Shown here piece after piece: positions 1 through 42,356 of a stretch of DNA of 42,356 nucleotides (position 1 is its first letter; the number at the start of each line of letters is the position of its first letter). The notes beneath the pieces are model-generated. The model saw nothing but the letters and a program-made list of their open reading frames with translations, did no database searches and was not told where the DNA came from. This stretch comes from Actinomycetes bacterium (GTDB taxonomy: Bacteria > Actinomycetota > Thermoleophilia > RBG-16-64-13). A program made the translations under genes and the position numbers. Location of the stretch: the NCBI GenBank assembly GCA_021802965.1, contig JAJZQZ010000003.1, positions 1-42,356 on the forward strand. The letters are read 5' to 3'.

Positions 1-874
1 CACGCAACCCAGCCGACCGTCCGTCGTCCGCGAGACGTCGACGGAGAAGCGAGTTCGCCGCCACGCCGCCCGCGACGCCGACGGCGGCCACTCTCTCCGC
101 CCTGGCAGCCGCGAGCAACTTCGTCACCAGGGCCTCCACCAGGGCGGCGCGGTACGAGGCGGCGACGTCGGCGGCACGCCCCGCCCGCTCGTCCGGCGAC
201 ATGTCGCGCAAGACGTAGTAGAGGGAGGTCTTCACCCCCGAGAAGGAGAAGTCCAGGTTCCCGCCGCGACGGAGCCCCACCGGGAAGTGGAAGGCAGAGG
301 CGTCCCCCGTCTCCGCCAGCACGTCGAGCTCCCTTCCCCCCGGATAACCAAGCCCCAGCAAGCGCGCGCCTTTGTCGAAGGCTTCGCCGGCCGCGTCGTC
401 GAGGGTCTGGCCCAGCAGGCGGAAGCTCCGCGGGGCGTCGACCCGGACCAGGGCGGTGTGTCCCCCGGACGCGACGAGGGTCACGTGAGGGAACGGGACC
501 CCCGGGTCGGCCAGCCAGACCGCGGCCAGGTGCCCGTGCAGATGGTTCACGGGGGTCAGGGGAAGCCGGCGGGACCACGCGATGGTCTTCGCGGTGTGCA
601 GGCCGACGAGGAGTGCGCCGATCAGACCGGGGCCCACCGTGACCGCGATGCGGGTGAGATCGTCCATGCCCACGCCGGCCCCCGTCATCGCCTCCCGGAT
701 TACCAGCGAGATGCGCTCCACGTGGGCGCGGCTGGCCACCTCGGGCACCACACCGCCGTATTTCTCGTGCATCGCGTCTTGGCTGTACACGAGAGATGAA
801 AGCGGCCGTCCATCCAAGCTCATCAGCGCGGCGCTGGTGTCGTCGCACGAGGTCTCTATCGCCAGGAGGGTCAT
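1..874 (-). CDS. tsaD: tRNA N6-adenosine threonylcarbamoyltransferase TsaD (partial, runs off the window start)
   Basis: Not in the ORF track. Manual translation from ATG at 874 gives MTLLAIETSCDDT..., followed by HEKYGGVVPEVASRAH, VNHLHGH, SGGHT, TLDDAAGEAFDK and FSFSGVKT. ATGA overlap with the rimI stop. Confidence 0.97.
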   Translation of the reverse strand, partial: MTLLAIETSCDDTSAALMSLDGRPLSSLVYSQDAMHEKYGGVVPEVASRAHVERISLVIREAMTGAGVGMDDLTRIAVTVGPGLIGALLVGLHTAKTIAWSRRLPLTPVNHLHGHLAAVWLADPGVPFPHVTLVASGGHTALVRVDAPRSFRLLGQTLDDAAGEAFDKGARLLGLGYPGGRELDVLAETGDASAFHFPVGLRRGGNLDFSFSGVKTSLYYVLRDMSPDERAGRAADVAASYRAALVEALVTKLLAAARAERVAAVGVAGGVAANSLLRRRLADDGRSAGLR

Positions 875-1329
875 GTCGTCGGAGACCCCCAGCGCACGAG
901 GACCAAGGCGTCCTCGCCGTTGTCCTGATAGTAGCGCCGCCGCCGCCCCGCCTCGATGAACCCCCGACTTGCGTACAGAGCGATCGCGGCCGTGTTCGTG
1001 GGCCGGACCTCGAGGGTGACGTCAGTGCCGGAGGATACACGTAGGAAATCATCGACCAATCTCGCGCCCACTCCGGTCCGCGCAAGGTCCGGCCGCACGG
1101 CTATGTCCATCACGTGCCAGATGTCGCCGTAGAACCTGGCCACGAGGTAGCCGACGACCGCCTGCTCGTGATCCACGGCGACGCGCGTGAAGCCCAGGGG
1201 GTTGTCGATCTCGGAAGCGAACGAGGCGAGAGACCACGGACACGGGAAGACCTCGAGCTCGATCCGCACCACCGCCGCAAGATCGTCGCGGTTCATCGGC
1301 CTGATGACGATAGGGGTGAGCGGCTTCAC
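871..1329 (-). CDS. rimI: Ribosomal-protein-alanine N-acetyltransferase (GNAT)
   Basis: FPCPWS, IAVRPD..RTGVG, LEVRPTNTAAIALY..RGF and RRRYYQDNGEDA motifs; canonical position between tsaB and tsaD. GTG start at 1329 chosen from the GTGA overlap with tsaB. Confidence 0.93.
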   Translation of the reverse strand: MKPLTPIVIRPMNRDDLAAVVRIELEVFPCPWSLASFASEIDNPLGFTRVAVDHEQAVVGYLVARFYGDIWHVMDIAVRPDLARTGVGARLVDDFLRVSSGTDVTLEVRPTNTAAIALYASRGFIEAGRRRRYYQDNGEDALVLVRWGSPTT

Positions 1330-2198
1330 CGCGCCCACGGGTCACGCATCCTGGTGATGTGAACGTCGGCGTCGGGGGAGCGGACGTAGAGGGGACGAAC
1401 CGCTTCCGGACTGCCGGGCGCTCCTGGATCGATAGGCGTATCGGACTCCTCGGCCCACCGCCCGCGCAGCCAGGGGAGCAGGCGCGAGCCGCCCAGACGT
1501 AAGTCGGGCTCCTCCAGCAGCCCCTGCCCACGCAATAGACTCCCGGCCGCGACGAGCCGGGGATACACCGGCAGAGGCATGTCCCCCACAAGATCGGGGT
1601 CGCCCACCAGCAGGGCACGTTCAAGGCTGCCCGGTTCCATCGAGCGCACGAGGGCCTCGGGCTCCACCGCCGAGTAGGCCTGTTCGCGGACCCACGGTCC
1701 CCGGCTGGGATCGTGGTCTCCCGAGATCCTCCGGTAGACGCCGGCGAAGAGCTGGCCTCGCCGGGCATCGACCACGGGCACGAGGCAGTCGATGCCTTCA
1801 TGGGCGACGCTGTCGACGGCAGAGGCGGCGTCCGCTGCCAGGGCGGCGAGCGTCGACACGCCCACGACCGGTATGTTCCGCGACAGAGCGAGGGCCCGCC
1901 CCGCCGCCACGCCCATGCGCACACCGGTGAAGGTGCCCGGCCCGGTCCCTACGACCACGGCCTCGAGGTCGCTCACGCCCAGCCCGGTGGCGGAGAGCAG
2001 TTGGTCCGCGAGGCTCAGCAACATGCGTGTGTGGGAACGGCCCGCTTTGACGGTGACCTCGGCCAGTGTCAGGATCGGGGCGCCCCCGTCCGAGGTCTCG
2101 GGGTCCCGGATGCAAAGTAGGGCAAGGGCGCACACGTCGGTGGACGTGTCCAGGGCCAGGACGGCGCGTCCGGCGGGTCGGGGAGCGGACCGCGTCAC
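1326..2198 (-). CDS. tsaB: tRNA threonylcarbamoyladenosine biosynthesis protein TsaB
   Basis: LALDTST, HTRMLL, VGTGPGTFTGVRMG, DARRGQLF and PLYVRSPDA motifs. GTG start overlaps the tsaE stop. Confidence 0.95.
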   Translation of the reverse strand: MTRSAPRPAGRAVLALDTSTDVCALALLCIRDPETSDGGAPILTLAEVTVKAGRSHTRMLLSLADQLLSATGLGVSDLEAVVVGTGPGTFTGVRMGVAAGRALALSRNIPVVGVSTLAALAADAASAVDSVAHEGIDCLVPVVDARRGQLFAGVYRRISGDHDPSRGPWVREQAYSAVEPEALVRSMEPGSLERALLVGDPDLVGDMPLPVYPRLVAAGSLLRGQGLLEEPDLRLGGSRLLPWLRGRWAEESDTPIDPGAPGSPEAVRPLYVRSPDADVHITRMRDPWAR

Positions 2199-2668
2199 GC
2201 GTCGCTCGCCTGCCAGCGCGTCACCTGGTCGGGCCCCGCGGCCAGCACACGCAACCGGCGCGTCGAAGGATCCACGTGCTCCAATTGCACGACCCATCCC
2301 GCCGGCCCCAAACGGTCCATCCCCGCGTCGGGCCATTCGACCAGGGTGACGGCGTCGGGCGAGACGTACTCCTCCAGGTCGAGCGTGTCCTCGTCGGCCA
2401 GGTCTTCCACTCGATAGAGATCGAGATGATGAACGGGGACCGGGCCCGCGTACACGTTGGCGATGGTGAACGAGGGGCTCCTCACGGGGTCGGTCACTCC
2501 GAGAGCGCCCGCCACCTCGCGCACGAACGCCGTCTTTCCCGCTCCCAGGGGACCGACGAGGAGCACGAGATCGCCGGGGCGGAGAGCGCGGGCGAAGCGG
2601 ACGGCCACCGCCGCAAGCCGGGCCTCGTCCACGGTCTCGTCGATCAGCGTGGTCTCACCGTCCATCAC
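2195..2668 (-). CDS. tsaE: tRNA threonylcarbamoyladenosine biosynthesis ATPase TsaE
   Basis: Walker A GPLGAGKT, SPSFTI, HLDLYR and LVEWP motifs. Confidence 0.96.
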   Translation of the reverse strand: MMDGETTLIDETVDEARLAAVAVRFARALRPGDLVLLVGPLGAGKTAFVREVAGALGVTDPVRSPSFTIANVYAGPVPVHHLDLYRVEDLADEDTLDLEEYVSPDAVTLVEWPDAGMDRLGPAGWVVQLEHVDPSTRRLRVLAAGPDQVTRWQASDA

Positions 2669-3456
2669 CAGAGGGGCAGCTGCTCGGCCGCGCCCGTTCT
2701 AGGGTGTCCGGGACCGCTCTCGTCGCTTGACGCGGAGGCGTCGTCAGGGGTAGCTGGGCGGGCCGGCGGAACGCCCGGCGCCTCCACAGGAGAGGCGTCG
2801 GGCGGCGAGGCCGGATCAGGATCGGGAGGCCGTGCGCCCGCAAGCGCCTCGACTCCACGATCGAGCAGCCGACGCAGCCGCATGAAGTCGGCCTGCAGGA
2901 CCTCTCGGTTCGCTGGAGTGTAGAGAGCGGCAGCCGGATGGAACACGGGGAACACCAGCACCGGCACGCCGGCTACCACGGTCGACTTGGCCCTTCCGCG
3001 CACGGCGCCCATGCCGGCGTCGGTCTCCGCTATCAGCCGCGTGGCAAAACGCCCCAAGGTGCATACGACTCTGGGGCGGATGGTCCTCACCTGCTCCATG
3101 AGGTGCGGGCTGCACGCGGCGATCTCGTCCGGAAGGGGGTCTCGATTCTCCGGAGGGCGGCACTTCACCACGTTGGCGATATAGACATCTTCGCGCTTCA
3201 GACCGATCGACGCGAGAAGCTCGGTGAGCAGCTTGCCGGCGGCCCCGACAAAAGGCTCCCCCTGCTTGTCTTCGTTGAAGCCCGGCCCTTCGCCGATGAA
3301 CATGAGGTCGGCCACCGGGCTGCCGACGCCGAAGACGACCTGGGTGCGCGCTCCCGAGAGACGGCACAGTCCGCACTCGCGCAGCGCCGCCGCCTGGGAA
3401 CCCAGCCGGGCCGCGGCTCCAGCTGCGTCTTTGAGCTGCTCGTCAGAGGGCGACAT
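2665..3456 (-). CDS. Uracil-DNA glycosylase family 4 (Fe-S type)
   Basis: Cxx[29 protein letters not shown]...C and FHPAAALY motifs; Pro/Ala-rich C-terminal tail. Confidence 0.93.
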
Positions 3457-3722
3457 CAACCCTCTCGCTGCTGGGGCACGGCCGGATCCTCCGCGTCAGG
3501 TGGTCTTTCCCGGGATGTCGAGGGGCATCAGGAAGCAGAGTAACAGATACAGCGCGAGCACGATGATGTTGGACCCCGGCCCTCGGGATGGTTGCGTCGA
3601 CCCGACCCCGATGTTATTCTGCGGTCGAATGCCGTCATCTGGGATGTCTACCTTCCAGAGGCGTACCCGGGAGCACGGCACTCCGGCCGGTGGCCGTACT
3701 GTATTCCGCGCGCGAGCGCACG

Positions 3723-3761
3723 ACCGAGTCTGGTATCTGTCCCCAGAACTGGAACGGAAGG
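3723..3761 (+). promoter_or_regulatory. Candidate cis-regulatory leader hairpin plus RBS upstream of the DUF2520 operon
   Basis: AGTCTGG (3727-3733) pairs with CCAGAACT (3743-3750) with one bulged A, immediately followed by GGAACGGAAGG (SD-like GGAAGG at 3756-3761). Confidence 0.4.
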
Positions 3762-3768
3762 TCTTCTC

Positions 3769-4791
3769 ATCGTCGATCAGAATCCCCACGCTCGGGGGAT
3801 CTCTCCCTCTCCCCCTCGCTCCACCCTCGAGGCACTCCGCTTCGCCGTCATCGGCGCCGGTCGCCTGGGTACGTCGCTTGCGCTGGCGCTCCAGCAGGCC
3901 GGCGCGCAGCTCTCCGCCTACTCGTGCGCCACGTCGGCCGGGCTCCGCCGAGCGGCGGGCTTCCTCGGCGAGCTTGGCCACGCCGATATCCCCGGGATGG
4001 TAGCCGCCGGCGCCGGAACGACGCTGTACCTGGTCTGCGTGCCCGACGACGCGATCGAGCACGTGGCGGACACCCTCGCCGAGGCCCTCGCCGACGGCAC
4101 AAGCCCTGCAGCCCGGACGATCGGCGCCTCGTGGCCCCTCGCGGTCGCCCACACCAGCGGAGCCACCTCGACGGCCGCTCTCGCCGCATGCGGGCGCGCC
4201 GGCGCCTTGACCCTCGCGGTGCATCCCCTCCAGACCTTCAGCGACCCCGCCTCGGGGCCACGTCGCCTGGAGGGGACGGCGATGGCGGTGACGCCAGGGC
4301 TGCCCGAGACGGCCGGCGAGGCCTGGCTTCTCGGCGAGCGGATCGCCCACGCCGTCGGAGCACGGCCCTTCCTTCTCAAGGAAAAGGACCGCGTGCTCTA
4401 CCATGCGGCGGCCACGATCGCAAGCAACTATCTGGTCACTGTGGCCCACGTCGCGGAGGACCTGTTCACCCAGGCCGGCTTCCCCCCCGGCGAGGCTTTG
4501 CCTGCCCTCCTGCCTCTGATGCGTGGCGCCCTGGACAATCTGGCTCAGCAGGGCTCGGTCGCGGCTCTCACCGGACCGCTCAGCCGAGGCGACGTGGCCA
4601 CGGTCTCCGCCCACATCTCGGAGCTGGCCGACCGGGCTCCGGCACACCTCCCCATGTACCGCCGGCTGGGTGAGGCCACCCTGGAAATAGTGCGGTTGAG
4701 GGCGACGGTCGCTCCCGCGACCGTCGCCGCGCTCGCCGCTCTTCTCGCCGATACCCCTCTGCAGACCCTCACGAAGGAGGCCCTCCCATGA
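3769..4791 (+). CDS. Rossmann-like + DUF2520 oxidoreductase (PanG-type ketopantoate reductase candidate); start uncertain
   Basis: [50 protein letters not shown] and H...Y motifs. The ORF is open from TTG at 3592, but the RBS points to a codon near 3769. Confidence 0.88.
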
Positions 4792-5300
4792 ACCCCCGCC
4801 CGGCGGTCCTTGCCCCGGCCCACCCCACGCCCGCCCGCGCCGCCGCTCCGGCGGACGAGGTGACCGGGCCGCTCACCGTGAGCACCCATCGTCTCCGCTT
4901 CTCGACCCGGGGTGAGGGCGACGTGATCAACCTCACCGACGAGCTCGGCCAGGTGTTGCGGGAGACAGGGCTCATCGCCGGCACCCTCACCGTCTTCGCC
5001 CCGGGGGCGACGGGCGCGATCACGACCCTCGAGTTCGAGCCGGGCGCGGTGCGCGACTTTCAGCGCCTGTTCGATCAGATCGTCCCCCGCGACCAGCCGT
5101 ATGCCCACAATCTGCTTCTCAGCGACGGCAACGGACACTCGCACGTGCGCGCCGGTCTGCTCGGCCCCTCGGTCACCATCCCGTTCAGTGAGGGCCGCTT
5201 GTGCTTGGGCACCTGGCAGGAGGTGGTGTTCGTGTGCTTCGACGAACGACCGCGCGAGCGAACCGTGGTGGCGCAGGTGATGGGAGTGACAGCGGTATGA
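4788..5300 (+). CDS. YjbQ/UPF0047 family protein (secondary thiamine-phosphate synthase family)
   Basis: GATGAITTLEFEP, Y.H...DGNGHSHVRA.L.G.S and LGTWQ...FD..PRER motifs; ATGA overlap with the upstream gene. Confidence 0.92.
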   Translation: MNPRPAVLAPAHPTPARAAAPADEVTGPLTVSTHRLRFSTRGEGDVINLTDELGQVLRETGLIAGTLTVFAPGATGAITTLEFEPGAVRDFQRLFDQIVPRDQPYAHNLLLSDGNGHSHVRAGLLGPSVTIPFSEGRLCLGTWQEVVFVCFDERPRERTVVAQVMGVTAV

Positions 5301-6631
5301 GCTCAGCCGCCGAAAAGACCCCTCGAGCGAACAGCGCGAAACCCGGCGCTCCGCGACTGCAACTGGCTCTCGATTTCGTCGACCTGCCGCGGGCCCTCAA
5401 GGTTGCCGAGGAGGCGGTGCTCGGCGGCGCGGACTGGCTGGAGGCCGGGACTCCGCTCATCAAGAGCGAGGGGCTGCAGGCAGTCCGGGCCCTGCGCGAC
5501 CGCTGGCCCGAACACATCGTCGTGGCCGACATGAAGACCATGGACGCCGGCCGAGCCGAGGTCGAGTACGCGGCTAAAGCGGGGGCCCGCGTGGTGGGGG
5601 TGCTGGGGCTGGCCTCCGACGCCACCATCCGCGAGTGCGTCGAAGCCGGTCGCAACTACGGAGCCGAGATCATCGTGGACATGATCGGCGTGGCCGACCC
5701 GGTCGCCCGCGCCCGGGAGGTCGAGGCCCTTGGCGCCTCCTACGTGGGCATCCACGTGGCCATCGACGAGCAGATGGCCGGCAAGACGCCCTTCGACATC
5801 CTCCGGCAGGTGGCCGCCGCGGTCTCCATCCCCGTGGCCGTCGCGGGCGGCATCAATTCCGAGACCGCCGGCGAGGCGGTCGAGGCCGGCGCAGCCATCG
5901 TCATCGTGGGCGGCGCCATCACGAAGGCCACCGATGCCACCGAGGCCACGCGCCTGATCAAGCACGCGATCGCCCACCGGGTATCGGTGAAGTCAGACTA
6001 CTTCGTCCGCGCCAGCGGGGACGATCTGCGCGAGGTGCTCCTGCGGGTCTCCGCCGCCAACGTATCCGATGCACTCCACCGCTCGGGCGACCTTCCCGGC
6101 ATCGTCGCTCGAACGCCGGGCGCCAAGATGGTCGGACGGGCCGTGACGGTCCGCACCTATCCCGGTGACTGGGCAAAACCGGTGGAGGCCATCGACGTCG
6201 CCGAGGAAGGCGACGTGATCGTCATCGACGCCGGCGGCGTGCTGCCCGCGGTGTGGGGCGAGCTGGCGACGAACTCAGCGATCCAAAGAGGCTTGGCGGG
6301 CGTCGTCATCGCCGGAGCTGCCCGTGACACGGGCGATATCCGCGAGCTGGGTTTTCCGCTCTTTTCCTCCCACGTCACGCCCACTGCCGGCGAGCCCAAG
6401 GGTTTCGGCGAGATCGGCGTGCCCATCCGCATCGGAGGGGTGACGGTGTCGCCGGGCGACTGGATCGTCGGCGACGACGACGGGGTCTGCGTCATACCCA
6501 AGGAGAAAGCGGTCGAGTACACCAATCGGGCGATGGACGTCCTCGAACGAGAGAACCGGCTGCGGGGCGAGATCCTGGAGGGCAGCACGCTGAGCCAGGT
6601 CGCCTACCTCCTCAAGTGGGAGAAGAAGTAG
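5297..6631 (+). CDS. Bifunctional 3-hexulose-6-phosphate synthase / RraA (HMG-aldolase-like) fusion protein
   Basis: N-terminal HPS/KGPDC barrel: LQLALD, WLEAGTPLIKSEG, ADMKTMDAG..E, VAGGI, IVGGAIT. C-terminal RraA fold: NVSDAL, GRAVTV, AVWGELA, GAARD, PGDWIVGDDDGVCVIP. ATG at 5297 overlaps the yjbQ stop. Confidence 0.92.
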   Translation: MSSAAEKTPRANSAKPGAPRLQLALDFVDLPRALKVAEEAVLGGADWLEAGTPLIKSEGLQAVRALRDRWPEHIVVADMKTMDAGRAEVEYAAKAGARVVGVLGLASDATIRECVEAGRNYGAEIIVDMIGVADPVARAREVEALGASYVGIHVAIDEQMAGKTPFDILRQVAAAVSIPVAVAGGINSETAGEAVEAGAAIVIVGGAITKATDATEATRLIKHAIAHRVSVKSDYFVRASGDDLREVLLRVSAANVSDALHRSGDLPGIVARTPGAKMVGRAVTVRTYPGDWAKPVEAIDVAEEGDVIVIDAGGVLPAVWGELATNSAIQRGLAGVVIAGAARDTGDIRELGFPLFSSHVTPTAGEPKGFGEIGVPIRIGGVTVSPGDWIVGDDDGVCVIPKEKAVEYTNRAMDVLERENRLRGEILEGSTLSQVAYLLKWEKK

Positions 6632-6635
6632 CCCC

Positions 6636-7535
6636 CTAGGGCACCTTGACGAGCACGTTGTCGATGAGCCGTGTCGCGCCGAAGAACACCGCGGCGGCCA
6701 CGACGACCTCGCCTCTGACGACCTGCGGCTCTCTGAGGTCGTCCGCGGATACGACCTCGACGTAATCCACGCGGTCCGGGGGATCCTCGGCCAGGACCTT
6801 CAGGGCCGCGTCCTTGACAGCCCCGGCGTCGCGCTCACCCGACTCGAGGGCGTGTTGCGCAGCCCGGAGCGCCCGGTTCAGGATGGGAGCCCTCGCCCGC
6901 TGCTGCGGGGTGAGGTAGGCGTTGCGTGAGCTCATGGCCACGCCGTCGGCGTCGCGCACGATGGGGCATACGACCACCTCCACGCCCAGATCGAGGTCTG
7001 CGGCCATCCGACGGACGATCAGGGCCTGCTGGGCGTCCTTCTGCCCGAAGTAGGCGCGGTCCGGTCGACAGAGCGCGAACAGCTTGGTCACCACCGTCGC
7101 CACCCCGCGGAAGTGCCCAGGCCGGGCTCGTCCACACAGCACCTCCGACAAGCCCTCGACGTCGACCCAGGTGCAATGCCCCGGCGCGTACATCTCCTCT
7201 GCCGACGGGTGGAAGACGAGGTCCACTCCCTCGCCCGCCGCCAAGGAGAGGTCGCGATCCAGGTCGCGCGGGTAGCGGTCCAGGTCCTCGGCCGGGCCGA
7301 ACTGGGTGGGGTTGACGAAGATGGACATCACCACCAGGTCGTTCTCGACGCGCGCCCGCCGCGCGAGCGATAGGTGGCCCTCGTGCAGGAACCCCATGGT
7401 CGGCACCAGTCCGACCGAAAAAGGGCGGCCCTGGGCGATGCCGGCCACCCGGGCCGCCTCGAGCCGGGCCCGAAGGCCGTCCTTGCTCTCCACGACCTCG
7501 GGAAGCGACGCCGTCCCTTCGGGTGCGACCGTCAT
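6636..7535 (-). CDS. panC: Pantoate--beta-alanine ligase
   Basis: VPTMGFLHEGHLSL, SIFVNPTQF, RPGHFRGVATVV, FGQKDAQQ, MSSRN and TRLIDN motifs. True start taken as ATG 7535 within the longer 641-aa ORF. Confidence 0.97.
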   Translation of the reverse strand: MTVAPEGTASLPEVVESKDGLRARLEAARVAGIAQGRPFSVGLVPTMGFLHEGHLSLARRARVENDLVVMSIFVNPTQFGPAEDLDRYPRDLDRDLSLAAGEGVDLVFHPSAEEMYAPGHCTWVDVEGLSEVLCGRARPGHFRGVATVVTKLFALCRPDRAYFGQKDAQQALIVRRMAADLDLGVEVVVCPIVRDADGVAMSSRNAYLTPQQRARAPILNRALRAAQHALESGERDAGAVKDAALKVLAEDPPDRVDYVEVVSADDLREPQVVRGEVVVAAAVFFGATRLIDNVLVKVP

Positions 7536-7549
7536 GCCGTCTTCACCGA

Positions 7550-8542
7550 CTACAGATCCTCGAGGGCGGGGGCACCGTGCAGACTCCAGGCACAGCGGAC
7601 CGCGCGCCGGATAGAGCTCGCGACGGCATCGGCCGCCGCGCAGCCCAGCTGGAAGACGGTCACCGGCCGAAGGCCGGCGGAGAGGACGAACACCGCGTCG
7701 CCATCGATCGGGGTGTGGACGGGGCTGATCGCCCGGGCAAGCCCATCGTGCGCCATCCGCGCCACCTGACCGCACTGAGTCTTGTCCAGACGGGCGTCGG
7801 TGGCCACCACGGACAAGGTGGTGTGCTCGGCGCGAGCGTCGAAGCGGGGATGGTCCGAGACCGTCAGAACATAGGCATGGCTGTCGAGGAATCGCCCGTC
7901 GCGAACGGCGGCTCCCTCCCTGACCTCCTCGGGGCCCAGCCCGCCCGTGCGCGCCCCGGCCAGGATGGATCCATCCTCCGCCAGCACATCGCCGAACGCG
8001 TTGCAGACGGTCATGGCGGTGACGGTGACGCCACCCGGAAGAGCGACGCTGGCGACGCCGAAGCCGGACTTCATCCAGCCCTCCTCGCCCAGCATCTTGC
8101 CGACCGTCGCACCCGTTCCCACGCCCACCGACCCCTCCTCCACGGAGGCCGCCGCGGCCGCTGCCGCCCGATATCCGTCCTCGGCCCGGGGACGGCTCGT
8201 CGCATGGCCGAGTCCGAGATCGTAGATGACAGCGGCCGGGACCAGCGGGATCCGCCCGAAGGGGGTCTGGTAGCCGAAGCCCCGCTCCTCGAGATAGCGG
8301 ACCACGCCGTCGGCGGCGGCCAGGCCGAAAGCGCTCCCGCCGGCGAGCACCACCGCGTGAAGCTCGTTGACCGACGAGAACGGCGAGAGCAGATCCGTCT
8401 CGCGTGTCCCGGGTCCGCCGCCGCGCACTTCGAGGGACCCGACCACGCCGCGGGGAGCCACGACCACGGTGCAGCCGGTCCCGCCCACCGCGTCGGTGGC
8501 ATGCCCGACCAAGATCCCCTCGACCCCGATGAGGGCACTCAT
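7550..8542 (-). CDS. P1/S58 family (DmpA/ArgJ-like, ThnT-like) self-processing hydrolase
   Basis: VGHAT..GTGCTV, RGGGPGTRETDLL, GGSAFGL.AADGV, GSVGVGTGA, HTTLSVVATDA, AHDGLARAI.P.HT..DGD motifs. Confidence 0.92.
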   Translation of the reverse strand: MSALIGVEGILVGHATDAVGGTGCTVVVAPRGVVGSLEVRGGGPGTRETDLLSPFSSVNELHAVVLAGGSAFGLAAADGVVRYLEERGFGYQTPFGRIPLVPAAVIYDLGLGHATSRPRAEDGYRAAAAAAASVEEGSVGVGTGATVGKMLGEEGWMKSGFGVASVALPGGVTVTAMTVCNAFGDVLAEDGSILAGARTGGLGPEEVREGAAVRDGRFLDSHAYVLTVSDHPRFDARAEHTTLSVVATDARLDKTQCGQVARMAHDGLARAISPVHTPIDGDAVFVLSAGLRPVTVFQLGCAAADAVASSIRRAVRCAWSLHGAPALEDL

Positions 8543-8622
8543 CCCGGCGACCCTCCGCCACGAGGGGCGCTCATCGGAGGTGCCTGGCCCGCTGGTCGCG
8601 GAGCATCACTCTTCAGCACCGG

Positions 8623-10443
8623 CTACCGCGTGTTCTTGCGCAGGCCGTCGAGGAACTCGAAGTTCGACTTGGTGTCCTTGATCTTGTCGATGAGGAGCTC
8701 GATCGCCGCGTTCGGGTCGAGCGCGTGCAGCACGGAACGGAGCTTCCACACCATCTTGGACTCCGCGCCCTCCATGAGCAGCTCTTCCTTGCGCGTACCG
8801 CTCTTCTCGATGTCGATGGCCGGGAAGATCCGCTTGTTCGCCAGCTGGCGGGTCAGGTGGACCTCCCAGTTGCCCGTGCCCTTGAACTCCTCGAAGATGA
8901 CCTCGTCCATGCGCGAGCCCGTCTCGACGAGCGCCGTCGCGAGGATGGTCAGCGATCCGCCCTCCTCGATGTTGCGCGCGGCTCCGAAGAACTTCTTCGG
9001 CGGATACAGGGCGGTCGAGTCGACCCCGCCCGAGAGGATGCGCCCGGAGGCCGGCGCCGCCAGGTTGTACGCCCGCGCGAGCCGGGTGATGGAGTCCAGG
9101 AGCACCACGACGTCCTTGCCCACTTCCACCAAGCGCTTGACCCGCTCGAGCACCAGCTCGGTGACCTGCAGGTGGTTCTCCGAGGGCTGATCGAAGGTGG
9201 ATGAGACCACCTCCCCGTTGACCGAGCGCTCCATGTCGGTGACCTCCTCCGGGCGTTCGTCCACGAGCAGAACCAGGAGATGTACCTCGGGGTTGTTCTC
9301 GGCGATGGAGTTCGCTATCTCCTTCAAGATGGTGGTCTTGCCCGCCTTGGGAGGCGACACGATGAGACCGCGCTGGCCTTTCCCGAGCGGGCACACCAGG
9401 TCCATGATCCGGGGCGCTATGCGGTTCGGCTGGGTCTCGAGGCGCAGGCGCTGGTCGGGGAACAGCGGCGTGAGCTGCTCGAAGTTGGGCCGGTGCCGGG
9501 CCTGCTCGGGGTCGAGGCCGTTGACGGTCTGGATCTTGAGCAAAGCGTGGTACTTCTCGTTGTCCTTGGGCGTGCGCACCTGACCGGTGATCTCGTCGCC
9601 GCGGCGCAGCTTGAAGCGACGGATCTGCGAGAGAGACACGTAGATGTCGCTGTCGGACTGGGTGTACCCCTGCGTCCGCAGGAAGCCGAAGCCATCCGGA
9701 AGGACGTCGAGCAGTCCCGTGCGGTACTGCACCCCGCGGTCGGCCACCTGCTCCGACAGGATCTTCACGATCAAATCCTGCTTCGAGTACTTGCGGTAGT
9801 TCTTGATGCCCAGCTCCGACGCCACCACGTGCAGGTCGGACACGAGCCTCGGCTCGGTCTCGATGAGGTCGCCCCGCTCCCGGCTGTCGATCCGTTCCTG
9901 CCCCTCCGCGAGCGGGGGCCGGTCCGGGCGAGGCGGCCGCTGGGGCCTCTCCGGGCGCTCGAGCTGCTCAGGAAGCTCGGGGCGCACGGGTCGCCCCGCC
10001 TCCCCAGAGGCCGGGCGGTCAGAGGCCCCCACAGACGGACCTGCCGCCGCGCGGGCGACGGGAGCCTCAGAGCGCGCGACCGGAGCGTCGGCGCGTGTGG
10101 CGGGAGCCTCCCGGCCCGCGGCAGGGGGCTCAGCGCTCGCGGCAGGAGCGGGACCTTCGCCGTTCGTCGGTTCGGCGCGGGGCGTTCGGGCAGGACGCGC
10201 CGCCGCAGGGCGACGAGCGGGCGCGCGACGCGGTGCCGGCGCGCCGGCCTCGGCCTTCGCGGACGCCGCCGGTGCCGGAGGTTCGGAGGGAGCCTCCTTC
10301 TCAGGGGTGAGGGTAGCGGCGACGTCGCCGTCAGGGCCGGCGGGTTCGGCGGCGGAAGGTTCGGGCGCCACCACGGTGGTGGCGCCGTCCTCCGCGGTGG
10401 TCTTTTCTGTCTCTTCTACGGTCGGTTCCATGTCTGTTATCAC
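8623..10443 (-). CDS. rho: Transcription termination factor Rho with a long low-complexity N-terminal extension
   Basis: [63 protein letters not shown] and SGTRKEELL motifs. Start GTG 10443 (AGGAG upstream) or ATG 10431. Confidence 0.97.
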
Positions 10444-10493
10444 GTTCTCCTGGGGGTCATGGGTCGTGGGGGTCGTACCCCGGGTCGTCTTGT

Positions 10494-11528
10494 TCACAGC
10501 CGGATCTCCCGGCGTTCGTCTGAGAAAAGGTGGATAGTGTCGACGAAGCGCACGATCCGGCAGCGGGTACACATGGTCAGGGTGTGACTCCGGGCGCCCT
10601 CTCGAAAATAGTCCACTCCACGCAAGAAGTCGCCGCCGGTGACACCGGTGGCCGCGAAGACCACATCGCCGAGGACCAGGTCGTGCGTGTGCAGCACCAT
10701 CTCGATATCGTCGATGCCATGCTGCGCCGCCTTCTCGACCTCTCGGCGAGAGAGCGGCCACAGCTTTGCTTGGATCTGCCCGCCGAGGCAGCGCATAGCG
10801 GCTGCGGTCATCACTCCTTCGGCTGCACCCCCGATCCCGATGTACAGGTGGTCGCCCGTCCCGTCGACGGCAGCCGCTATCGAAGCCGTGATGTCACCGT
10901 CAGCGATGAGCTTGATACGTGCCCCCGCCTTGCGGATATCGGCCACCAAGCTCTCGTGTCGGGGCCGGTCGAGCATGATCACGGTGAGGTCGGCCACCGA
11001 CCGGTCGTAGGCCTGCGCGACTGCCATCAGATTGTCGGCTACCGGAGCCTCGATGTCGATGCTACCGGCGGCACGAGGACCGACGACCAGCTTCTGCATG
11101 TACATGTCGGGCAGGGAGAGGATCTGGCCGGGCGCGCCTACCACGAGGACGCTCATGGCCCCGCCCTGCCCGCGGGCCACCGTGTCGGTGCCCTCGAGGG
11201 GGTCGACCGCGATGTCGCAGTCCACGCTGCCGCTTCCGATGCGATCGCCCACGCGGATTCCTCCCGCGCTGCCTTCCTCACGTTCTCCGATCACCACCCG
11301 GGCGGTCACCGGCAGCTCTCGCAGAGCCGCCCGCATCGCTTCCGCGGCGGCCTCGTCGGCGACCACGCTGTCCCCTTGACCCATGAAGCGTCCCGCGGCG
11401 AGCGCCGCCGCTTCGGTCACACGGGTGAACTCGGCGCACAAGCATGGAGGGCCCATGCCGCTCTGGTCGACCTCCCCTGGGCTCGTCGACATCTCCCGGC
11501 TCCCTCTCCCGCCTCGGATCTCGCTCAC
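10494..11528 (-). CDS. glpX: Fructose-1,6-bisphosphatase class II
   Basis: [51 protein letters not shown] and FAATGVTGG motifs. Start may instead be ATG ~11457. Confidence 0.93.
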
Positions 11529-12478
11529 GCCACACCCGCCGCCGCTCGTGATTCAGACGCGGCGATGCGCTCGTACAGGGCATCGACGACGAGACCCACA
11601 GTGTCGTCGATGTTGACGTTCTCGATCAACAACGCACCTTCCTCAGCCGCGCGACCGATGATGAACTCCTGGATGCGCCGTATCTCTTCGAAGTTGGCCA
11701 GGTACCGACGCACGGGCCGCCGCCCGATGGTCTCGCGCTCGCGCACCAGGAAGTGGCTGCGGTGCAACTCGGCGTCGCGCACCACGACTATCATCGGCAG
11801 AACGACCGCGTTCTCCTTACCCGTCAAGGGCAGAAACCCCGGGACCACATGGACTCCCTCCACGATCAGGCTCGTCCCTTCCTTGACCGCCCGGTCGACG
11901 ATCGCGGCCAGGCCGACGTTCACCATCTCCACCTGCTCGACGAAGCCCACCACGTGCGGGTCCAGGTACGTCCCCATCGGCGCGCGAATGGCCTTGCCCG
12001 CGTCGAACGACGAGAAGTGGATCTCCGGCATGAGGGCTCGGGAGAAGAAGGTCCTCATCACCTGACGGATAGAGTCCGTGGAGATGATCCTGACGATGCC
12101 CATGCGGCTGGCAAGCTGGGTGGCGAGAGTGCTCTTGCCGACCCCGGTGGCGCCGCCGATCAAGATGATGACCGGCCGATCTTCGAGACCGAGTCGGTAC
12201 CACTTCTCGTAGCGCTGCAGGTAGTCCTGTCCTTCCATCTCCCCGAGGATGCGGGCGACGAATCCCTGGAGCTCGTCGATGCTCACACGGAGCACGCTGC
12301 GGCTGCGAAGCTCGCGTTCGACCTCCTGCGCCACCCGATAGGCCCGGTCAGGGGATAAGCCCGTCGCCGTCAGGGATTGCGCGAGGAGGCCCTTTGAAAA
12401 AGGGATCCCGTGCTGCTGGTTGACAATCTGGATCTGATCGCCACCCTCAGCGCTCGTCCTCTCGCTGCTCTCATCCAC
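11525..12478 (-). CDS. pgk2: 2-phosphoglycerate kinase (ATP-cone + P-loop)
   Basis: PFSKGLLAQSL ATP-cone-like N-terminus; ILIGGATGVGKSTLA, ISTDSIR, SSF, IVEGVH..PG, HRSHF..R and YL.NF..IR.IQ motifs; adjacent to cpgS. Confidence 0.9.
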   Translation of the reverse strand: MDESSERTSAEGGDQIQIVNQQHGIPFSKGLLAQSLTATGLSPDRAYRVAQEVERELRSRSVLRVSIDELQGFVARILGEMEGQDYLQRYEKWYRLGLEDRPVIILIGGATGVGKSTLATQLASRMGIVRIISTDSIRQVMRTFFSRALMPEIHFSSFDAGKAIRAPMGTYLDPHVVGFVEQVEMVNVGLAAIVDRAVKEGTSLIVEGVHVVPGFLPLTGKENAVVLPMIVVVRDAELHRSHFLVRERETIGRRPVRRYLANFEEIRRIQEFIIGRAAEEGALLIENVNIDDTVGLVVDALYERIAASESRAAAGVA

Positions 12479-13943
12479 GGCGTTCGTAGCGCTCCTGTGC
12501 TATCTCCGCCAACCGGCGGCACGTCTCGGCGAGATCGCCTTCCTGGGCCGGCGAGACCTCCCGGGGCTCGTTGTCCATGAAGACCACCGGCAGCTCTCGC
12601 CGTTCGGCTTCCACAGCCACCATGTCGATGGCCGCGGCCTTTATCTCGGTCAGGAACAGCTCCACATCGGTCGACTCCGCCGCCCGCAGATCGTCAGCCA
12701 GAGCACGCCGATCCGAGAGGTTGCCCGACCACAACCGGACAGTGCATCCATGCTCCTCTTCGAGGTGGCGCTTGAGCAAAGGTGCCTGGACACTCGGCGC
12801 GGTCGAGAAACAGGCCACTCTCCGCCCGGACACGTCCTGCGCCGGCCGATGCCGGAACACCACAGGGATGACCGGGATACCCGGCTTCTCCTGCGCCACC
12901 GCCGTCATCAAGTCTCGCACGGCACCAACGTCTGCAAGGGGCGCCTCCGCCATCGTCAAGACAACCGCATCGCTGATCAACACCCGGTACGTCCCCAGGT
13001 ACCCCGCCAGCTGCCCGCGAGGCTGATGGGCCCCGGCGACCAGTAGGCGGGCATCGGTGGCCACCGGCGGGATCGACGAACCGCTCCCTTCGAAGACCAC
13101 CATCCCGGCGCCCAGCTCGTTCGCCCGCAGGGCGCCTTCCGCCACGTTCGAGACCAACGGCTCCCCGGCGAGCCCACCGCCACACCGGCGGCATCCGACG
13201 GTGAGGACCCGGCTGAGGACGGCGTCCTCGAAGTGGTCGGAAGCGGCGTGACGACCCGCCCGACTCCACCTGAGTAACTCTTCGCTGCCCAGGGATACCG
13301 CGCTGCCATCTATCACTTCAGGTTCGGCCGGACCGCCTCGTCCCATGGCGACGACCACCACGGCCGGAGAAGCCCCGCCACCGCTGCGGGAGCCGGCTCC
13401 GGCTTCAGCGGTCTCACCCAGAAGCCTGGCCAGATACCCGCTGATCGCCGTCTTGCCGACACGTTTGCCTGTGCCGATGACAGAAAGCGACGGGGATGTG
13501 GCGATGCGGTCGAGCCGAGGGGGTGTGAAACGGAAGTCGGACCCTTCGTACGTGACGTTCCGGGCAAGAGTGTGGCTGATCAGCCGGAACCTACCCGGGT
13601 ACCCTACCACAGGCTCGTCGCTCGCGTCAACGACCACCTCGGGCCGGTACGAGTCGAGAGCCGCCGTCAACGCCGCGACCTGATCGGGGCCCGAGACGAC
13701 GGGCAGGTTATATATCCTCTCCGCCTCTGTCGCCCAGCGCCCCGGGTCGCTCGGCGCGACCTTCTCGGTCCCGCCGAGGAACACAGCCGCCAGGAAGCGA
13801 TAGCGCGGCGCCAGCTGCTCGAGAGCGTCCACCACGACGGGAGGGTAGTGCTCCCCGTCGATGAGGACCACCGCCGGGCGAGGGGAGCCCGGGTGTCCCG
13901 GCGCGGACCCGCCGCCGGCGCCCTCGCCCTCCGGGCTGCTCAC
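12471..13943 (-). CDS. cpgS: Cyclic 2,3-diphosphoglycerate synthetase
   Basis: LIDGEHYPPVV, GGTEK, SDEPV, GTGKRVGKTA, VAMGRGGP.EPE, HAASDHFEDA, GCRRCGGGLAG, EGSG..IPP and TEIKAAAID motifs, matching the archaeal cDPGS family. Confidence 0.92.
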   Translation of the reverse strand: MSSPEGEGAGGGSAPGHPGSPRPAVVLIDGEHYPPVVVDALEQLAPRYRFLAAVFLGGTEKVAPSDPGRWATEAERIYNLPVVSGPDQVAALTAALDSYRPEVVVDASDEPVVGYPGRFRLISHTLARNVTYEGSDFRFTPPRLDRIATSPSLSVIGTGKRVGKTAISGYLARLLGETAEAGAGSRSGGGASPAVVVVAMGRGGPAEPEVIDGSAVSLGSEELLRWSRAGRHAASDHFEDAVLSRVLTVGCRRCGGGLAGEPLVSNVAEGALRANELGAGMVVFEGSGSSIPPVATDARLLVAGAHQPRGQLAGYLGTYRVLISDAVVLTMAEAPLADVGAVRDLMTAVAQEKPGIPVIPVVFRHRPAQDVSGRRVACFSTAPSVQAPLLKRHLEEEHGCTVRLWSGNLSDRRALADDLRAAESTDVELFLTEIKAAAIDMVAVEAERRELPVVFMDNEPREVSPAQEGDLAETCRRLAEIAQERYERRG

Positions 13944-14758
13944 AGGTCGCTTATCACCCGGTCGAGGTGGGCGTCATGCCGTATGTAGGTCGACGCCGCG
14001 GCGTCGAACTCGACGACCACCTCGCCGCCGTGGAAGGGGTACCGTCGAGTGACCGTCACCCTCTCCCCTTCGATGTCGATCACGTTGTAGCAGGGCTTCG
14101 TGGTGCCCCGCAGGCGCAGCGTGGAGACCGTGCCCGTGTTGACGATGAACATGTTCTCCAAGCGCCAGGCGTAGGGCACGTGCTTGTGTCCCGACAAGAC
14201 CAGGTCGACCCCGCAGCCGACGAGGACCTCCAGAACGTCGCCGGCGTCGTGCACCACGTTGCGCTCGCGTCCCGTGCCGGGGATGGGCAGCAGGTGATGG
14301 TGAAGGGCGAATATCTTGAAGTCGCCGGGCTGCTCCATGAGCGCGTCGCGGATCCACGGGTACCTATGGCGCCCGATGCGGCCGTTGTCCAGGTCGGGCT
14401 CGGTAGAGTCCACCCCCACCACGGTGCACCCGCCCGTGCGGATGACCGAGTCGCGGCGCTCGAAAAGCGTCTCGAAGTGCATGTAGCCCACATTGCGGCT
14501 GTCGTGGTTACCCGGTACGACCATGGTCAGGGGGCACTGCAGACGGTCGAGGTACTCCTTGGCCTCGCGGTACTCCTGCCGGAAGCCCATGTTGGTGAGG
14601 TCTCCGGTGACGACCACCAGATCGGGCGCGAGGTCGTTGACCTCGACGAGGGCCCGGTTGAGCATGTTGGGCACGAAGTACTGCGAGCCCGCATGGATAT
14701 CCGAAAGGTGCACGATGCGCATGTGACGCACCTTCGGGCTCCGCGGCTCGACGCTCAT
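13940..14758 (-). CDS. Calcineurin-like metallophosphoesterase (CpdA/Icc-like)
   Basis: All five metal-binding motifs present: SDIH, TGDLT, PGNHD, LHHH and SGHKH. Overlaps the cpgS start. Confidence 0.92.
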   Translation of the reverse strand: MSVEPRSPKVRHMRIVHLSDIHAGSQYFVPNMLNRALVEVNDLAPDLVVVTGDLTNMGFRQEYREAKEYLDRLQCPLTMVVPGNHDSRNVGYMHFETLFERRDSVIRTGGCTVVGVDSTEPDLDNGRIGRHRYPWIRDALMEQPGDFKIFALHHHLLPIPGTGRERNVVHDAGDVLEVLVGCGVDLVLSGHKHVPYAWRLENMFIVNTGTVSTLRLRGTTKPCYNVIDIEGERVTVTRRYPFHGGEVVVEFDAAASTYIRHDAHLDRVISDL

Positions 14759-14762
14759 CGCC

Positions 14763-15725
14763 TCACTCCACCCGCGGTCCGCCGCTCGACGCCCCGCTCA
14801 GCCCTTCCCGGACGCCGTTCGCCAGGGAATTCCCAAGAGAACGCGCCAGGTCGCCCGCGCGGGCGCCGAAGAGCAGGGGCAGAATACCGCCCGACGACTC
14901 GGGCTCCATGTACCGCACCCCGTAGTCGCCGGTATCCAGCTGGGCCAGCCGGGCGGCCTCGTCCAGGGCGTCCGCGTAGGAGCCGACCTTGTCGATCAGG
15001 CCCAGCTGCAGCGCTTCCTCGCCGGGGTACGTCAGTCCGTTCGCCAGCGCCGCCACCTGCTTCTCGTCGAGGTTCTGCCGCCCCTCGGCCACGTCGGCGA
15101 TGAACCGCTGGTAGATCTTCTCCATCTGCGCGGACAGGATGGCTTTCTCCTGGGCGGTCATCTCTCTCGCAGGACTGCCGATGTCCTTGTACTCCCCCTT
15201 GGTGATCACCGTGTAGCCGACGCCTATCTTCTCGAAAAGCCCCTGCAGGTCCTGCGCGGTGAGGATCACCCCGATGCTGCCCACCTCGGATGACGGTGCC
15301 GCGACGATGGAATCCGCCGCGCTGGAGAAGTAATACGCACCCGACGCGACCACATCGGCCACCGACACGACCACCGGTTTCTGCATCTCGCGGACCGCCT
15401 GGTAGATCTCCCACGAGGCGGCCGGGCTGCCGCCCGGGCTGTTGACCCGCAAGACCACGGCGTCGATGCTCGAGTCGGCGTCGGCGTCGCGCAGGGTCTC
15501 CGCGGCCCACACCGGGTCGATGCCCCCGCCGCCGTAGAGCGAAGCCTGAGAGTCGGCCGAGATGACACCGTCGAGGCGCACCACGCCGACGGTGCCGCTA
15601 CTGCCCCAACTTGCTCCACCGCGCCCGCCGCCGTCGCCGAAGTAGAAGAGCAGGCCCAAGAGGGCCGCGTACATCACGGCGATGACGACGCCCACGATCA
15701 AGACGATCTTCCAGCCTTTCGACAC
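14763..15725 (-). CDS. sppA: Signal peptide peptidase SppA (S49, short form)
   Basis: N-terminal TM segment; LRVNSPGGS, ASGAYY, GSIGV, KGEYKD and GLIDKVG motifs. Confidence 0.94.
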   Translation of the reverse strand: MSKGWKIVLIVGVVIAVMYAALLGLLFYFGDGGGRGGASWGSSGTVGVVRLDGVISADSQASLYGGGGIDPVWAAETLRDADADSSIDAVVLRVNSPGGSPAASWEIYQAVREMQKPVVVSVADVVASGAYYFSSAADSIVAAPSSEVGSIGVILTAQDLQGLFEKIGVGYTVITKGEYKDIGSPAREMTAQEKAILSAQMEKIYQRFIADVAEGRQNLDEKQVAALANGLTYPGEEALQLGLIDKVGSYADALDEAARLAQLDTGDYGVRYMEPESSGGILPLLFGARAGDLARSLGNSLANGVREGLSGASSGGPRVE

Positions 15726-17003
15726 CTACAGCACCCGTATGGTCGCGGGCCGACTCTTCACGCAAGACAACGCGGCCACCTTCTCGATGGCGGCGAAGAA
15801 GCCGCGCTCCACGGTGGGGTGGGTGATGACCATCAGCTCGGCTTCGTCACCCTGGCCCTTCTGGATCATGCTCTCGATCGAGACGTCGTGATCGCCGAAG
15901 ATGGAGGCGATCTGGGCCAGCACTCCCGCGCGGTCCTCCACCTTGAAGCGCGTGAAGAACGCGGAGCGCATCTCGCCGTCGGGGAACCGGTCGAGGTCCC
16001 GTCGGCAGGAACAGTTCTGGAGGAAACCGGCGGAATCGGTCCCGACGATGTTCATGATGTCGCTGACCACCGCGGTGGCCGTCGGCGGACCACCGGCCCC
16101 GGGCCCGGTGAGCATGATCTCGTCGATCGTGTGGCCGCGGAGATATACGGCGTTGTACGAGCCGTTGATAGACGCAAGCAGGTGGCCCTCCGGCACGAGA
16201 GCCGGGTGCACGCGGACGTTCACACGCCCGTCGACCAGGCGGGCGGCTCCGATGAGCTTGACTACGAAACCGAAGTCCTTGGCGTACTGGACGTCGTCCA
16301 GGGTGACGTCCTGGATGCCCTCGTAGGTCACGTCGGCCATGGTCACTCGGGTGCGGAACGCGATGGAAGCGAGGATGGCCATCTTGGCGGCGGCGTCGCC
16401 GCCGCCCACGTCAGCGGTGGGATCGGCCTCGGCGTAGCCCAGCTCCTGGGCCTTCTTCAGGGTCTCGGCATAGTCGCCCTCTCCACGATACAGAGCCGTG
16501 AGGATGTAGTTGGTCGTGCCGTTGACGATGCCGTACACGGTGTGGAGGTCGGCGGCGATCATCCCCTCACGCATGACCTTGATCACCGGGATGGCTCCCC
16601 CGACCGAGGCCTCGAAGCGGATCTGGCGCCCCAGTTGCGCGGCCAGTTCGAACAGCCCCGCGCCGCGGTTGGCAAGGAGCTGCTTGTTGGCGGTCACCAC
16701 GTCTCGCCCGCCTCGCAGGGCCGCCTCGACGAAGGTGAACGCCCAGTCGGTCCCACCGATGAGCTCCACCACGATCGAGACGGCCGGATCGTCGAGCACG
16801 CGCTTGAAGTCGTCGGTGAAGAGCTCGGCGGGGGCGTCGACCCCCGCGCGACTGAAGTCCTTCTCGACGATATGCGCCACCCGCAGGTCGATCCCGGTCA
16901 GGTCCAGGATCGCGTCGTGCTCCTGCTCTATCACCCTGTAGACGTTCGACCCGATGGTGCCGAAGCCCAGCAGGCCGACGCGCACCGCGTTCGCCTCCGC
17001 CAT
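15726..17003 (-). CDS. hom: Homoserine dehydrogenase with C-terminal ACT domain
   Basis: GLLGFGTIG, VVTANK, FEASVGGAIP, GIVNGTTNYIL, AQELGYAEADPTADVGG.DAAAK, GPGAG and ACT DRAGVLAQI motifs. Confidence 0.97.
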   Translation of the reverse strand: MAEANAVRVGLLGFGTIGSNVYRVIEQEHDAILDLTGIDLRVAHIVEKDFSRAGVDAPAELFTDDFKRVLDDPAVSIVVELIGGTDWAFTFVEAALRGGRDVVTANKQLLANRGAGLFELAAQLGRQIRFEASVGGAIPVIKVMREGMIAADLHTVYGIVNGTTNYILTALYRGEGDYAETLKKAQELGYAEADPTADVGGGDAAAKMAILASIAFRTRVTMADVTYEGIQDVTLDDVQYAKDFGFVVKLIGAARLVDGRVNVRVHPALVPEGHLLASINGSYNAVYLRGHTIDEIMLTGPGAGGPPTATAVVSDIMNIVGTDSAGFLQNCSCRRDLDRFPDGEMRSAFFTRFKVEDRAGVLAQIASIFGDHDVSIESMIQKGQGDEAELMVITHPTVERGFFAAIEKVAALSCVKSRPATIRVL

Positions 17004-17012
17004 GGACGCCTC

Positions 17013-18332
17013 CTAGCCGTGCAACGGACGCTGTTCGGCCACCATGTCGGCATAGCTCTCGCGTTCGACGATCACGCGCGCCACACCGTCACGCACCAGC
17101 AGCACCGCCGCCCGCGGATTGCCGTTGTAGTTCGAAGCCATCGAGAAGAAATAGGCGCCGGTCACAGGGGTCACGAGGATGTCGCCCACCTGCGGTCTCG
17201 CGATGAGGGCGTCCTTGACGAGGATGTCGCTGCTCTCGCAATGCTTGCCGGCGACCGTGACCGTGGTGTCCGCGGGGTCCTCCGCGCGGTTCGCGATCAT
17301 GGCCTCGTACACCGCCCCGTAGAGCATCGGTCGCATGTTGTCACTCATGCCACCGTCGACACTCACGTACGTACGGATGCCCGGCACTTCCTTGATGTTG
17401 CCCACCCGATACGCGGTCACGCCCGCTTTGGCCACGACCGAGCGACCCGGCTCGACCAGCACCCGCGGCATGGGCAGGCCCACCCGCTCCATCTCCTGTC
17501 GTACGCCCTCGACCTTGCCCGCCACGTACTCCTCGATGCTCATGGGGGTGTCTTCGCCGGTGTAGCGGATCCCGAGCCCGCCCCCGATGTTGAGATAGCG
17601 GCACTCGAACCCGTCGCGGTCGCGCGCCTCCTTCAGGAGGTCGACCAGGACCGAGATGGCGGTGCGGAAACCCTCGATCTCGAAGATCTGACTGCCTATG
17701 TGCGCGTGCAGCCCCACGAGGTCAAGATGGGGCGCGGCGAGGGTCCGGCGGATCGCTTCCCCCGCATGCCCCTCAGCCAAGCCGAACCCGAACTTCGAGT
17801 CGAGCTGCCCGGTCTGGATGTAGTGGTGCGTGTGAGCTTCCACGCCCGGGGTGATGCGGAGCAGGACCTTCTGCCGGCGGTCGCGCTCGGCGGCCATGCT
17901 CTCGAGCAGCCCGATCTCGTCGAAGCTGTCGACCACCACGTAGCCGACGCGCTCGTCCAAGGCATAGGTGAGCTCTCGGGGCGTCTTGTTGTTGCCATGG
18001 AGGAAGATGCGCTCGGGCTCGATCCCGGCCGCCAGGGCGGTGTACAGCTCGCCGCCGCCGGACACGTCGATCGAGAGCCCCTCCTCGGCGATCAGCTGGC
18101 AGACGGCGATCGTGCAGAAGGCCTTGCTCGCGTAGATGACCTCGAAGTCGTCGGTGCGCTCACGGAAGGCGGCCATGAACCGGCGGCATTGGTCGCGCAG
18201 CGTCTTCTCTTCGTAGACCATGAGGGGTGTGCCGTGCTCGGCCACCAGATCGACCATGTCACAGCCGTCGATCTCCAGGTGCCCCGCGGCGTTGTGAGTG
18301 GCGTTGACGGGGTAGATGAGAGTATGGGTCAT
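17013..18332 (-). CDS. lysA: Diaminopimelate decarboxylase
   Basis: YASKAF, SGGEL, HGNNK, HAHIGSQI, NIGGG, EPGRS, GKHCESSD, GAY and MASNYN motifs; ATG at 18332. Confidence 0.97.
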   Translation of the reverse strand: MTHTLIYPVNATHNAAGHLEIDGCDMVDLVAEHGTPLMVYEEKTLRDQCRRFMAAFRERTDDFEVIYASKAFCTIAVCQLIAEEGLSIDVSGGGELYTALAAGIEPERIFLHGNNKTPRELTYALDERVGYVVVDSFDEIGLLESMAAERDRRQKVLLRITPGVEAHTHHYIQTGQLDSKFGFGLAEGHAGEAIRRTLAAPHLDLVGLHAHIGSQIFEIEGFRTAISVLVDLLKEARDRDGFECRYLNIGGGLGIRYTGEDTPMSIEEYVAGKVEGVRQEMERVGLPMPRVLVEPGRSVVAKAGVTAYRVGNIKEVPGIRTYVSVDGGMSDNMRPMLYGAVYEAMIANRAEDPADTTVTVAGKHCESSDILVKDALIARPQVGDILVTPVTGAYFFSMASNYNGNPRAAVLLVRDGVARVIVERESYADMVAEQRPLHG

Positions 18333-18416
18333 TGGCGCTCCCGCAGCAGAATGTGCGCTGACACGGTACCATACGCCCACCCGGCCTTGGGCATCCCGCG
18401 GAGGACTGCTCCCCTT

Positions 18417-18425
18417 TGCTAGAAT
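18417..18425 (+). promoter_or_regulatory. Extended -10 promoter (TGcTAGAAT) for the 18438 gene-hpt operon; very short leader
   Basis: TGCTAGAAT ends 12 nt before ATG 18438, and there is no SD sequence. Confidence 0.5.
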
Positions 18426-18437
18426 GAGTCTCACAGC

Positions 18438-18806
18438 ATGAGCGAGGAGACACCCACCTTCGCGTACTACCGCGGCGCCAAGCCGCCCCGATTCGCCACC
18501 CGCACCGAGCTCGAGGCCGCCCTCATCCTCGACTACCATCGGGTACCCTGGGAGTACGAACCGCGTACCTTCATCCTCGAGAAGGACGCCCAGGGCAACA
18601 TCGTCGAAGCGTTCACCCCGGACTTCTACCTGCCCGATCTGGATCTCTACATCGAGGTCACCCAGATGAAGCAGTCCCTGGTGACCACCAAGAACCGCAA
18701 GGTGCGCCGCCTGCGCGAGCAGTACCCCGAGATCCGCATCAAGCTGCTGTACAAGCACGACTTCGTCCAGCTGGCGAAGAAGTTCGACCTCGCGCCTCCC
18801 CGATGA
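18438..18806 (+). CDS. Small PD-(D/E)XK nuclease-fold hypothetical protein
   Basis: WEYEP, FTPDFYLP and YIEVT motifs; strong GC3 codon bias; ATGA overlap with hpt. Confidence 0.8.
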   Translation: MSEETPTFAYYRGAKPPRFATRTELEAALILDYHRVPWEYEPRTFILEKDAQGNIVEAFTPDFYLPDLDLYIEVTQMKQSLVTTKNRKVRRLREQYPEIRIKLLYKHDFVQLAKKFDLAPPR

Positions 18807-19357
18807 GCACCGAGGCGAGCCGCGGCCTCGTCGGCGACCCGTACCTGACAGCCGAGGCCCTGGCGCGGCGCGTGGCCGAACTCGGGGCCGAGATCACCCG
18901 TGACCACCGGGGGACCGACCTGCTCCTGGTATCGGTCCTCAAGGGAGCCCTCTTCTTCATGGCCGACCTCGCGCGGGCCATCGATCTGCCCCTCGAGATG
19001 GATTTTATGGCGATCACCTCCTACGAGATAGACAAGCGGGCCCGGCAGGGCGGAGGGCACGCCGCCATCAGGTTCCTGAAGGACTTGGACAAGCCCATAC
19101 AGAGCAGGAACGTGCTCATCGTGGAGGACATCATCGATACCGGCCTGACCCTGCACTACATCATGCGCAGCCTCTCCCTGCGCGAACCACTCTCCCTCGA
19201 AGTCTGCACCCTGTTCGACCGTCCGTACCGGCGTCTCGCCGACATCCCGGTCAAATACGTGGGCTTCACGGTGCCCGACGATTTCTTCGTGGGCTACGGC
19301 TTCGACTACCGCCAATTGCACCGCAACCTGCCCTACGTGGCTCACCTCAACATATGA
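18803..19357 (+). CDS. hpt: Hypoxanthine phosphoribosyltransferase
   Basis: VLKGALFFMADL, VLIVEDIIDTGLT (PRPP motif) and FFVGYGFDY...RNLPY motifs. Confidence 0.93.
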   Translation: MSTEASRGLVGDPYLTAEALARRVAELGAEITRDHRGTDLLLVSVLKGALFFMADLARAIDLPLEMDFMAITSYEIDKRARQGGGHAAIRFLKDLDKPIQSRNVLIVEDIIDTGLTLHYIMRSLSLREPLSLEVCTLFDRPYRRLADIPVKYVGFTVPDDFFVGYGFDYRQLHRNLPYVAHLNI

Positions 19358-20163
19358 CCGACGTCGAGGCATCTTCGGGCGTTCGGGTCGAAGAGGTTCA
19401 TTTCCACAGCCTGCGGGCCGCGGGGTGTCCGGAGGCCGAGCCGCCCCTGCTGGCCGGGACCTTCTTCGTGCCGACGCCGGCAAGCTCCGACCCCGCCGGA
19501 CAGACGCGCTTCCCGGGGCTCGTCGTCGGGCATGGCGCCGGCAGCAACCGCCACCGACATGCGTCCTTCTGCCAGATCGCCTGCACGGTCGGCATGACCG
19601 TCCTGAGCATCGATTTCCGGGGCCACGGAGAGAGCACCGGACTCGTCGACGGGCCCCTGGAAGCCGACGTCGTCGCGGCGGCCGCCGTGTTGCGCCGGCA
19701 CCCGTCGGTGCACGGAGGGCCGATCGGGTACCGAGGCTCGAGCATGGGTGGTTTCTACGGCCTCCGAGCGGCGCCGGAGGCCGCGTTCGCGGCGCTGTGC
19801 TTGCTCTGCCCCGCGAGCGAGGCGGTGCTGCTGCGGGGCCTCACCTCTTTCGATGAAGACACCCTTGCCGCCCGCGGGCTTTCGCTTCGAGCCGACATCG
19901 AGGCTCTACGGGCCTGGCTGGAAGCTTCCGACAGTCTCGCGGTCGCCGCCCGCGTGAGCGACCCGGTGCTGCTCGTGCACGCCCGGGGCGACGACGTGGT
20001 GCCGCTCGACCACTCCCTGGCCCTGGCGGCGGCGTTGGCGGGACCGGTCGAGACGATGATCCTGCCCGGCGGCGGCCACGGGACGGCACAGGCTTCGCCG
20101 GAGTTGCACCGGCGGACCAGCGAGTGGCTGGTGGGGCGTCTACGCGAGGCGAGGCGGGAGTAG
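19354..20163 (+). CDS. Alpha/beta hydrolase
   Basis: HGAGS, DFRGHGES, nucleophile elbow GSSMGG, HARGDDVVP and GGGH (Ser-Asp-His triad). Confidence 0.88.
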   Translation: MTDVEASSGVRVEEVHFHSLRAAGCPEAEPPLLAGTFFVPTPASSDPAGQTRFPGLVVGHGAGSNRHRHASFCQIACTVGMTVLSIDFRGHGESTGLVDGPLEADVVAAAAVLRRHPSVHGGPIGYRGSSMGGFYGLRAAPEAAFAALCLLCPASEAVLLRGLTSFDEDTLAARGLSLRADIEALRAWLEASDSLAVAARVSDPVLLVHARGDDVVPLDHSLALAAALAGPVETMILPGGGHGTAQASPELHRRTSEWLVGRLREARRE

Positions 20164-20223
20164 GTCGGTGCCCGTCTCGCCCGGCCGCGTACCCAGGTGC
20201 GGCGGTTTGCTACCGGGCGTTTC

Positions 20224-20838
20224 CTACCGGGCGCTTGCGGCGTACTTCAAGAAGACCCCGAGGGCCCTCTCGATCGGGTCCAGACCGATGGCGGCCTCTC
20301 CGCGGTCGACGCATTCACGCATGCGGTGGCTGATGAGATGGATGCCCACGCGGTCGAGGGCGGACTTGACCAGGGCGAGCCGAGTCAACGCGACCTCACA
20401 TTCGGAGCCGTCCTCTACGGTATCCCGGACGCCGCGCACCCGCTCTTCGATCGTCGCGAGACGCTCAAGCACGTCGCGCACTTCGTCGGTCCCGACGTGC
20501 AACGGCTGGCGCCGATACGAAGCGCCGTCGTCGCCCACGCCTTGCCGATATCGGAGGAACAGTTCAAAAGCCTGTTCGAGCTCGGCCTCCTCGGCCACTC
20601 GGTCTGAGCCTCGACCCATGCACTCACGCATCTGATGGCTGATGAGATGGACGCCCACGCGGTCGAGAGCGGAGCGCACCGCGGCCAGCTGCGTGAGGAC
20701 GGCTTCGCACTCCTGACCTTCCTCGACCATCCTCTGCAGGCCGCGAACCTGACCTTCTACGCGTCGAAGCCTGTTGAGCACGCGGTCTATCTCTGAGGTG
20801 CCGGCCTGGTCCGTCCGACCGTCGGTCTCAGTTGCCAT
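20224..20838 (-). CDS. CsoR/RcnR-family metal/sulfur-sensing repressor with two tandem domains
   Basis: Domain 1: LNRLRRVEGQVRGLQRMVEEGQECEAVLTQLAAVRSAL...HQMREC. Domain 2: LERLATIEERVRGVRDTVEDGSECEVALTRLALVKSAL...HRMREC. Confidence 0.9.
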   Translation of the reverse strand: MATETDGRTDQAGTSEIDRVLNRLRRVEGQVRGLQRMVEEGQECEAVLTQLAAVRSALDRVGVHLISHQMRECMGRGSDRVAEEAELEQAFELFLRYRQGVGDDGASYRRQPLHVGTDEVRDVLERLATIEERVRGVRDTVEDGSECEVALTRLALVKSALDRVGIHLISHRMRECVDRGEAAIGLDPIERALGVFLKYAASAR

Positions 20839-20875
20839 CGGTAACCCCTTCCCCGCGGACAGTCCTCTCGCTCAC

Positions 20876-20901
20876 TACCCCGCAGTATACCCCCCTGGGT
20901 A
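20876..20901 (-). promoter_or_regulatory. Tandem CsoR-type operator overlapping the -10 box (TATACT on minus strand)
   Basis: TAC-CCCGCA-GTA followed by TACCC-CCCT-GGGTA, i.e. G/C tracts flanked by TAC/GTA inverted repeats. Minus-strand TATACT at 20884-20889 lies upstream of the repressor start. Confidence 0.75.
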
Positions 20902-20929
20902 ACGAAGGAGCAAGCGGAAGGGGGGAAGA

Positions 20930-21005
20930 TGGAGCGGAGTACGGGATTCGAACCCGCGACATCCAGCTTGGGAAGCTAGCACTCTACCAACTGAGTTAAC
21001 TCCGC
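20930..21005 (-). tRNA. tRNA-Gly (CCC)
   Basis: Reverse complement GCGGAGTTAACTCAGTTGGTAGAGTGCTAGCTTCCCAAGCTGGATGTCGCGGGTTCGAATCCCGTACTCCGCTCCA: cloverleaf, anticodon CCC, encoded CCA. TACAAT -10 at 21033-21038. Confidence 0.98.
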
Positions 21006-21152
21006 CCGCCATGCCCGTCGGACAACGGCGGGATTGTATCACAGTACCGGCCCCGGAGACGCAGCCGGTGTCCGCTCTCCGCGGCCGCCTCGGCCGCTGT
21101 TGAAGTACGCTTTTTGCGGGTATTTCTATTCAACGGACGACGTCCGAACGGG

Positions 21153-21181
21153 TTGACAGTCGGTGGGGCTGGGAGTAGTAT
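21153..21181 (+). promoter_or_regulatory. Near-consensus sigma70/SigA promoter TTGACA-N17-TAGTAT
   Basis: TTGACA at 21153-21158, a 17-nt spacer, TAGTAT at 21176-21181; predicted +1 near 21187-21188. Confidence 0.8.
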
Positions 21182-21187
21182 GTTGAC

Positions 21188-21340
21188 GAGTCCCGAGAGT
21201 CCAGACGCAGCGTCAGGAGCTTCTCACAAGGGCCGGTGCAGAGGAAACGCGGAGGTAAATGGCCGCGGAGTACGAAGAAGCACAGGCGAGTGAAAAGCGT
21301 TGAGAGACGCAAAGCGAGCTCACTCGGGACTCTCTCTTGT
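21188..21340 (+). ncRNA. Candidate structured non-coding RNA / leader (family not recognised)
   Basis: Starts at the predicted +1. Closed by a 10-bp perfect stem (21188-21197 with 21323-21332) with several nested helices, then a pyrimidine tract. Confidence 0.5.
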
Positions 21341-21447
21341 TCCCCCCCCCCTCTTTCTCACCGTGCGCCCCAATGCCCGGCTCTCCGGCTATACTGCTCG
21401 AGGGGGCCGACGTCGCCACGCGGTGATGCCGGCAGGTAAGGGGGGGC

Positions 21448-22824
21448 ATGGACGGCGACAGCACTCGGTTGACGCTCACTGGGATCAAGGCGCCGCTCAT
21501 CATGGGCGGGTTCCTCGCTGCGATCCAGGCCGGCGTGGTCCTGGGCATCCTCTACGCGGTCGGCCACGACGTGGCCTGGGGCGAGGCCGCCCTCGTCCCG
21601 CTGGTCCTGCTGTCGACGATCGCCATCGTGGTGTGGATCGGTCTCGGTCGCGACACGTTCCAGGACATATCCCACCAGAAAGCCATCCAAGCCGAGGGCA
21701 TCCTCGACATCGTCATCGAGTCGCTGCCTCACCTGCGCCAAGGCCTGAATGCCGAGTCGGCTCGGGAAGTCTCGTATCTCATCTTTGGAAAGCTTGATTT
21801 CGACGCCGTCTCCCTCACCGACACGACCAGCATCCTCTCGTTCGTCGGCGAAGGAGAGAATCATCATCTTCCGGGGATCAAGATCCAGACCAAGGCGACC
21901 CTCGACGCTCTTCAGTCGGGCGACGTGCAAGTCGTGAGCAAGCAGTGGAACATCGGCTGCCCCTACCTGGACTGCCCGCTGCACTCGGCGATCATCGCAC
22001 CCCTCATCGTGCGGGACCGCGCGGTCGGCTCATTGAAGTTGTACTACTCGCGGCCCAAGGACATCGGCGACCTCGAGCGCGCCGTGGCCCTCGGCCTCGC
22101 CCGTCTGCTGTCGAGCCAGCTCGAGTTGGCGGAACTCGACACCCAGCGCCAGGCGGTCTTGGCGGCCGAGTTGCGGGCGCTGCAGGCCCAGATAAACCCG
22201 CACTTCCTGTTCAACTCGCTGAACACCATCGCCATGTTCTGCCGTACCAAGCCCTCCGAGGCCCGGCGCCTGGTGCTCGCCTTCGCCGACTTCTTCCGGC
22301 ACACCCTGCAGAGCCCCCAGGACTTCATCACGGTCCGCGAGGAACTCGAGTACCTGGACTGCTACCTGGAGCTCGAAAAGGCCCGTTTCGGCCCCGAGTT
22401 GGTGGTGGAGCAGCACACCGACGACGACGTGCGTGACCTCTTCATCCCCCCCCTGATCATCCAGCCCCTTGCCGAGAACGCGGTGAAGCACGGCAAGGGC
22501 GCCGGAGGCACGCCCCTCACGTTGCGGATCGGCGCTTCCCGGCGAGACGGGCGCCTGCGGGTCACGGTCGAAGACAACGGCGTGGGCTTCGATCCCGCCG
22601 TGCTCGACGAGATGCGGCGCTGGGGACCCTCCCAAGAGCACGGCATCGGGATATTCAACGTTCACCGCCGGCTGAACGCTTTCTACGGCAAGCAGGCGGA
22701 GCTCATCTTGGGGAGCGACGACGCGGGCTCCATCGTCGGATTCAGCATCCCCCTGGCCCTCTGCCAGCCGGACGACGACCAGGTCGCCGCGCTGAACGCT
22801 CCGGGCCTCGAAATCCCGGCCTGA
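21448..22824 (+). CDS. LytS/YehU-family sensor histidine kinase (2 TM, GAF-like, His_kinase, HATPase)
   Basis: ELRALQAQINPHFLFNSLNTI, YLELEKARFG, IQPLAENAVKHG, VEDNGVG and GIGIFNVHRRL motifs; GC...CPL.SAII.PL GAF-like segment. Confidence 0.93.
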   Translation: MDGDSTRLTLTGIKAPLIMGGFLAAIQAGVVLGILYAVGHDVAWGEAALVPLVLLSTIAIVVWIGLGRDTFQDISHQKAIQAEGILDIVIESLPHLRQGLNAESAREVSYLIFGKLDFDAVSLTDTTSILSFVGEGENHHLPGIKIQTKATLDALQSGDVQVVSKQWNIGCPYLDCPLHSAIIAPLIVRDRAVGSLKLYYSRPKDIGDLERAVALGLARLLSSQLELAELDTQRQAVLAAELRALQAQINPHFLFNSLNTIAMFCRTKPSEARRLVLAFADFFRHTLQSPQDFITVREELEYLDCYLELEKARFGPELVVEQHTDDDVRDLFIPPLIIQPLAENAVKHGKGAGGTPLTLRIGASRRDGRLRVTVEDNGVGFDPAVLDEMRRWGPSQEHGIGIFNVHRRLNAFYGKQAELILGSDDAGSIVGFSIPLALCQPDDDQVAALNAPGLEIPA

Positions 22825-22967
22825 TGCCCGACCGGCTGACCCGCCACACGCCGACCACGGGCCGGGGTCGCTACGGTTCCTGGGACCTATCCCTCGACCG
22901 GGATCCCGCCCTCCAGGAAACAACAGGCAAGGACGACCGGCAGGACAAGACGGGCGGCCCGCACGCC

Positions 22968-23237
22968 ATGGAGGATCGGGAGCATCCCGACGAGGAGCAG
23001 GTCCTCCTGCTCATACGCCGGCAACGTCGCCTCAGCCTGACCATGGCTGTGCTTCTTTTCGGGCCTGTCTTCGCCTTCGTCGTGGCGGCGATAGAGTTTC
23101 AAGGCGCCATGGCCGTTCCTGTCTGGCACGGTTTCAGCGTCAGCTTCCTGCTGGCCGCCGTCGTCGTGTATGTGGTCACATGGGTGGTGGCGATCGTCTA
23201 CGCCGTCCTCTCCAATCGTATGGACGGGCTGCGGTGA
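22968..23237 (+). CDS. DUF485-like small membrane protein (ActP partner)
   Basis: Two TM helices after RRQRRLSL, and a C-terminal Y...SNRMD. GTGA-coupled to the SSS symporter. Confidence 0.8.
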   Translation: MEDREHPDEEQVLLLIRRQRRLSLTMAVLLFGPVFAFVVAAIEFQGAMAVPVWHGFSVSFLLAAVVVYVVTWVVAIVYAVLSNRMDGLR

Positions 23238-24880
23238 CAGGCATACCCATCTTCTCTCTCGTCTTCGGCATCGGGATCCTTGTGCTCAGCCTGGTCATCG
23301 CGTGGAACCTGCGCAGGGTGCAGAAGACCGCGGCGGATTACTACCTCGCCGGGCGGGGGATCGGCGTCCTGCAGAACGCCTCCGCCATCTCGGCCGACTA
23401 CATCTCGGCCGCCTCGTTCCTCGGAGTTTCGGGCCTGACATTTCTTCTCGGATACGAAGGCCTCTACTACGCTTTCGGCTTCTTCCTGGGGTTCGCCGTC
23501 GTGCTCTTGTTCATCGCCGGTCCCCTGCGCAAGTTCGGGCAGTACACCATCCCCGACTTCGTGGGAGGACGCTTCCACTCGAGCCCGGGACGGGCGGTCG
23601 CCCTCGTATGCGTCCTGGTGATAAGCCTCTTCTACACCGCCCCCCAGATGCTGGGCTCGGCCAAGATCCTGCTGGTGCTCGTGGACATCCCGTACCCGGT
23701 GGCCGTCGCGCTGGTGGCGGGATCGATCACGACCTTCGTGGTCCTGGGCGGCATGCGCGGAGCGACCCTGACCCAGATGTTCCAGTTCTGGGTCCTGTGG
23801 TGGGCGGTGGCGTTCATCGCCCTCCTGCTCTGGAGCCGCGGGATGAGCTACGGCAGCGTCATGACCGGGCTTCAGAGCCTTACCAGCCAAGCGACGGGCA
23901 ACGGGACCCTTCAAGGGGGCTACTTCCAAGGCGGCACCCACTACTCGCTTCTCGGCACCCTTTCTCTGCTGGTCGCCCTCGCCTGCGGCACCGCCGGTCT
24001 CCCCCACATCCTGGTACGCCTCTACACCAACCCCGATCGAGCCAGGGCGCGATGGAGCGTGGTGCTCGTGCTCGTCTTCATCGGCACCTTCTACATCATG
24101 ACCCCTTACATCGGGCTGGTGGTTCGCAGCCTCTACCTGCAAACACAGCAGGGCACGCTCGCGGGCCAAAATGCCCTGTCCCCGGGGATCATGTCCTGGC
24201 TCGCATCGGACGGGCAGAACCTCGCCTTACCGGCCGCCGCGGCGCATTACGGCGGCCAGCTGGGTCTCGGGCTTGCCGTGGCCGGGACGTTAGCGGCCGT
24301 CCTCTCTACGGCAGCGGGCCTGCTCGTGGTGACCGCCGGCGCCCTCGGCCACGACCTCTACTACAGCCTATACAACCCGGAAGCCAGCGAACGCACCCGG
24401 GTGCTCGTCGCCCGGGCATCGACCGTGCTCATGGGGGTCATCACGTTCCTCCTCGGTTTGGCCGTGGAGGACATGCAGATCGCCGTCCTTGTGGGACTGG
24501 CGTTCGCGCTGTCGGCCTCGACGCTCTTCCCCGTGCTGGTGAGCGGCCTCTGGTGGAGACGCATGACCGCCTCGGGCGCCGTGGCGGGGATGTTGGCAGG
24601 CCTGGCCTCGAGCCTGTTCCTCATTTTCGGCAAGAGCCTGCTGCCCAGTCGACTCCAGATGGAGAACCCAGGCGGGATCAGCATGCTGCTCAGCTTCACC
24701 GCCATCTACGTGGTCTCTCGCATCGACGGCCGCGTCCCCGCCGACGTCGACCGCTTCATGACCCTTGTGCACGGGACCTCCCAAGAGCGGCGCCTGCGTA
24801 CCACGGAGCAGCTCAAGAGCCGCAGCTCGTTCACCGATCTAGGCCGGCGTGCGCCCGCCCCTCGCGAGGATCATCGCTGA
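23234..24880 (+). CDS. Cation/acetate symporter ActP-like (sodium:solute symporter family)
   Basis: DYYLAGRGI..LQNASAISADYISAASFLG, PLRKFGQYTIPDF, GGMRGAT, GTAGLPHILVRLYTNPD and AFALSASTLFP motifs. Confidence 0.93.
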   Translation: MTGIPIFSLVFGIGILVLSLVIAWNLRRVQKTAADYYLAGRGIGVLQNASAISADYISAASFLGVSGLTFLLGYEGLYYAFGFFLGFAVVLLFIAGPLRKFGQYTIPDFVGGRFHSSPGRAVALVCVLVISLFYTAPQMLGSAKILLVLVDIPYPVAVALVAGSITTFVVLGGMRGATLTQMFQFWVLWWAVAFIALLLWSRGMSYGSVMTGLQSLTSQATGNGTLQGGYFQGGTHYSLLGTLSLLVALACGTAGLPHILVRLYTNPDRARARWSVVLVLVFIGTFYIMTPYIGLVVRSLYLQTQQGTLAGQNALSPGIMSWLASDGQNLALPAAAAHYGGQLGLGLAVAGTLAAVLSTAAGLLVVTAGALGHDLYYSLYNPEASERTRVLVARASTVLMGVITFLLGLAVEDMQIAVLVGLAFALSASTLFPVLVSGLWWRRMTASGAVAGMLAGLASSLFLIFGKSLLPSRLQMENPGGISMLLSFTAIYVVSRIDGRVPADVDRFMTLVHGTSQERRLRTTEQLKSRSSFTDLGRRAPAPREDHR

Positions 24881-25824
24881 CAGCCGGGGCAGTACGCCGT
24901 CCCCCGACCCGCTACGACCACCCGGACGAGTGTCCCTCCGCACCGCACGCAGGGCTGACCTTGGCGCCCGTAGGCCCGCAGCGTCCGCTGGAACCCCCCG
25001 CCCGACCCCAGCGTGTCGACGAAGTCGCTGATCGAGCATCCCCGGAGCCGCACGCCCTCGTCCAGGCGCGCCTTGATCTCCTGGGCCAGGCGCTCGATCT
25101 CGTCGCGGTCCAGGGAGCCGGCGGGTCGCAGTGGCGACAGGCCCGCCCCGAACAGGATCTCGTCGGCGTAGATGTTGCCGATGCCGGCCAGCCTGCGCTG
25201 ATCGAGCAGGAAGGCCTTAAGGGGCGCCCGGCGGCCCGCCAAGGCCGCCGCGAGCACCTCGGCGTCCCAGTCTCCGCCCGGCCACGCATCGGGCCCCATC
25301 CGCGCGACGCGGGAGGGCGGTTCGTCTCTGCCGAGCTCCACCCGGCCGAACTTTCGCATGTCGCGAAAGACCAGCTTGAGAGAGGGGTCGTCACGCTCCG
25401 AGTCCGGGCCGGGGACGGGGTCGCTCAGCAGGAAGACGAAGCGGTCGTGGGCCGGCGATCCGCGCCGCGCCTCGACGGCGCCCCGGCGCCGGCCGGGGTC
25501 GGCTGTGGGCTCTCCAACGGGGGTGTCGCTCGGGCGCTCCTCTTGGAGAAGCAGTTGGCCGGTCATCCCCAGGTGGATGGTGAGAAAGAGGGGACTATCG
25601 TCGAGCTTCCCGGCCCCTGCTCCGGGTTCCAGGATGAGCAAGATGAACTTGCCCCGACGGTCGACGGCGAGGATGCGGCGGCCCGGTAGGGCCGCCGCCA
25701 GCGTTTCCGGCGTGACGTCCCTGAGCATGGCGGGTTCGATGGCGGCCACGGCGAGGATGCGGCGGCCCGGCAGGGCCGCCGCCAACTGCCGGCGGACGGT
25801 CTCGACTTCGGGTAGCTCGGGCAC
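24871..25824 (-). CDS. mutM: Formamidopyrimidine-DNA glycosylase
   Basis: N-terminal PELPEVET, RRGKF, HLGMTG, D.RKFG, LLDQ..AGIGNIYADE and a C-terminal CxxC...CxxCQ zinc finger. Confidence 0.96.
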   Translation of the reverse strand: MPELPEVETVRRQLAAALPGRRILAVAAIEPAMLRDVTPETLAAALPGRRILAVDRRGKFILLILEPGAGAGKLDDSPLFLTIHLGMTGQLLLQEERPSDTPVGEPTADPGRRRGAVEARRGSPAHDRFVFLLSDPVPGPDSERDDPSLKLVFRDMRKFGRVELGRDEPPSRVARMGPDAWPGGDWDAEVLAAALAGRRAPLKAFLLDQRRLAGIGNIYADEILFGAGLSPLRPAGSLDRDEIERLAQEIKARLDEGVRLRGCSISDFVDTLGSGGGFQRTLRAYGRQGQPCVRCGGTLVRVVVAGRGTAYCPGCQR

Positions 25825-25837
25825 CGGGCGCGCGGGC

Positions 25838-27508
25838 CTACATACTCTCGGGGGCGCTCACCCCGAGCAGGTCCAGCGCACGCGCGACCACGCGCTTGGT
25901 CACCAGGCAGAGGGCCAGACGCGCCGCGGAGACCTCGGGGTCGGAGCCGATCACCCGGCAGTTCTTGTAGAAGACGTGGAACGCGGCCGCGACCTCCTGC
26001 GCATATCCTGCCACCCGATGAGGGGCGCGCCGATCGGCCGCCTCGCGCACCAGGTCCGCGAACTCGTCGAGCTTCTTGATCAGGTCGCGCTCGTACACCG
26101 TGTCGAAGAGCTCCCCCGCCCCCACCGCCGGCTCCAGCTCGGCGGGCATGTTCCGCACGATGCTCGCTATCCGCGCGTGGGCGTACTGCACGTAGTAGAC
26201 CGGGTTCTCCTGGGACTGCCGGCGCGCCAGCGACAGGTCCAGGTCGAGGGTCTGGTCGTGGGACCGCATCACCAAGAAGAAACGGGCCGCGTCCACCCCG
26301 ATGGCGTCGATGAGCTCGCCCAGGGTCACCATCTCGCCCCGCCTGGTGGACATCTGGCGCGACTCGCCGGCCTCCAGAAGGTTGACCATCTGCCCGATGA
26401 TCAGCTCCAGCATGTCGGGGTCGTGGCTCATGATCTCCACGGCCGCCTTCATCCGCGGTACGTATCCGTGGTGGTCGGCTCCCCAGATGTTGATGAGGTG
26501 GCCATAGCCGCGGCCGAGCTTGTCTTGGTGGTAGGCCAGATCGGCGGCGAAGTACGTGGGGCGCTCATTGCTGCGGACGAGGACGCGGTCCTTGTCGTCG
26601 CCGTAGGGGGTGGTGCGCAGCCACACCGCTTCGTCGGCGTGGAATGCGTCGCCCGTCTCCAAGAGGTGGTCGATCGCGGCCTGGACCCGGCCCTCGGTGT
26701 GCAGCGGGGTCTCGCTGAACCAGCGATCGAAGGTGACCCGGAAGCGTTCGAGTTCGGCCCGCATCTGCTCGAGGACGAGCTGATAGCCGCGCACCCTGAA
26801 GAAGTCGACGGCCGGGGAGCCGGCGTCGTCCAAGCCTTGGTCGCGCAACTCGGCCACCCAGCGGTCGCCGACCTCCTCCCGCACCTCGGCCGCGATATCC
26901 TTCACGTACTCCCCTTGGTAGCCCTCCTCCGGTACTTCGAGATCGAGGCCGAAGGACTGGGCATAGCGCGCCGCGACGGACCGTCCGAACATCTCCATCT
27001 GACGACCGTAGTCATTGATGTAGAACTCGGTGGTCACCCTGTGGCCGCTGAAGCTCAGAAGACGGTCGAGAGAGTTCCCGTAGGCGGCGTACCGGGCATG
27101 GCCGACGTGGAGGGGCCCGTTGGGGTTGACGCTGACGTACTCGAGCAGGATGTCCAGAGGGTGCTCCCTGGCCCCCCGGCCCACCTCATCGGCCTGCTCC
27201 AGCATCACGCTCACCGACCGCGTGAACGCCTCGGGCCGCAGCCTGAAGTTCAGGAACCCGGGCCCCGCGATGTCGATCTCCCCGACCATGCCGGCCACTT
27301 CGGCGTCGGCCAGCAATCGCGCACGCGCCTCCTCCGCGAGAGCTCGGGGCGCCATGCGTGCGACCTTGGCCAGTTGCAGACAGAACGGGGTCGCGTAGTC
27401 GCCATGGTCGGACTCGGCCGGCCGCTCAATCACGACGGGAGGACCAGCCTCCCATCCCCGTTCGGCCACCCATTCGCCGATCACCCGTTGAACATGCGCA
27501 GCCAGCAC
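25838..27508 (-). CDS. argS: Arginine--tRNA ligase
   Basis: HGDYAT, AGPGFLNF, SVNPNGPLHVGH, YINDYGRQ, GADHHGY, MSTRRG, NPVYYVQYAHAR and GVSAPESM motifs. Confidence 0.97.
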   Translation of the reverse strand: MLAAHVQRVIGEWVAERGWEAGPPVVIERPAESDHGDYATPFCLQLAKVARMAPRALAEEARARLLADAEVAGMVGEIDIAGPGFLNFRLRPEAFTRSVSVMLEQADEVGRGAREHPLDILLEYVSVNPNGPLHVGHARYAAYGNSLDRLLSFSGHRVTTEFYINDYGRQMEMFGRSVAARYAQSFGLDLEVPEEGYQGEYVKDIAAEVREEVGDRWVAELRDQGLDDAGSPAVDFFRVRGYQLVLEQMRAELERFRVTFDRWFSETPLHTEGRVQAAIDHLLETGDAFHADEAVWLRTTPYGDDKDRVLVRSNERPTYFAADLAYHQDKLGRGYGHLINIWGADHHGYVPRMKAAVEIMSHDPDMLELIIGQMVNLLEAGESRQMSTRRGEMVTLGELIDAIGVDAARFFLVMRSHDQTLDLDLSLARRQSQENPVYYVQYAHARIASIVRNMPAELEPAVGAGELFDTVYERDLIKKLDEFADLVREAADRRAPHRVAGYAQEVAAAFHVFYKNCRVIGSDPEVSAARLALCLVTKRVVARALDLLGVSAPESM

Positions 27509-27512
27509 CGGC

Positions 27513-28580
27513 TCACTCCCTCTCCTCGTACATGTCGGCCACCCGCGCGGGCAGGCGGCAGGCGAACAACTCCTCCAACCGGCCTATGTCCTGCGGGGTG
27601 GCGATCGCGATCAACACGTCGCGTGCTTCGAGCACCACGTCGGGATCCGGGTTCGTGTCGAACACGCCCGTGCGGCCCCGGCGGATCGCCAGGACGGTGG
27701 CGCCCGTGCGATTGCGGATATCGAGCTCTTTGATCGAGCGCCCGACCACTTCGCACGTCTCGTTGAGCGACAGCTCCTCCAAGCGGAACTCGATCTCCCC
27801 CCCTCCGGTGACCACCTCGAGGTAGTCGCTGACGAGGGGTCTCATCATCAGAGTGGCCATCTTCTTGCCCCCGATGCTGTACGGCGAGAGGACCTCGTTG
27901 GCCCCGGCGCGCCGCAGCTTGCTCACAGATTCATCGGCCGTCGCCCGGGCCACGATGGAGAGGCCCGGGTTGAGAACCCGGGCTGAGAGCACCACGAAGA
28001 TGTTCTCAGCGTCGGAATCCACCGCCGCCACCAGCCCCCGGGCCCGGTCGATGCCGGCCTCCTTCAGCGTCTCGTCGTCAGAGGCGTTCCCCTCGACCCC
28101 GAGAAAGCCCAGCTCCTGCACGCGCGCGATGGTCTCCTCGTTGTTGTCGACGACCACGAAGCTTGCGCCCTGGGCGCGGAACTCCCACGCCACCGCTTCG
28201 CCGACCCGGCCGAAGCCACAGATGATGTAGTGCCCCCTCAGCTCGGCGACACGCCTGCGCATCGTACGCCTCCTGTACATTCCGGTCAGGGTACCGCTCA
28301 CCATGAACTCGATCATGCGGCTGAGCCCGTAGCCGATGAGGCTCACTCCACCGATGATCAGCAGTATCGTGAACAGCCTGCCTTCGGGCGAGAGCGTCCG
28401 CACCTCCCCGAAGCCTACCGTCGAGAGCGCGAGCACGGTCATGTAGAACGAATCGAGGACCGTCCACCCCTCGATGACCACGTAACCGACGGTGCCCACG
28501 ACGAGGACCGCGAGAACGCCGATGAGCAGCACGGCGATCGTGCGCGTGTCCAGACCCTCAGTGCCGTTGGCCGCCGGCAT
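27513..28580 (-). CDS. Potassium channel protein (2TM pore + TrkA-N/TrkA-C RCK domains)
   Basis: Selectivity filter STVGFGE, HYIICGFGRVG, and a TrkA-C segment (GRSIKELDIR...NPDPD). Confidence 0.93.
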   Translation of the reverse strand: MPAANGTEGLDTRTIAVLLIGVLAVLVVGTVGYVVIEGWTVLDSFYMTVLALSTVGFGEVRTLSPEGRLFTILLIIGGVSLIGYGLSRMIEFMVSGTLTGMYRRRTMRRRVAELRGHYIICGFGRVGEAVAWEFRAQGASFVVVDNNEETIARVQELGFLGVEGNASDDETLKEAGIDRARGLVAAVDSDAENIFVVLSARVLNPGLSIVARATADESVSKLRRAGANEVLSPYSIGGKKMATLMMRPLVSDYLEVVTGGGEIEFRLEELSLNETCEVVGRSIKELDIRNRTGATVLAIRRGRTGVFDTNPDPDVVLEARDVLIAIATPQDIGRLEELFACRLPARVADMYEERE

Positions 28581-28625
28581 ATGCTCCTTCCGCCCCCGAC
28601 ACGGTCAGAGCCGGCAGGGACACGA

Positions 28626-29087
28626 TCAGTGGTGGTACGGTTCCCCTCGCTCGATGCGCACGGCCCGATACAGCTGCTCCAGAACGACGCACCGCGCGAG
28701 TTGATGCGGGAAGGTCAGCTTCGACAGAGACCAAACCAGGTCCGCCGTATCGAGCAGCCGCCCATCGAGGCCCAGAGCGCCCCCTAGTATAAACTGGAAG
28801 CCGCTCCGGCCATGGAGCTTCTGCTCGGCCATCCTCGCGCTCAGCGATTCCGAATCGAATTCCATGCCCGTCCGATCGAGGACCACGGTGTATTCGCCCG
28901 GGCGCACCTGGCGCCTGATCGCATCGGCCTCGAGCGCTTTGACGCGCTCCTCCCCTTGCCCAAGCGGTACCTCGGCCACCTCGCGCACCTCGAGGTTCGC
29001 GTAGGGACGAAGCAGCTGCGCGTAGTGGGCCGCGACCGGGGCGTAGGCCCGGCTCAAGCGGCCGACGCAGACGAGGGTCAGGCGCAC
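28626..29087 (-). CDS. rlmH: 23S rRNA (pseudouridine1915-N3)-methyltransferase
   Basis: FILGGALG and SLSKLTFPHQLAR...EQLYRA..I.RGEPYHH motifs. Confidence 0.96.
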   Translation of the reverse strand: MRLTLVCVGRLSRAYAPVAAHYAQLLRPYANLEVREVAEVPLGQGEERVKALEADAIRRQVRPGEYTVVLDRTGMEFDSESLSARMAEQKLHGRSGFQFILGGALGLDGRLLDTADLVWSLSKLTFPHQLARCVVLEQLYRAVRIERGEPYHH

Positions 29088-29159
29088 GGACGGGACAGCC
29101 GACGCATCACGCCGCTCAACGCGTTCTGGCGGTCAAGGCTTCGACCGTTGAGCACCCTG

Positions 29160-29861
29160 CTAGAGGAAGGGCAGGTCTCCGACGCCCTCCTCCTCATCCT
29201 CGAGCTTCCGCTTGCGCTTCATCGTGGTGAATGCGTGGTCCTTCGCGATGGTGGGCATGTTCCGCCAGAGGCATATGTCGCTCTTGAGGTAGCGCGCCTT
29301 GATCTCGTCGGTGCAGCGGATGGTGCAGGTGAGGCAGATCTCCTCCTCGACTTGGATCTTCTCCCGCCGAGGACGCTCGCCTTCGTCGAGACGCCGGGAA
29401 GCCTCGAGCAAGAGAGCCTGAACGTCGATGGACGGCGTGATGGGAAAGTGGAACACCCGATCCGGGATCACGAACTTGAAGGTGCCGGCCGTCCAGTTCG
29501 AGAGCTGGAGGGCCTGATCGTGGGTCTGCCGGTTGACGATCTCCTGCAGGGTCTTGCGGTCGGTGTATCCCCGCTTGAGCAGCATCACGCCGAGGGGTTC
29601 CTTGTTCTCGTCGTGGACGTAGCTGAGCAGACACTCGTTCAGCTGCTCATCTGACAGGATACCGGCGGCGACGAGGCGGTTCCCGAGAAGGTCGTCGGAG
29701 AGCGGCAAGGAGATCGCGTCCACCTTGCCGTCGGTCATATAGATGTAGCCGTATTCCTCGAAGTCCTGGATCTCCAGCACCCCGCTCTTGCGATACGTCG
29801 CCAAGAACTGAAGGATGCTGAATATCGAGAAATCCTGGATTCTGCCCCACAGGATCATCAC
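29160..29861 (-). CDS. DUF4388 domain protein with C-terminal Cys cluster
   Basis: GRIQDFSIFSILQFL...KSGVL, LGNRLV..G, LGVMLLKRG, WTAGTFKF and LLLEASRRLDE motifs; tail CLTCTIRC...C. Confidence 0.82.
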   Translation of the reverse strand: MMILWGRIQDFSIFSILQFLATYRKSGVLEIQDFEEYGYIYMTDGKVDAISLPLSDDLLGNRLVAAGILSDEQLNECLLSYVHDENKEPLGVMLLKRGYTDRKTLQEIVNRQTHDQALQLSNWTAGTFKFVIPDRVFHFPITPSIDVQALLLEASRRLDEGERPRREKIQVEEEICLTCTIRCTDEIKARYLKSDICLWRNMPTIAKDHAFTTMKRKRKLEDEEEGVGDLPFL

Positions 29862-29936
29862 ATCACCCCGAAACGGTATGTCGGCACGACGCGGGCCCGA
29901 GTTGAGCACATAGCCCGAAGGCTCGTGCGGCGACGA

Positions 29937-30590
29937 CTACCGGCGGGTCTCGCTCCGCTCCGACATCGCCGGGCCGGGCTTCTTGAACACGTGCCGACCC
30001 TCGGAGTGATATCCGTCGGCTGCTTCGTCCTCCGACCCCTCTCCATTGGAACGGTCGCCCGGGGAGTCGGGTTCGGAGACAAGATCGGCCAGGGAGCGGG
30101 CCTCTCCAAAACCCGAAAAAGTGGCCGACGGGGGAGCTGCCGGCTCCGCAGGCGCCAGCACCGCGATAGGTTCATGGGTCTCGGGCTCGAGAGAGACCTC
30201 GGGCTGCCGATCGGCCGGGGAGGTGAAGAAGACCTCCTCGGTCTCAAGGGACTCTCGTGCAGCCTCCTCCGGGTGGGCCGACGCGGCCGCCAGGGAAGCC
30301 CGAAGATCGGCGTCCTCTCCGCCTTGGGGCCAAGGCGCCTCGCGCGCCTCAGCATGGTCGGGCTCCATCGCTCCGAACGCGGCCGACCTCCGTCCACGCT
30401 TCTGCACGGGAGGATGAACGAGCTGCCAGCCCACGGCCAGGAAGACGTAGGCGAAGACCGCGAACACGCCCGCAAGGACGAGCAGGCTGGTACTGAAAGT
30501 GGAGAAGAAGGGGAGAAGGACGAGCATAGCGATGACGCCGAAGAGCGCGCCCACCAAGAGCGCGGCCCCGCCCAGCACACGAAAGATCAT
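29937..30590 (-). CDS. Hypothetical membrane protein (2 N-terminal TM, acidic disordered tail)
   Basis: Two hydrophobic segments followed by an E/A/P/S-rich region; same strand as its neighbours. Confidence 0.6.
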   Translation of the reverse strand: MIFRVLGGAALLVGALFGVIAMLVLLPFFSTFSTSLLVLAGVFAVFAYVFLAVGWQLVHPPVQKRGRRSAAFGAMEPDHAEAREAPWPQGGEDADLRASLAAASAHPEEAARESLETEEVFFTSPADRQPEVSLEPETHEPIAVLAPAEPAAPPSATFSGFGEARSLADLVSEPDSPGDRSNGEGSEDEAADGYHSEGRHVFKKPGPAMSERSETRR

Positions 30591-30714
30591 GCATGCACCT
30601 CTAGAAGTATCCGGAACCAGACCCGCGAGTCGAATCGCCTTACCCCGCCGCAGCGACAGGAAAGTCTAGTGAACATCGGCGGGCTTTACAAGTGACAAGC
30701 GTAGCGAGGCGGAC

Positions 30715-30990
30715 TCAGCCGAGGCCCTTGGCCGCCCGCGCGGCTTCCAGCTGAGACAGGACCTCTTCGTCGGTCGAGGTCTGCTCGATGATCTCGCGGA
30801 ACTCGTCCACGGAGAGACCCATGTGGGCAAGCAGGACACGGTCTCTAGAGCACGGGTGCACATAGGTGCCCGGGTCGCCGTGGTAGGTCGCTCGGGCCTT
30901 GTCGATCATGCGGGGCAGCCAGGCCCAACCGCCCAATGCGAGATCACCCGGCCGCGGAGAGCGCGCACGTAGGTCGTACATGATATCCAT
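30715..30990 (-). CDS. DUF5069-like small protein
   Basis: DL...SPR....LGG..WLPRMIDKARA...G..G.Y..PC..D..LL motif. Confidence 0.8.
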   Translation of the reverse strand: MDIMYDLRARSPRPGDLALGGWAWLPRMIDKARATYHGDPGTYVHPCSRDRVLLAHMGLSVDEFREIIEQTSTDEEVLSQLEAARAAKGLG

Positions 30991-31007
30991 TGCACAAGCA
31001 TACACCC

Positions 31008-33410
31008 TCATGCGCCGAGCGCGAAGAGCAGGGCCTTCTCTACCTCCAGCAAATGGTCGCTTTCGGTCAACTTCTCCCCTCTCGAGTCGGCCACGTAGAA
31101 GACGTCCACGACGCGGCCTCTCTGGGTCGACACCTTGGCCAGACGCACCTCGAGATGGAGGTCGTCCATGGTGCGCGCCAGGGTGTAGAGGAGGCCGATA
31201 CGGTCGGCGGCATGCACCTCTATGACGGTGAGGGTGTCGGAGACGCCGTTCTCGACGACCACGCGAGGCGGCTCGGTCCGTTCGGCTGATCCCGGGCGCG
31301 CATAACGCGCCGCTTTCTCGGCCAGCCGGTAGTCCAGCGAGATCCGCCCTTCGAGCGCGCGATGGATATCGTCTCGCACCGCTTCCCAGCGCTCCTCGGG
31401 GATGGTTCCGCCGAACTGGTCGGCCACCAGGAATACCCGCGCGACCAGGCCTTCTTCCACCGGCTGCACCTGCGCGCTCAGGATGTTAACCCCGTGATAT
31501 GCCAGCACCCCCGACAAACGGGCGAGCAGTCCGGGGTGAGAAGCGGAGACGACAGACATCTCGTCGACCCCGGCGAGGCGTCCCGGCTGCACCTCCAGGG
31601 TCAACCCGCGCGATGACAGACCCATGGGTATGCGCATGAAGAGGACCGGCCGGGGATCGGCCGCCGGAAGGGACGCCTCGTCCGGCGCCGGTACCGCTTC
31701 GGCATCGCCCAGAGCATCCAACACCTTGAAGAAGAGCTCCCGAACGAGCGCCCCGCTCCACGGGGTCCACACAGCCGGACCGGTCGACATGGAGTCGACC
31801 ACCGTCAACACATACAGCATGACCAGCCGGTCACGGGAGCTGATAACCTCGGCCAGCCGGGCGACCAGGGCAGGGTCGTCCAAGTCCCTGCGGGCGGCGG
31901 TCTCCGCGAGGAGCAGGTGCTCGCGAACCAGGAAGGCCGTGGTCCGCTGATCCTCCTCGCTCTCGCCGAGCGCGGCGACGGCACGCCGAGCCAGGCGGGC
32001 GCCCGAGCGAGTGTGGTCCTCGGGGGCGACACCCTTGGCGAGATCGTGCAAGAGACAGGCGAGGATGAAGCAGGGCCAGTCGTCGGAGGTCGCCAGCTCG
32101 CGGGCGAGCGAGACAGCGAGCGGATCGATCGCGCTATCCGTCCCCTCTCCTTCGCCGACCACCCTGGGCTCAAGGTCGCCGTGCGCCAGGTCCGCCGCCG
32201 CCGTAGCGCAGCGCAAAGAGTGGCCGTCGACCGTGTAGGTGTGCAGGCTGTCGCGCTGGCCGAGCGAGCGGATGTCTTCCCAGCCCGGGATCCATTCGGA
32301 GAGCACACCACGGTGCGATAGGCGCTCGAGCCGGGGAAGCGCGACGCTGCCCTCCGTGATCAACGCCACGAGGAACCGGCGCCGTTCCTCCGGCGACTCG
32401 GGCATGGACTCCGTCGGAGAGACGCCGCGTCCAGCCAGGCCACCCTCGGCCAGAGCCGCCGTCCACACGTCCTCGGACAGGATGCTGACAGACTGGGCGG
32501 CCTCGGCGACGGCGCGCATCACCGCGGGAACCGTGGCTCCGCCGGGCGGCGACGCCACCGGTGAAGCCGAGGCGAGCAGGGCGGCCACGTCTTCCTGATA
32601 GTCCAGGTATAGGCGATCGACCTTGCGCCCCACAGCGTAGTGCAACGAGGTCCGCGTGCGCAGAAGGCGGTCGGCGGCGGCCTCGAGCTCAGCGAGGGCC
32701 GACGGCGGCAACCACCCGGTCGACATGAGGCCGTCGAACCCGGTGACCGAGCGGAGGGCGAAGGCCAGCCAAAAAGCCTCGTGGATGTCGCGCAGGCCTC
32801 CGCGCCCATCCTTCAGGTCGGGCTCCAACAAGGCGCCCGCCGGACCGCAGACCGCGTGCCGTGTCTCCCGTGCCCGCAGCAGCCGCTGCACGAAGCCGGC
32901 CCCACCGTCTGACAGCAATCGAGTCCGGAGCCGGACGATCAGTTCCCGGAAAAGGTCCTGGTCGCCGACCAGGAGGCGCGCCTGACAGAAGGAGGTCTCC
33001 AGCTCGAGGTTCTCCTCGGCGACAGCCAGGCATTCGTCGACCGTGCGTGCCCCGTGTCCCAGCTCCAAGCCGGCGTCCCACAGCGGATAGAACAGCACCT
33101 CCGCGGTCTCCTGCACCCGGGAGGTGTCTTCGGTCCGGTAGAGCAGCATGAGGTCGATGTCGGAGAAAGGGCAGAGCTCGCGACGCCCGTATCCCCCCAC
33201 AGCCACGACGGCGAGCCCCCGTTCTCGGTACGGACTGACGGCGGACACCTGGTGCTCGGCTTGACGGAACAGCGAGATCAGAGCCAAGTCGACGAGATCC
33301 GCCCGCCGTCGCGCCAGCTCCCGGCCTCCCGCGCCGGCCATATGCAGCTGACGCAGCTCGTCACGCGCCTGACGCAAGAACGCGGCGGGCTCCTGGCCGG
33401 GCAGGATCAT
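31008..33410 (-). CDS. glnD: PII uridylyl/adenylyl-transferase (NTase, HD, 2 ACT)
   Basis: AVGGYGRREL.PFSDIDL, YPLWD, EPDLKDGRGGLRD, HTYTVDGH, LLHDLAKG and DRIGLLY...DVFYV motifs; directly downstream of the PII gene. Confidence 0.95.
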   Translation of the reverse strand: MILPGQEPAAFLRQARDELRQLHMAGAGGRELARRRADLVDLALISLFRQAEHQVSAVSPYRERGLAVVAVGGYGRRELCPFSDIDLMLLYRTEDTSRVQETAEVLFYPLWDAGLELGHGARTVDECLAVAEENLELETSFCQARLLVGDQDLFRELIVRLRTRLLSDGGAGFVQRLLRARETRHAVCGPAGALLEPDLKDGRGGLRDIHEAFWLAFALRSVTGFDGLMSTGWLPPSALAELEAAADRLLRTRTSLHYAVGRKVDRLYLDYQEDVAALLASASPVASPPGGATVPAVMRAVAEAAQSVSILSEDVWTAALAEGGLAGRGVSPTESMPESPEERRRFLVALITEGSVALPRLERLSHRGVLSEWIPGWEDIRSLGQRDSLHTYTVDGHSLRCATAAADLAHGDLEPRVVGEGEGTDSAIDPLAVSLARELATSDDWPCFILACLLHDLAKGVAPEDHTRSGARLARRAVAALGESEEDQRTTAFLVREHLLLAETAARRDLDDPALVARLAEVISSRDRLVMLYVLTVVDSMSTGPAVWTPWSGALVRELFFKVLDALGDAEAVPAPDEASLPAADPRPVLFMRIPMGLSSRGLTLEVQPGRLAGVDEMSVVSASHPGLLARLSGVLAYHGVNILSAQVQPVEEGLVARVFLVADQFGGTIPEERWEAVRDDIHRALEGRISLDYRLAEKAARYARPGSAERTEPPRVVVENGVSDTLTVIEVHAADRIGLLYTLARTMDDLHLEVRLAKVSTQRGRVVDVFYVADSRGEKLTESDHLLEVEKALLFALGA

Positions 33411-33505
33411 GCCAGCAGGCCGAGGCTTCGAATCTTCGACAACCTCTCAGTCAGCCCGCGACGACTAGACACTGGCGGAAGCGGGAACCGAGGACGCGAA
33501 GGCCA

Positions 33506-34024
<519 letters not shown>

Positions 34025-34564
34025 TCAGCGCCCGGTCTGCCCGCTCTCCGCTCGAGCCTTGATCCCCAGCAGCCGGCTGCGAACTGGGAGAAAGTCGACG
34101 AGCTCCCGGAACAGCTTCGCCGGAAGCCCGGCGAGGGTGTCTTCGCCCGCGGAGCGCCTCCGCTCGAGCAGCCTCGTCCGCCCGTCGGGGAGTGACTCGA
34201 GGAAGAAGACCCAGGTGTCCGCCACCGCCTTGTCCGGCGCCCCGGGCGGGAGAGCCGACGCCAACAGCAGGCAACGGCCGACATCCGAGCGCATCACCTG
34301 CCACTGACGGCCACCCCCTCGGGCCCGTCCGGGCGGGGTGCGCTGCATGATCAGCGGCCAGACGCGCTCGGCCGGGGCATCGATCGTGACTCCGCGGGTC
34401 GCCGACATCCCTCTCGCGTGTGGGACGAGCTCGTCGCCAGGGAGGGCGCGCGCCGATTCATCGGCGGTCGCGCCCCAGGCCAGCAGCCGGGTCCGGCCCC
34501 ATTGCAGATATGCCAGCGACGCGGCCGTGATCAGGGTGGAGACACGCAGGATCTTGGTCCTCAT
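34025..34564 (-). CDS. SRPBCC-like hypothetical protein (WGAT..E....PGD family), apparently internally shortened
   Basis: WGATADESARALPGDELVP, TRGVTIDAPAERVWP, TWVFFL..DGRTRL and LGIKARAE motifs. TATCAT -10 box 6 nt before the ATG (leaderless). Confidence 0.72.
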   Translation of the reverse strand: MRTKILRVSTLITAASLAYLQWGRTRLLAWGATADESARALPGDELVPHARGMSATRGVTIDAPAERVWPLIMQRTPPGRARGGGRQWQVMRSDVGRCLLLASALPPGAPDKAVADTWVFFLESLPDGRTRLLERRRSAGEDTLAGLPAKLFRELVDFLPVRSRLLGIKARAESGQTGR

Positions 34565-34626
34565 TCCTCTATGATATCCGACCACCGAAAAGCCGGTCGC
34601 GCGGCGCATGGTAACGTACGCTCGTC

Positions 34627-36126
34627 ATGTTTATCGACTGGCTCCGCAGAAAAACCCTGTCCGCACTCCCAGTCGCCGTCGTGCTCGTCCTGGCGATCGG
34701 CGGGAGCGCCAGTGCGGGCGTCCCCCGGGTGCCGCCCGAAGCGGCCTGGGTGCGGCCCGCGCCCACAGTGCGCCACGGGCCCAAGGACCACCCCCGCATC
34801 GCCCTCACCTTCGACGACAACTATCAGAAGCCGCAGGCCTTCGCCACCCTCCGCGTGCTCAAGGCCATGGGCGTCCCGGCGACCATGTTCGTGATCGGAC
34901 ACTACGCCGACCTCGGCCCCAAGCTGGCGAAGCAGCTGGCGAAGGACGGCTTCGAGATAGGCGACCACACGCGCAGCCACGCGAATTCCCCCACCCTGTC
35001 CTGGCGGGCGTTGAAGATCGAGATCGGGAACGGCACCCGCACCTTCGAGAAGATCACAGGAGCACCGACGGCTCCACTGTTCCGCCCTCCGGGCGGCTTC
35101 ACGAACGATTACGTCGCCACCGCCGCGGCGGCTCAGGGATTCCGCTACGTCGTCCTCTGGGATATCGACCCACAGGATTGGAGGGGCGCGTCGGCCGCCG
35201 CCATACGGGACACCGTTTTCGGGAACGCCCACAACGGGGCGATCGTGCTCCTGCACATGGCGGCGCCGCACACCGCCGAGGCCCTCCCCGCCATCGTCGA
35301 CGGACTCCGGGCCCGTGGCTACGAGCTCGTCACGGTGACGGACCTCCTGAAGGGCGACCGGCAGTTCGCCGATGTCGACCCCAAGACCGCCGAGGGGAAG
35401 AACATCTTGGACATGGTCGCCGCCGGCTACCTGTCGGGGGTGGACGGCGACTACTTCGCCCCGTACGACCACCTGACCCGCACGCAACTGGCCCGGGCCG
35501 TCCTTGCCGCCGCGGGCCTCCACTCGGCCGCTCCCCCCGGTGACGGATCCCCCACGGATTACCCCGCGGCCGCGACGGCAGCCGGCCTGCTGCCGGCGGC
35601 GGCGACCCCAAAGGACGCCGACTCCTCCCTCGTGACCCGCTTGGACCTCGCCCGCGCGGTCGCGCGACTCGCCATGAGCAAGGGATACGACGGCGAGAAA
35701 AGCCGCCGCGGAAAGAGCGGCGGCGACTTCACCGACGTTCCCGCCGACGCGCGCGCGGACGTCGACCTCGCCGTCGCGTCCGGACTGATGCGGCCCTCCG
35801 GCGGCGGGCTGTTCGGAGCCGACACCCCGGCCCAGCGTCGTCAGCTCGCCGCGATCCTCGTGCGCTTCGTGGCTCTCCCGATCGCGGGGCCGTCGCGTCT
35901 GCCCACCTCCACGACAGCGGCTCTGGCGGACCGCACCCCCTCTACAGGCTCCACGACGGCCAGTCGCGGATCTAACGGGTTCTCGCTCACCCCGGTCCTG
36001 CTGGTGGTGGGTGGTATGCTCCTGGCAGGTTCGCTCGCAGGCCTGCGGCTCCGCACGCTCGCGGTGCGCAGGAGAAGCCGAGGCCCGGGCCCGCGCTCGT
36101 CTTCGCGAAGAGGGAGGCACTCATGA
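34627..36126 (+). CDS. Secreted polysaccharide deacetylase (CE4/NodB) with SLH-like repeats and C-terminal TM anchor
   Basis: Signal peptide; IALTFDD, IGDHTRSH, LFRPPGG, WDIDPQDW and GAIVLLH motifs; SLH-like FADV...GYLSG...FAP...TRTQLA and FTDV...GLM...F....AQRRQLA; hydrophobic C-terminus with basic tail. Confidence 0.88.
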   Translation: MFIDWLRRKTLSALPVAVVLVLAIGGSASAGVPRVPPEAAWVRPAPTVRHGPKDHPRIALTFDDNYQKPQAFATLRVLKAMGVPATMFVIGHYADLGPKLAKQLAKDGFEIGDHTRSHANSPTLSWRALKIEIGNGTRTFEKITGAPTAPLFRPPGGFTNDYVATAAAAQGFRYVVLWDIDPQDWRGASAAAIRDTVFGNAHNGAIVLLHMAAPHTAEALPAIVDGLRARGYELVTVTDLLKGDRQFADVDPKTAEGKNILDMVAAGYLSGVDGDYFAPYDHLTRTQLARAVLAAAGLHSAAPPGDGSPTDYPAAATAAGLLPAAATPKDADSSLVTRLDLARAVARLAMSKGYDGEKSRRGKSGGDFTDVPADARADVDLAVASGLMRPSGGGLFGADTPAQRRQLAAILVRFVALPIAGPSRLPTSTTAALADRTPSTGSTTASRGSNGFSLTPVLLVVGGMLLAGSLAGLRLRTLAVRRRSRGPGPRSSSRRGRHS

Positions 36127-36818
36127 CGACATCCGAGTTCACCGGCTTCCCTCGGGGAGCCGTGGAGTTCCTCGTCGGCCTCACGGCCAACAACAACAAG
36201 CCCTGGTTCGAGGCGCATCGGCACGACTACGAGGAGTACCTCCTGGGTCCATCGCGCGCGTTCGCCGCCGCGATGGCCGAGCGGCTGACGGCGATCAGCC
36301 CCCCGGAACTGGCGCCGATCGCGGGATCTCCCTTCCGCATCTACCGCGACGTCCGCTTCAGCAAGGACAAGACCCCGTACAAGACGCACCTGGGCATAGC
36401 CTTCGGCTCGCCAGGGGCGCCCAAGGGCGAGTCGCCGGGCTACTATTTTCACCTGGATCCTCCGCGCCTCATGATCGGCGCCGGGATGCACGCGTTCCCA
36501 AAGCCCTTTCTCGAGCTCTACCGGGAGGCGGTGGTGGACGACATGTCGGGCGAGAAGCTCGAATCCACGCTCCACCAGGTGTCGGAGGCGGGCATGGAGG
36601 TGTGGGGCGAGAGCTACAAACGGGTCCCCCGAGGCTACGACGCCGCACATCCCCGAGCCGACCTTCTCCGCTACAGCGGCCTTTTTGCCGCCAGCAACGA
36701 GGAACTGCCCGAAGCGCTCCATTCGGTGGCCCTGCTGGACTACTGCGTCGAGCGCTACGCGACCATGGTCCCTGTGCTCACCTGGCTGCTCGACGTGGCC
36801 GAGAAAGCCGCGGCGTAG
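36123..36818 (+). CDS. DUF2461 (TIGR02453) family protein
   Basis: FTGF, NNNKPWFEAHR..YE, FRIYRDVRFSKDKTPYKTH and KRVPRGY...HP..DLLR motifs. Confidence 0.92.
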   Translation: MTTSEFTGFPRGAVEFLVGLTANNNKPWFEAHRHDYEEYLLGPSRAFAAAMAERLTAISPPELAPIAGSPFRIYRDVRFSKDKTPYKTHLGIAFGSPGAPKGESPGYYFHLDPPRLMIGAGMHAFPKPFLELYREAVVDDMSGEKLESTLHQVSEAGMEVWGESYKRVPRGYDAAHPRADLLRYSGLFAASNEELPEALHSVALLDYCVERYATMVPVLTWLLDVAEKAAA

Positions 36819-36846
36819 CCACGCAAGCCCGCGAGCCTGAGCCCGG

Positions 36847-38106
36847 ATGGCCGCGCATCCCGACCCTCGGGTCCTCTTCTCCCGCAGCTTTCTGAGGTAT
36901 CTCGGCCCGGGCTTCATCGTCACGGTCGGCTTCATCGATCCGGGCAACTGGGCCACCAACCTGGCGGCCGGCAGCCGGTTCGGGTACGAGTTGCTGTGGG
37001 TCATCACCCTCGCGACACTCATGCTCATCCTCTTCCAGGGCATGTCCGCCCGCCTCGGCATCGCCACCGGGCACAGCCTCGCATACGCGGTCCGTCGTCG
37101 TTTCTCCCGACCATGGGTGGCCGTCTTCGGGGGCAGCATCGTGCTCGCCTGCGTGGCCACCGACATCGCCGAGATCCTGGGCGGCGCTTTGGGCTTCAAC
37201 CTCCTGTTCGGGCTCCCCTTGTGGCTAGGGGGCGTGCTGTCCCTCGTGCTCAAGGTCGGATTGGTGGCGACCGGCCGCTACCATATGATCGAACGCCTGA
37301 TCGTCGTCTTCCTGGCCATCATCGCCGTCTGCTACGTGGGCGAGCTCTTCATGGTCAAGCCGGATTGGGCCTCGGCGGCTCGTTCGGCTGTGGTGCCCCA
37401 GGTGTCCGGCGCCAGTATCGCCGTCGCGGTGGGCATGCTGGGAGCGGTGGTGATGCCGCACAACATCTACCTCCACTCCAACGTCATCCTGAGTCGGGAC
37501 TGGACGGCCGATCCCGCGGACAAGGCCCGCCTCATCTCCTATGAGATGGGCGACACCACGATCGCGATGAGCATGGGCTGGCTGGTCAACAGCGCGATGG
37601 TGATAGTGGCGGCGGCGGTGTTCAATCGTCACGCCATCGACGTGACCAGCATCGAGCAAGCGTCCGCCACGCTGGAGCCCCTCGTGGGCGCCCTCGCCCG
37701 GGGACTTTTCGGCGTCGCCCTGCTGCTGGCCGGCCTCGGCTCGAGCATCACCTCGTCCATGGCCGAGGCCAACGTCTTGACCGGGTACCTGGGACGACCG
37801 GAGGACCCGCGCAGCACCTTCTACCGCATCGGCCTGTTCGTCTTGGCGCTGCCCGCGTTCCTGGTGATCGTCGCTGGATTCGACTCGTACAAGGTGCTGC
37901 TGCTCAGCCAGGTCCTTCTGAGTATCCAGCTGCCACTGACGATCCTTCCCCTCCTGCTGCTGACCGGTGACCGTCGAGTGATGGGAGATCTGGTCAGCGG
38001 GCGAGTAGAGAGGAGTCTCGGCGCCGTGGCCGGGGTGGTCGTGGTGGCGCTGAATGTCGTGTTGCTGTTCACGGTCTTCCGGACGGCCGCGGGAGGTGGT
38101 CCTTGA
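36847..38106 (+). CDS. mntH: Nramp-family divalent metal (Mn2+/Fe2+) transporter
   Basis: GPGFIVTVGFIDPGNWATN, GAVVMPHNIYLHS and SQVLLSIQLP motifs. Confidence 0.94.
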   Translation: MAAHPDPRVLFSRSFLRYLGPGFIVTVGFIDPGNWATNLAAGSRFGYELLWVITLATLMLILFQGMSARLGIATGHSLAYAVRRRFSRPWVAVFGGSIVLACVATDIAEILGGALGFNLLFGLPLWLGGVLSLVLKVGLVATGRYHMIERLIVVFLAIIAVCYVGELFMVKPDWASAARSAVVPQVSGASIAVAVGMLGAVVMPHNIYLHSNVILSRDWTADPADKARLISYEMGDTTIAMSMGWLVNSAMVIVAAAVFNRHAIDVTSIEQASATLEPLVGALARGLFGVALLLAGLGSSITSSMAEANVLTGYLGRPEDPRSTFYRIGLFVLALPAFLVIVAGFDSYKVLLLSQVLLSIQLPLTILPLLLLTGDRRVMGDLVSGRVERSLGAVAGVVVVALNVVLLFTVFRTAAGGGP

Positions 38107-38504
38107 TGTACGAACGCGTGCTGGTGGCCCTCAAATCGGACCCGAGCGACGAGCAGATCGTCGCCCATGCCGCGGATCTGGCCGCGCTCGCGGGCAGCCG
38201 GCTCACCCTGCTGCACGCCGTGCATAGCCACAGCCGTGACGCGGGCGCCTTCCTGGAGCAGGAGGCGACGGCATACCTGGAGGAGATGGCCGGTCCCATC
38301 CGGGCCCGCGGGATCGAGACCGAGGTGATGGTGGTTCCAGGCGAGCCTGCGGAGACGATCCAGACAGTCGCCGCGCAGACCGGGGCCGAACTCCTCGTTA
38401 TGGGCACCCACGGGCATCATCAGGTACGCCACGTCCTTCTCGGCTCAGTCACCGAGTCGGTCATCCGTGGGTGTTCGGTCCCGGCGTTGTTGATCCGGCC
38501 CTGA
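38106..38504 (+). CDS. Universal stress protein
   Basis: YERVLVAL, GEPAETI and LLVMGTHGH....LLGSVTESV motifs; TGATG coupling to mntH. Confidence 0.92.
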   Translation: MYERVLVALKSDPSDEQIVAHAADLAALAGSRLTLLHAVHSHSRDAGAFLEQEATAYLEEMAGPIRARGIETEVMVVPGEPAETIQTVAAQTGAELLVMGTHGHHQVRHVLLGSVTESVIRGCSVPALLIRP

Positions 38505-38658
38505 CCCTGACATGCCGCCGCGCGCAGGCGCACGACCCGCACGGGCACCTCGCAGCCGAATGCAGGAAGCGGGGCGGCGAGGCCGAACCTGGACTATGGA
38601 GGGGCGCGAGGGGAAAGGGCGTCCCCCGGGGATGGGACCCGAGGGACGCGAGAGAGAG

Positions 38659-38704
38659 CGGGAGGTCAGGCAAGGGCGAGGCTTCTCGTCCGCCGACCTT
38701 CCCG
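38659..38704. terminator. Long imperfect hairpin between convergent usp and epimerase genes (possible bidirectional terminator)
   Basis: CGGGAGGTC-a-GGC-aa-GGGCGAG-gctt-CTCGTCC-GCC-GACCTTCCCG; no U-tract. Confidence 0.4.
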
Positions 38705-38792
38705 GATGTAAGAATCGGCACGAGGGCTGACACGCTTGAACGGGCCCTCCGGACGCGCCCCTCCCTCGACCTTCCCACTCGCTGGAAGGCTG

Positions 38793-39752
38793 CTAGATCG
38801 AGGGCAGCCCCATCTCGGAGCGCGCGTCGTTGATATGGATGCGCACAGCCTCTTCCAAGGGGATCATGGAGTAACCGAAATCCTCCTTCGCCCGCGCCGT
38901 GCTGTAGAGCCAAGGAAGCTCCTCACGTCCCCGTTCCGAGCCGAAGCTGATCTGAGCGTCGGGTATGAAGGACCGGACCACGCCGGCCACGTCCTGCAAA
39001 GAGTACGGCGGCCCGCCGAGATTGTAGACGGGGTGCGGCGACGACTCCGCGTTCAGCAGGAGCCGGGTGAAGGCGCCGATGTCATCGGGCGAGCACAGAG
39101 ACCAGAGGCTCCGCCCGTCGATATCGTACTGCAGCGGCTGCCCCATCGCCGGCACCGACACCACGTCGGCGAACCACTTGACGACGAAGGGCCCTCCGGC
39201 GCCGTGGCCGAACACGATGGCCGGGCGAAGGCCCGTGCAGCTCAGCCCGTAGACCTGCGAGTACTCGGCCGCCATGATCTCCGCCAGCCGCTTCGCGTAC
39301 GCGTAGAAGTGACCCGGCCCCATGTACAGGCGGTCGTCCTCGGTGACCTCGCGGTCGCCATAGTCCTCCTGGCTCCCGTACACGGTCTCGGAGCTCGCGT
39401 AGATGACCCGCTTGATTCCCGACAGGCGCGCCGCCTCGAACACGTTGCACATCCCGAGCACACCCACCTTGGTGTTGAGCCGCGGCAGCGGATCGAGGGA
39501 CATGACCATCGCCCAATTGACCAGGCGATCAATGTCGTACTTCTGGATGATGTCCAGCAGATCCTCGAGTTGGGCCACGTCGCCCCGCACGAACGTGTAC
39601 CGGTCGGCGTGCTCCTTGATGGAATCGAGGAACCATCGGGGGGCGGGCGCCACGTCCATGGCGACCACGCGACCCACCCCCGGGTCGCGCAGCAGATGCG
39701 CCACCGTCTTGCGACCGAACTGGCCGGTACCGCCCACCAGCAGAATGTTCAT
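38793..39752 (-). CDS. NAD-dependent epimerase/dehydratase (extended SDR)
   Basis: GGTGQFG, YASS.TVYG, YAYAK (YxxxK), LRP..VFG and YNLG motifs; GGGGAGGT RBS before ATG 39752. Confidence 0.9.
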   Translation of the reverse strand: MNILLVGGTGQFGRKTVAHLLRDPGVGRVVAMDVAPAPRWFLDSIKEHADRYTFVRGDVAQLEDLLDIIQKYDIDRLVNWAMVMSLDPLPRLNTKVGVLGMCNVFEAARLSGIKRVIYASSETVYGSQEDYGDREVTEDDRLYMGPGHFYAYAKRLAEIMAAEYSQVYGLSCTGLRPAIVFGHGAGGPFVVKWFADVVSVPAMGQPLQYDIDGRSLWSLCSPDDIGAFTRLLLNAESSPHPVYNLGGPPYSLQDVAGVVRSFIPDAQISFGSERGREELPWLYSTARAKEDFGYSMIPLEEAVRIHINDARSEMGLPSI

Positions 39753-39896
39753 TCGTCGTACCTCCCCCGCGCCTAAGGACACGACCCCGCCTCGGCGAGC
39801 GCCGGCGGCTGGTTCAGTCGCCACACTACCACGATGGCCTGCGGAGGGCGCCGCCCGCTTGCGGCGGCGCCCCCGACGCTGCTAGTGTCGGCGGCC

Positions 39897-41099
39897 ATGA
39901 GGACGCGTGAGAACAAGGCGACCCGCTCCGAGATCGGGCTCACGGCCGCCTTCACCGCCTACTTCGCCCTCACCGCCCTGCTCGTCACCTTCATGCCGGT
40001 GGTGACTCCGGCCCTCCAGGACGGGTTCGGGCTCTCGGCCTCGCAGATCGGGCTGCTGACCTCCGTGTATCTGCTGGGTTACGCCCTGGTCGAGTTTCCT
40101 GCGGGCTTCGCCGGACTCCACTGGGGCGGCCGTGTCTTCGCGTTCAGCGGCGCCTTGTTGGTCCTCGGCTCACTCGTGTTCGCCCTGGGAACGTCGCTGC
40201 CGATGTTCGCGGCCGGCCGCGCGATCCAGGGGCTGGGCGCAGGGATGGTCATCGTCACCGGCAGCCCCGTCCTCGCCCGAGGCATCCGACCCCACCGCCT
40301 GACCTGGAGCTGGGGGATCGCGGGGGCCGGATGGGGCGTGGGCACCATCGCCGGCCTGGTCATCCTGCCCGCCGTGGCCGACGCCGGAGGCTTCAGGGCG
40401 GTATGTCTGGCTGTCGCCGGGTTCAGCCTCGCGTGCACGATCGCCGTGCTCGTACCCAAGGCCGTGCGGGCTCGTCCCGCCCATGGGGAAGAGATCAAGG
40501 TCCGCTCCTACGCCCAGGACGTCCGCGGCGTGACCACCCACCGGGAGGTCGCCCTCCTGGGGCTCTTCAACGCCACCAACCTGGCGGCCACCGTCGTGGT
40601 GATCGTCTGGACTCCCGTGTTCCTCACCGAGATGCGGGGAGCATCCGTCGCCATCGGGGCGCTCGTAACAGCCGGGCTCGGCCTCTCCCAGATCGCGGCC
40701 AACCCCGCGGGAGCGTGGGCCGACGCCCACCTCGGACGCCGCCGCGTCATCTACTGGTCGCAGATATTGCTGGCCGCCTCGACTCTGGCCATCCCCCTCG
40801 TGCCGGGGATCGCACCCGTGCTGATCGTGGTGCTGCTGAACGGCTTCTTCGACATGACCTACTTCCCGTCGATCTTCGCGGCCGTCCCCACCGTGGTCAA
40901 GCTGCGCTTGGTGGGCATCGCGGCCGCGTGGGTGAGCATCGTGGGGATGTTGAGCTCGGTCGTGTTCCCGTGGCTGTTCGGGGCCCTCCTCGACGCTGGG
41001 CTCGGGTACGTCGCCGGGTACGGCGCGCTCGCCGCCTTCATACTCGTCGGCGCCGCCGGAGTGAGGTTCTTCACCTGGTCCAAGCCGAAGCCCGATTGA
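39897..41099 (+). CDS. MFS transporter
   Basis: About 12 hydrophobic segments; GLSASQIGLLTS, GRAIQGLG and GAWADAHLGRR (motif A-like). Confidence 0.88.
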   Translation: MRTRENKATRSEIGLTAAFTAYFALTALLVTFMPVVTPALQDGFGLSASQIGLLTSVYLLGYALVEFPAGFAGLHWGGRVFAFSGALLVLGSLVFALGTSLPMFAAGRAIQGLGAGMVIVTGSPVLARGIRPHRLTWSWGIAGAGWGVGTIAGLVILPAVADAGGFRAVCLAVAGFSLACTIAVLVPKAVRARPAHGEEIKVRSYAQDVRGVTTHREVALLGLFNATNLAATVVVIVWTPVFLTEMRGASVAIGALVTAGLGLSQIAANPAGAWADAHLGRRRVIYWSQILLAASTLAIPLVPGIAPVLIVVLLNGFFDMTYFPSIFAAVPTVVKLRLVGIAAAWVSIVGMLSSVVFPWLFGALLDAGLGYVAGYGALAAFILVGAAGVRFFTWSKPKPD

Positions 41100-41163
41100 C
41101 AGGGTCGGCGCGCTGACATAGGTTGGCCTCGTGCCCAAGAGTCACGCGTGGGAGGTCCGATCT

Positions 41164-41709
41164 GTGAAGAAGCGTCTGACATCGATCGTGCTTCTCTTGG
41201 CCCTGGGAGCACTCGCGGCGCTGCCCGCCGCCGCGCAGGCGAAGCGCGTCCCGACGCGGCCGTTCATCCACGCCAGCGGAGCCGGCACGATCGAGACCAC
41301 AACGTATCCGGGGCTAAGCGGCGACTGGCCGGTCACAGGTACCGCGACGATCTGGATCCACGCGCATTCAGTCGGCGACCCGGTATTCCACTTCACGAGC
41401 CTTGGCGAGAAGTACGCGGCATGCGATGCCATGGGGCTTGTGTTCATCAGAGTACGCGATGCGGGGTTCAAGACGGTCGTGATCGGAAGAGTCACGAAGA
41501 TGACCACCATGAGGGAGGGCGTCCACGGTGTTTCGATCGACTACACCGTATGGGGCAGAACGTACAACATGTACATCACCGACGGCCCGACATACGACAC
41601 GGTGTGGCTCGGATTCTTGGCTCCGATCCTGGGCGACGGACATGCCTACGAGCAGCAGAGGGTGATCGCGGGCGATTTCGATGTGGAGTGCACCATCCCG
41701 CTGCCGTAG
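41164..41709 (+). CDS. Secreted hypothetical protein
   Basis: GGAGGT RBS; Sec signal MKKRLTSIVLLLALGALAALPAAAQA; beta-strand-rich mature part. Confidence 0.75.
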   Translation: MKKRLTSIVLLLALGALAALPAAAQAKRVPTRPFIHASGAGTIETTTYPGLSGDWPVTGTATIWIHAHSVGDPVFHFTSLGEKYAACDAMGLVFIRVRDAGFKTVVIGRVTKMTTMREGVHGVSIDYTVWGRTYNMYITDGPTYDTVWLGFLAPILGDGHAYEQQRVIAGDFDVECTIPLP

Positions 41710-41799
41710 GGACTCGGAGGGCGAGCCCACTGGAACTACCCCACGGGAGTGAATGTCATCTCTCGGTACTGGCAAGCGCGATTCGTGCTATCGATCGGA

Positions 41800-41871
41800 A
41801 GCCGGCGAAGGGAATCGAACCCCCAACCTGCTGATTACAAATCAGCTGCTCTACCATTGAGCCACGCCGGC
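41800..41871 (-). tRNA. tRNA-Thr (TGT)
   Basis: Reverse complement GCCGGCGTGGCTCAATGGTAGAGCAGCTGATTTGTAATCAGCAGGTTGGGGGTTCGATTCCCTTCGCCGGCT: anticodon TGT, CCA not encoded. TACAAT -10 at 41909-41914. Confidence 0.97.
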
Positions 41872-42048
41872 GCGTCCACCCGACCAACTTCGGGCGTCGG
41901 GGAAGTAGATTGTACGGCGTGCGTGTGGGTCCGGACAACCTCGACTGACAACCTCGAACGCGCATCGAACGTGCATCGGCCATCGCCCAGACGTCATCTC
42001 CCAAGATGCGCGACTTCGCGGCCGTCCGGCCGGTGCTATATTCGAGCC

Positions 42049-42356
42049 ATGCCTACTTCAGTAGCTCTCGTACCGTTGATCGTAGTCGCGGGCCTGATCG
42101 CCGCGACGATCGTGGCTCGGCGTCGCGGGTATGGCGTGGGCGGCACCGAGGTGGTCGTCCGCTGCATGGACGGGCACCTCTTCACGACGATCTGGATCCC
42201 CGGTGCATCGCTCAAGGCCCTGCGCTTCGGGCCCCTCAGACTGCAGCGATGCCCGATCGGCGATCACCTGACGTTCGTGACGCCGGTGAAGGAATCGGAC
42301 TTGACGTGCGCGGAGCGGAGCTTCGCGCATCAGCATCACGACGGCCTGATGCCCTG
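42049..42356 (+). CDS. Small membrane-anchored Cys/His protein (reaches the window end; absent from the ORF track)
   Basis: Manual translation MPTSVALVPLIVVAGLIAATIVARRRGYGVGGTEVVVRCMDGHLFTTIWIPGASLKALRFGPLRLQRCPIGDHLTFVTPV...; TGcTATATT extended -10 six nt before the ATG (leaderless). Confidence 0.75.
   Translation, partial: MPTSVALVPLIVVAGLIAATIVARRRGYGVGGTEVVVRCMDGHLFTTIWIPGASLKALRFGPLRLQRCPIGDHLTFVTPVKESDLTCAERSFAHQHHDGLMP

Follow-up and report, generated by a model that had tools for sequence, protein, structure and literature searches.

The HPS::RraA fusion protein encoded in the window, a 42,356-nucleotide stretch of DNA from a Thermoleophilia bacterium, is probably (at about 0.7) a non-orthologous, folate-independent replacement for PanB, namely a ketopantoate synthase supplied with formaldehyde by its own 3-hexulose-6-phosphate synthase (HPS) domain. 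This reading is based on the gene anatomy, the domain identities, the kept catalytic motifs, the near-exclusive distribution of the fusion relative to panB, and repeated pantothenate/coenzyme A (CoA) operons. The N-terminal HPS domain would cleave D-arabino-3-hexulose-6-phosphate into ribulose-5-phosphate and formaldehyde, and the C-terminal RraA-fold domain, a metal-dependent class II aldolase, would join the formaldehyde to the enolate of 2-oxoisovalerate to form ketopantoate (4-hydroxy-3,3-dimethyl-2-oxobutanoate). The co-transcribed DUF2520 reductase would then convert ketopantoate to pantoate, which PanC would join to beta-alanine. We infer which substrates are used, in which direction HPS runs, that formaldehyde passes from one domain to the other, and what the reductase does. 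The idea of a PanB-independent pantothenate pathway was put forward in an earlier note on the window, and all the computational tests run, covering panB absence, gene distribution, and pan/CoA neighbourhoods, lend it support at the level of sequence. It is very likely, judged from the same kind of evidence, that the fusion makes ketopantoate and that this route was previously undescribed; our literature searches found no earlier report of it.

Gene organization of the locus

The DUF2520 reductase, yjbQ, the fusion, and panC lie where the earlier note had placed them (Table 1). The translational coupling that it described was confirmed: ATGA start/stop overlaps link the reductase to yjbQ at 4788–4791, where the yjbQ ATG overlaps the reductase stop codon, and yjbQ to the fusion at 5297–5300. 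The TAG stop codon of the fusion (6629–6631) is separated by 4 nt from the convergent panC stop codon (reverse complement, 6636–6638), also as described. The reductase start proposed at 3769 did not hold up as a canonical one, the codon there being ATC. The TTG at 3592 is the sole ATG, GTG, or TTG codon in the reductase frame, and GGAAGG is found 8 nt upstream of 3769; the start, either TTG 3592 or ATC 3769, is uncertain.

Table 1. Features of the pantothenate locus in the window
Feature	Coordinates	Strand	Profile or basis
DUF2520/Rossmann-like NAD(P) oxidoreductase, candidate PanG-like ketopantoate reductase	3592..4791	+	PF10728, PF10727
YjbQ/UPF0047	4788..5300	+	PF01894, TIGR00149
HPS::RraA fusion, probably of the PRK07028 family	5297..6631	+	domain matches
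3-Hexulose-6-phosphate synthase domain of the fusion, aa 19–229	5351..5983	+	TIGR03128
RraA-fold class II aldolase-like domain of the fusion, aa 241–444	6017..6628	+	PF03737
panC, pantoate--beta-alanine ligase	6636..7535	-	PF02569, TIGR00018
DmpA-type Peptidase_S58 gene, immediately upstream of panC	7550..8542	-	PF03576 (141 bits)

All of the loci fetched from related genomes (40/40) show DUF2520-yjbQ-fusion or a variant of this order, and the arrangement is therefore not due to chance. PanC scored 333.4 bits against TIGR00018 (cut-off 212.75) and 352.6 bits against PF02569, and panD is located elsewhere in the genome. The Peptidase_S58 gene has the same orientation as panC and probably shares its transcript; the pairing of the two genes is kept in relatives of family f1.

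The reductase matched PF10728 with 116.7 bits and the Rossmann-like PF10727 with 37.3 bits, thus combining the DUF2520 and N-terminal Rossmann-like domains that mark the PanG type. A passage in one published report (PMC4572677) equates a DUF2520 protein with the PanG homologues FTT1388 and EF1861. The window's reductase shares the two domains with PanG; its gene adjoins panC in relatives, and in related genomes it is kept upstream of yjbQ-fusion. The window's genome also encodes four PanE-family paralogues, so that the DUF2520 protein need not be the reductase used. Its context, with panC and the fusion as neighbours in related genomes, makes it a candidate ketopantoate reductase; PanE takes this place in five other loci.

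Domains and catalytic residues of the fusion protein

The fusion consists of an OMPdecase/HUMPS domain (aa 19–219) and an RraA-like domain (aa 254–399). It scored 590.1 bits against PRK07028 (NF005442; cut-off 593) over profile positions 4–429 of 430, and related fusions scored 564–602 bits; it thus falls just under the cut-off, and by sequence it is probably a member of the family, some 3 bits short. Residues 21–225 reached 222.5 bits against TIGR03128 (HxlA), above the equivalog-domain cut-off of 200, matched an archaeal HPS-PHI at an E-value of 1e-62, and aligned with the solved HPS structures 3AJX, 3F4W, and 9LJ9. A D-x-K-x-x-D motif with an upstream Glu is the active-site motif of the OMPDC suprafamily. 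In the fusion, D78-x-K80-x-x-D83 (ADMKTMD) is identical to that of 3AJX in the alignment, and none of the residues E49, D78, K80, and D83 varies in alignments A2 and A3.

The RraA-like domain matched PF03737 with 158.5 bits and bears an invariant family motif, GDWAKPVEA. HMG/CHA aldolases utilize a catalytic Arg and a neighbouring metal-binding Asp, and ketopantoate belongs to the 4-hydroxy-2-oxo acids, which the RraA-type aldolase fold both cleaves and forms. The earlier note had suggested that the catalytic pair is kept in GAARD, and indeed R343-D344 aligns with R123-D124 of the HMG/CHA aldolase 3NOJ; neither residue varies across the alignments of 9 and 33 sequences (A2 and A3, respectively), and both are lost in one distant subfamily. 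With an HPS domain above the HxlA cut-off and the Arg-Asp pair kept, the sequence appears consistent with the proposed chemistry. In its fold, the AlphaFold2 model of the fusion (pLDDT 90) matches both HPS 3F4W/3AJX and the RraA-like structures 3K4I/3NOJ.

Three other identities were considered and rejected. The scores were far below the cut-offs for HMG/CHA aldolase (LigK/ProA; TIGR02798, 91.1 vs 304.5 bits; NF006731, 100.3 vs 179) and below those for RraA, the RNase E regulator (NF006875, 67.4 vs 136 bits; TIGR02998, 40 vs 241). The fusion is also not a PanB homologue, its domains belonging to other folds and PF02548 having no match in the genome.

Comparison with known systems

The fusion shares with PanB (PF02548) the proposed net reaction, from 2-oxoisovalerate and a one-carbon unit to ketopantoate by metal-assisted enolisation, the same pathway and operon position, and a complementary gene distribution. 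Despite these likenesses, it has no sequence or fold relationship to PanB, and its one-carbon donor would not be 5,10-methylene-tetrahydrofolate but formaldehyde that the fused domain splits off a sugar phosphate. Fae-HPS of methanogens (PRK13307) and HPS-PHI (NF041755; PDB 9LJ9) contain the same HPS domain, joined in each case to an enzyme handling the HPS substrate or its product formaldehyde; the partner in the fusion is instead an RraA-fold aldolase, and the proposed formaldehyde acceptor is the enolate of a 2-oxo acid instead of tetrahydromethanopterin. With LigK/ProA HMG/CHA aldolase (3NOJ) and RraA-like proteins (PF03737; 3K4I), the modelled aldolase domain has a common fold (Foldseek TM 0.80–0.87), the Arg-Asp catalytic and metal-binding pair, and the 4-hydroxy-2-oxo acid substrate class. 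It differs from LigK/ProA in lying far below the equivalog cut-offs, in being joined to HPS, in its own invariant GDWAKPVEA motif, and in the proposed nucleophile, 2-oxoisovalerate rather than pyruvate.

Supply of hexulose-6-phosphate

A search for 6-phospho-3-hexuloisomerase (PHI, TIGR03127) at E<=1e-10 found none in the 61 Thermoleophilia-class genomes, which makes the origin of hexulose-6-phosphate a gap in the mechanism for the window's lineage. In favour of the proposed chemistry, 35 of 49 fusion carriers of other phyla had a strong PHI match, and in 13 Desulfobacterota loci the PHI gene immediately precedes the fusion and is co-transcribed with it. The other 14 carriers had no strong PHI match, and the fusion with its catalytic motifs is fully conserved in PHI-less genomes too. 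These observations would fit a different division of labour, in which the fusion still replaces PanB and its RraA domain still makes ketopantoate, and the one-carbon unit comes from free formaldehyde or a donor other than hexulose-6-phosphate; the HPS domain might then serve as a formaldehyde buffer or carrier via ribulose-5-phosphate, or have a changed substrate. We consider this unlikely, given that the domain is a high-scoring HxlA with an archaeal HPS-PHI match, that PHI and the fusion share a transcript in the 13 Desulfobacterota loci, and that free formaldehyde has no evident endogenous source.

Under the PanB-replacement reading with HPS-derived formaldehyde, YjbQ is a weak candidate for the source of hexulose-6-phosphate. 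It matched PF01894 with 105.8 bits and TIGR00149 with 90.6 bits (cut-off 67.75), and its gene adjoins the fusion in 40/40 Thermoleophilia loci and, in other phyla, in 5/14 PHI-less carriers vs 0/35 PHI-containing ones. The same YjbQ clade is nevertheless present in 17/35 PHI-containing genomes, which counts against YjbQ as a stand-in for PHI. A complete PanB-free and folate-free pantoate module, with YjbQ as a new fructose-6-phosphate/hexulose-6-phosphate isomerase replacing PHI, the fusion moving formaldehyde to 2-oxoisovalerate, and DUF2520 performing the reduction, is a tentative and rather doubtful proposal.

Distribution of the fusion and panB

The earlier note had found no panB in the window, and a genome-wide search with PF02548 gave no match in the genome either (78% complete); panB was likewise not found in two genomes of the same genus (88% and 89% complete). 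The counts below are ordered as fusion+/panB+, fusion+/panB-, fusion-/panB+, and fusion-/panB-. They were 8/32/20/1 for the 61 Thermoleophilia-class genomes including the window's own, where the single genome with neither gene is 64% complete, 0/14/131/6 for 151 genomes of the Desulfobacterota (the phylum of G063, a Desulfobacteraceae MAG), and 0/8/67/76 for 151 archaea of the phylum of G109. In Planctomycetota, panB was missing from 47/121 genomes, and the fusion was found in 20/20 of the panB-less genomes examined (18 tested and two already known carriers) vs 1/7 tested genomes with panB. In the 18 tested, it was full length in 16, split across contig ends in one, and partial in one. The fusion carriers of other phyla had panB in 0/49 and panC in 41/49 cases, the eight without panC being four archaea and four small MAGs. 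Methanosarcina acetivorans, included as a control, has the fusion and was not among the controls with panB.

The anti-correlation anticipated in the earlier note is thus found as near mutual exclusion in four independent samples, for which Fisher p-values overstate the significance since the sampled genomes are related to one another. The exclusion is not strict, as both genes occur in 8/40 Thermoleophilia carriers and in one of the seven tested Planctomycetota genomes with panB. Six Desulfobacterota have neither gene; three of these also have no panC. The other three, with panC, and the 76/151 archaea without both genes imply that other routes or salvage must exist.

Genomic neighbourhoods of the fusion

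Lineages that are unrelated again place the fusion beside pan/CoA genes, and its partners there are non-homologous; such a recurrent neighbourhood was what the earlier note had proposed to test for. In Thermoleophilia, five loci have DUF2520-panC-yjbQ-fusion on the same strand and four have panC-yjbQ-fusion, with panD between panC and yjbQ in L051, L052, and L078. PanE/ApbA is encoded directly downstream of the fusion in five loci, three of them archaeal. An Asgard locus (L120) carries on one strand genes for a pantoate-kinase-like protein, phosphopantothenate synthetase (PPS), the fusion, PanE, and an MfnA-type decarboxylase, and a Hecatellales archaeon (L122) has PPS-fusion-PanE-CoaBC.

Outside Thermoleophilia and the five PanE loci, the neighbours of the fusion are unrelated to pantothenate. 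The absence of pan neighbours from most loci beyond Thermoleophilia speaks for a role in pentose or formaldehyde metabolism, in which a reverse ribulose-monophosphate pathway would yield ribulose-5-phosphate and the aldolase domain would pass the formaldehyde to pyruvate, the link to panB being indirect. The 13 loci where PHI adjoins the fusion point in the same direction, and the Fae-HPS fusions of methanogens are thought to run this reverse pathway. We find this role improbable because it leaves unexplained both the presence of panB in 0/49, 0/14, and 0/8 carriers against 131/137 non-carrier Desulfobacterota and the archaeal operons in which the fusion is flanked by the genes for PPS and PanE. 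Least probable of all is that panB-less genomes salvage pantoate or pantothenate and that the fusion is unrelated, co-occurring through ancestry or habitat: life without either gene is common, as the archaea indicate, and the carriers are mostly uncultured community anaerobes, but panC is kept in most carriers and panD in the window's genome, four phyla or more show the pattern, the operon context favours a direct role, and fusion and panB alternate within single Thermoleophilia genera (g5, g9, and g16).

Implications

PanB is regarded as catalysing the universal first step in the synthesis of pantothenate and CoA and serves as a marker of vitamin B5 prototrophy in genome-based metabolic models; no other enzyme is known to form ketopantoate. 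If the fusion replaces PanB, many organisms now classed as B5 auxotrophs, or listed with a gap in the pathway, would be prototrophs. Among the genomes sampled, these would include about a tenth of Desulfobacterota and over a third of Planctomycetota, anammox genera among them, as well as most Thermoleophilia, Methanosarcina acetivorans, some Asgard archaea, and some archaea of the Hecatellales phylum. Should the module of YjbQ, fusion, and DUF2520 hold true, the fusion would explain pantoate synthesis in Methanosarcina, anammox bacteria, many Desulfobacterota, Omnitrophota, and Asgard archaea. A natural enzyme that joins formaldehyde and a branched 2-oxo acid would be useful for biocatalysis. 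A PanB replacement of this kind would uncouple CoA synthesis from folate one-carbon metabolism, which bears on archaea with methanopterin in place of folate, and it would give an actual function to a widespread family now annotated as "hexulose-6-phosphate synthase/ribonuclease regulator".

Distribution of the fusion and panB

The earlier note proposed that the fusion of 3-hexulose-6-phosphate synthase (HPS) with an RraA-like domain replaces the folate-dependent ketopantoate hydroxymethyltransferase PanB (KPHMT, PF02548). PF02548 matched nothing in the window's genome (263 contigs, 78% complete). It likewise gave no match in either of its two congeners, of which one is assembled in 10 contigs and whose completeness is 88% and 89%; the same search detected panB in 11 of 14 control genomes. 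Fusion and panB were then compared in three samples of genomes, in each of which a positive score for the fusion required a near-full-length match.

Occurrence of the fusion and panB (number of genomes)
Sample	n	Fusion+/panB+	Fusion+/panB-	Fusion-/panB+	Fusion-/panB-
Window's genome and 60 relatives	61	8	32	20	1
Phylum of Desulfobacteraceae MAG G063	151	0	14	131	6
Archaeal phylum of Hecatellales genome G109	151	0	8	67	76

The only relative without both genes is a 64% complete genome, and the two states alternate within three genera (g5, g9 and g16). Three of the six Desulfobacterota without either gene also lack panC; the other three have panC, with no fusion even at E 1e-15. Among Planctomycetota, panB was absent in 47 of the 121 genomes sampled, and the fusion was present in all 20 of these 47 that we examined, comprising two previously known carriers and 18 newly searched genomes (16 full-length fusions, one divided between two contig ends and one covering profile positions 3–314 only). 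Only one of the seven panB-positive Planctomycetota searched has the fusion. A related-locus search reached 49 carriers from Desulfobacterota, Planctomycetota, Omnitrophota, Poribacteria, Aerophobetes, Ratteibacteria, Elusimicrobia and four archaea: none has panB and 41 have panC, the remaining eight being four small MAGs and the archaea, whose ligase is a different one. Methanosarcina acetivorans is the only one of the 14 named control genomes with the fusion, and is itself not among the panB-positive controls. Fisher tests of fusion against panB gave p from 0.009 to 2e-15, values that overstate the case because the genomes are related. The anti-correlation anticipated in the earlier note repeats in at least four phyla, which is a stronger argument than the p values.

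Two relatives carry damaged genes: in G010 (G010:C8:57635-58879) a stop codon and changes of reading frame interrupt the fusion and panB is intact, and in G019 (G019:C12:15686-16407) panB is fragmented and the fusion intact. Reciprocal gene decay could account for both. As tsaD is split too, in G010 on the contig of the broken fusion (locus L040) and in G019 in the fusion locus (L016, on another contig than panB), assembly frameshifts are as likely, and the two cases carry no weight.

Gene neighbourhood of the fusion

The fusion lies in an operon that converges on panC, in a window of 66–71% G+C. The annotations of nearly identical proteins assign the window to a metagenome-assembled genome of Thermoleophilia (Actinomycetota). 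The two ATGA overlaps, between reductase and yjbQ and between yjbQ and fusion, and the spacing of 4 nt from the fusion's stop codon to that of panC are present in the sequence exactly as first described. The reductase start had been placed at 3769, where the codon is ATC; the sole canonical start in frame is a TTG at 3592.

Features of the window around the fusion
Feature	Position	Strand	Remarks
DUF2520/Rossmann-like oxidoreductase	ends 4791	+	domain matches
YjbQ/UPF0047 protein	4788-5300	+	domain matches
HPS::RraA fusion	5297-6631	+	444 aa, HPS domain and RraA-like domain
panC	6636-7535	-	converges on the fusion operon
Peptidase_S58 (DmpA-type aminopeptidase)	7550-8542	-	directly upstream of panC, same strand
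rho	8623-10761	-	712-aa ORF, upstream of panC, same strand
490-aa ORF	12471-13943	-	no Pfam match at E<=0.001
glpX		-	upstream of panC on its strand, with Peptidase_S58 and rho
tsaD-rimI-tsaB-tsaE and uracil-DNA glycosylase		-	upstream of the + strand genes

The pairing of Peptidase_S58 with panC is kept in most relatives of family f1. In this peptidase family, release of beta-amino acids is known for some members, and the gene could conceivably help to supply beta-alanine. The Rho domains of the rho ORF start only at about residue 307, so that the protein either has a long N-terminal extension or was called from a wrong start.

Within the window's class, yjbQ adjoins the fusion in all 40 loci, and 34 of the fetched stretches include panC, at least two of the other six ending at a contig edge. 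The arrangement varies among families: five loci of f3 have a single same-strand operon DUF2520-panC-yjbQ-fusion, four loci of f6 have the order panC-yjbQ-fusion, and panD stands between panC and yjbQ in L051, L052 and L078. This neighbourhood could be inherited synteny within the class, and we therefore grouped all ORFs up to 5 kb from the fusion into clusters at 61 loci outside it. There, tblastn with the window's PanC, PanD and DUF2520 protein and with the PanB of a relative found none of them, and the clustering turned up PanE and the isomerase PHI (6-phospho-3-hexuloisomerase). A PanE/ApbA ketopantoate reductase, not homologous to DUF2520, follows the fusion directly on the same strand in five loci, from Hecatellales, Nitrososphaerota, an Asgard Atabeyarchaeia chromosome and two bacteria; TIGR00745 exceeded its cut-off in both of the five that were scanned with NCBIfam (L120 and L122). 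The Asgard locus L120 encodes on one strand a pantoate-kinase-like protein, phosphopantothenate synthetase (PPS), the fusion, PanE and an MfnA-type decarboxylase, and the Hecatellales locus L122 has overlapping genes for PPS, the fusion, PanE and CoaBC. The archaeal gene set that has been characterised comprises KPHMT, ketopantoate reductase (KPR), a decarboxylase, pantoate kinase (PoK) and PPS (PMC6650551). In L120 and L122, the place of KPHMT is taken by the fusion. The fusion recurs beside pan or CoA genes within the class and, with PanE, in archaea and bacteria outside it.

Other neighbours recur elsewhere. In seven Planctomycetota loci, including Scalindua, Jettenia and Brocadiales (L064, L086, L097, L101, L110, L117, L118), the fusion is preceded on its own strand, at a distance of 6–171 nt, by a 6-pyruvoyl-tetrahydropterin synthase gene (PF01242). 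Three Omnitrophota loci and one from Planctomycetia (L061, L065, L071, L083) have yjbQ-fusion just downstream of Wood-Ljungdahl genes, identified by Pfam as CdhD and a pterin-binding methyltransferase, and of another conserved group of ORFs (cluster 14) that resembles CooC by eye; a DRTGG/AAA_26 protein comes next.

The panD gene of the window's genome is on another contig. Besides the DUF2520 gene, that genome has four PanE/ApbA-family genes (contigs C28, C208, C139 and C201), and any of these five proteins may be its ketopantoate reductase.

Domains and predicted structure

The fusion is catalogued as PRK07028, a family whose name carries no pathway role, and scored 590.1 bits against its cut-off of 593. 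The HPS domain exceeds the NCBIfam HxlA cut-off (222.5 versus 200) and aligns over its full length with solved HPS structures, sharing the ADMKTMD motif. The C-terminal domain is RraA-like (PF03737, 158.5 bits) and falls below the equivalog cut-offs of both RraA and LigK-type HMG/CHA aldolase. The Arg-Asp pair of its GAARD motif is retained, as had been suggested: in the alignment with the solved aldolase 3NOJ, R343-D344 fall on R123-D124, taken here as catalytic Arg and metal-binding Asp. The AlphaFold2 model is confident (pLDDT 90, pTM 0.78), one half matching the HPS structures 3F4W and 3AJX (TM 0.93) and the other the RraA-like/aldolase structures 3K4I (TM 0.84–0.87) and 3NOJ (TM 0.80). 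The 426-aa PDB entry 9LJ9, considered as a solved structure of the fusion, is an HPS-PHI fusion.

Five proteins (P0176, P0190, P0199, P0208 and P0235) form a distant full-length subfamily (26–32% identity) that has lost the Arg of the pair (GSITD, GAISD, GTVTE) and several HPS motif residues; it may have become non-catalytic or been repurposed. One planctomycetotal genome (G447:C30:11140-13975) has, some 0.9 kb away from the full-length fusion, a second match that is HPS-only (profile positions 2–225).

Supply of hexulose-6-phosphate

PHI is encoded directly upstream of the fusion and co-transcribed with it in 13 Desulfobacterota loci (TIGR03127, 182.6 versus 160), and 35 of the 49 carriers of other phyla have a strong PHI match, which supports a sugar-phosphate donor. 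A strong match is missing in the other 14, and PHI was found in none of the 61 genomes of the window's class. yjbQ adjoins the fusion only in PHI-less genomes: in the 40 Thermoleophilia loci, in five of the 14 PHI-less carriers and in none of the 35 with PHI. We know of no established function for YjbQ. It is known for a weak side activity as a thiamine-phosphate synthase and for suppressing a pdxB deletion in multicopy (PMC3010111). In a FastTree phylogeny of 119 YjbQ rows, the 38 fusion-adjacent copies all belong to a single major clade, which comprises 63 rows. Since this clade also holds copies from 17 of the 35 PHI-containing genomes, and since presence of the family does not discriminate genome-wide (45 of 49 carriers, often with paralogues), YjbQ as a stand-in for PHI is only a lead, and we consider it unlikely to be the missing isomerase of PHI-less lineages. 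The predicted fusion-YjbQ complex scored 0.00, below the mark, and was counted neither for nor against binding.

Discussion

Ketopantoate is a 4-hydroxy-2-oxo acid, and breaking it between C3 and C4 yields formaldehyde and the 2-oxoisovalerate enolate. RraA-fold HMG/CHA aldolases catalyse this type of reaction with pyruvate, and HPS joins formaldehyde reversibly to ribulose-5-phosphate. Given this chemistry, an HPS::RraA fusion could transfer a hydroxymethyl unit without folate, moving it from hexulose-6-phosphate to 2-oxoisovalerate; the Fae-HPS fusion of methanogens works analogously. In the CC-licensed PMC and bioRxiv literature, a search range that leaves out most subscription journals, we found no paper that connects HPS-RraA, or an aldolase of any kind, with naturally occurring ketopantoate synthesis.

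The observation behind the earlier note was confirmed, and its interpretation is supported by the absence of panB, by the mutual avoidance of the two genes and by the recurrent pan neighbourhood. We put the probability that the fusion replaces PanB at roughly 85%, and regard the full mechanism as probable, at a somewhat lower level of confidence. On present evidence, the fusion is predicted to catalyse the first committed step in making vitamin B5, and would be a new enzyme for it.

Follow-up and report, generated by a model that had tools for sequence, protein, structure and literature searches.

A predicted cyclic 2,3-diphosphoglycerate module in a housekeeping operon of an actinobacterium that is not a hyperthermophile

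A three-gene module that probably makes and draws down cyclic 2,3-diphosphoglycerate (cDPG) lies within a housekeeping operon of an actinobacterium, in a stretch of 42,356 nucleotides (the window). It consists of homologues of 2-phosphoglycerate kinase (2PGK) and cDPG synthetase (cDPGS) and of a metallophosphoesterase directly upstream of the latter, and cDPG would likely act as a solute or reserve; we give this reading a probability of roughly 0.6. The same two enzyme families constitute cDPG biosynthesis in Methanothermus fervidus, for which the structural part of De Rose et al. (2023; PMC10690619) describes the synthetase in the apo form (PDB 8ORK) and with ADP, Mg and 2,3-diphosphoglycerate (2,3-DPG; PDB 8ORU). 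Passages of that paper and of a preprint (10.1101/2025.02.21.639460) present cDPG as exclusive to hyperthermophilic methanogens and as an industrially interesting extremolyte. Unlike M. fervidus, the host studied here belongs to the bacteria and is no hyperthermophile, and activity is predicted from its genes. A rough estimate from proteome composition, with open reading frames picked by codon-position GC, places its growth temperature at about 43 °C. The host is an uncultured soil or mine-water actinobacterium.

Organization of the locus

The module and its neighbours are all encoded on the (-) strand, as follows.

8623..10761, (-), rho, closing the conserved string on its downstream side (Rho_RNA_bind, Rho_N and ATP-synt_ab domains)
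10494..11528, (-), GlpX-type class II fructose-bisphosphatase homologue (TIGR00330)
11525..12478, (-), 2-phosphoglycerate kinase homologue, 317 aa (NF003259; N-terminal ATP-cone and P-loop kinase)
12471..13943, (-), cDPG synthetase homologue, 490 aa (match to M. fervidus cDPGS, PDB 8ork/8oru; label PF27272)
13940..14758, (-), calcineurin-type metallophosphoesterase, candidate cDPG hydrolase, 272 aa (PF00149)
14763-15725, (-), sppA (Pfam and NCBIfam matches)
15726-17003, (-), hom (Pfam and NCBIfam matches)
17013-18758, (-), lysA (Pfam and NCBIfam matches)

The synthetase and kinase genes are embedded in a tightly packed lysA-hom-sppA-...-glpX-rho string, and their reading frames, like that of the phosphoesterase, are uninterrupted. 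Eight base pairs are shared by the synthetase and kinase frames (GTGGATGA), the kinase GTG start lying within the last codons and TGA stop of the synthetase; 4-bp GTGA overlaps join the end of the phosphoesterase gene to the start of the synthetase gene and the kinase stop to the glpX start. These overlaps of 4, 8 and 4 bp indicate translational coupling, and the GlpX-type fructose-bisphosphatase homologue is translationally coupled to the kinase. Upstream, the sppA GTG directly follows the hom stop TAG, and 4 nt separate the sppA stop from the phosphoesterase ATG. The overlap, and the placing of the genes beside a phosphoesterase in a housekeeping operon, set this locus apart from the M. fervidus system. 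The GC content of the synthetase and kinase genes is 0.687 and 0.640 versus 0.653-0.682 in lysA, hom, sppA, phosphoesterase, glpX and rho, with GC3 values of 0.80 and 0.84 versus 0.81-0.905 in the same neighbours, and no mobile-element genes flanking the module were seen in the Pfam and NCBIfam annotation of its surroundings. The preliminary description of this DNA had proposed adjacent, overlapping cDPGS and 2PGK genes, resembling their neighbours in composition and set in a core operon; the open reading frames lie exactly where it had placed them, and its account of composition and setting is borne out.

The GlpX-like protein scores 299.6 bits against TIGR00330 (cut-off 259.3) and 259 bits against M. 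tuberculosis fructose-bisphosphatase II (PDB 6ayy), and it retains a catalytic threonine that is lost in 22 of 22 aligned relatives. Loci of the Thermoleophilia type and of Rubrobacteraceae likewise have a GlpX-type gene on the downstream side of the module, and rho comes after the module in most actinobacterial loci. A scan of positions 6000-20000 yielded one promoter-like and six terminator-like sites (0.8 and 4.3 expected) and was uninformative, as were the weak matches returned by PADLOC. Rfam and ARAGORN detected two tRNAs only, both distant from the module, and no RNA data set was listed as containing this stretch. Two metatranscriptome runs, from the study that also supplied the DNA data set matching it best, contained nothing from it, a result with no bearing on expression.

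The synthetase and the kinase

The 490-residue protein matches the solved M. fervidus cDPGS (PDB 8ork) with an E value of 5.6e-100 in phmmer, residues 20-482 aligning with positions 3-452 of the 460-residue chain, a full-length homology that includes the unique N-terminal domain. A third cDPGS chain, PDB 9sxb, was matched with an E value of 1.9e-81, and a copy from the same genus is 68% identical at the protein level, a distance at which synonymous sites would be saturated. The fold is settled by sequence identity to the solved structure. The protein had no match in the Pfam and NCBIfam versions searched because the family model is newer than these; PF27272 is the precomputed Pfam label of the synthetase and its relatives. 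Compared with the M. fervidus enzyme, it carries a 20-residue N-terminal extension and an insert of about 11 residues, rich in Gly, Ala and Ser, after the P-loop helix.

The ligand-binding residues are retained to a large extent. For M. fervidus cDPGS, the binding-site passage of PMC10690619 names E45, K46, K145, R146, K149, T150, D208, E305, P335, T353, E404 and K406 as residues for 2,3-DPG, Mg and ATP. Mapped by hand, all of these except P335 correspond, in the same order, to E60, K61, K160, R161, K164, T165, D236, E333, T381, E433 and K435, and every mapped residue is conserved; P335 has no mapped equivalent, chain position 335 being Phe by hand count of the alignment. The Walker A motif GTGKRVGKT (157-165) supplies the GxxGxGK[T/S] loop and the 2,3-DPG-contacting Lys-Arg pair, and further motifs are HAASDH (232-237) and LTEIKAAA (431-438). 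The Mg ligand (D208 in M. fervidus) is present as D236, the trans-subunit Glu/Lys pair (E45/K46) as E60/K61, and, of the residues beyond the P-loop that contact adenosine, ribose and phosphate (E305, P335, T353, E404 and K406), all but P335 as E333, T381, E433 and K435. In an alignment of 53 diverse family members, K160, R161, K164, T165, E433 and K435 are invariant (53/53), whereas E60 is kept in 48, K61 and T381 in 51 each, D236 in 50 and E333 in 34. Near the P335 position, within the FRPxP stretch, this synthetase has H365, versus Pro in 49 of the 53 relatives. The protein is thus a predicted ATP-dependent enzyme cyclising 2,3-DPG.

The kinase has the architecture and best profile of M. fervidus 2PGK, with an ATP-cone at residues 26-92 (Pfam) and a P-loop, GGATGVGKST, from residue 108. 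Its best NCBIfam models are both named 2-phosphoglycerate kinase (NF003259, E 5e-94; NF008994, E 4.1e-93), and the alignment to NF003259 spans profile positions 5-297 of 306, the N-terminal part included. Unlike the M. fervidus 2PGK system, the kinase falls under the curated equivalog cut-off of this model (315.1 versus 343 bits); the next model of another kind, NF008995, reaches only 129.8 bits. As judged from partial translations, three Methanobacteriaceae kinases exceed the cut-off (390-410 bits), whereas two archaeal kinases with cDPGS as a direct neighbour (286 and 304 bits) and three further kinases from bacteria (280-293 bits) lie under it. Over residues ~21-303, the kinase is 36-39% identical to the best homologue in each of three Methanobacteriaceae genomes. 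The family includes members acting on other substrates, such as mevalonate-3-phosphate 5-kinase (NF008996), and a PDB search found no 2PGK structure of any source. The profile matches suggest that the kinase phosphorylates 2-phosphoglycerate to 2,3-DPG. Both gene identities and the full motif sets given in the preliminary description are therefore supported, and the profile comparison it had called for ranks 2PGK as the best family for the kinase, albeit under the curated cut-off.

Distribution of the module and the linked phosphoesterase

Within this phylum of bacteria the module is widespread and of long standing. Relatives of cDPGS are encoded in at least 546 species-level genomes and, among 301 genomes sampled from the phylum, in 177; at least 8000 candidate clusters at 90% identity, all among those scored, have E values of 1e-10 or less to the synthetase, and many bacterial relatives are already named 2,3-diphosphoglycerate synthetase in public annotation. 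Bacterial homologues had been described beforehand as sparse and little studied. The former does not agree with these counts; the latter accords with our literature search, which found no paper on a bacterial cDPG pathway, and supplementary tables might bear on this; of 14 papers containing the enzyme name, 12 were listed and none of these deals with bacteria. Of 31 related genomes, the same 22 carry both cDPGS and 2PGK, as adjacent genes, and these include 17 of the 18 others from the family to which the window belongs. Among bacterial loci with enough flanking sequence, identified with a 12-sequence alignment, the kinase gene adjoins cDPGS in 61 of 82 (58 downstream, 3 upstream); in Rubrobacteraceae it lies elsewhere in the genome (5/5 checked).

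The presence of cDPGS is all-or-none by family (f9, 21/21; f19, 24/24; f21, 22/22; f14, 0/13; f15, 0/14), and the hom-to-rho gene order is conserved across classes. The cDPGS tree, unrooted and built by a quick method with 11 rows of deviant composition and five archaeal rows only, follows class-level taxonomy. The synthetase of the window groups with its own family in a starred clade of 21 rows, within a Thermoleophilia-type clade sister to Rubrobacteria, and the five archaeal sequences are placed among bacterial ones; given these properties of the tree, we draw from it no direction of transfer between domains. The shared occurrence in relatives, the conserved gene order and the class-congruent tree bear out the long residence that the preliminary description had proposed.

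The phosphoesterase scores 75.8 bits against PF00149 (cut-off 21.5) and contains all five metal-binding motifs (DIH 20, GDL 52, GNHD 83, HHH 153 and GHKH 190). Of 81 bacterial loci with flanking sequence, 73 have its gene as the immediate upstream neighbour of cDPGS. It is present in 21 of the 22 cDPGS-positive genomes among the 31 relatives and in none of the nine negative ones. When two presence lists were compared by reading for the 301 phylum genomes, 174 had both genes, three cDPGS only, one the phosphoesterase only and 123 neither, such that 174 of the 178 genomes with either gene contain the two together. The association is weaker in a sampled archaeal phylum (n = 121; 104 both, 8 cDPGS only, 4 phosphoesterase only, 5 neither). 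There cDPGS is found in 112 of 121 genomes, leaving little contrast, and homologues of the phosphoesterase, one to three per genome, lie away from cDPGS; this sample is therefore weak support for the link. By linkage and co-occurrence only, the phosphoesterase is a candidate cDPG hydrolase. This co-inherited gene directly upstream of cDPGS was absent from the preliminary description.

Proposed pathway and alternatives

In the proposed pathway, the kinase would use ATP to convert glycolytic 2-phosphoglycerate to 2,3-DPG. In the synthetase step, attack by the 3-phosphate would release phosphate and close the cyclic pyrophosphate, giving cDPG, which this bacterium is thus predicted to produce. 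The most likely task of the phosphoesterase is to reopen the product or to remove phosphate from it, so that a cDPG pool could be both built and drained. As the module is tied to genes of gluconeogenesis and housekeeping, in a host that is no hyperthermophile, cDPG would likely serve as a stress-protective anionic solute, a phosphate, carbon and energy reserve, or both, and not as protection against extreme heat. Activities hydrolysing cDPG have been described in Methanothermobacter thermautotrophicus (Sastry, 1992; van Alebeek, 1994, membrane-bound and inhibited by K+ and phosphate; both in Roberts, 2005, PMC1224877), and the relevant passage of that review names no gene for them. The proposed reaction resembles these activities, as far as that passage describes them, in opening a cyclic pyrophosphate and returning carbon and phosphate to metabolism. 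The phosphoesterase differs from the membrane-bound activity in having no obvious membrane segment when its sequence is read by eye, and its tie to cDPG is one of neighbourhood and co-occurrence.

Both enzymes may be real and yet act on another substrate or give another product, such as 2,3-DPG itself (e.g. as a mutase cofactor) or a different cyclic pyrophosphate, with no cDPG pool. The kinase score under the curated 2PGK cut-off and the other substrates of the relatives NF008996 and NF008995 favour this, as do the exclusivity of cDPG to hyperthermophilic methanogens asserted in PMC10690619 and the stress-response passage of the Gaiella genome paper (PMC6741124), where the solutes given for Rubrobacter are mannosylglycerate, trehalose and di-myo-inositol-phosphate and cDPG goes unmentioned. 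We nevertheless regard it as unlikely: family members show little or no variation at the residues contacting 2,3-DPG and Mg in the M. fervidus structure, the kinase is inherited strictly together with an enzyme dedicated to cyclisation, and archaeal kinases encoded beside cDPGS score, on partial translations, no higher than this one. Far less probable still is a recent horizontal acquisition of the cDPGS-2PGK pair from archaea as an island. The pathway was first characterised in archaea and archaeal sequences do intermingle with bacterial ones on the unrooted tree, but the pair has the composition of its neighbours, sits inside the lysA-to-rho string, is distributed all-or-none by family and has its synthetase in a clade of its own family. 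Such an acquisition is already contradicted, neither close archaeal identity nor flanking mobile elements having been seen.

A more serious doubt concerns the phosphoesterase, which might have nothing to do with cDPG and be, for instance, a phosphodiesterase for cyclic nucleotides or glycerophosphodiesters whose place in the conserved hom-rho neighbourhood is incidental. Automatic names from the sources are cAMP phosphodiesterase CpdA/Icc or metallophosphoesterase, and the nearest solved relatives are diesterases, the glycerophosphodiesterase GpdQ (PDB 2zo9/3d03) and the cyclic-nucleotide phosphodiesterase Rv0805. With these binuclear enzymes it shares the superfamily and metal-binding motifs, and the similarity (E ~1e-9 to 1e-10; ~42 bits, E ~5e-10, over 180 residues) is too low for substrate specificity to be transferred. 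Moreover, hom and rho are retained in genomes with or without cDPGS, and the archaeal homologues are multi-copy and unlinked. Against this stand its occurrence in 21 of 22 cDPGS-positive and none of nine negative relatives, the four discordant genomes in the phylum sample, the upstream position reinforced here by a 4-bp overlap, and a Thermoplasmatota archaeon (locus L084) in which the phosphoesterase adjoins cDPGS-2PGK. An unrelated function is thus a real, if minority, possibility. About equally tentative is the fullest form of the cDPG module proposal, that the phosphoesterase is the long-unidentified cDPG hydrolase and, with 2PGK and cDPGS, completes a cycle of synthesis and breakdown from which many non-thermophilic Actinomycetota, among them Thermoleophilia, Rubrobacteria and Coriobacteriia, gain a stress solute and a buffer for phosphate, carbon and energy.

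If the genes are active, the search for cDPG would be widened to a large share of the sampled Actinomycetota of soil, sediment and mine water, mesophilic, high-GC enzyme variants would be available for cDPG production, and the phosphoesterase would be a concrete gene candidate for the cDPG-degrading enzyme. Were the hydrolase cycle also true, cDPG would be neither exclusively archaeal nor specific to heat.

Gene string and predicted enzymes

The window corresponds to contig C54 in a metagenome-assembled genome of 3.24 Mb (263 contigs, 78% complete). Its GC content lies between ~0.63 and 0.73 along the whole length, and its nearest named relatives in a species-level genome scan are Thermoleophilia and Gaiellales MAGs. 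Eight genes, from lysA to rho, form a near gap-free run on the minus strand.

17013-18758, minus strand, lysA
15726-17003, minus strand, hom
14763-15725, minus strand, sppA
13940-14758, minus strand, metallophosphoesterase
12471-13943, minus strand, cyclic 2,3-diphosphoglycerate (cDPG) synthetase (cDPGS) homologue
11525-12478, minus strand, 2-phosphoglycerate kinase (2PGK) homologue
10494-11528, minus strand, GlpX-type bisphosphatase
8623-10761, minus strand, rho

The hom stop directly abuts the sppA start, the phosphoesterase ATG lies 4 nt from the sppA stop, and the next three junctions are overlaps of 4 bp (phosphoesterase/synthetase, GTGA), 8 bp (synthetase/kinase, GTGGATGA) and 4 bp (kinase/glpX, GTGA). 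The GC and GC3 of the synthetase and kinase genes fall inside the range of the neighbouring genes. The preliminary description, which had reported an overlapping cDPGS/2PGK pair at 11525-13943 with the base composition of its surroundings, was therefore correct on both points. Contigs from a mine-tailings DNA run of a second study cover 25 of the 30 bins of 10494-15725, mostly at ≥99% identity; the population of the window is therefore present in another sample. Elsewhere in the window, a 476-aa ORF (5201-6631, plus strand) carries an OMP-decarboxylase/HUMPS-family domain (residues 51-251) and an RraA-like aldolase domain (286-431) and is possibly a fusion enzyme. In the 641-aa panC ORF (6636-8561, minus strand) the pantoate ligase match is confined to residues 356-636, and in the 712-aa rho ORF the domains begin at residue 307 after a Pro/Ala/Glu/Arg-rich part; either the proteins carry long extensions at the N terminus or, the DNA being GC-rich, the ORFs were called too long.

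No match to the 490-aa synthetase was found in the Pfam and NCBIfam profile sets searched; its relatives bear the newer Pfam label PF27272. Residues 20-482 match the crystal structure of Methanothermus fervidus cDPGS (E 5.6e-100), and a third deposited cDPGS, 9sxb, is matched at E 1.9e-81. De Rose et al. (2023; PMC10690619) name K145, R146, K149, T150, D208, E305, P335, T353, E404 and K406, together with E45 of the partner subunit and, in a figure legend, K46. When the alignment was mapped by hand, E45, K46, K145, R146, K149 and T150 corresponded to E60, K61, K160, R161, K164 and T165 of the window, and D208, E305, T353, E404 and K406 to D236, E333, T381, E433 and K435; no counterpart of P335 was mapped. 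When the synthetase is aligned with 52 diverse family members (32-58% identity to the query), K160, R161, K164, T165, E433 and K435 are invariant in all 53 sequences, E60, K61, D236 and T381 are retained in 48-51 and E333 in 34. Residue 365, which belongs to the FRPxP stretch and lies close to the ATP site, is His in the window and Pro in 49 of the 53. The synthetase looks like a catalytically competent cDPGS.

The 317-aa kinase has an N-terminal ATP-cone and a P-loop as Pfam domains, and no solved structure is related to it beyond the P-loop. Both of its top NCBIfam models are 2PGK, which agrees with the identity first assigned and not with other P-loop families. Its NF003259 score is 315.1 bits (306-position profile, aligned from 5 to 297) against a curated cut-off of 343, so it is not a formal family member on that score. 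Among partial translations of other kinases, three from Methanobacteriaceae reach 390-410 bits, two archaeal kinases directly beside cDPGS score 304 (Methanolliviera MAG) and 286 (Natronoplasma MAG), and three further bacterial ones 280-293. The cut-off therefore splits Methanobacteriaceae-like sequences from all others and does not divide cDPGS-linked from unlinked kinases. The best homologue in each of three Methanobacteriaceae genomes is 36-39% identical to the kinase over nearly its whole length. Its domain architecture, its 2PGK best hits and its strict pairing with cDPGS support the predicted 2PGK function.

The GlpX-like protein has DPLEGT where FBPase II of Mycobacterium tuberculosis has DPIDGT, and retains a Thr that is Ser in the 6ayu chain sequence; we take it to be the catalytic Thr. 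In all 22 related loci with near-full-length GlpX-like copies, R, Q, H, L or V replaces this Thr and the GEGE stretch has disappeared as well. DPLEGT is also retained in L011, another of the compared loci. A separate class I FBPase is encoded on contig C205 of the genome, and a search of it for class V FBPase found none. Given these losses and the separate class I enzyme, the operon gene may be evolving towards a role other than FBPase in the lineage of the window.

Distribution and ancestry of cDPGS

The bacterial homologues had been described beforehand as sparse, which they are not. At least 8000 clusters at 90% identity match the synthetase at E ≤ 1e-10, many already named 2,3-diphosphoglycerate synthetase by source annotation, and at least 546 species-level genomes hold a confirmed relative, the best 80 of which comprise Thermoleophilia/Gaiellales, Rubrobacter(aceae), Coriobacteriia, Aquicultor, Acidimicrobiia and Bacillota MAGs and five archaea. 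cDPGS and 2PGK are present together in the same 22 of 31 related genomes (window included), among them 17 of the 18 other members of the window's family. In an evenly drawn sample of 301 genomes of the phylum, 177 carry cDPGS, all or none per family: it is present in f9 (21/21), f19 (24/24), f21 (22/22) and f18 (11/11) and absent from f14 (0/13), f15 (0/14) and f20 (0/10). Eleven of these genomes are flagged as unpublished, all positive for cDPGS and the phosphoesterase; with them left out the counts are 166/290 and 164/290, respectively. In the archaeal phylum containing Methanobrevibacter cuticularis cDPGS occurs in 112 of 121 sampled genomes, so even among archaea its occurrence extends beyond hyperthermophiles. 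In three few-contig relatives (G002:C9:493050-496265, G009:C20:118415-121571 and G010:C8:64010-67219) cDPGS and 2PGK each lie in two to three frame-shifted pieces beside an intact phosphoesterase; long-read indel errors or genuine degeneration of the two genes could account for this.

The order (hom)-(sppA)-phosphoesterase-cDPGS-2PGK-(glpX)-rho is found repeatedly in different classes. In a quick maximum-likelihood tree of 92 cDPGS sequences (unrooted, SH-aLRT support, eleven rows of deviant composition), the window pairs with its genus mate (98) within a 21-row clade of its own family and Gaiellales-type MAGs (100), itself within a 30-row Thermoleophilia-type clade (96). The sister group (94) of the latter is a clade (100) of 17 rows, comprising all 15 labelled Rubrobacteria and two unlabelled ones. 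Twelve of the 13 Coriobacteriia-labelled rows share another 21-row clade (100) with one Clostridia-labelled, one Actinomycetes-labelled and seven unlabelled rows, and the thirteenth, L040, is its sister (94). A starred set of 12 rows contains the five archaeal ones alongside Bacillota and unnamed bacteria. The gene phylogeny thus tracks class-level taxonomy, and together with the native composition this rules out recent acquisition of cDPGS/2PGK; with the cross-class gene order, it bears out the long residence proposed at the outset.

The linked metallophosphoesterase and the possible role of cDPG

After the published pathway (PMC10690619), 2PGK would convert 2-PG and ATP to 2,3-DPG, which cDPGS would cyclize with ATP, via a 2-pyrophosphate intermediate, to cDPG, ADP and phosphate. 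Among 86 other bacterial loci, 81 extend far enough upstream of cDPGS for comparison, and in 73 of these the phosphoesterase is the next gene upstream, on the same strand (the exceptions are L010, L030, L064, L068, L074, L079, L083 and L092). On the downstream side 82 loci extend far enough: 2PGK immediately follows cDPGS in 58 of them and immediately precedes it in three, and the 21 without an adjoining kinase are all 17 loci in the Rubrobacteria clade, L092 and three MAGs of Bacillota. All five Rubrobacteraceae genomes checked hold a kinase homologue (37-41% identical) elsewhere. The phosphoesterase is found in 21 of 22 cDPGS-positive and none of nine cDPGS-negative relatives, and in the phylum sample 174 genomes have both genes, three cDPGS only (G058, G222 and G293), one the phosphoesterase only (G151) and 123 neither; because related genomes are not independent, these counts describe a pattern, not a statistic.

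The protein, named only generically in source annotation, has all five metallophosphoesterase motifs, is 52-83% identical across loci and is better conserved than cDPGS; among solved structures, GpdQ and Rv0805 are the closest to it (E ~1e-9 to 1e-10). A Thermoplasmatota archaeon (L084) has the order cDPGS-2PGK-phosphoesterase. In the archaeal phylum sample, 108 of 121 genomes have homologues (41-50% identical), which are present in several copies and do not adjoin cDPGS, and the two genes co-occur less tightly (both 104, cDPGS only 8, phosphoesterase only 4, neither 5). Many of these genomes (G331-G450) have two or three paralogues in this identity range, some of them on the contig that carries cDPGS, 25-45 kb away from it. 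A review passage describes cDPG-hydrolysing activities in Methanothermobacter thermautotrophicus, one of them a membrane-bound enzyme that K+ and phosphate inhibit, and names no gene for them (PMC1224877). Taken with the linkage and co-occurrence, these activities make the phosphoesterase a reasonable candidate for cDPG breakdown, a reading to which we assign a probability of about 0.35-0.4.

The synthetase and kinase families are known and already auto-annotated, and the locus is one typical case among hundreds. Matches listed for '3-diphosphoglycerate synthetase' included no bacterial study (most subscription journals lie outside the coverage); searches pairing the enzyme or compound with Actinobacteria, Rubrobacter, Thermoleophilia, Gaiella or Coriobacteriia, and for 'cDPGS' from 2024 onward, returned nothing relevant, and two papers treat cDPGS in thermophilic ammonia-oxidizing archaea (PMC7554672; PMC7819960). 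In the literature covered, the bacterial enzyme is indeed little studied, as had been supposed, and the finding is of value for the bacterial breadth of the pathway, which is unpublished, and for a testable hydrolase candidate.

The host is not a hyperthermophile. Metagenomes labelled mine drainage and mine tailings are the best DNA matches for the stretch, and a crude estimate of growth temperature from proteome composition gives ~43 °C. Besides thermoprotection, archaeal cDPG has been proposed to act as a store of phosphate and energy and to protect against oxidative damage (PMC10690619). These roles would suit the host better than thermoprotection, and a dedicated hydrolase would also fit them.

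Follow-up and report, generated by a model that had tools for sequence, protein, structure and literature searches.

A metallophosphoesterase gene coupled to cpgS in Actinomycetota as a candidate gene for cyclic 2,3-diphosphoglycerate hydrolysis

Results

Gene arrangement at the locus

The window analysed is a stretch of 42,356 nucleotides from an actinomycete contig (JAJZQZ010000003.1), in which a tightly packed array of genes is encoded on the minus strand. At the head of the array lies a homoserine dehydrogenase gene (hom, 15726..17003; NF004976 at E 1.7e-144), followed by the gene of an sppA-type signal peptide peptidase (14763..15725; TIGR00706 with 199.8 bits, cut-off 155.45). Its stop is located 4 nt ahead of the start of a metallophosphoesterase (MPE) gene at 13940..14758; in relatives, sppA was found upstream of the MPE only in some cases. 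Downstream follow cpgS (12471..13943), coding for a 490 aa orthologue of cyclic 2,3-diphosphoglycerate (cDPG) synthetase, and the gene of a 2-phosphoglycerate kinase (2PGK, 11525..12478, 317 aa), which shares 8 nt with the end of cpgS. The 2PGK contains ATP-cone and P-loop domains (Pfam) and matches NCBIfam NF003259 at E 5e-94, with 315 bits under the cut-off of 343. The end of this gene is overlapped by 4 nt by glpX (10494..11528), coding for a class II fructose-1,6-bisphosphatase (TIGR00330 with 299.6 bits, cut-off 259.3; PF03320 at E 6e-114). The conserved downstream flank is the transcription termination factor gene rho (8623..10761), named from a reading of its translation. In most related loci, a tblastn search with this ORF gave matches of 60-88% identity on the downstream side of the cluster.

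The assignment of cpgS is based on a phmmer match to the solved structure of the cDPG synthetase of Methanothermus fervidus (8ORK) at E 5.6e-100, in which query residues 20-482 are aligned with chain residues 3-452. Relatives of cpgS are assigned to Pfam PF27272, and the source annotations call them 2,3-diphosphoglycerate synthetase. The TGA stop of the MPE gene (13942-13940) lies on the GTG start of this orthologue (13943-13941), forming a GTGA overlap at 13940..13943 of the minus strand (tcac on the plus strand), and the overlap described in the earlier note was thereby confirmed. It presupposes that translation of cpgS begins at the first in-frame start codon. Distant relatives are similar only from about residue 20-24 on, close ones from residue 4-7; because the close relatives align from there, the N-terminal extension is probably translated.

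Of 87 related same-strand pairs, 31 have a possible cpgS start with a 4 nt overlap with the MPE stop and 16 one with a 1 nt overlap (-4 or -1 nt in 47/87); the conserved cpgS block lies a median of 5 nt from the MPE stop. Since hom, sppA, 2PGK and glpX are packed equally tightly in the window, the GTGA overlap by itself is not specific for this pair. The specific signal is the retention of the MPE-cpgS pair across lineages, not the overlap alone. A scan for promoters and terminators between positions 8000 and 19000 gave counts at the level of shuffled sequence, with none between MPE and cpgS. For positions 11400-15800 a search for matching RNA data sets listed none, and two metatranscriptome runs from the study with the best DNA match had no reads there, a result with no bearing on expression.

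Properties of the metallophosphoesterase

The MPE gene, stop included, codes from an ATG start for a protein of 272 aa and 30.8 kDa. The start is ambiguous between M1 and M13, since relatives align from residue 9-15. The earlier description of an intact calcineurin-like phosphoesterase holds: residues 13-195 cover positions 1-191 of the 191-position PF00149 Metallophos profile (E 7.7e-21, 75.8 bits, cut-off 21.5), and the five motifs of metallophosphoesterases are present as D20-I-H22, G52-D53, G83-N84-H85-D86, H153-H155 and G190-H-K-H193. These metal-binding motifs are unchanged throughout an alignment of 51 MPE sequences, whether the genes are linked to cpgS, linked to pst or are other paralogues. 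The same alignment revealed invariant motifs of the family's own (PDLxxGxIGR, HHHLLPxPGTGRERN, DAGD, RLRG and YN), with R130, R164, R166, K192 and R217 as invariant cationic residues. Only five positions distinguish the MPE and its closest relatives, here called clade A, from the other MPE groups; the residues S25, Y27 and R35, located after motif I, are specific for clade A.

The AlphaFold model of the MPE (pLDDT 91.4, pTM 0.90) and its matches in the PDB have the two-sheet sandwich fold. Foldseek detected 427 PDB chains at E <= 0.001; the 47 of these that were listed are all of the phosphoesterase fold by title, among them phosphodiesterases, purple acid phosphatases, SMPDL3, Mre11 and PhoD, or are the non-catalytic Vps29. 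In a hydropathy scan neither a membrane segment nor a signal-like N-terminal stretch was predicted, the Kyte-Doolittle peak (19-residue window) being 1.45. A search of the ESM Atlas with the MPE yielded unnamed metallophosphoesterase clusters only. The subfamily comprises 227 clusters at E <= 1e-30.

Linkage of MPE and cpgS in Actinomycetota

Conserved linkage with cpgS, proposed in the earlier note as a check, was strongly evident in Actinomycetota. The MPE lies directly upstream of cpgS in 64 of the best 80 loci from a search of genome contigs, in 19/20 loci of close relatives and in 5/5 loci from two further families of the class. The tree calculated for 105 MPEs contains 87 rows of clade A (SH-aLRT 88), covering Thermoleophilia, Rubrobacteraceae, Coriobacteriia and Aquicultor, and every one of them is directly upstream of cpgS. 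In a sample of 301 genomes from the phylum, the two genes are jointly present or absent in 296 (172 with both, 124 with neither), while two genomes have the MPE only and three have cpgS only. Genome G039 possesses a clade-B paralogue, and the assembly of G296 is only 62% complete.

The flanks of the pair are variable: sppA and glpX are each present or absent, and 2PGK is located elsewhere in the genome in all five Rubrobacteraceae checked, with MPE and cpgS still adjacent. The spacing of the two genes stays at 0-30 nt while the flanking genes change. Clean loss of the MPE with retention of cpgS-2PGK was detected at four loci (L135, L077, L080 and L028). Clade A without cpgS was found neither in the tree of 105 MPEs nor among the related loci. 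This asymmetry is in keeping with an accessory enzyme whose substrate is the product of the pathway. The linkage is not due to chance. In Actinomycetota it may mostly represent one ancestral arrangement in the syntenic region from hom to rho, and therefore the 87 rows of clade A do not correspond to 87 independent events.

A close MPE was not found for the lineages of cpgS that occur in Bacillota, Anaerolineae and Neomarinimicrobiota. In Bacillota, cpgS without MPE is accompanied by a GntR or RpiR regulator, a solute-binding protein and an ABC permease. At three MPE-lacking cpgS loci, genes for an ApgM-like protein and a CBS protein were found, and at one Anaerolineae locus an iPGM-like gene. 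A substitute hydrolase beside cpgS was sought where the MPE is missing, and none was found at the loci examined. Fused MPE-cpgS proteins were also considered as Rosetta-stone evidence. Among 120 listed long proteins, 24 combine PF27272 with PF00149 or an MPE match, and a cpgS part is also seen in P0128. They were rejected as evidence: all are singletons with patchy and truncated cpgS parts, and frameshifts or read-through in error-prone assemblies are their likeliest origin.

Archaeal relatives

Among archaea, one independent case of linkage was found. Natronoplasma (locus L103) has a separate and differently ordered operon, cpgS-2PGK-CBS-MPE, with the four genes on one strand and their ends overlapping or abutting. 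Its MPE is a tandem form and belongs to another lineage than clade A in the tree of 105 MPEs. Tandem forms were also found in proteins named by their sources as Thermococcus, Theionarchaea and Asgard archaea.

The distribution of the MPE family extends beyond that of cpgS. In the archaeal phylum that includes Methanolliviera, cpgS is missing from 21 of 25 MPE-positive genomes, and the MPE lies within or adjoining pst/PhoU genes (pstS-MPE-pstCAB) in 8 of 13 loci. Such phosphate-uptake operons are the commonest archaeal context of the family. The phylum of Methanobrevibacter is the group of the classical cDPG producers; both genes occur in 132 of 151 sampled genomes, and no adjacency of the two was seen among the matches listed. 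Sampled genomes of this phylum contain one to three MPE relatives with 42-50% identity. The neighbours of these Methanobacteria-type paralogues are tRNA-guanine transglycosylase/NAC/NYN-nuclease genes, PhoU or an ABC transporter, and at one locus (L115) a family-2 glycosyltransferase.

Discussion

Proposed function

The MPE can be regarded as a good, though unproven, candidate enzyme of cDPG breakdown. In the literature searched, no assignment of a gene for cDPG degradation was found. We propose a cytoplasmic hydrolase which opens cDPG and releases stored phosphate, and we give this reading a chance that falls a little short of even. A soluble two-metal phosphohydrolase of the cytoplasm would then act on the pathway encoded just downstream. 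It would open the cyclic pyrophosphate ring of cDPG to 2,3-diphosphoglycerate, which could enter central metabolism either through 2PGK running in reverse or through a phosphatase, with release of phosphate. The invariant residues R130, R164, R166, K192 and R217 would fit a small polyanionic substrate, for which the pocket, judged from these residues, appears suited.

The earlier note referred to the ability of the fold to cleave cyclic phosphodiesters. This is not the relevant chemistry, since in cDPG, a cyclic pyrophosphate P,P'-diester, the bond to be split is an anhydride. The compound is termed a diphospho-P,P'-diester in the title of a cited paper, and in the available part of a recent preprint (bioRxiv 10.1101/2025.02.21.639460) a free energy of hydrolysis of about -16 kJ/mol is given for its anhydride bond. 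As far as their accessible text goes, PMC10690619 and PMC1224877 propose cDPG as a store of phosphate and energy. In these mesophilic bacteria it would likewise serve as a phosphate and energy buffer rather than as heat protectant.

Expression of synthase and hydrolase from one operon could, without regulation of the hydrolase, lead to a futile cycle, which speaks against the proposed function. Phosphate is a usual competitive inhibitor of the metallophosphoesterase fold. In the regulatory model that we infer, synthase and hydrolase would be produced together, and ATP and free phosphate would set the net flux.

The claim of the earlier note that the MPE is the turnover enzyme completing a cycle of synthesis and degradation can be maintained in part. 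The linkage with cpgS speaks for it. Against it, the family extends to genomes without cpgS (21/25 in one archaeal phylum), MPE and cpgS are apart in the Methanobrevibacter phylum among the matches listed, and cpgS occurs without a close MPE in Bacillota, Anaerolineae and Neomarinimicrobiota. Co-occurrence with the synthesis genes, as expected for a cDPG hydrolase, was found for clade A, not for the whole family.

Alternative explanations

The main rival to cDPG hydrolysis is a general phosphoesterase of phosphate starvation, acting on a widespread intracellular phosphodiester or phosphoanhydride and neighbouring cpgS via phosphate housekeeping only. It might hydrolyse, for example, 2',3'-cyclic nucleotides released by RNA turnover, glycerophosphodiesters, the head groups of lipids (as with PlcP) or polyphosphate. 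The pst/PhoU placement in 8 of 13 archaeal loci and the 21 of 25 genomes without cpgS point in this direction, as do the NYN-type RNase gene adjoining one Methanobacteria paralogue and the closest solved relatives, Rv0805 and GpdQ, which are diesterases. Furthermore, the family motifs are invariant whatever the context, so that a substrate other than cDPG, common to the family, is possible. The weak matches to the 2',3'-cyclic nucleotide phosphodiesterase SpdA (NF050112, 48.6 bits, cut-off 400) and to CpdA (NF008359, 42.2 bits, cut-off 225) agree with a diesterase, but with these scores the MPE is far from belonging to either equivalog. A general enzyme also leaves unexplained why clade A stands next to cpgS only (87/87), why the MPE stays with cpgS after relocation of 2PGK, and why an unrelated archaeal lineage has a separate cpgS-2PGK-CBS-MPE operon. 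We regard it as a serious explanation, if a fairly unlikely one. An inherited neighbourhood with no functional coupling would account for the same linkage by joint gain and loss of a housekeeping block, hom ... sppA-MPE-cpgS-2PGK-glpX-rho. The whole block is tightly packed in the window, and synteny of the flanking genes hom and rho holds for most loci of Actinomycetota. Single deletions remove adjacent genes together, and hence the co-occurrence in 296/301 genomes is not independent of adjacency. However, sppA, glpX and 2PGK vary, yet MPE and cpgS remain joined at 0-30 nt; the independent archaeal operon and the clade-B MPE convergent to cpgS at L117 likewise argue against mere inheritance, which we consider improbable.

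Two further explanations keep the coupling to the pathway and change the role of the protein. As a 2,3-diphosphoglycerate phosphatase, the MPE would form 2PG or 3PG and either drain the intermediate or finish the breakdown after reversal of cpgS. The linkage evidence is equal for this enzyme and for a cDPG hydrolase, and the fold includes monoesterases, purple acid phosphatases being among the structural matches. According to the accessible text of PMC1224877, the cDPG synthetase reaction in M. fervidus is reversible, which means that a ring-opening hydrolase is not strictly required. On the other hand, the closest relatives by sequence and fold are diesterases, and a phosphatase expressed together with 2PGK would directly reverse the work of this kinase. 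This activity is thus unlikely, though a little less so than an inherited neighbourhood. It is very improbable that the MPE is a physical partner or regulator of the synthetase instead of a free enzyme. Translational coupling is the sole support for such a role; the invariance of all catalytic residues would rather argue for an active enzyme, and cpgS occurs without MPE in many lineages and works alone in vitro, as far as the available part of PMC10690619 reports.

Returning to cDPG hydrolysis, a wider generalisation is tentative and, taken as a whole, rather doubtful. The MPE subfamily may represent unrecognised cytoplasmic hydrolases controlled by phosphate status, which would draw on organic phosphate stored in the cell and whose gene forms part of the pst operon in archaea. 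The branch linked to cpgS (Actinomycetota and Natronoplasma) would be the cDPG hydrolase, with cDPG as phosphate and energy buffer of mesophilic bacteria instead of a heat protectant found in methanogens only.

Significance

In the accessible text of PMC10690619, cDPG is still described as exclusive to hyperthermophilic methanogens. In the search with cpgS, the top 8000 word-sharing candidates all matched at E <= 1e-10, and the named matches among the 120 listed were bacterial. In Actinomycetota the genes for cDPG synthesis travel with the MPE. If the MPE is the hydrolase, a gap of about 30 years in the pathway would be closed, a handle would be available on whether bacteria store phosphate or energy as cDPG, and production strains for this extremolyte should be without the MPE gene. 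Separately, the position of archaeal relatives in pst operons offers a lead on archaeal responses to phosphate starvation.

Comparison with known enzymes

The best NCBIfam match of the MPE, the anti-phage phosphoesterase DS9_1 (NF053862), was rejected: it reaches 74.1 bits against a cut-off of 420 and is partial, with MPE residues 124-207 on positions 363-455 of a 486-position profile. PlcP, the Pho-regulated cytoplasmic MPE phospholipase C of bacteria, is induced by phosphate limitation. The glycosyltransferase neighbour of the Methanobacteria paralogue at L115 recalls plcP-agt pairs, a likeness by description only, and the invariant cationic residues of the MPE would suit a small anion better than a lipid substrate. 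LpxH/LpxG, ADPRibase-Mn and UshA are metallophosphoesterases cleaving pyrophosphate diesters of the form R-O-P-O-P-O-R', the bond type of cDPG. For LpxG a weak match to the MPE N-terminus was detected (residues 8-88, E 1.2e-8, 34.7 bits, cut-off 350). These enzymes differ from the MPE in their nucleotide-linked substrates and have no genomic context in common with it.

Fold and metal-binding motifs are shared with CpdA/Icc and with Rv0805 of M. tuberculosis, which is the best solved fold match (Foldseek E 2.1e-17, TM 0.71; phmmer E 9e-10). In contrast, identity between the MPE and Rv0805-type class III cyclic-nucleotide phosphodiesterases is only about 21%. The glycerophosphodiesterase GpdQ of Enterobacter aerogenes has the same fold (Foldseek E 6.5e-17) and ranked first in the phmmer search of solved structures (E 4.9e-10), with 19% identity. 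GpdQ is a phosphate-scavenging diesterase and forms a hexamer with a cap domain; its scavenging role fits the pst context of the archaeal MPE relatives.

The purified cDPG hydrolase of Methanothermobacter thermautotrophicus reportedly has an apparent size of about 33 kDa, compared with 30.8 kDa for the MPE. The methanogen enzyme is described as membrane-bound in the available part of PMC1224877, whereas a hydrophobic segment is lacking in the MPE, for which peripheral membrane binding may be possible. K+ and phosphate are reported to inhibit the methanogen hydrolase, which is discussed as mobilising a store of phosphate and carbon, in the accessible text of PMC1224877 and PMC10690619. The reaction known from M. 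thermautotrophicus (Sastry et al. 1992; van Alebeek et al.) is the same as that proposed here for the MPE.

Identity of the metallophosphoesterase gene

The calcineurin-type metallophosphoesterase (MPE) gene at 13940..14758 (minus strand) is real and intact, and its link to cpgS, the gene of cyclic 2,3-diphosphoglycerate (cDPG) synthetase, is strongly conserved and partly independent. The ORF encodes 272 aa (30.8 kDa). In a profile search the product covered the entire Pfam Metallophos profile (E 7.7e-21), and all five metal-binding motifs were located (DIH at 20, GD at 52, GNHD at 83, HHH at 153, GHKH at 190). A confident fold was predicted (pLDDT 91.4, pTM 0.90). No hydrophobic segment was detected in the protein, the maximum 19-residue hydropathy being 1.45. 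The product belongs to the metallophosphoesterase superfamily; each defining feature examined was found. It was also compared with the CpdA, SpdA, LpxG and DS9 anti-phage families, and membership was rejected because all scores were far under the curated cut-offs.

The next ORF downstream is cpgS (12471..13943, minus strand), a clear orthologue with E 5.6e-100 to the solved enzyme of Methanothermus fervidus (8ORK), followed by the 2-phosphoglycerate kinase (2PGK) gene (NF003259, E 5e-94) and glpX. The earlier note had described an intact phosphoesterase whose stop overlaps the cpgS start, and this was confirmed: the tetranucleotide GTGA at 13940-13943 (minus strand) contains both the TGA stop of MPE and the earliest possible GTG start of cpgS, an overlap that hinges on the cpgS start chosen. 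The long form of cpgS is favoured, because alignments to close relatives begin at residue 4-7. All genes of the block are packed equally tightly in the window; thus, the overlap does not set these two genes apart there. In 31 of 87 same-strand pairs a possible start of cpgS overlaps the MPE stop by 4 nt, and in a further 16 by 1 nt; the median gap from the MPE stop to the conserved cpgS block is 5 nt. A further ORF of the window (8623-10761, minus strand, 712 aa) was read as rho from its translation. It has a long N-terminal region of about 300 residues with a high content of proline, alanine, glutamate and arginine; relatives match only about residues 290-712.

Linkage and co-occurrence in Actinomycetota

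Within Actinomycetota, the linkage of MPE and cpgS exceeds chance. The neighbourhood analysis suggested in the earlier note revealed conserved linkage in this phylum: the order MPE-cpgS-2PGK was found in 19 of 20 loci of same-family relatives and in five loci of two further families of the class. A pattern scan with one genome per species yielded 583 cpgS-encoding stretches, and the analysis was confined to the 80 with the highest similarity, a selection favouring Actinomycetota. Among these best 80 of 583, MPE lies directly upstream of cpgS in 64 loci and downstream in the same operon in one; in 15, no MPE was present within the flanks. By record title, the 64 loci belong to Thermoleophilia, Gaiellales, Rubrobacteraceae, Coriobacteriia, Aquicultor, Acidimicrobiia or are unclassified. 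In Rubrobacteraceae 2PGK is located elsewhere in the genome (5/5 genomes), but MPE and cpgS are still joined. Hence, no other part of the cluster is as stable as this pair. One locus (L093) comes from a record titled 'uncultured archaeon'; its rho and homoserine dehydrogenase (hom) flanks are bacterial, and in the tree its MPE groups within Actinomycetota; the archaeal label is probably wrong.

A quick IQ-TREE phylogeny of 105 MPE sequences was calculated. Clade A, which includes the window protein, comprises 87 sequences, every one encoded beside cpgS (SH-aLRT 88). Clade B, a paralogue branch with about 50% identity to the window protein, holds six (support 99). Five of these are located elsewhere, and the sixth (L117) is convergent to cpgS; in three of the six loci (L026, L118, L119) the gene directly follows that of a heavy-metal (copper-type) P-type ATPase. 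Archaeal sequences belong to neither clade. The family-specific motifs PDLxxGxIGR, HHHLLPxPGTGRERN, DAGD, GHKHVP, RLRG and YN were invariant in 51 of 51 aligned members of any context. Clade A is marked by only five positions (S25, Y27, R35, V206, F251), three of them just after motif I. At 227 clusters (E <= 1e-30; 1.84 billion representatives searched), the subfamily is modest in size.

For 301 sampled Actinomycetota genomes, MPE was detected in 174 (E <= 1e-20) and cpgS in 175. Comparison of the tables by hand gave 172 genomes with both genes, 124 with neither, two with MPE only and three with cpgS only; 11 of the 301 are flagged unpublished, all with both genes, and leaving these out gives 161, 124, 2 and 3. 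The MPE-only genomes are G039, in which a paralogue was detected, and G296, with a completeness of 62%. Those with cpgS only are G058, with a clean arrangement of signal peptide peptidase gene (sppA), cpgS and 2PGK, G224, whose contig stops 70 nt past cpgS, and G307. Neighbouring genes are acquired and lost as a unit, and related genomes are not independent samples, so this co-occurrence mostly restates the linkage. Furthermore, cpgS-2PGK was retained without MPE in four loci (L135, L077, L080, L028), and no clade A MPE was seen without cpgS. This asymmetry of loss fits an accessory enzyme acting on the product. In the close relative G011, about 6 kb of other DNA (L028:2121-8163) separates hom and cpgS at the site expected for sppA and MPE; no MPE was found anywhere in this genome (98% complete) at E <= 1e-10.

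Relatives in other phyla

Each of the five archaeal cpgS genomes examined has a strong MPE relative (42-52% identity). Of five bacterial cpgS genomes from outside Actinomycetota, the three of Bacillota gave only weak generic matches, and the searches of one Anaerolineae and one Neomarinimicrobiota genome gave none. Among 151 genomes of the Methanobrevibacter phylum, both genes are present in 132, MPE only in six, cpgS only in eight and neither in five. The positions of the two genes differ among the matches listed; thus, co-occurrence is almost uninformative in this phylum. Of 151 genomes from the phylum of Methanolliviera, 25 have MPE (E <= 1e-30) and four have cpgS; all four also have MPE. 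The other 21 MPE genomes lack cpgS, and therefore the whole family is not definable by cDPG.

In eight of 13 loci of the latter phylum (L109, L123, L124, L127, L128, L132, L133, L134), MPE is either inserted between pstS and pstC in a pstSCAB operon or adjacent to pstS and PhoU. The pst-inserted proteins share about 50% identity with the window protein, and PhoU is often nearby. The archaeal proteins are taken as cytoplasmic because motif I stands at the N-terminus, and a cytoplasmic MPE inside a phosphate-uptake operon points to the mobilisation of an internal phosphate-containing compound. Among the titles of a literature search on MPE within pst operons, none was archaeal. For a Methanobacteria paralogue (L113) the order tRNA-guanine transglycosylase-NAC-MPE-NYN nuclease was shown by a Pfam scan of that locus, and five other Methanobacteria loci match it in gene sizes and order. 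Paralogues of this group adjoin PhoU in two loci, and an ABC binding protein and a glycosyltransferase in one.

Other cpgS contexts were observed as well. Three Bacillota MAGs (L041, L046, L051) carry cpgS homologues (46-48% identity) between a GntR or RpiR regulator and a solute-binding protein with a fused ABC permease; neither 2PGK nor MPE was found near them, which hints at a different, possibly uptake-linked role of this branch. Another bacterial lineage (L074, L082, L102) has the order 2PGK-cpgS-ApgM-like gene (PF10143), with a CBS gene next in L074 and L082. In an Anaerolineae MAG (L097) an iPGM-like gene follows cpgS.

Proposed function

That MPE stands beside cpgS through mere inherited synteny agrees with the way co-occurrence restates linkage in Actinomycetota. 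The strongest evidence for a functional association, as opposed to one that is only inherited, is an operon of a Natronoplasma MAG (L103). Here five consecutive genes share a strand, and their ends overlap or abut: a MarR gene, cpgS (5926-7356), 2PGK (7310-8233), a CBS-domain gene (8226-8657) and a tandem MPE of 497 aa (8659-10152). The order differs from the Actinomycetota cluster, and the MPE (42% identity to the window protein; second half degenerate, 30% identity) branches far from clade A. Inherited synteny is therefore considered quite unlikely. A non-enzymatic partner of cpgS would share the same linkage; with the complete set of metal-binding motifs, this role is highly improbable. Comparable tandem proteins (about 500 aa) are assigned by their source records to Thermococcus, Theionarchaea, Methanofastidiosia, Asgard archaea and Bipolaricaulota.

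A general phosphate-starvation esterase acting on some other substrate would suit the pst operons and the MPE genomes without cpgS, and would leave the cpgS linkage aside; this explanation is possible, if rather unlikely. A 2,3-diphosphoglycerate (2,3-DPG) phosphatase would fit the linkage to cpgS equally well; we regard it as unlikely. The linkage to cpgS combined with the phosphate context of the relatives favours cDPG hydrolase. It is quite possible, although short of probable, that MPE is this enzyme, which would free stored phosphate once free phosphate drops. MPE is thus a well-founded but unproven candidate, and the phosphate context sharpens the hypothesis.

In reviews, a cDPG-to-2,3-DPG hydrolase of Methanothermobacter, inhibited by K+ and phosphate, is described, and cDPG is proposed as a store of phosphate, carbon and energy (PMC1224877, PMC10690619). 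Passages of PMC10690619, PMC1224877 and bioRxiv 10.1101/2025.02.21.639460 assign no gene to cDPG hydrolase and do not mention the bacterial operon; by title, the 12 papers listed of 14 that name the synthetase are archaeal. The function of MPE bears on an old gap, the degradation side of cDPG metabolism. cDPG is a cyclic diphospho-P,P'-diester, and hydrolysis of its anhydride bond has a free energy of about -16 kJ/mol (bioRxiv 10.1101/2025.02.21.639460). Given this diester structure, ring opening means anhydride cleavage. Members of the same fold, namely LpxH/LpxG, ADPRibase-Mn and UshA, cleave such anhydride bonds in other substrates. The solved structures nearest to MPE are Rv0805 and GpdQ, with about 20% identity.
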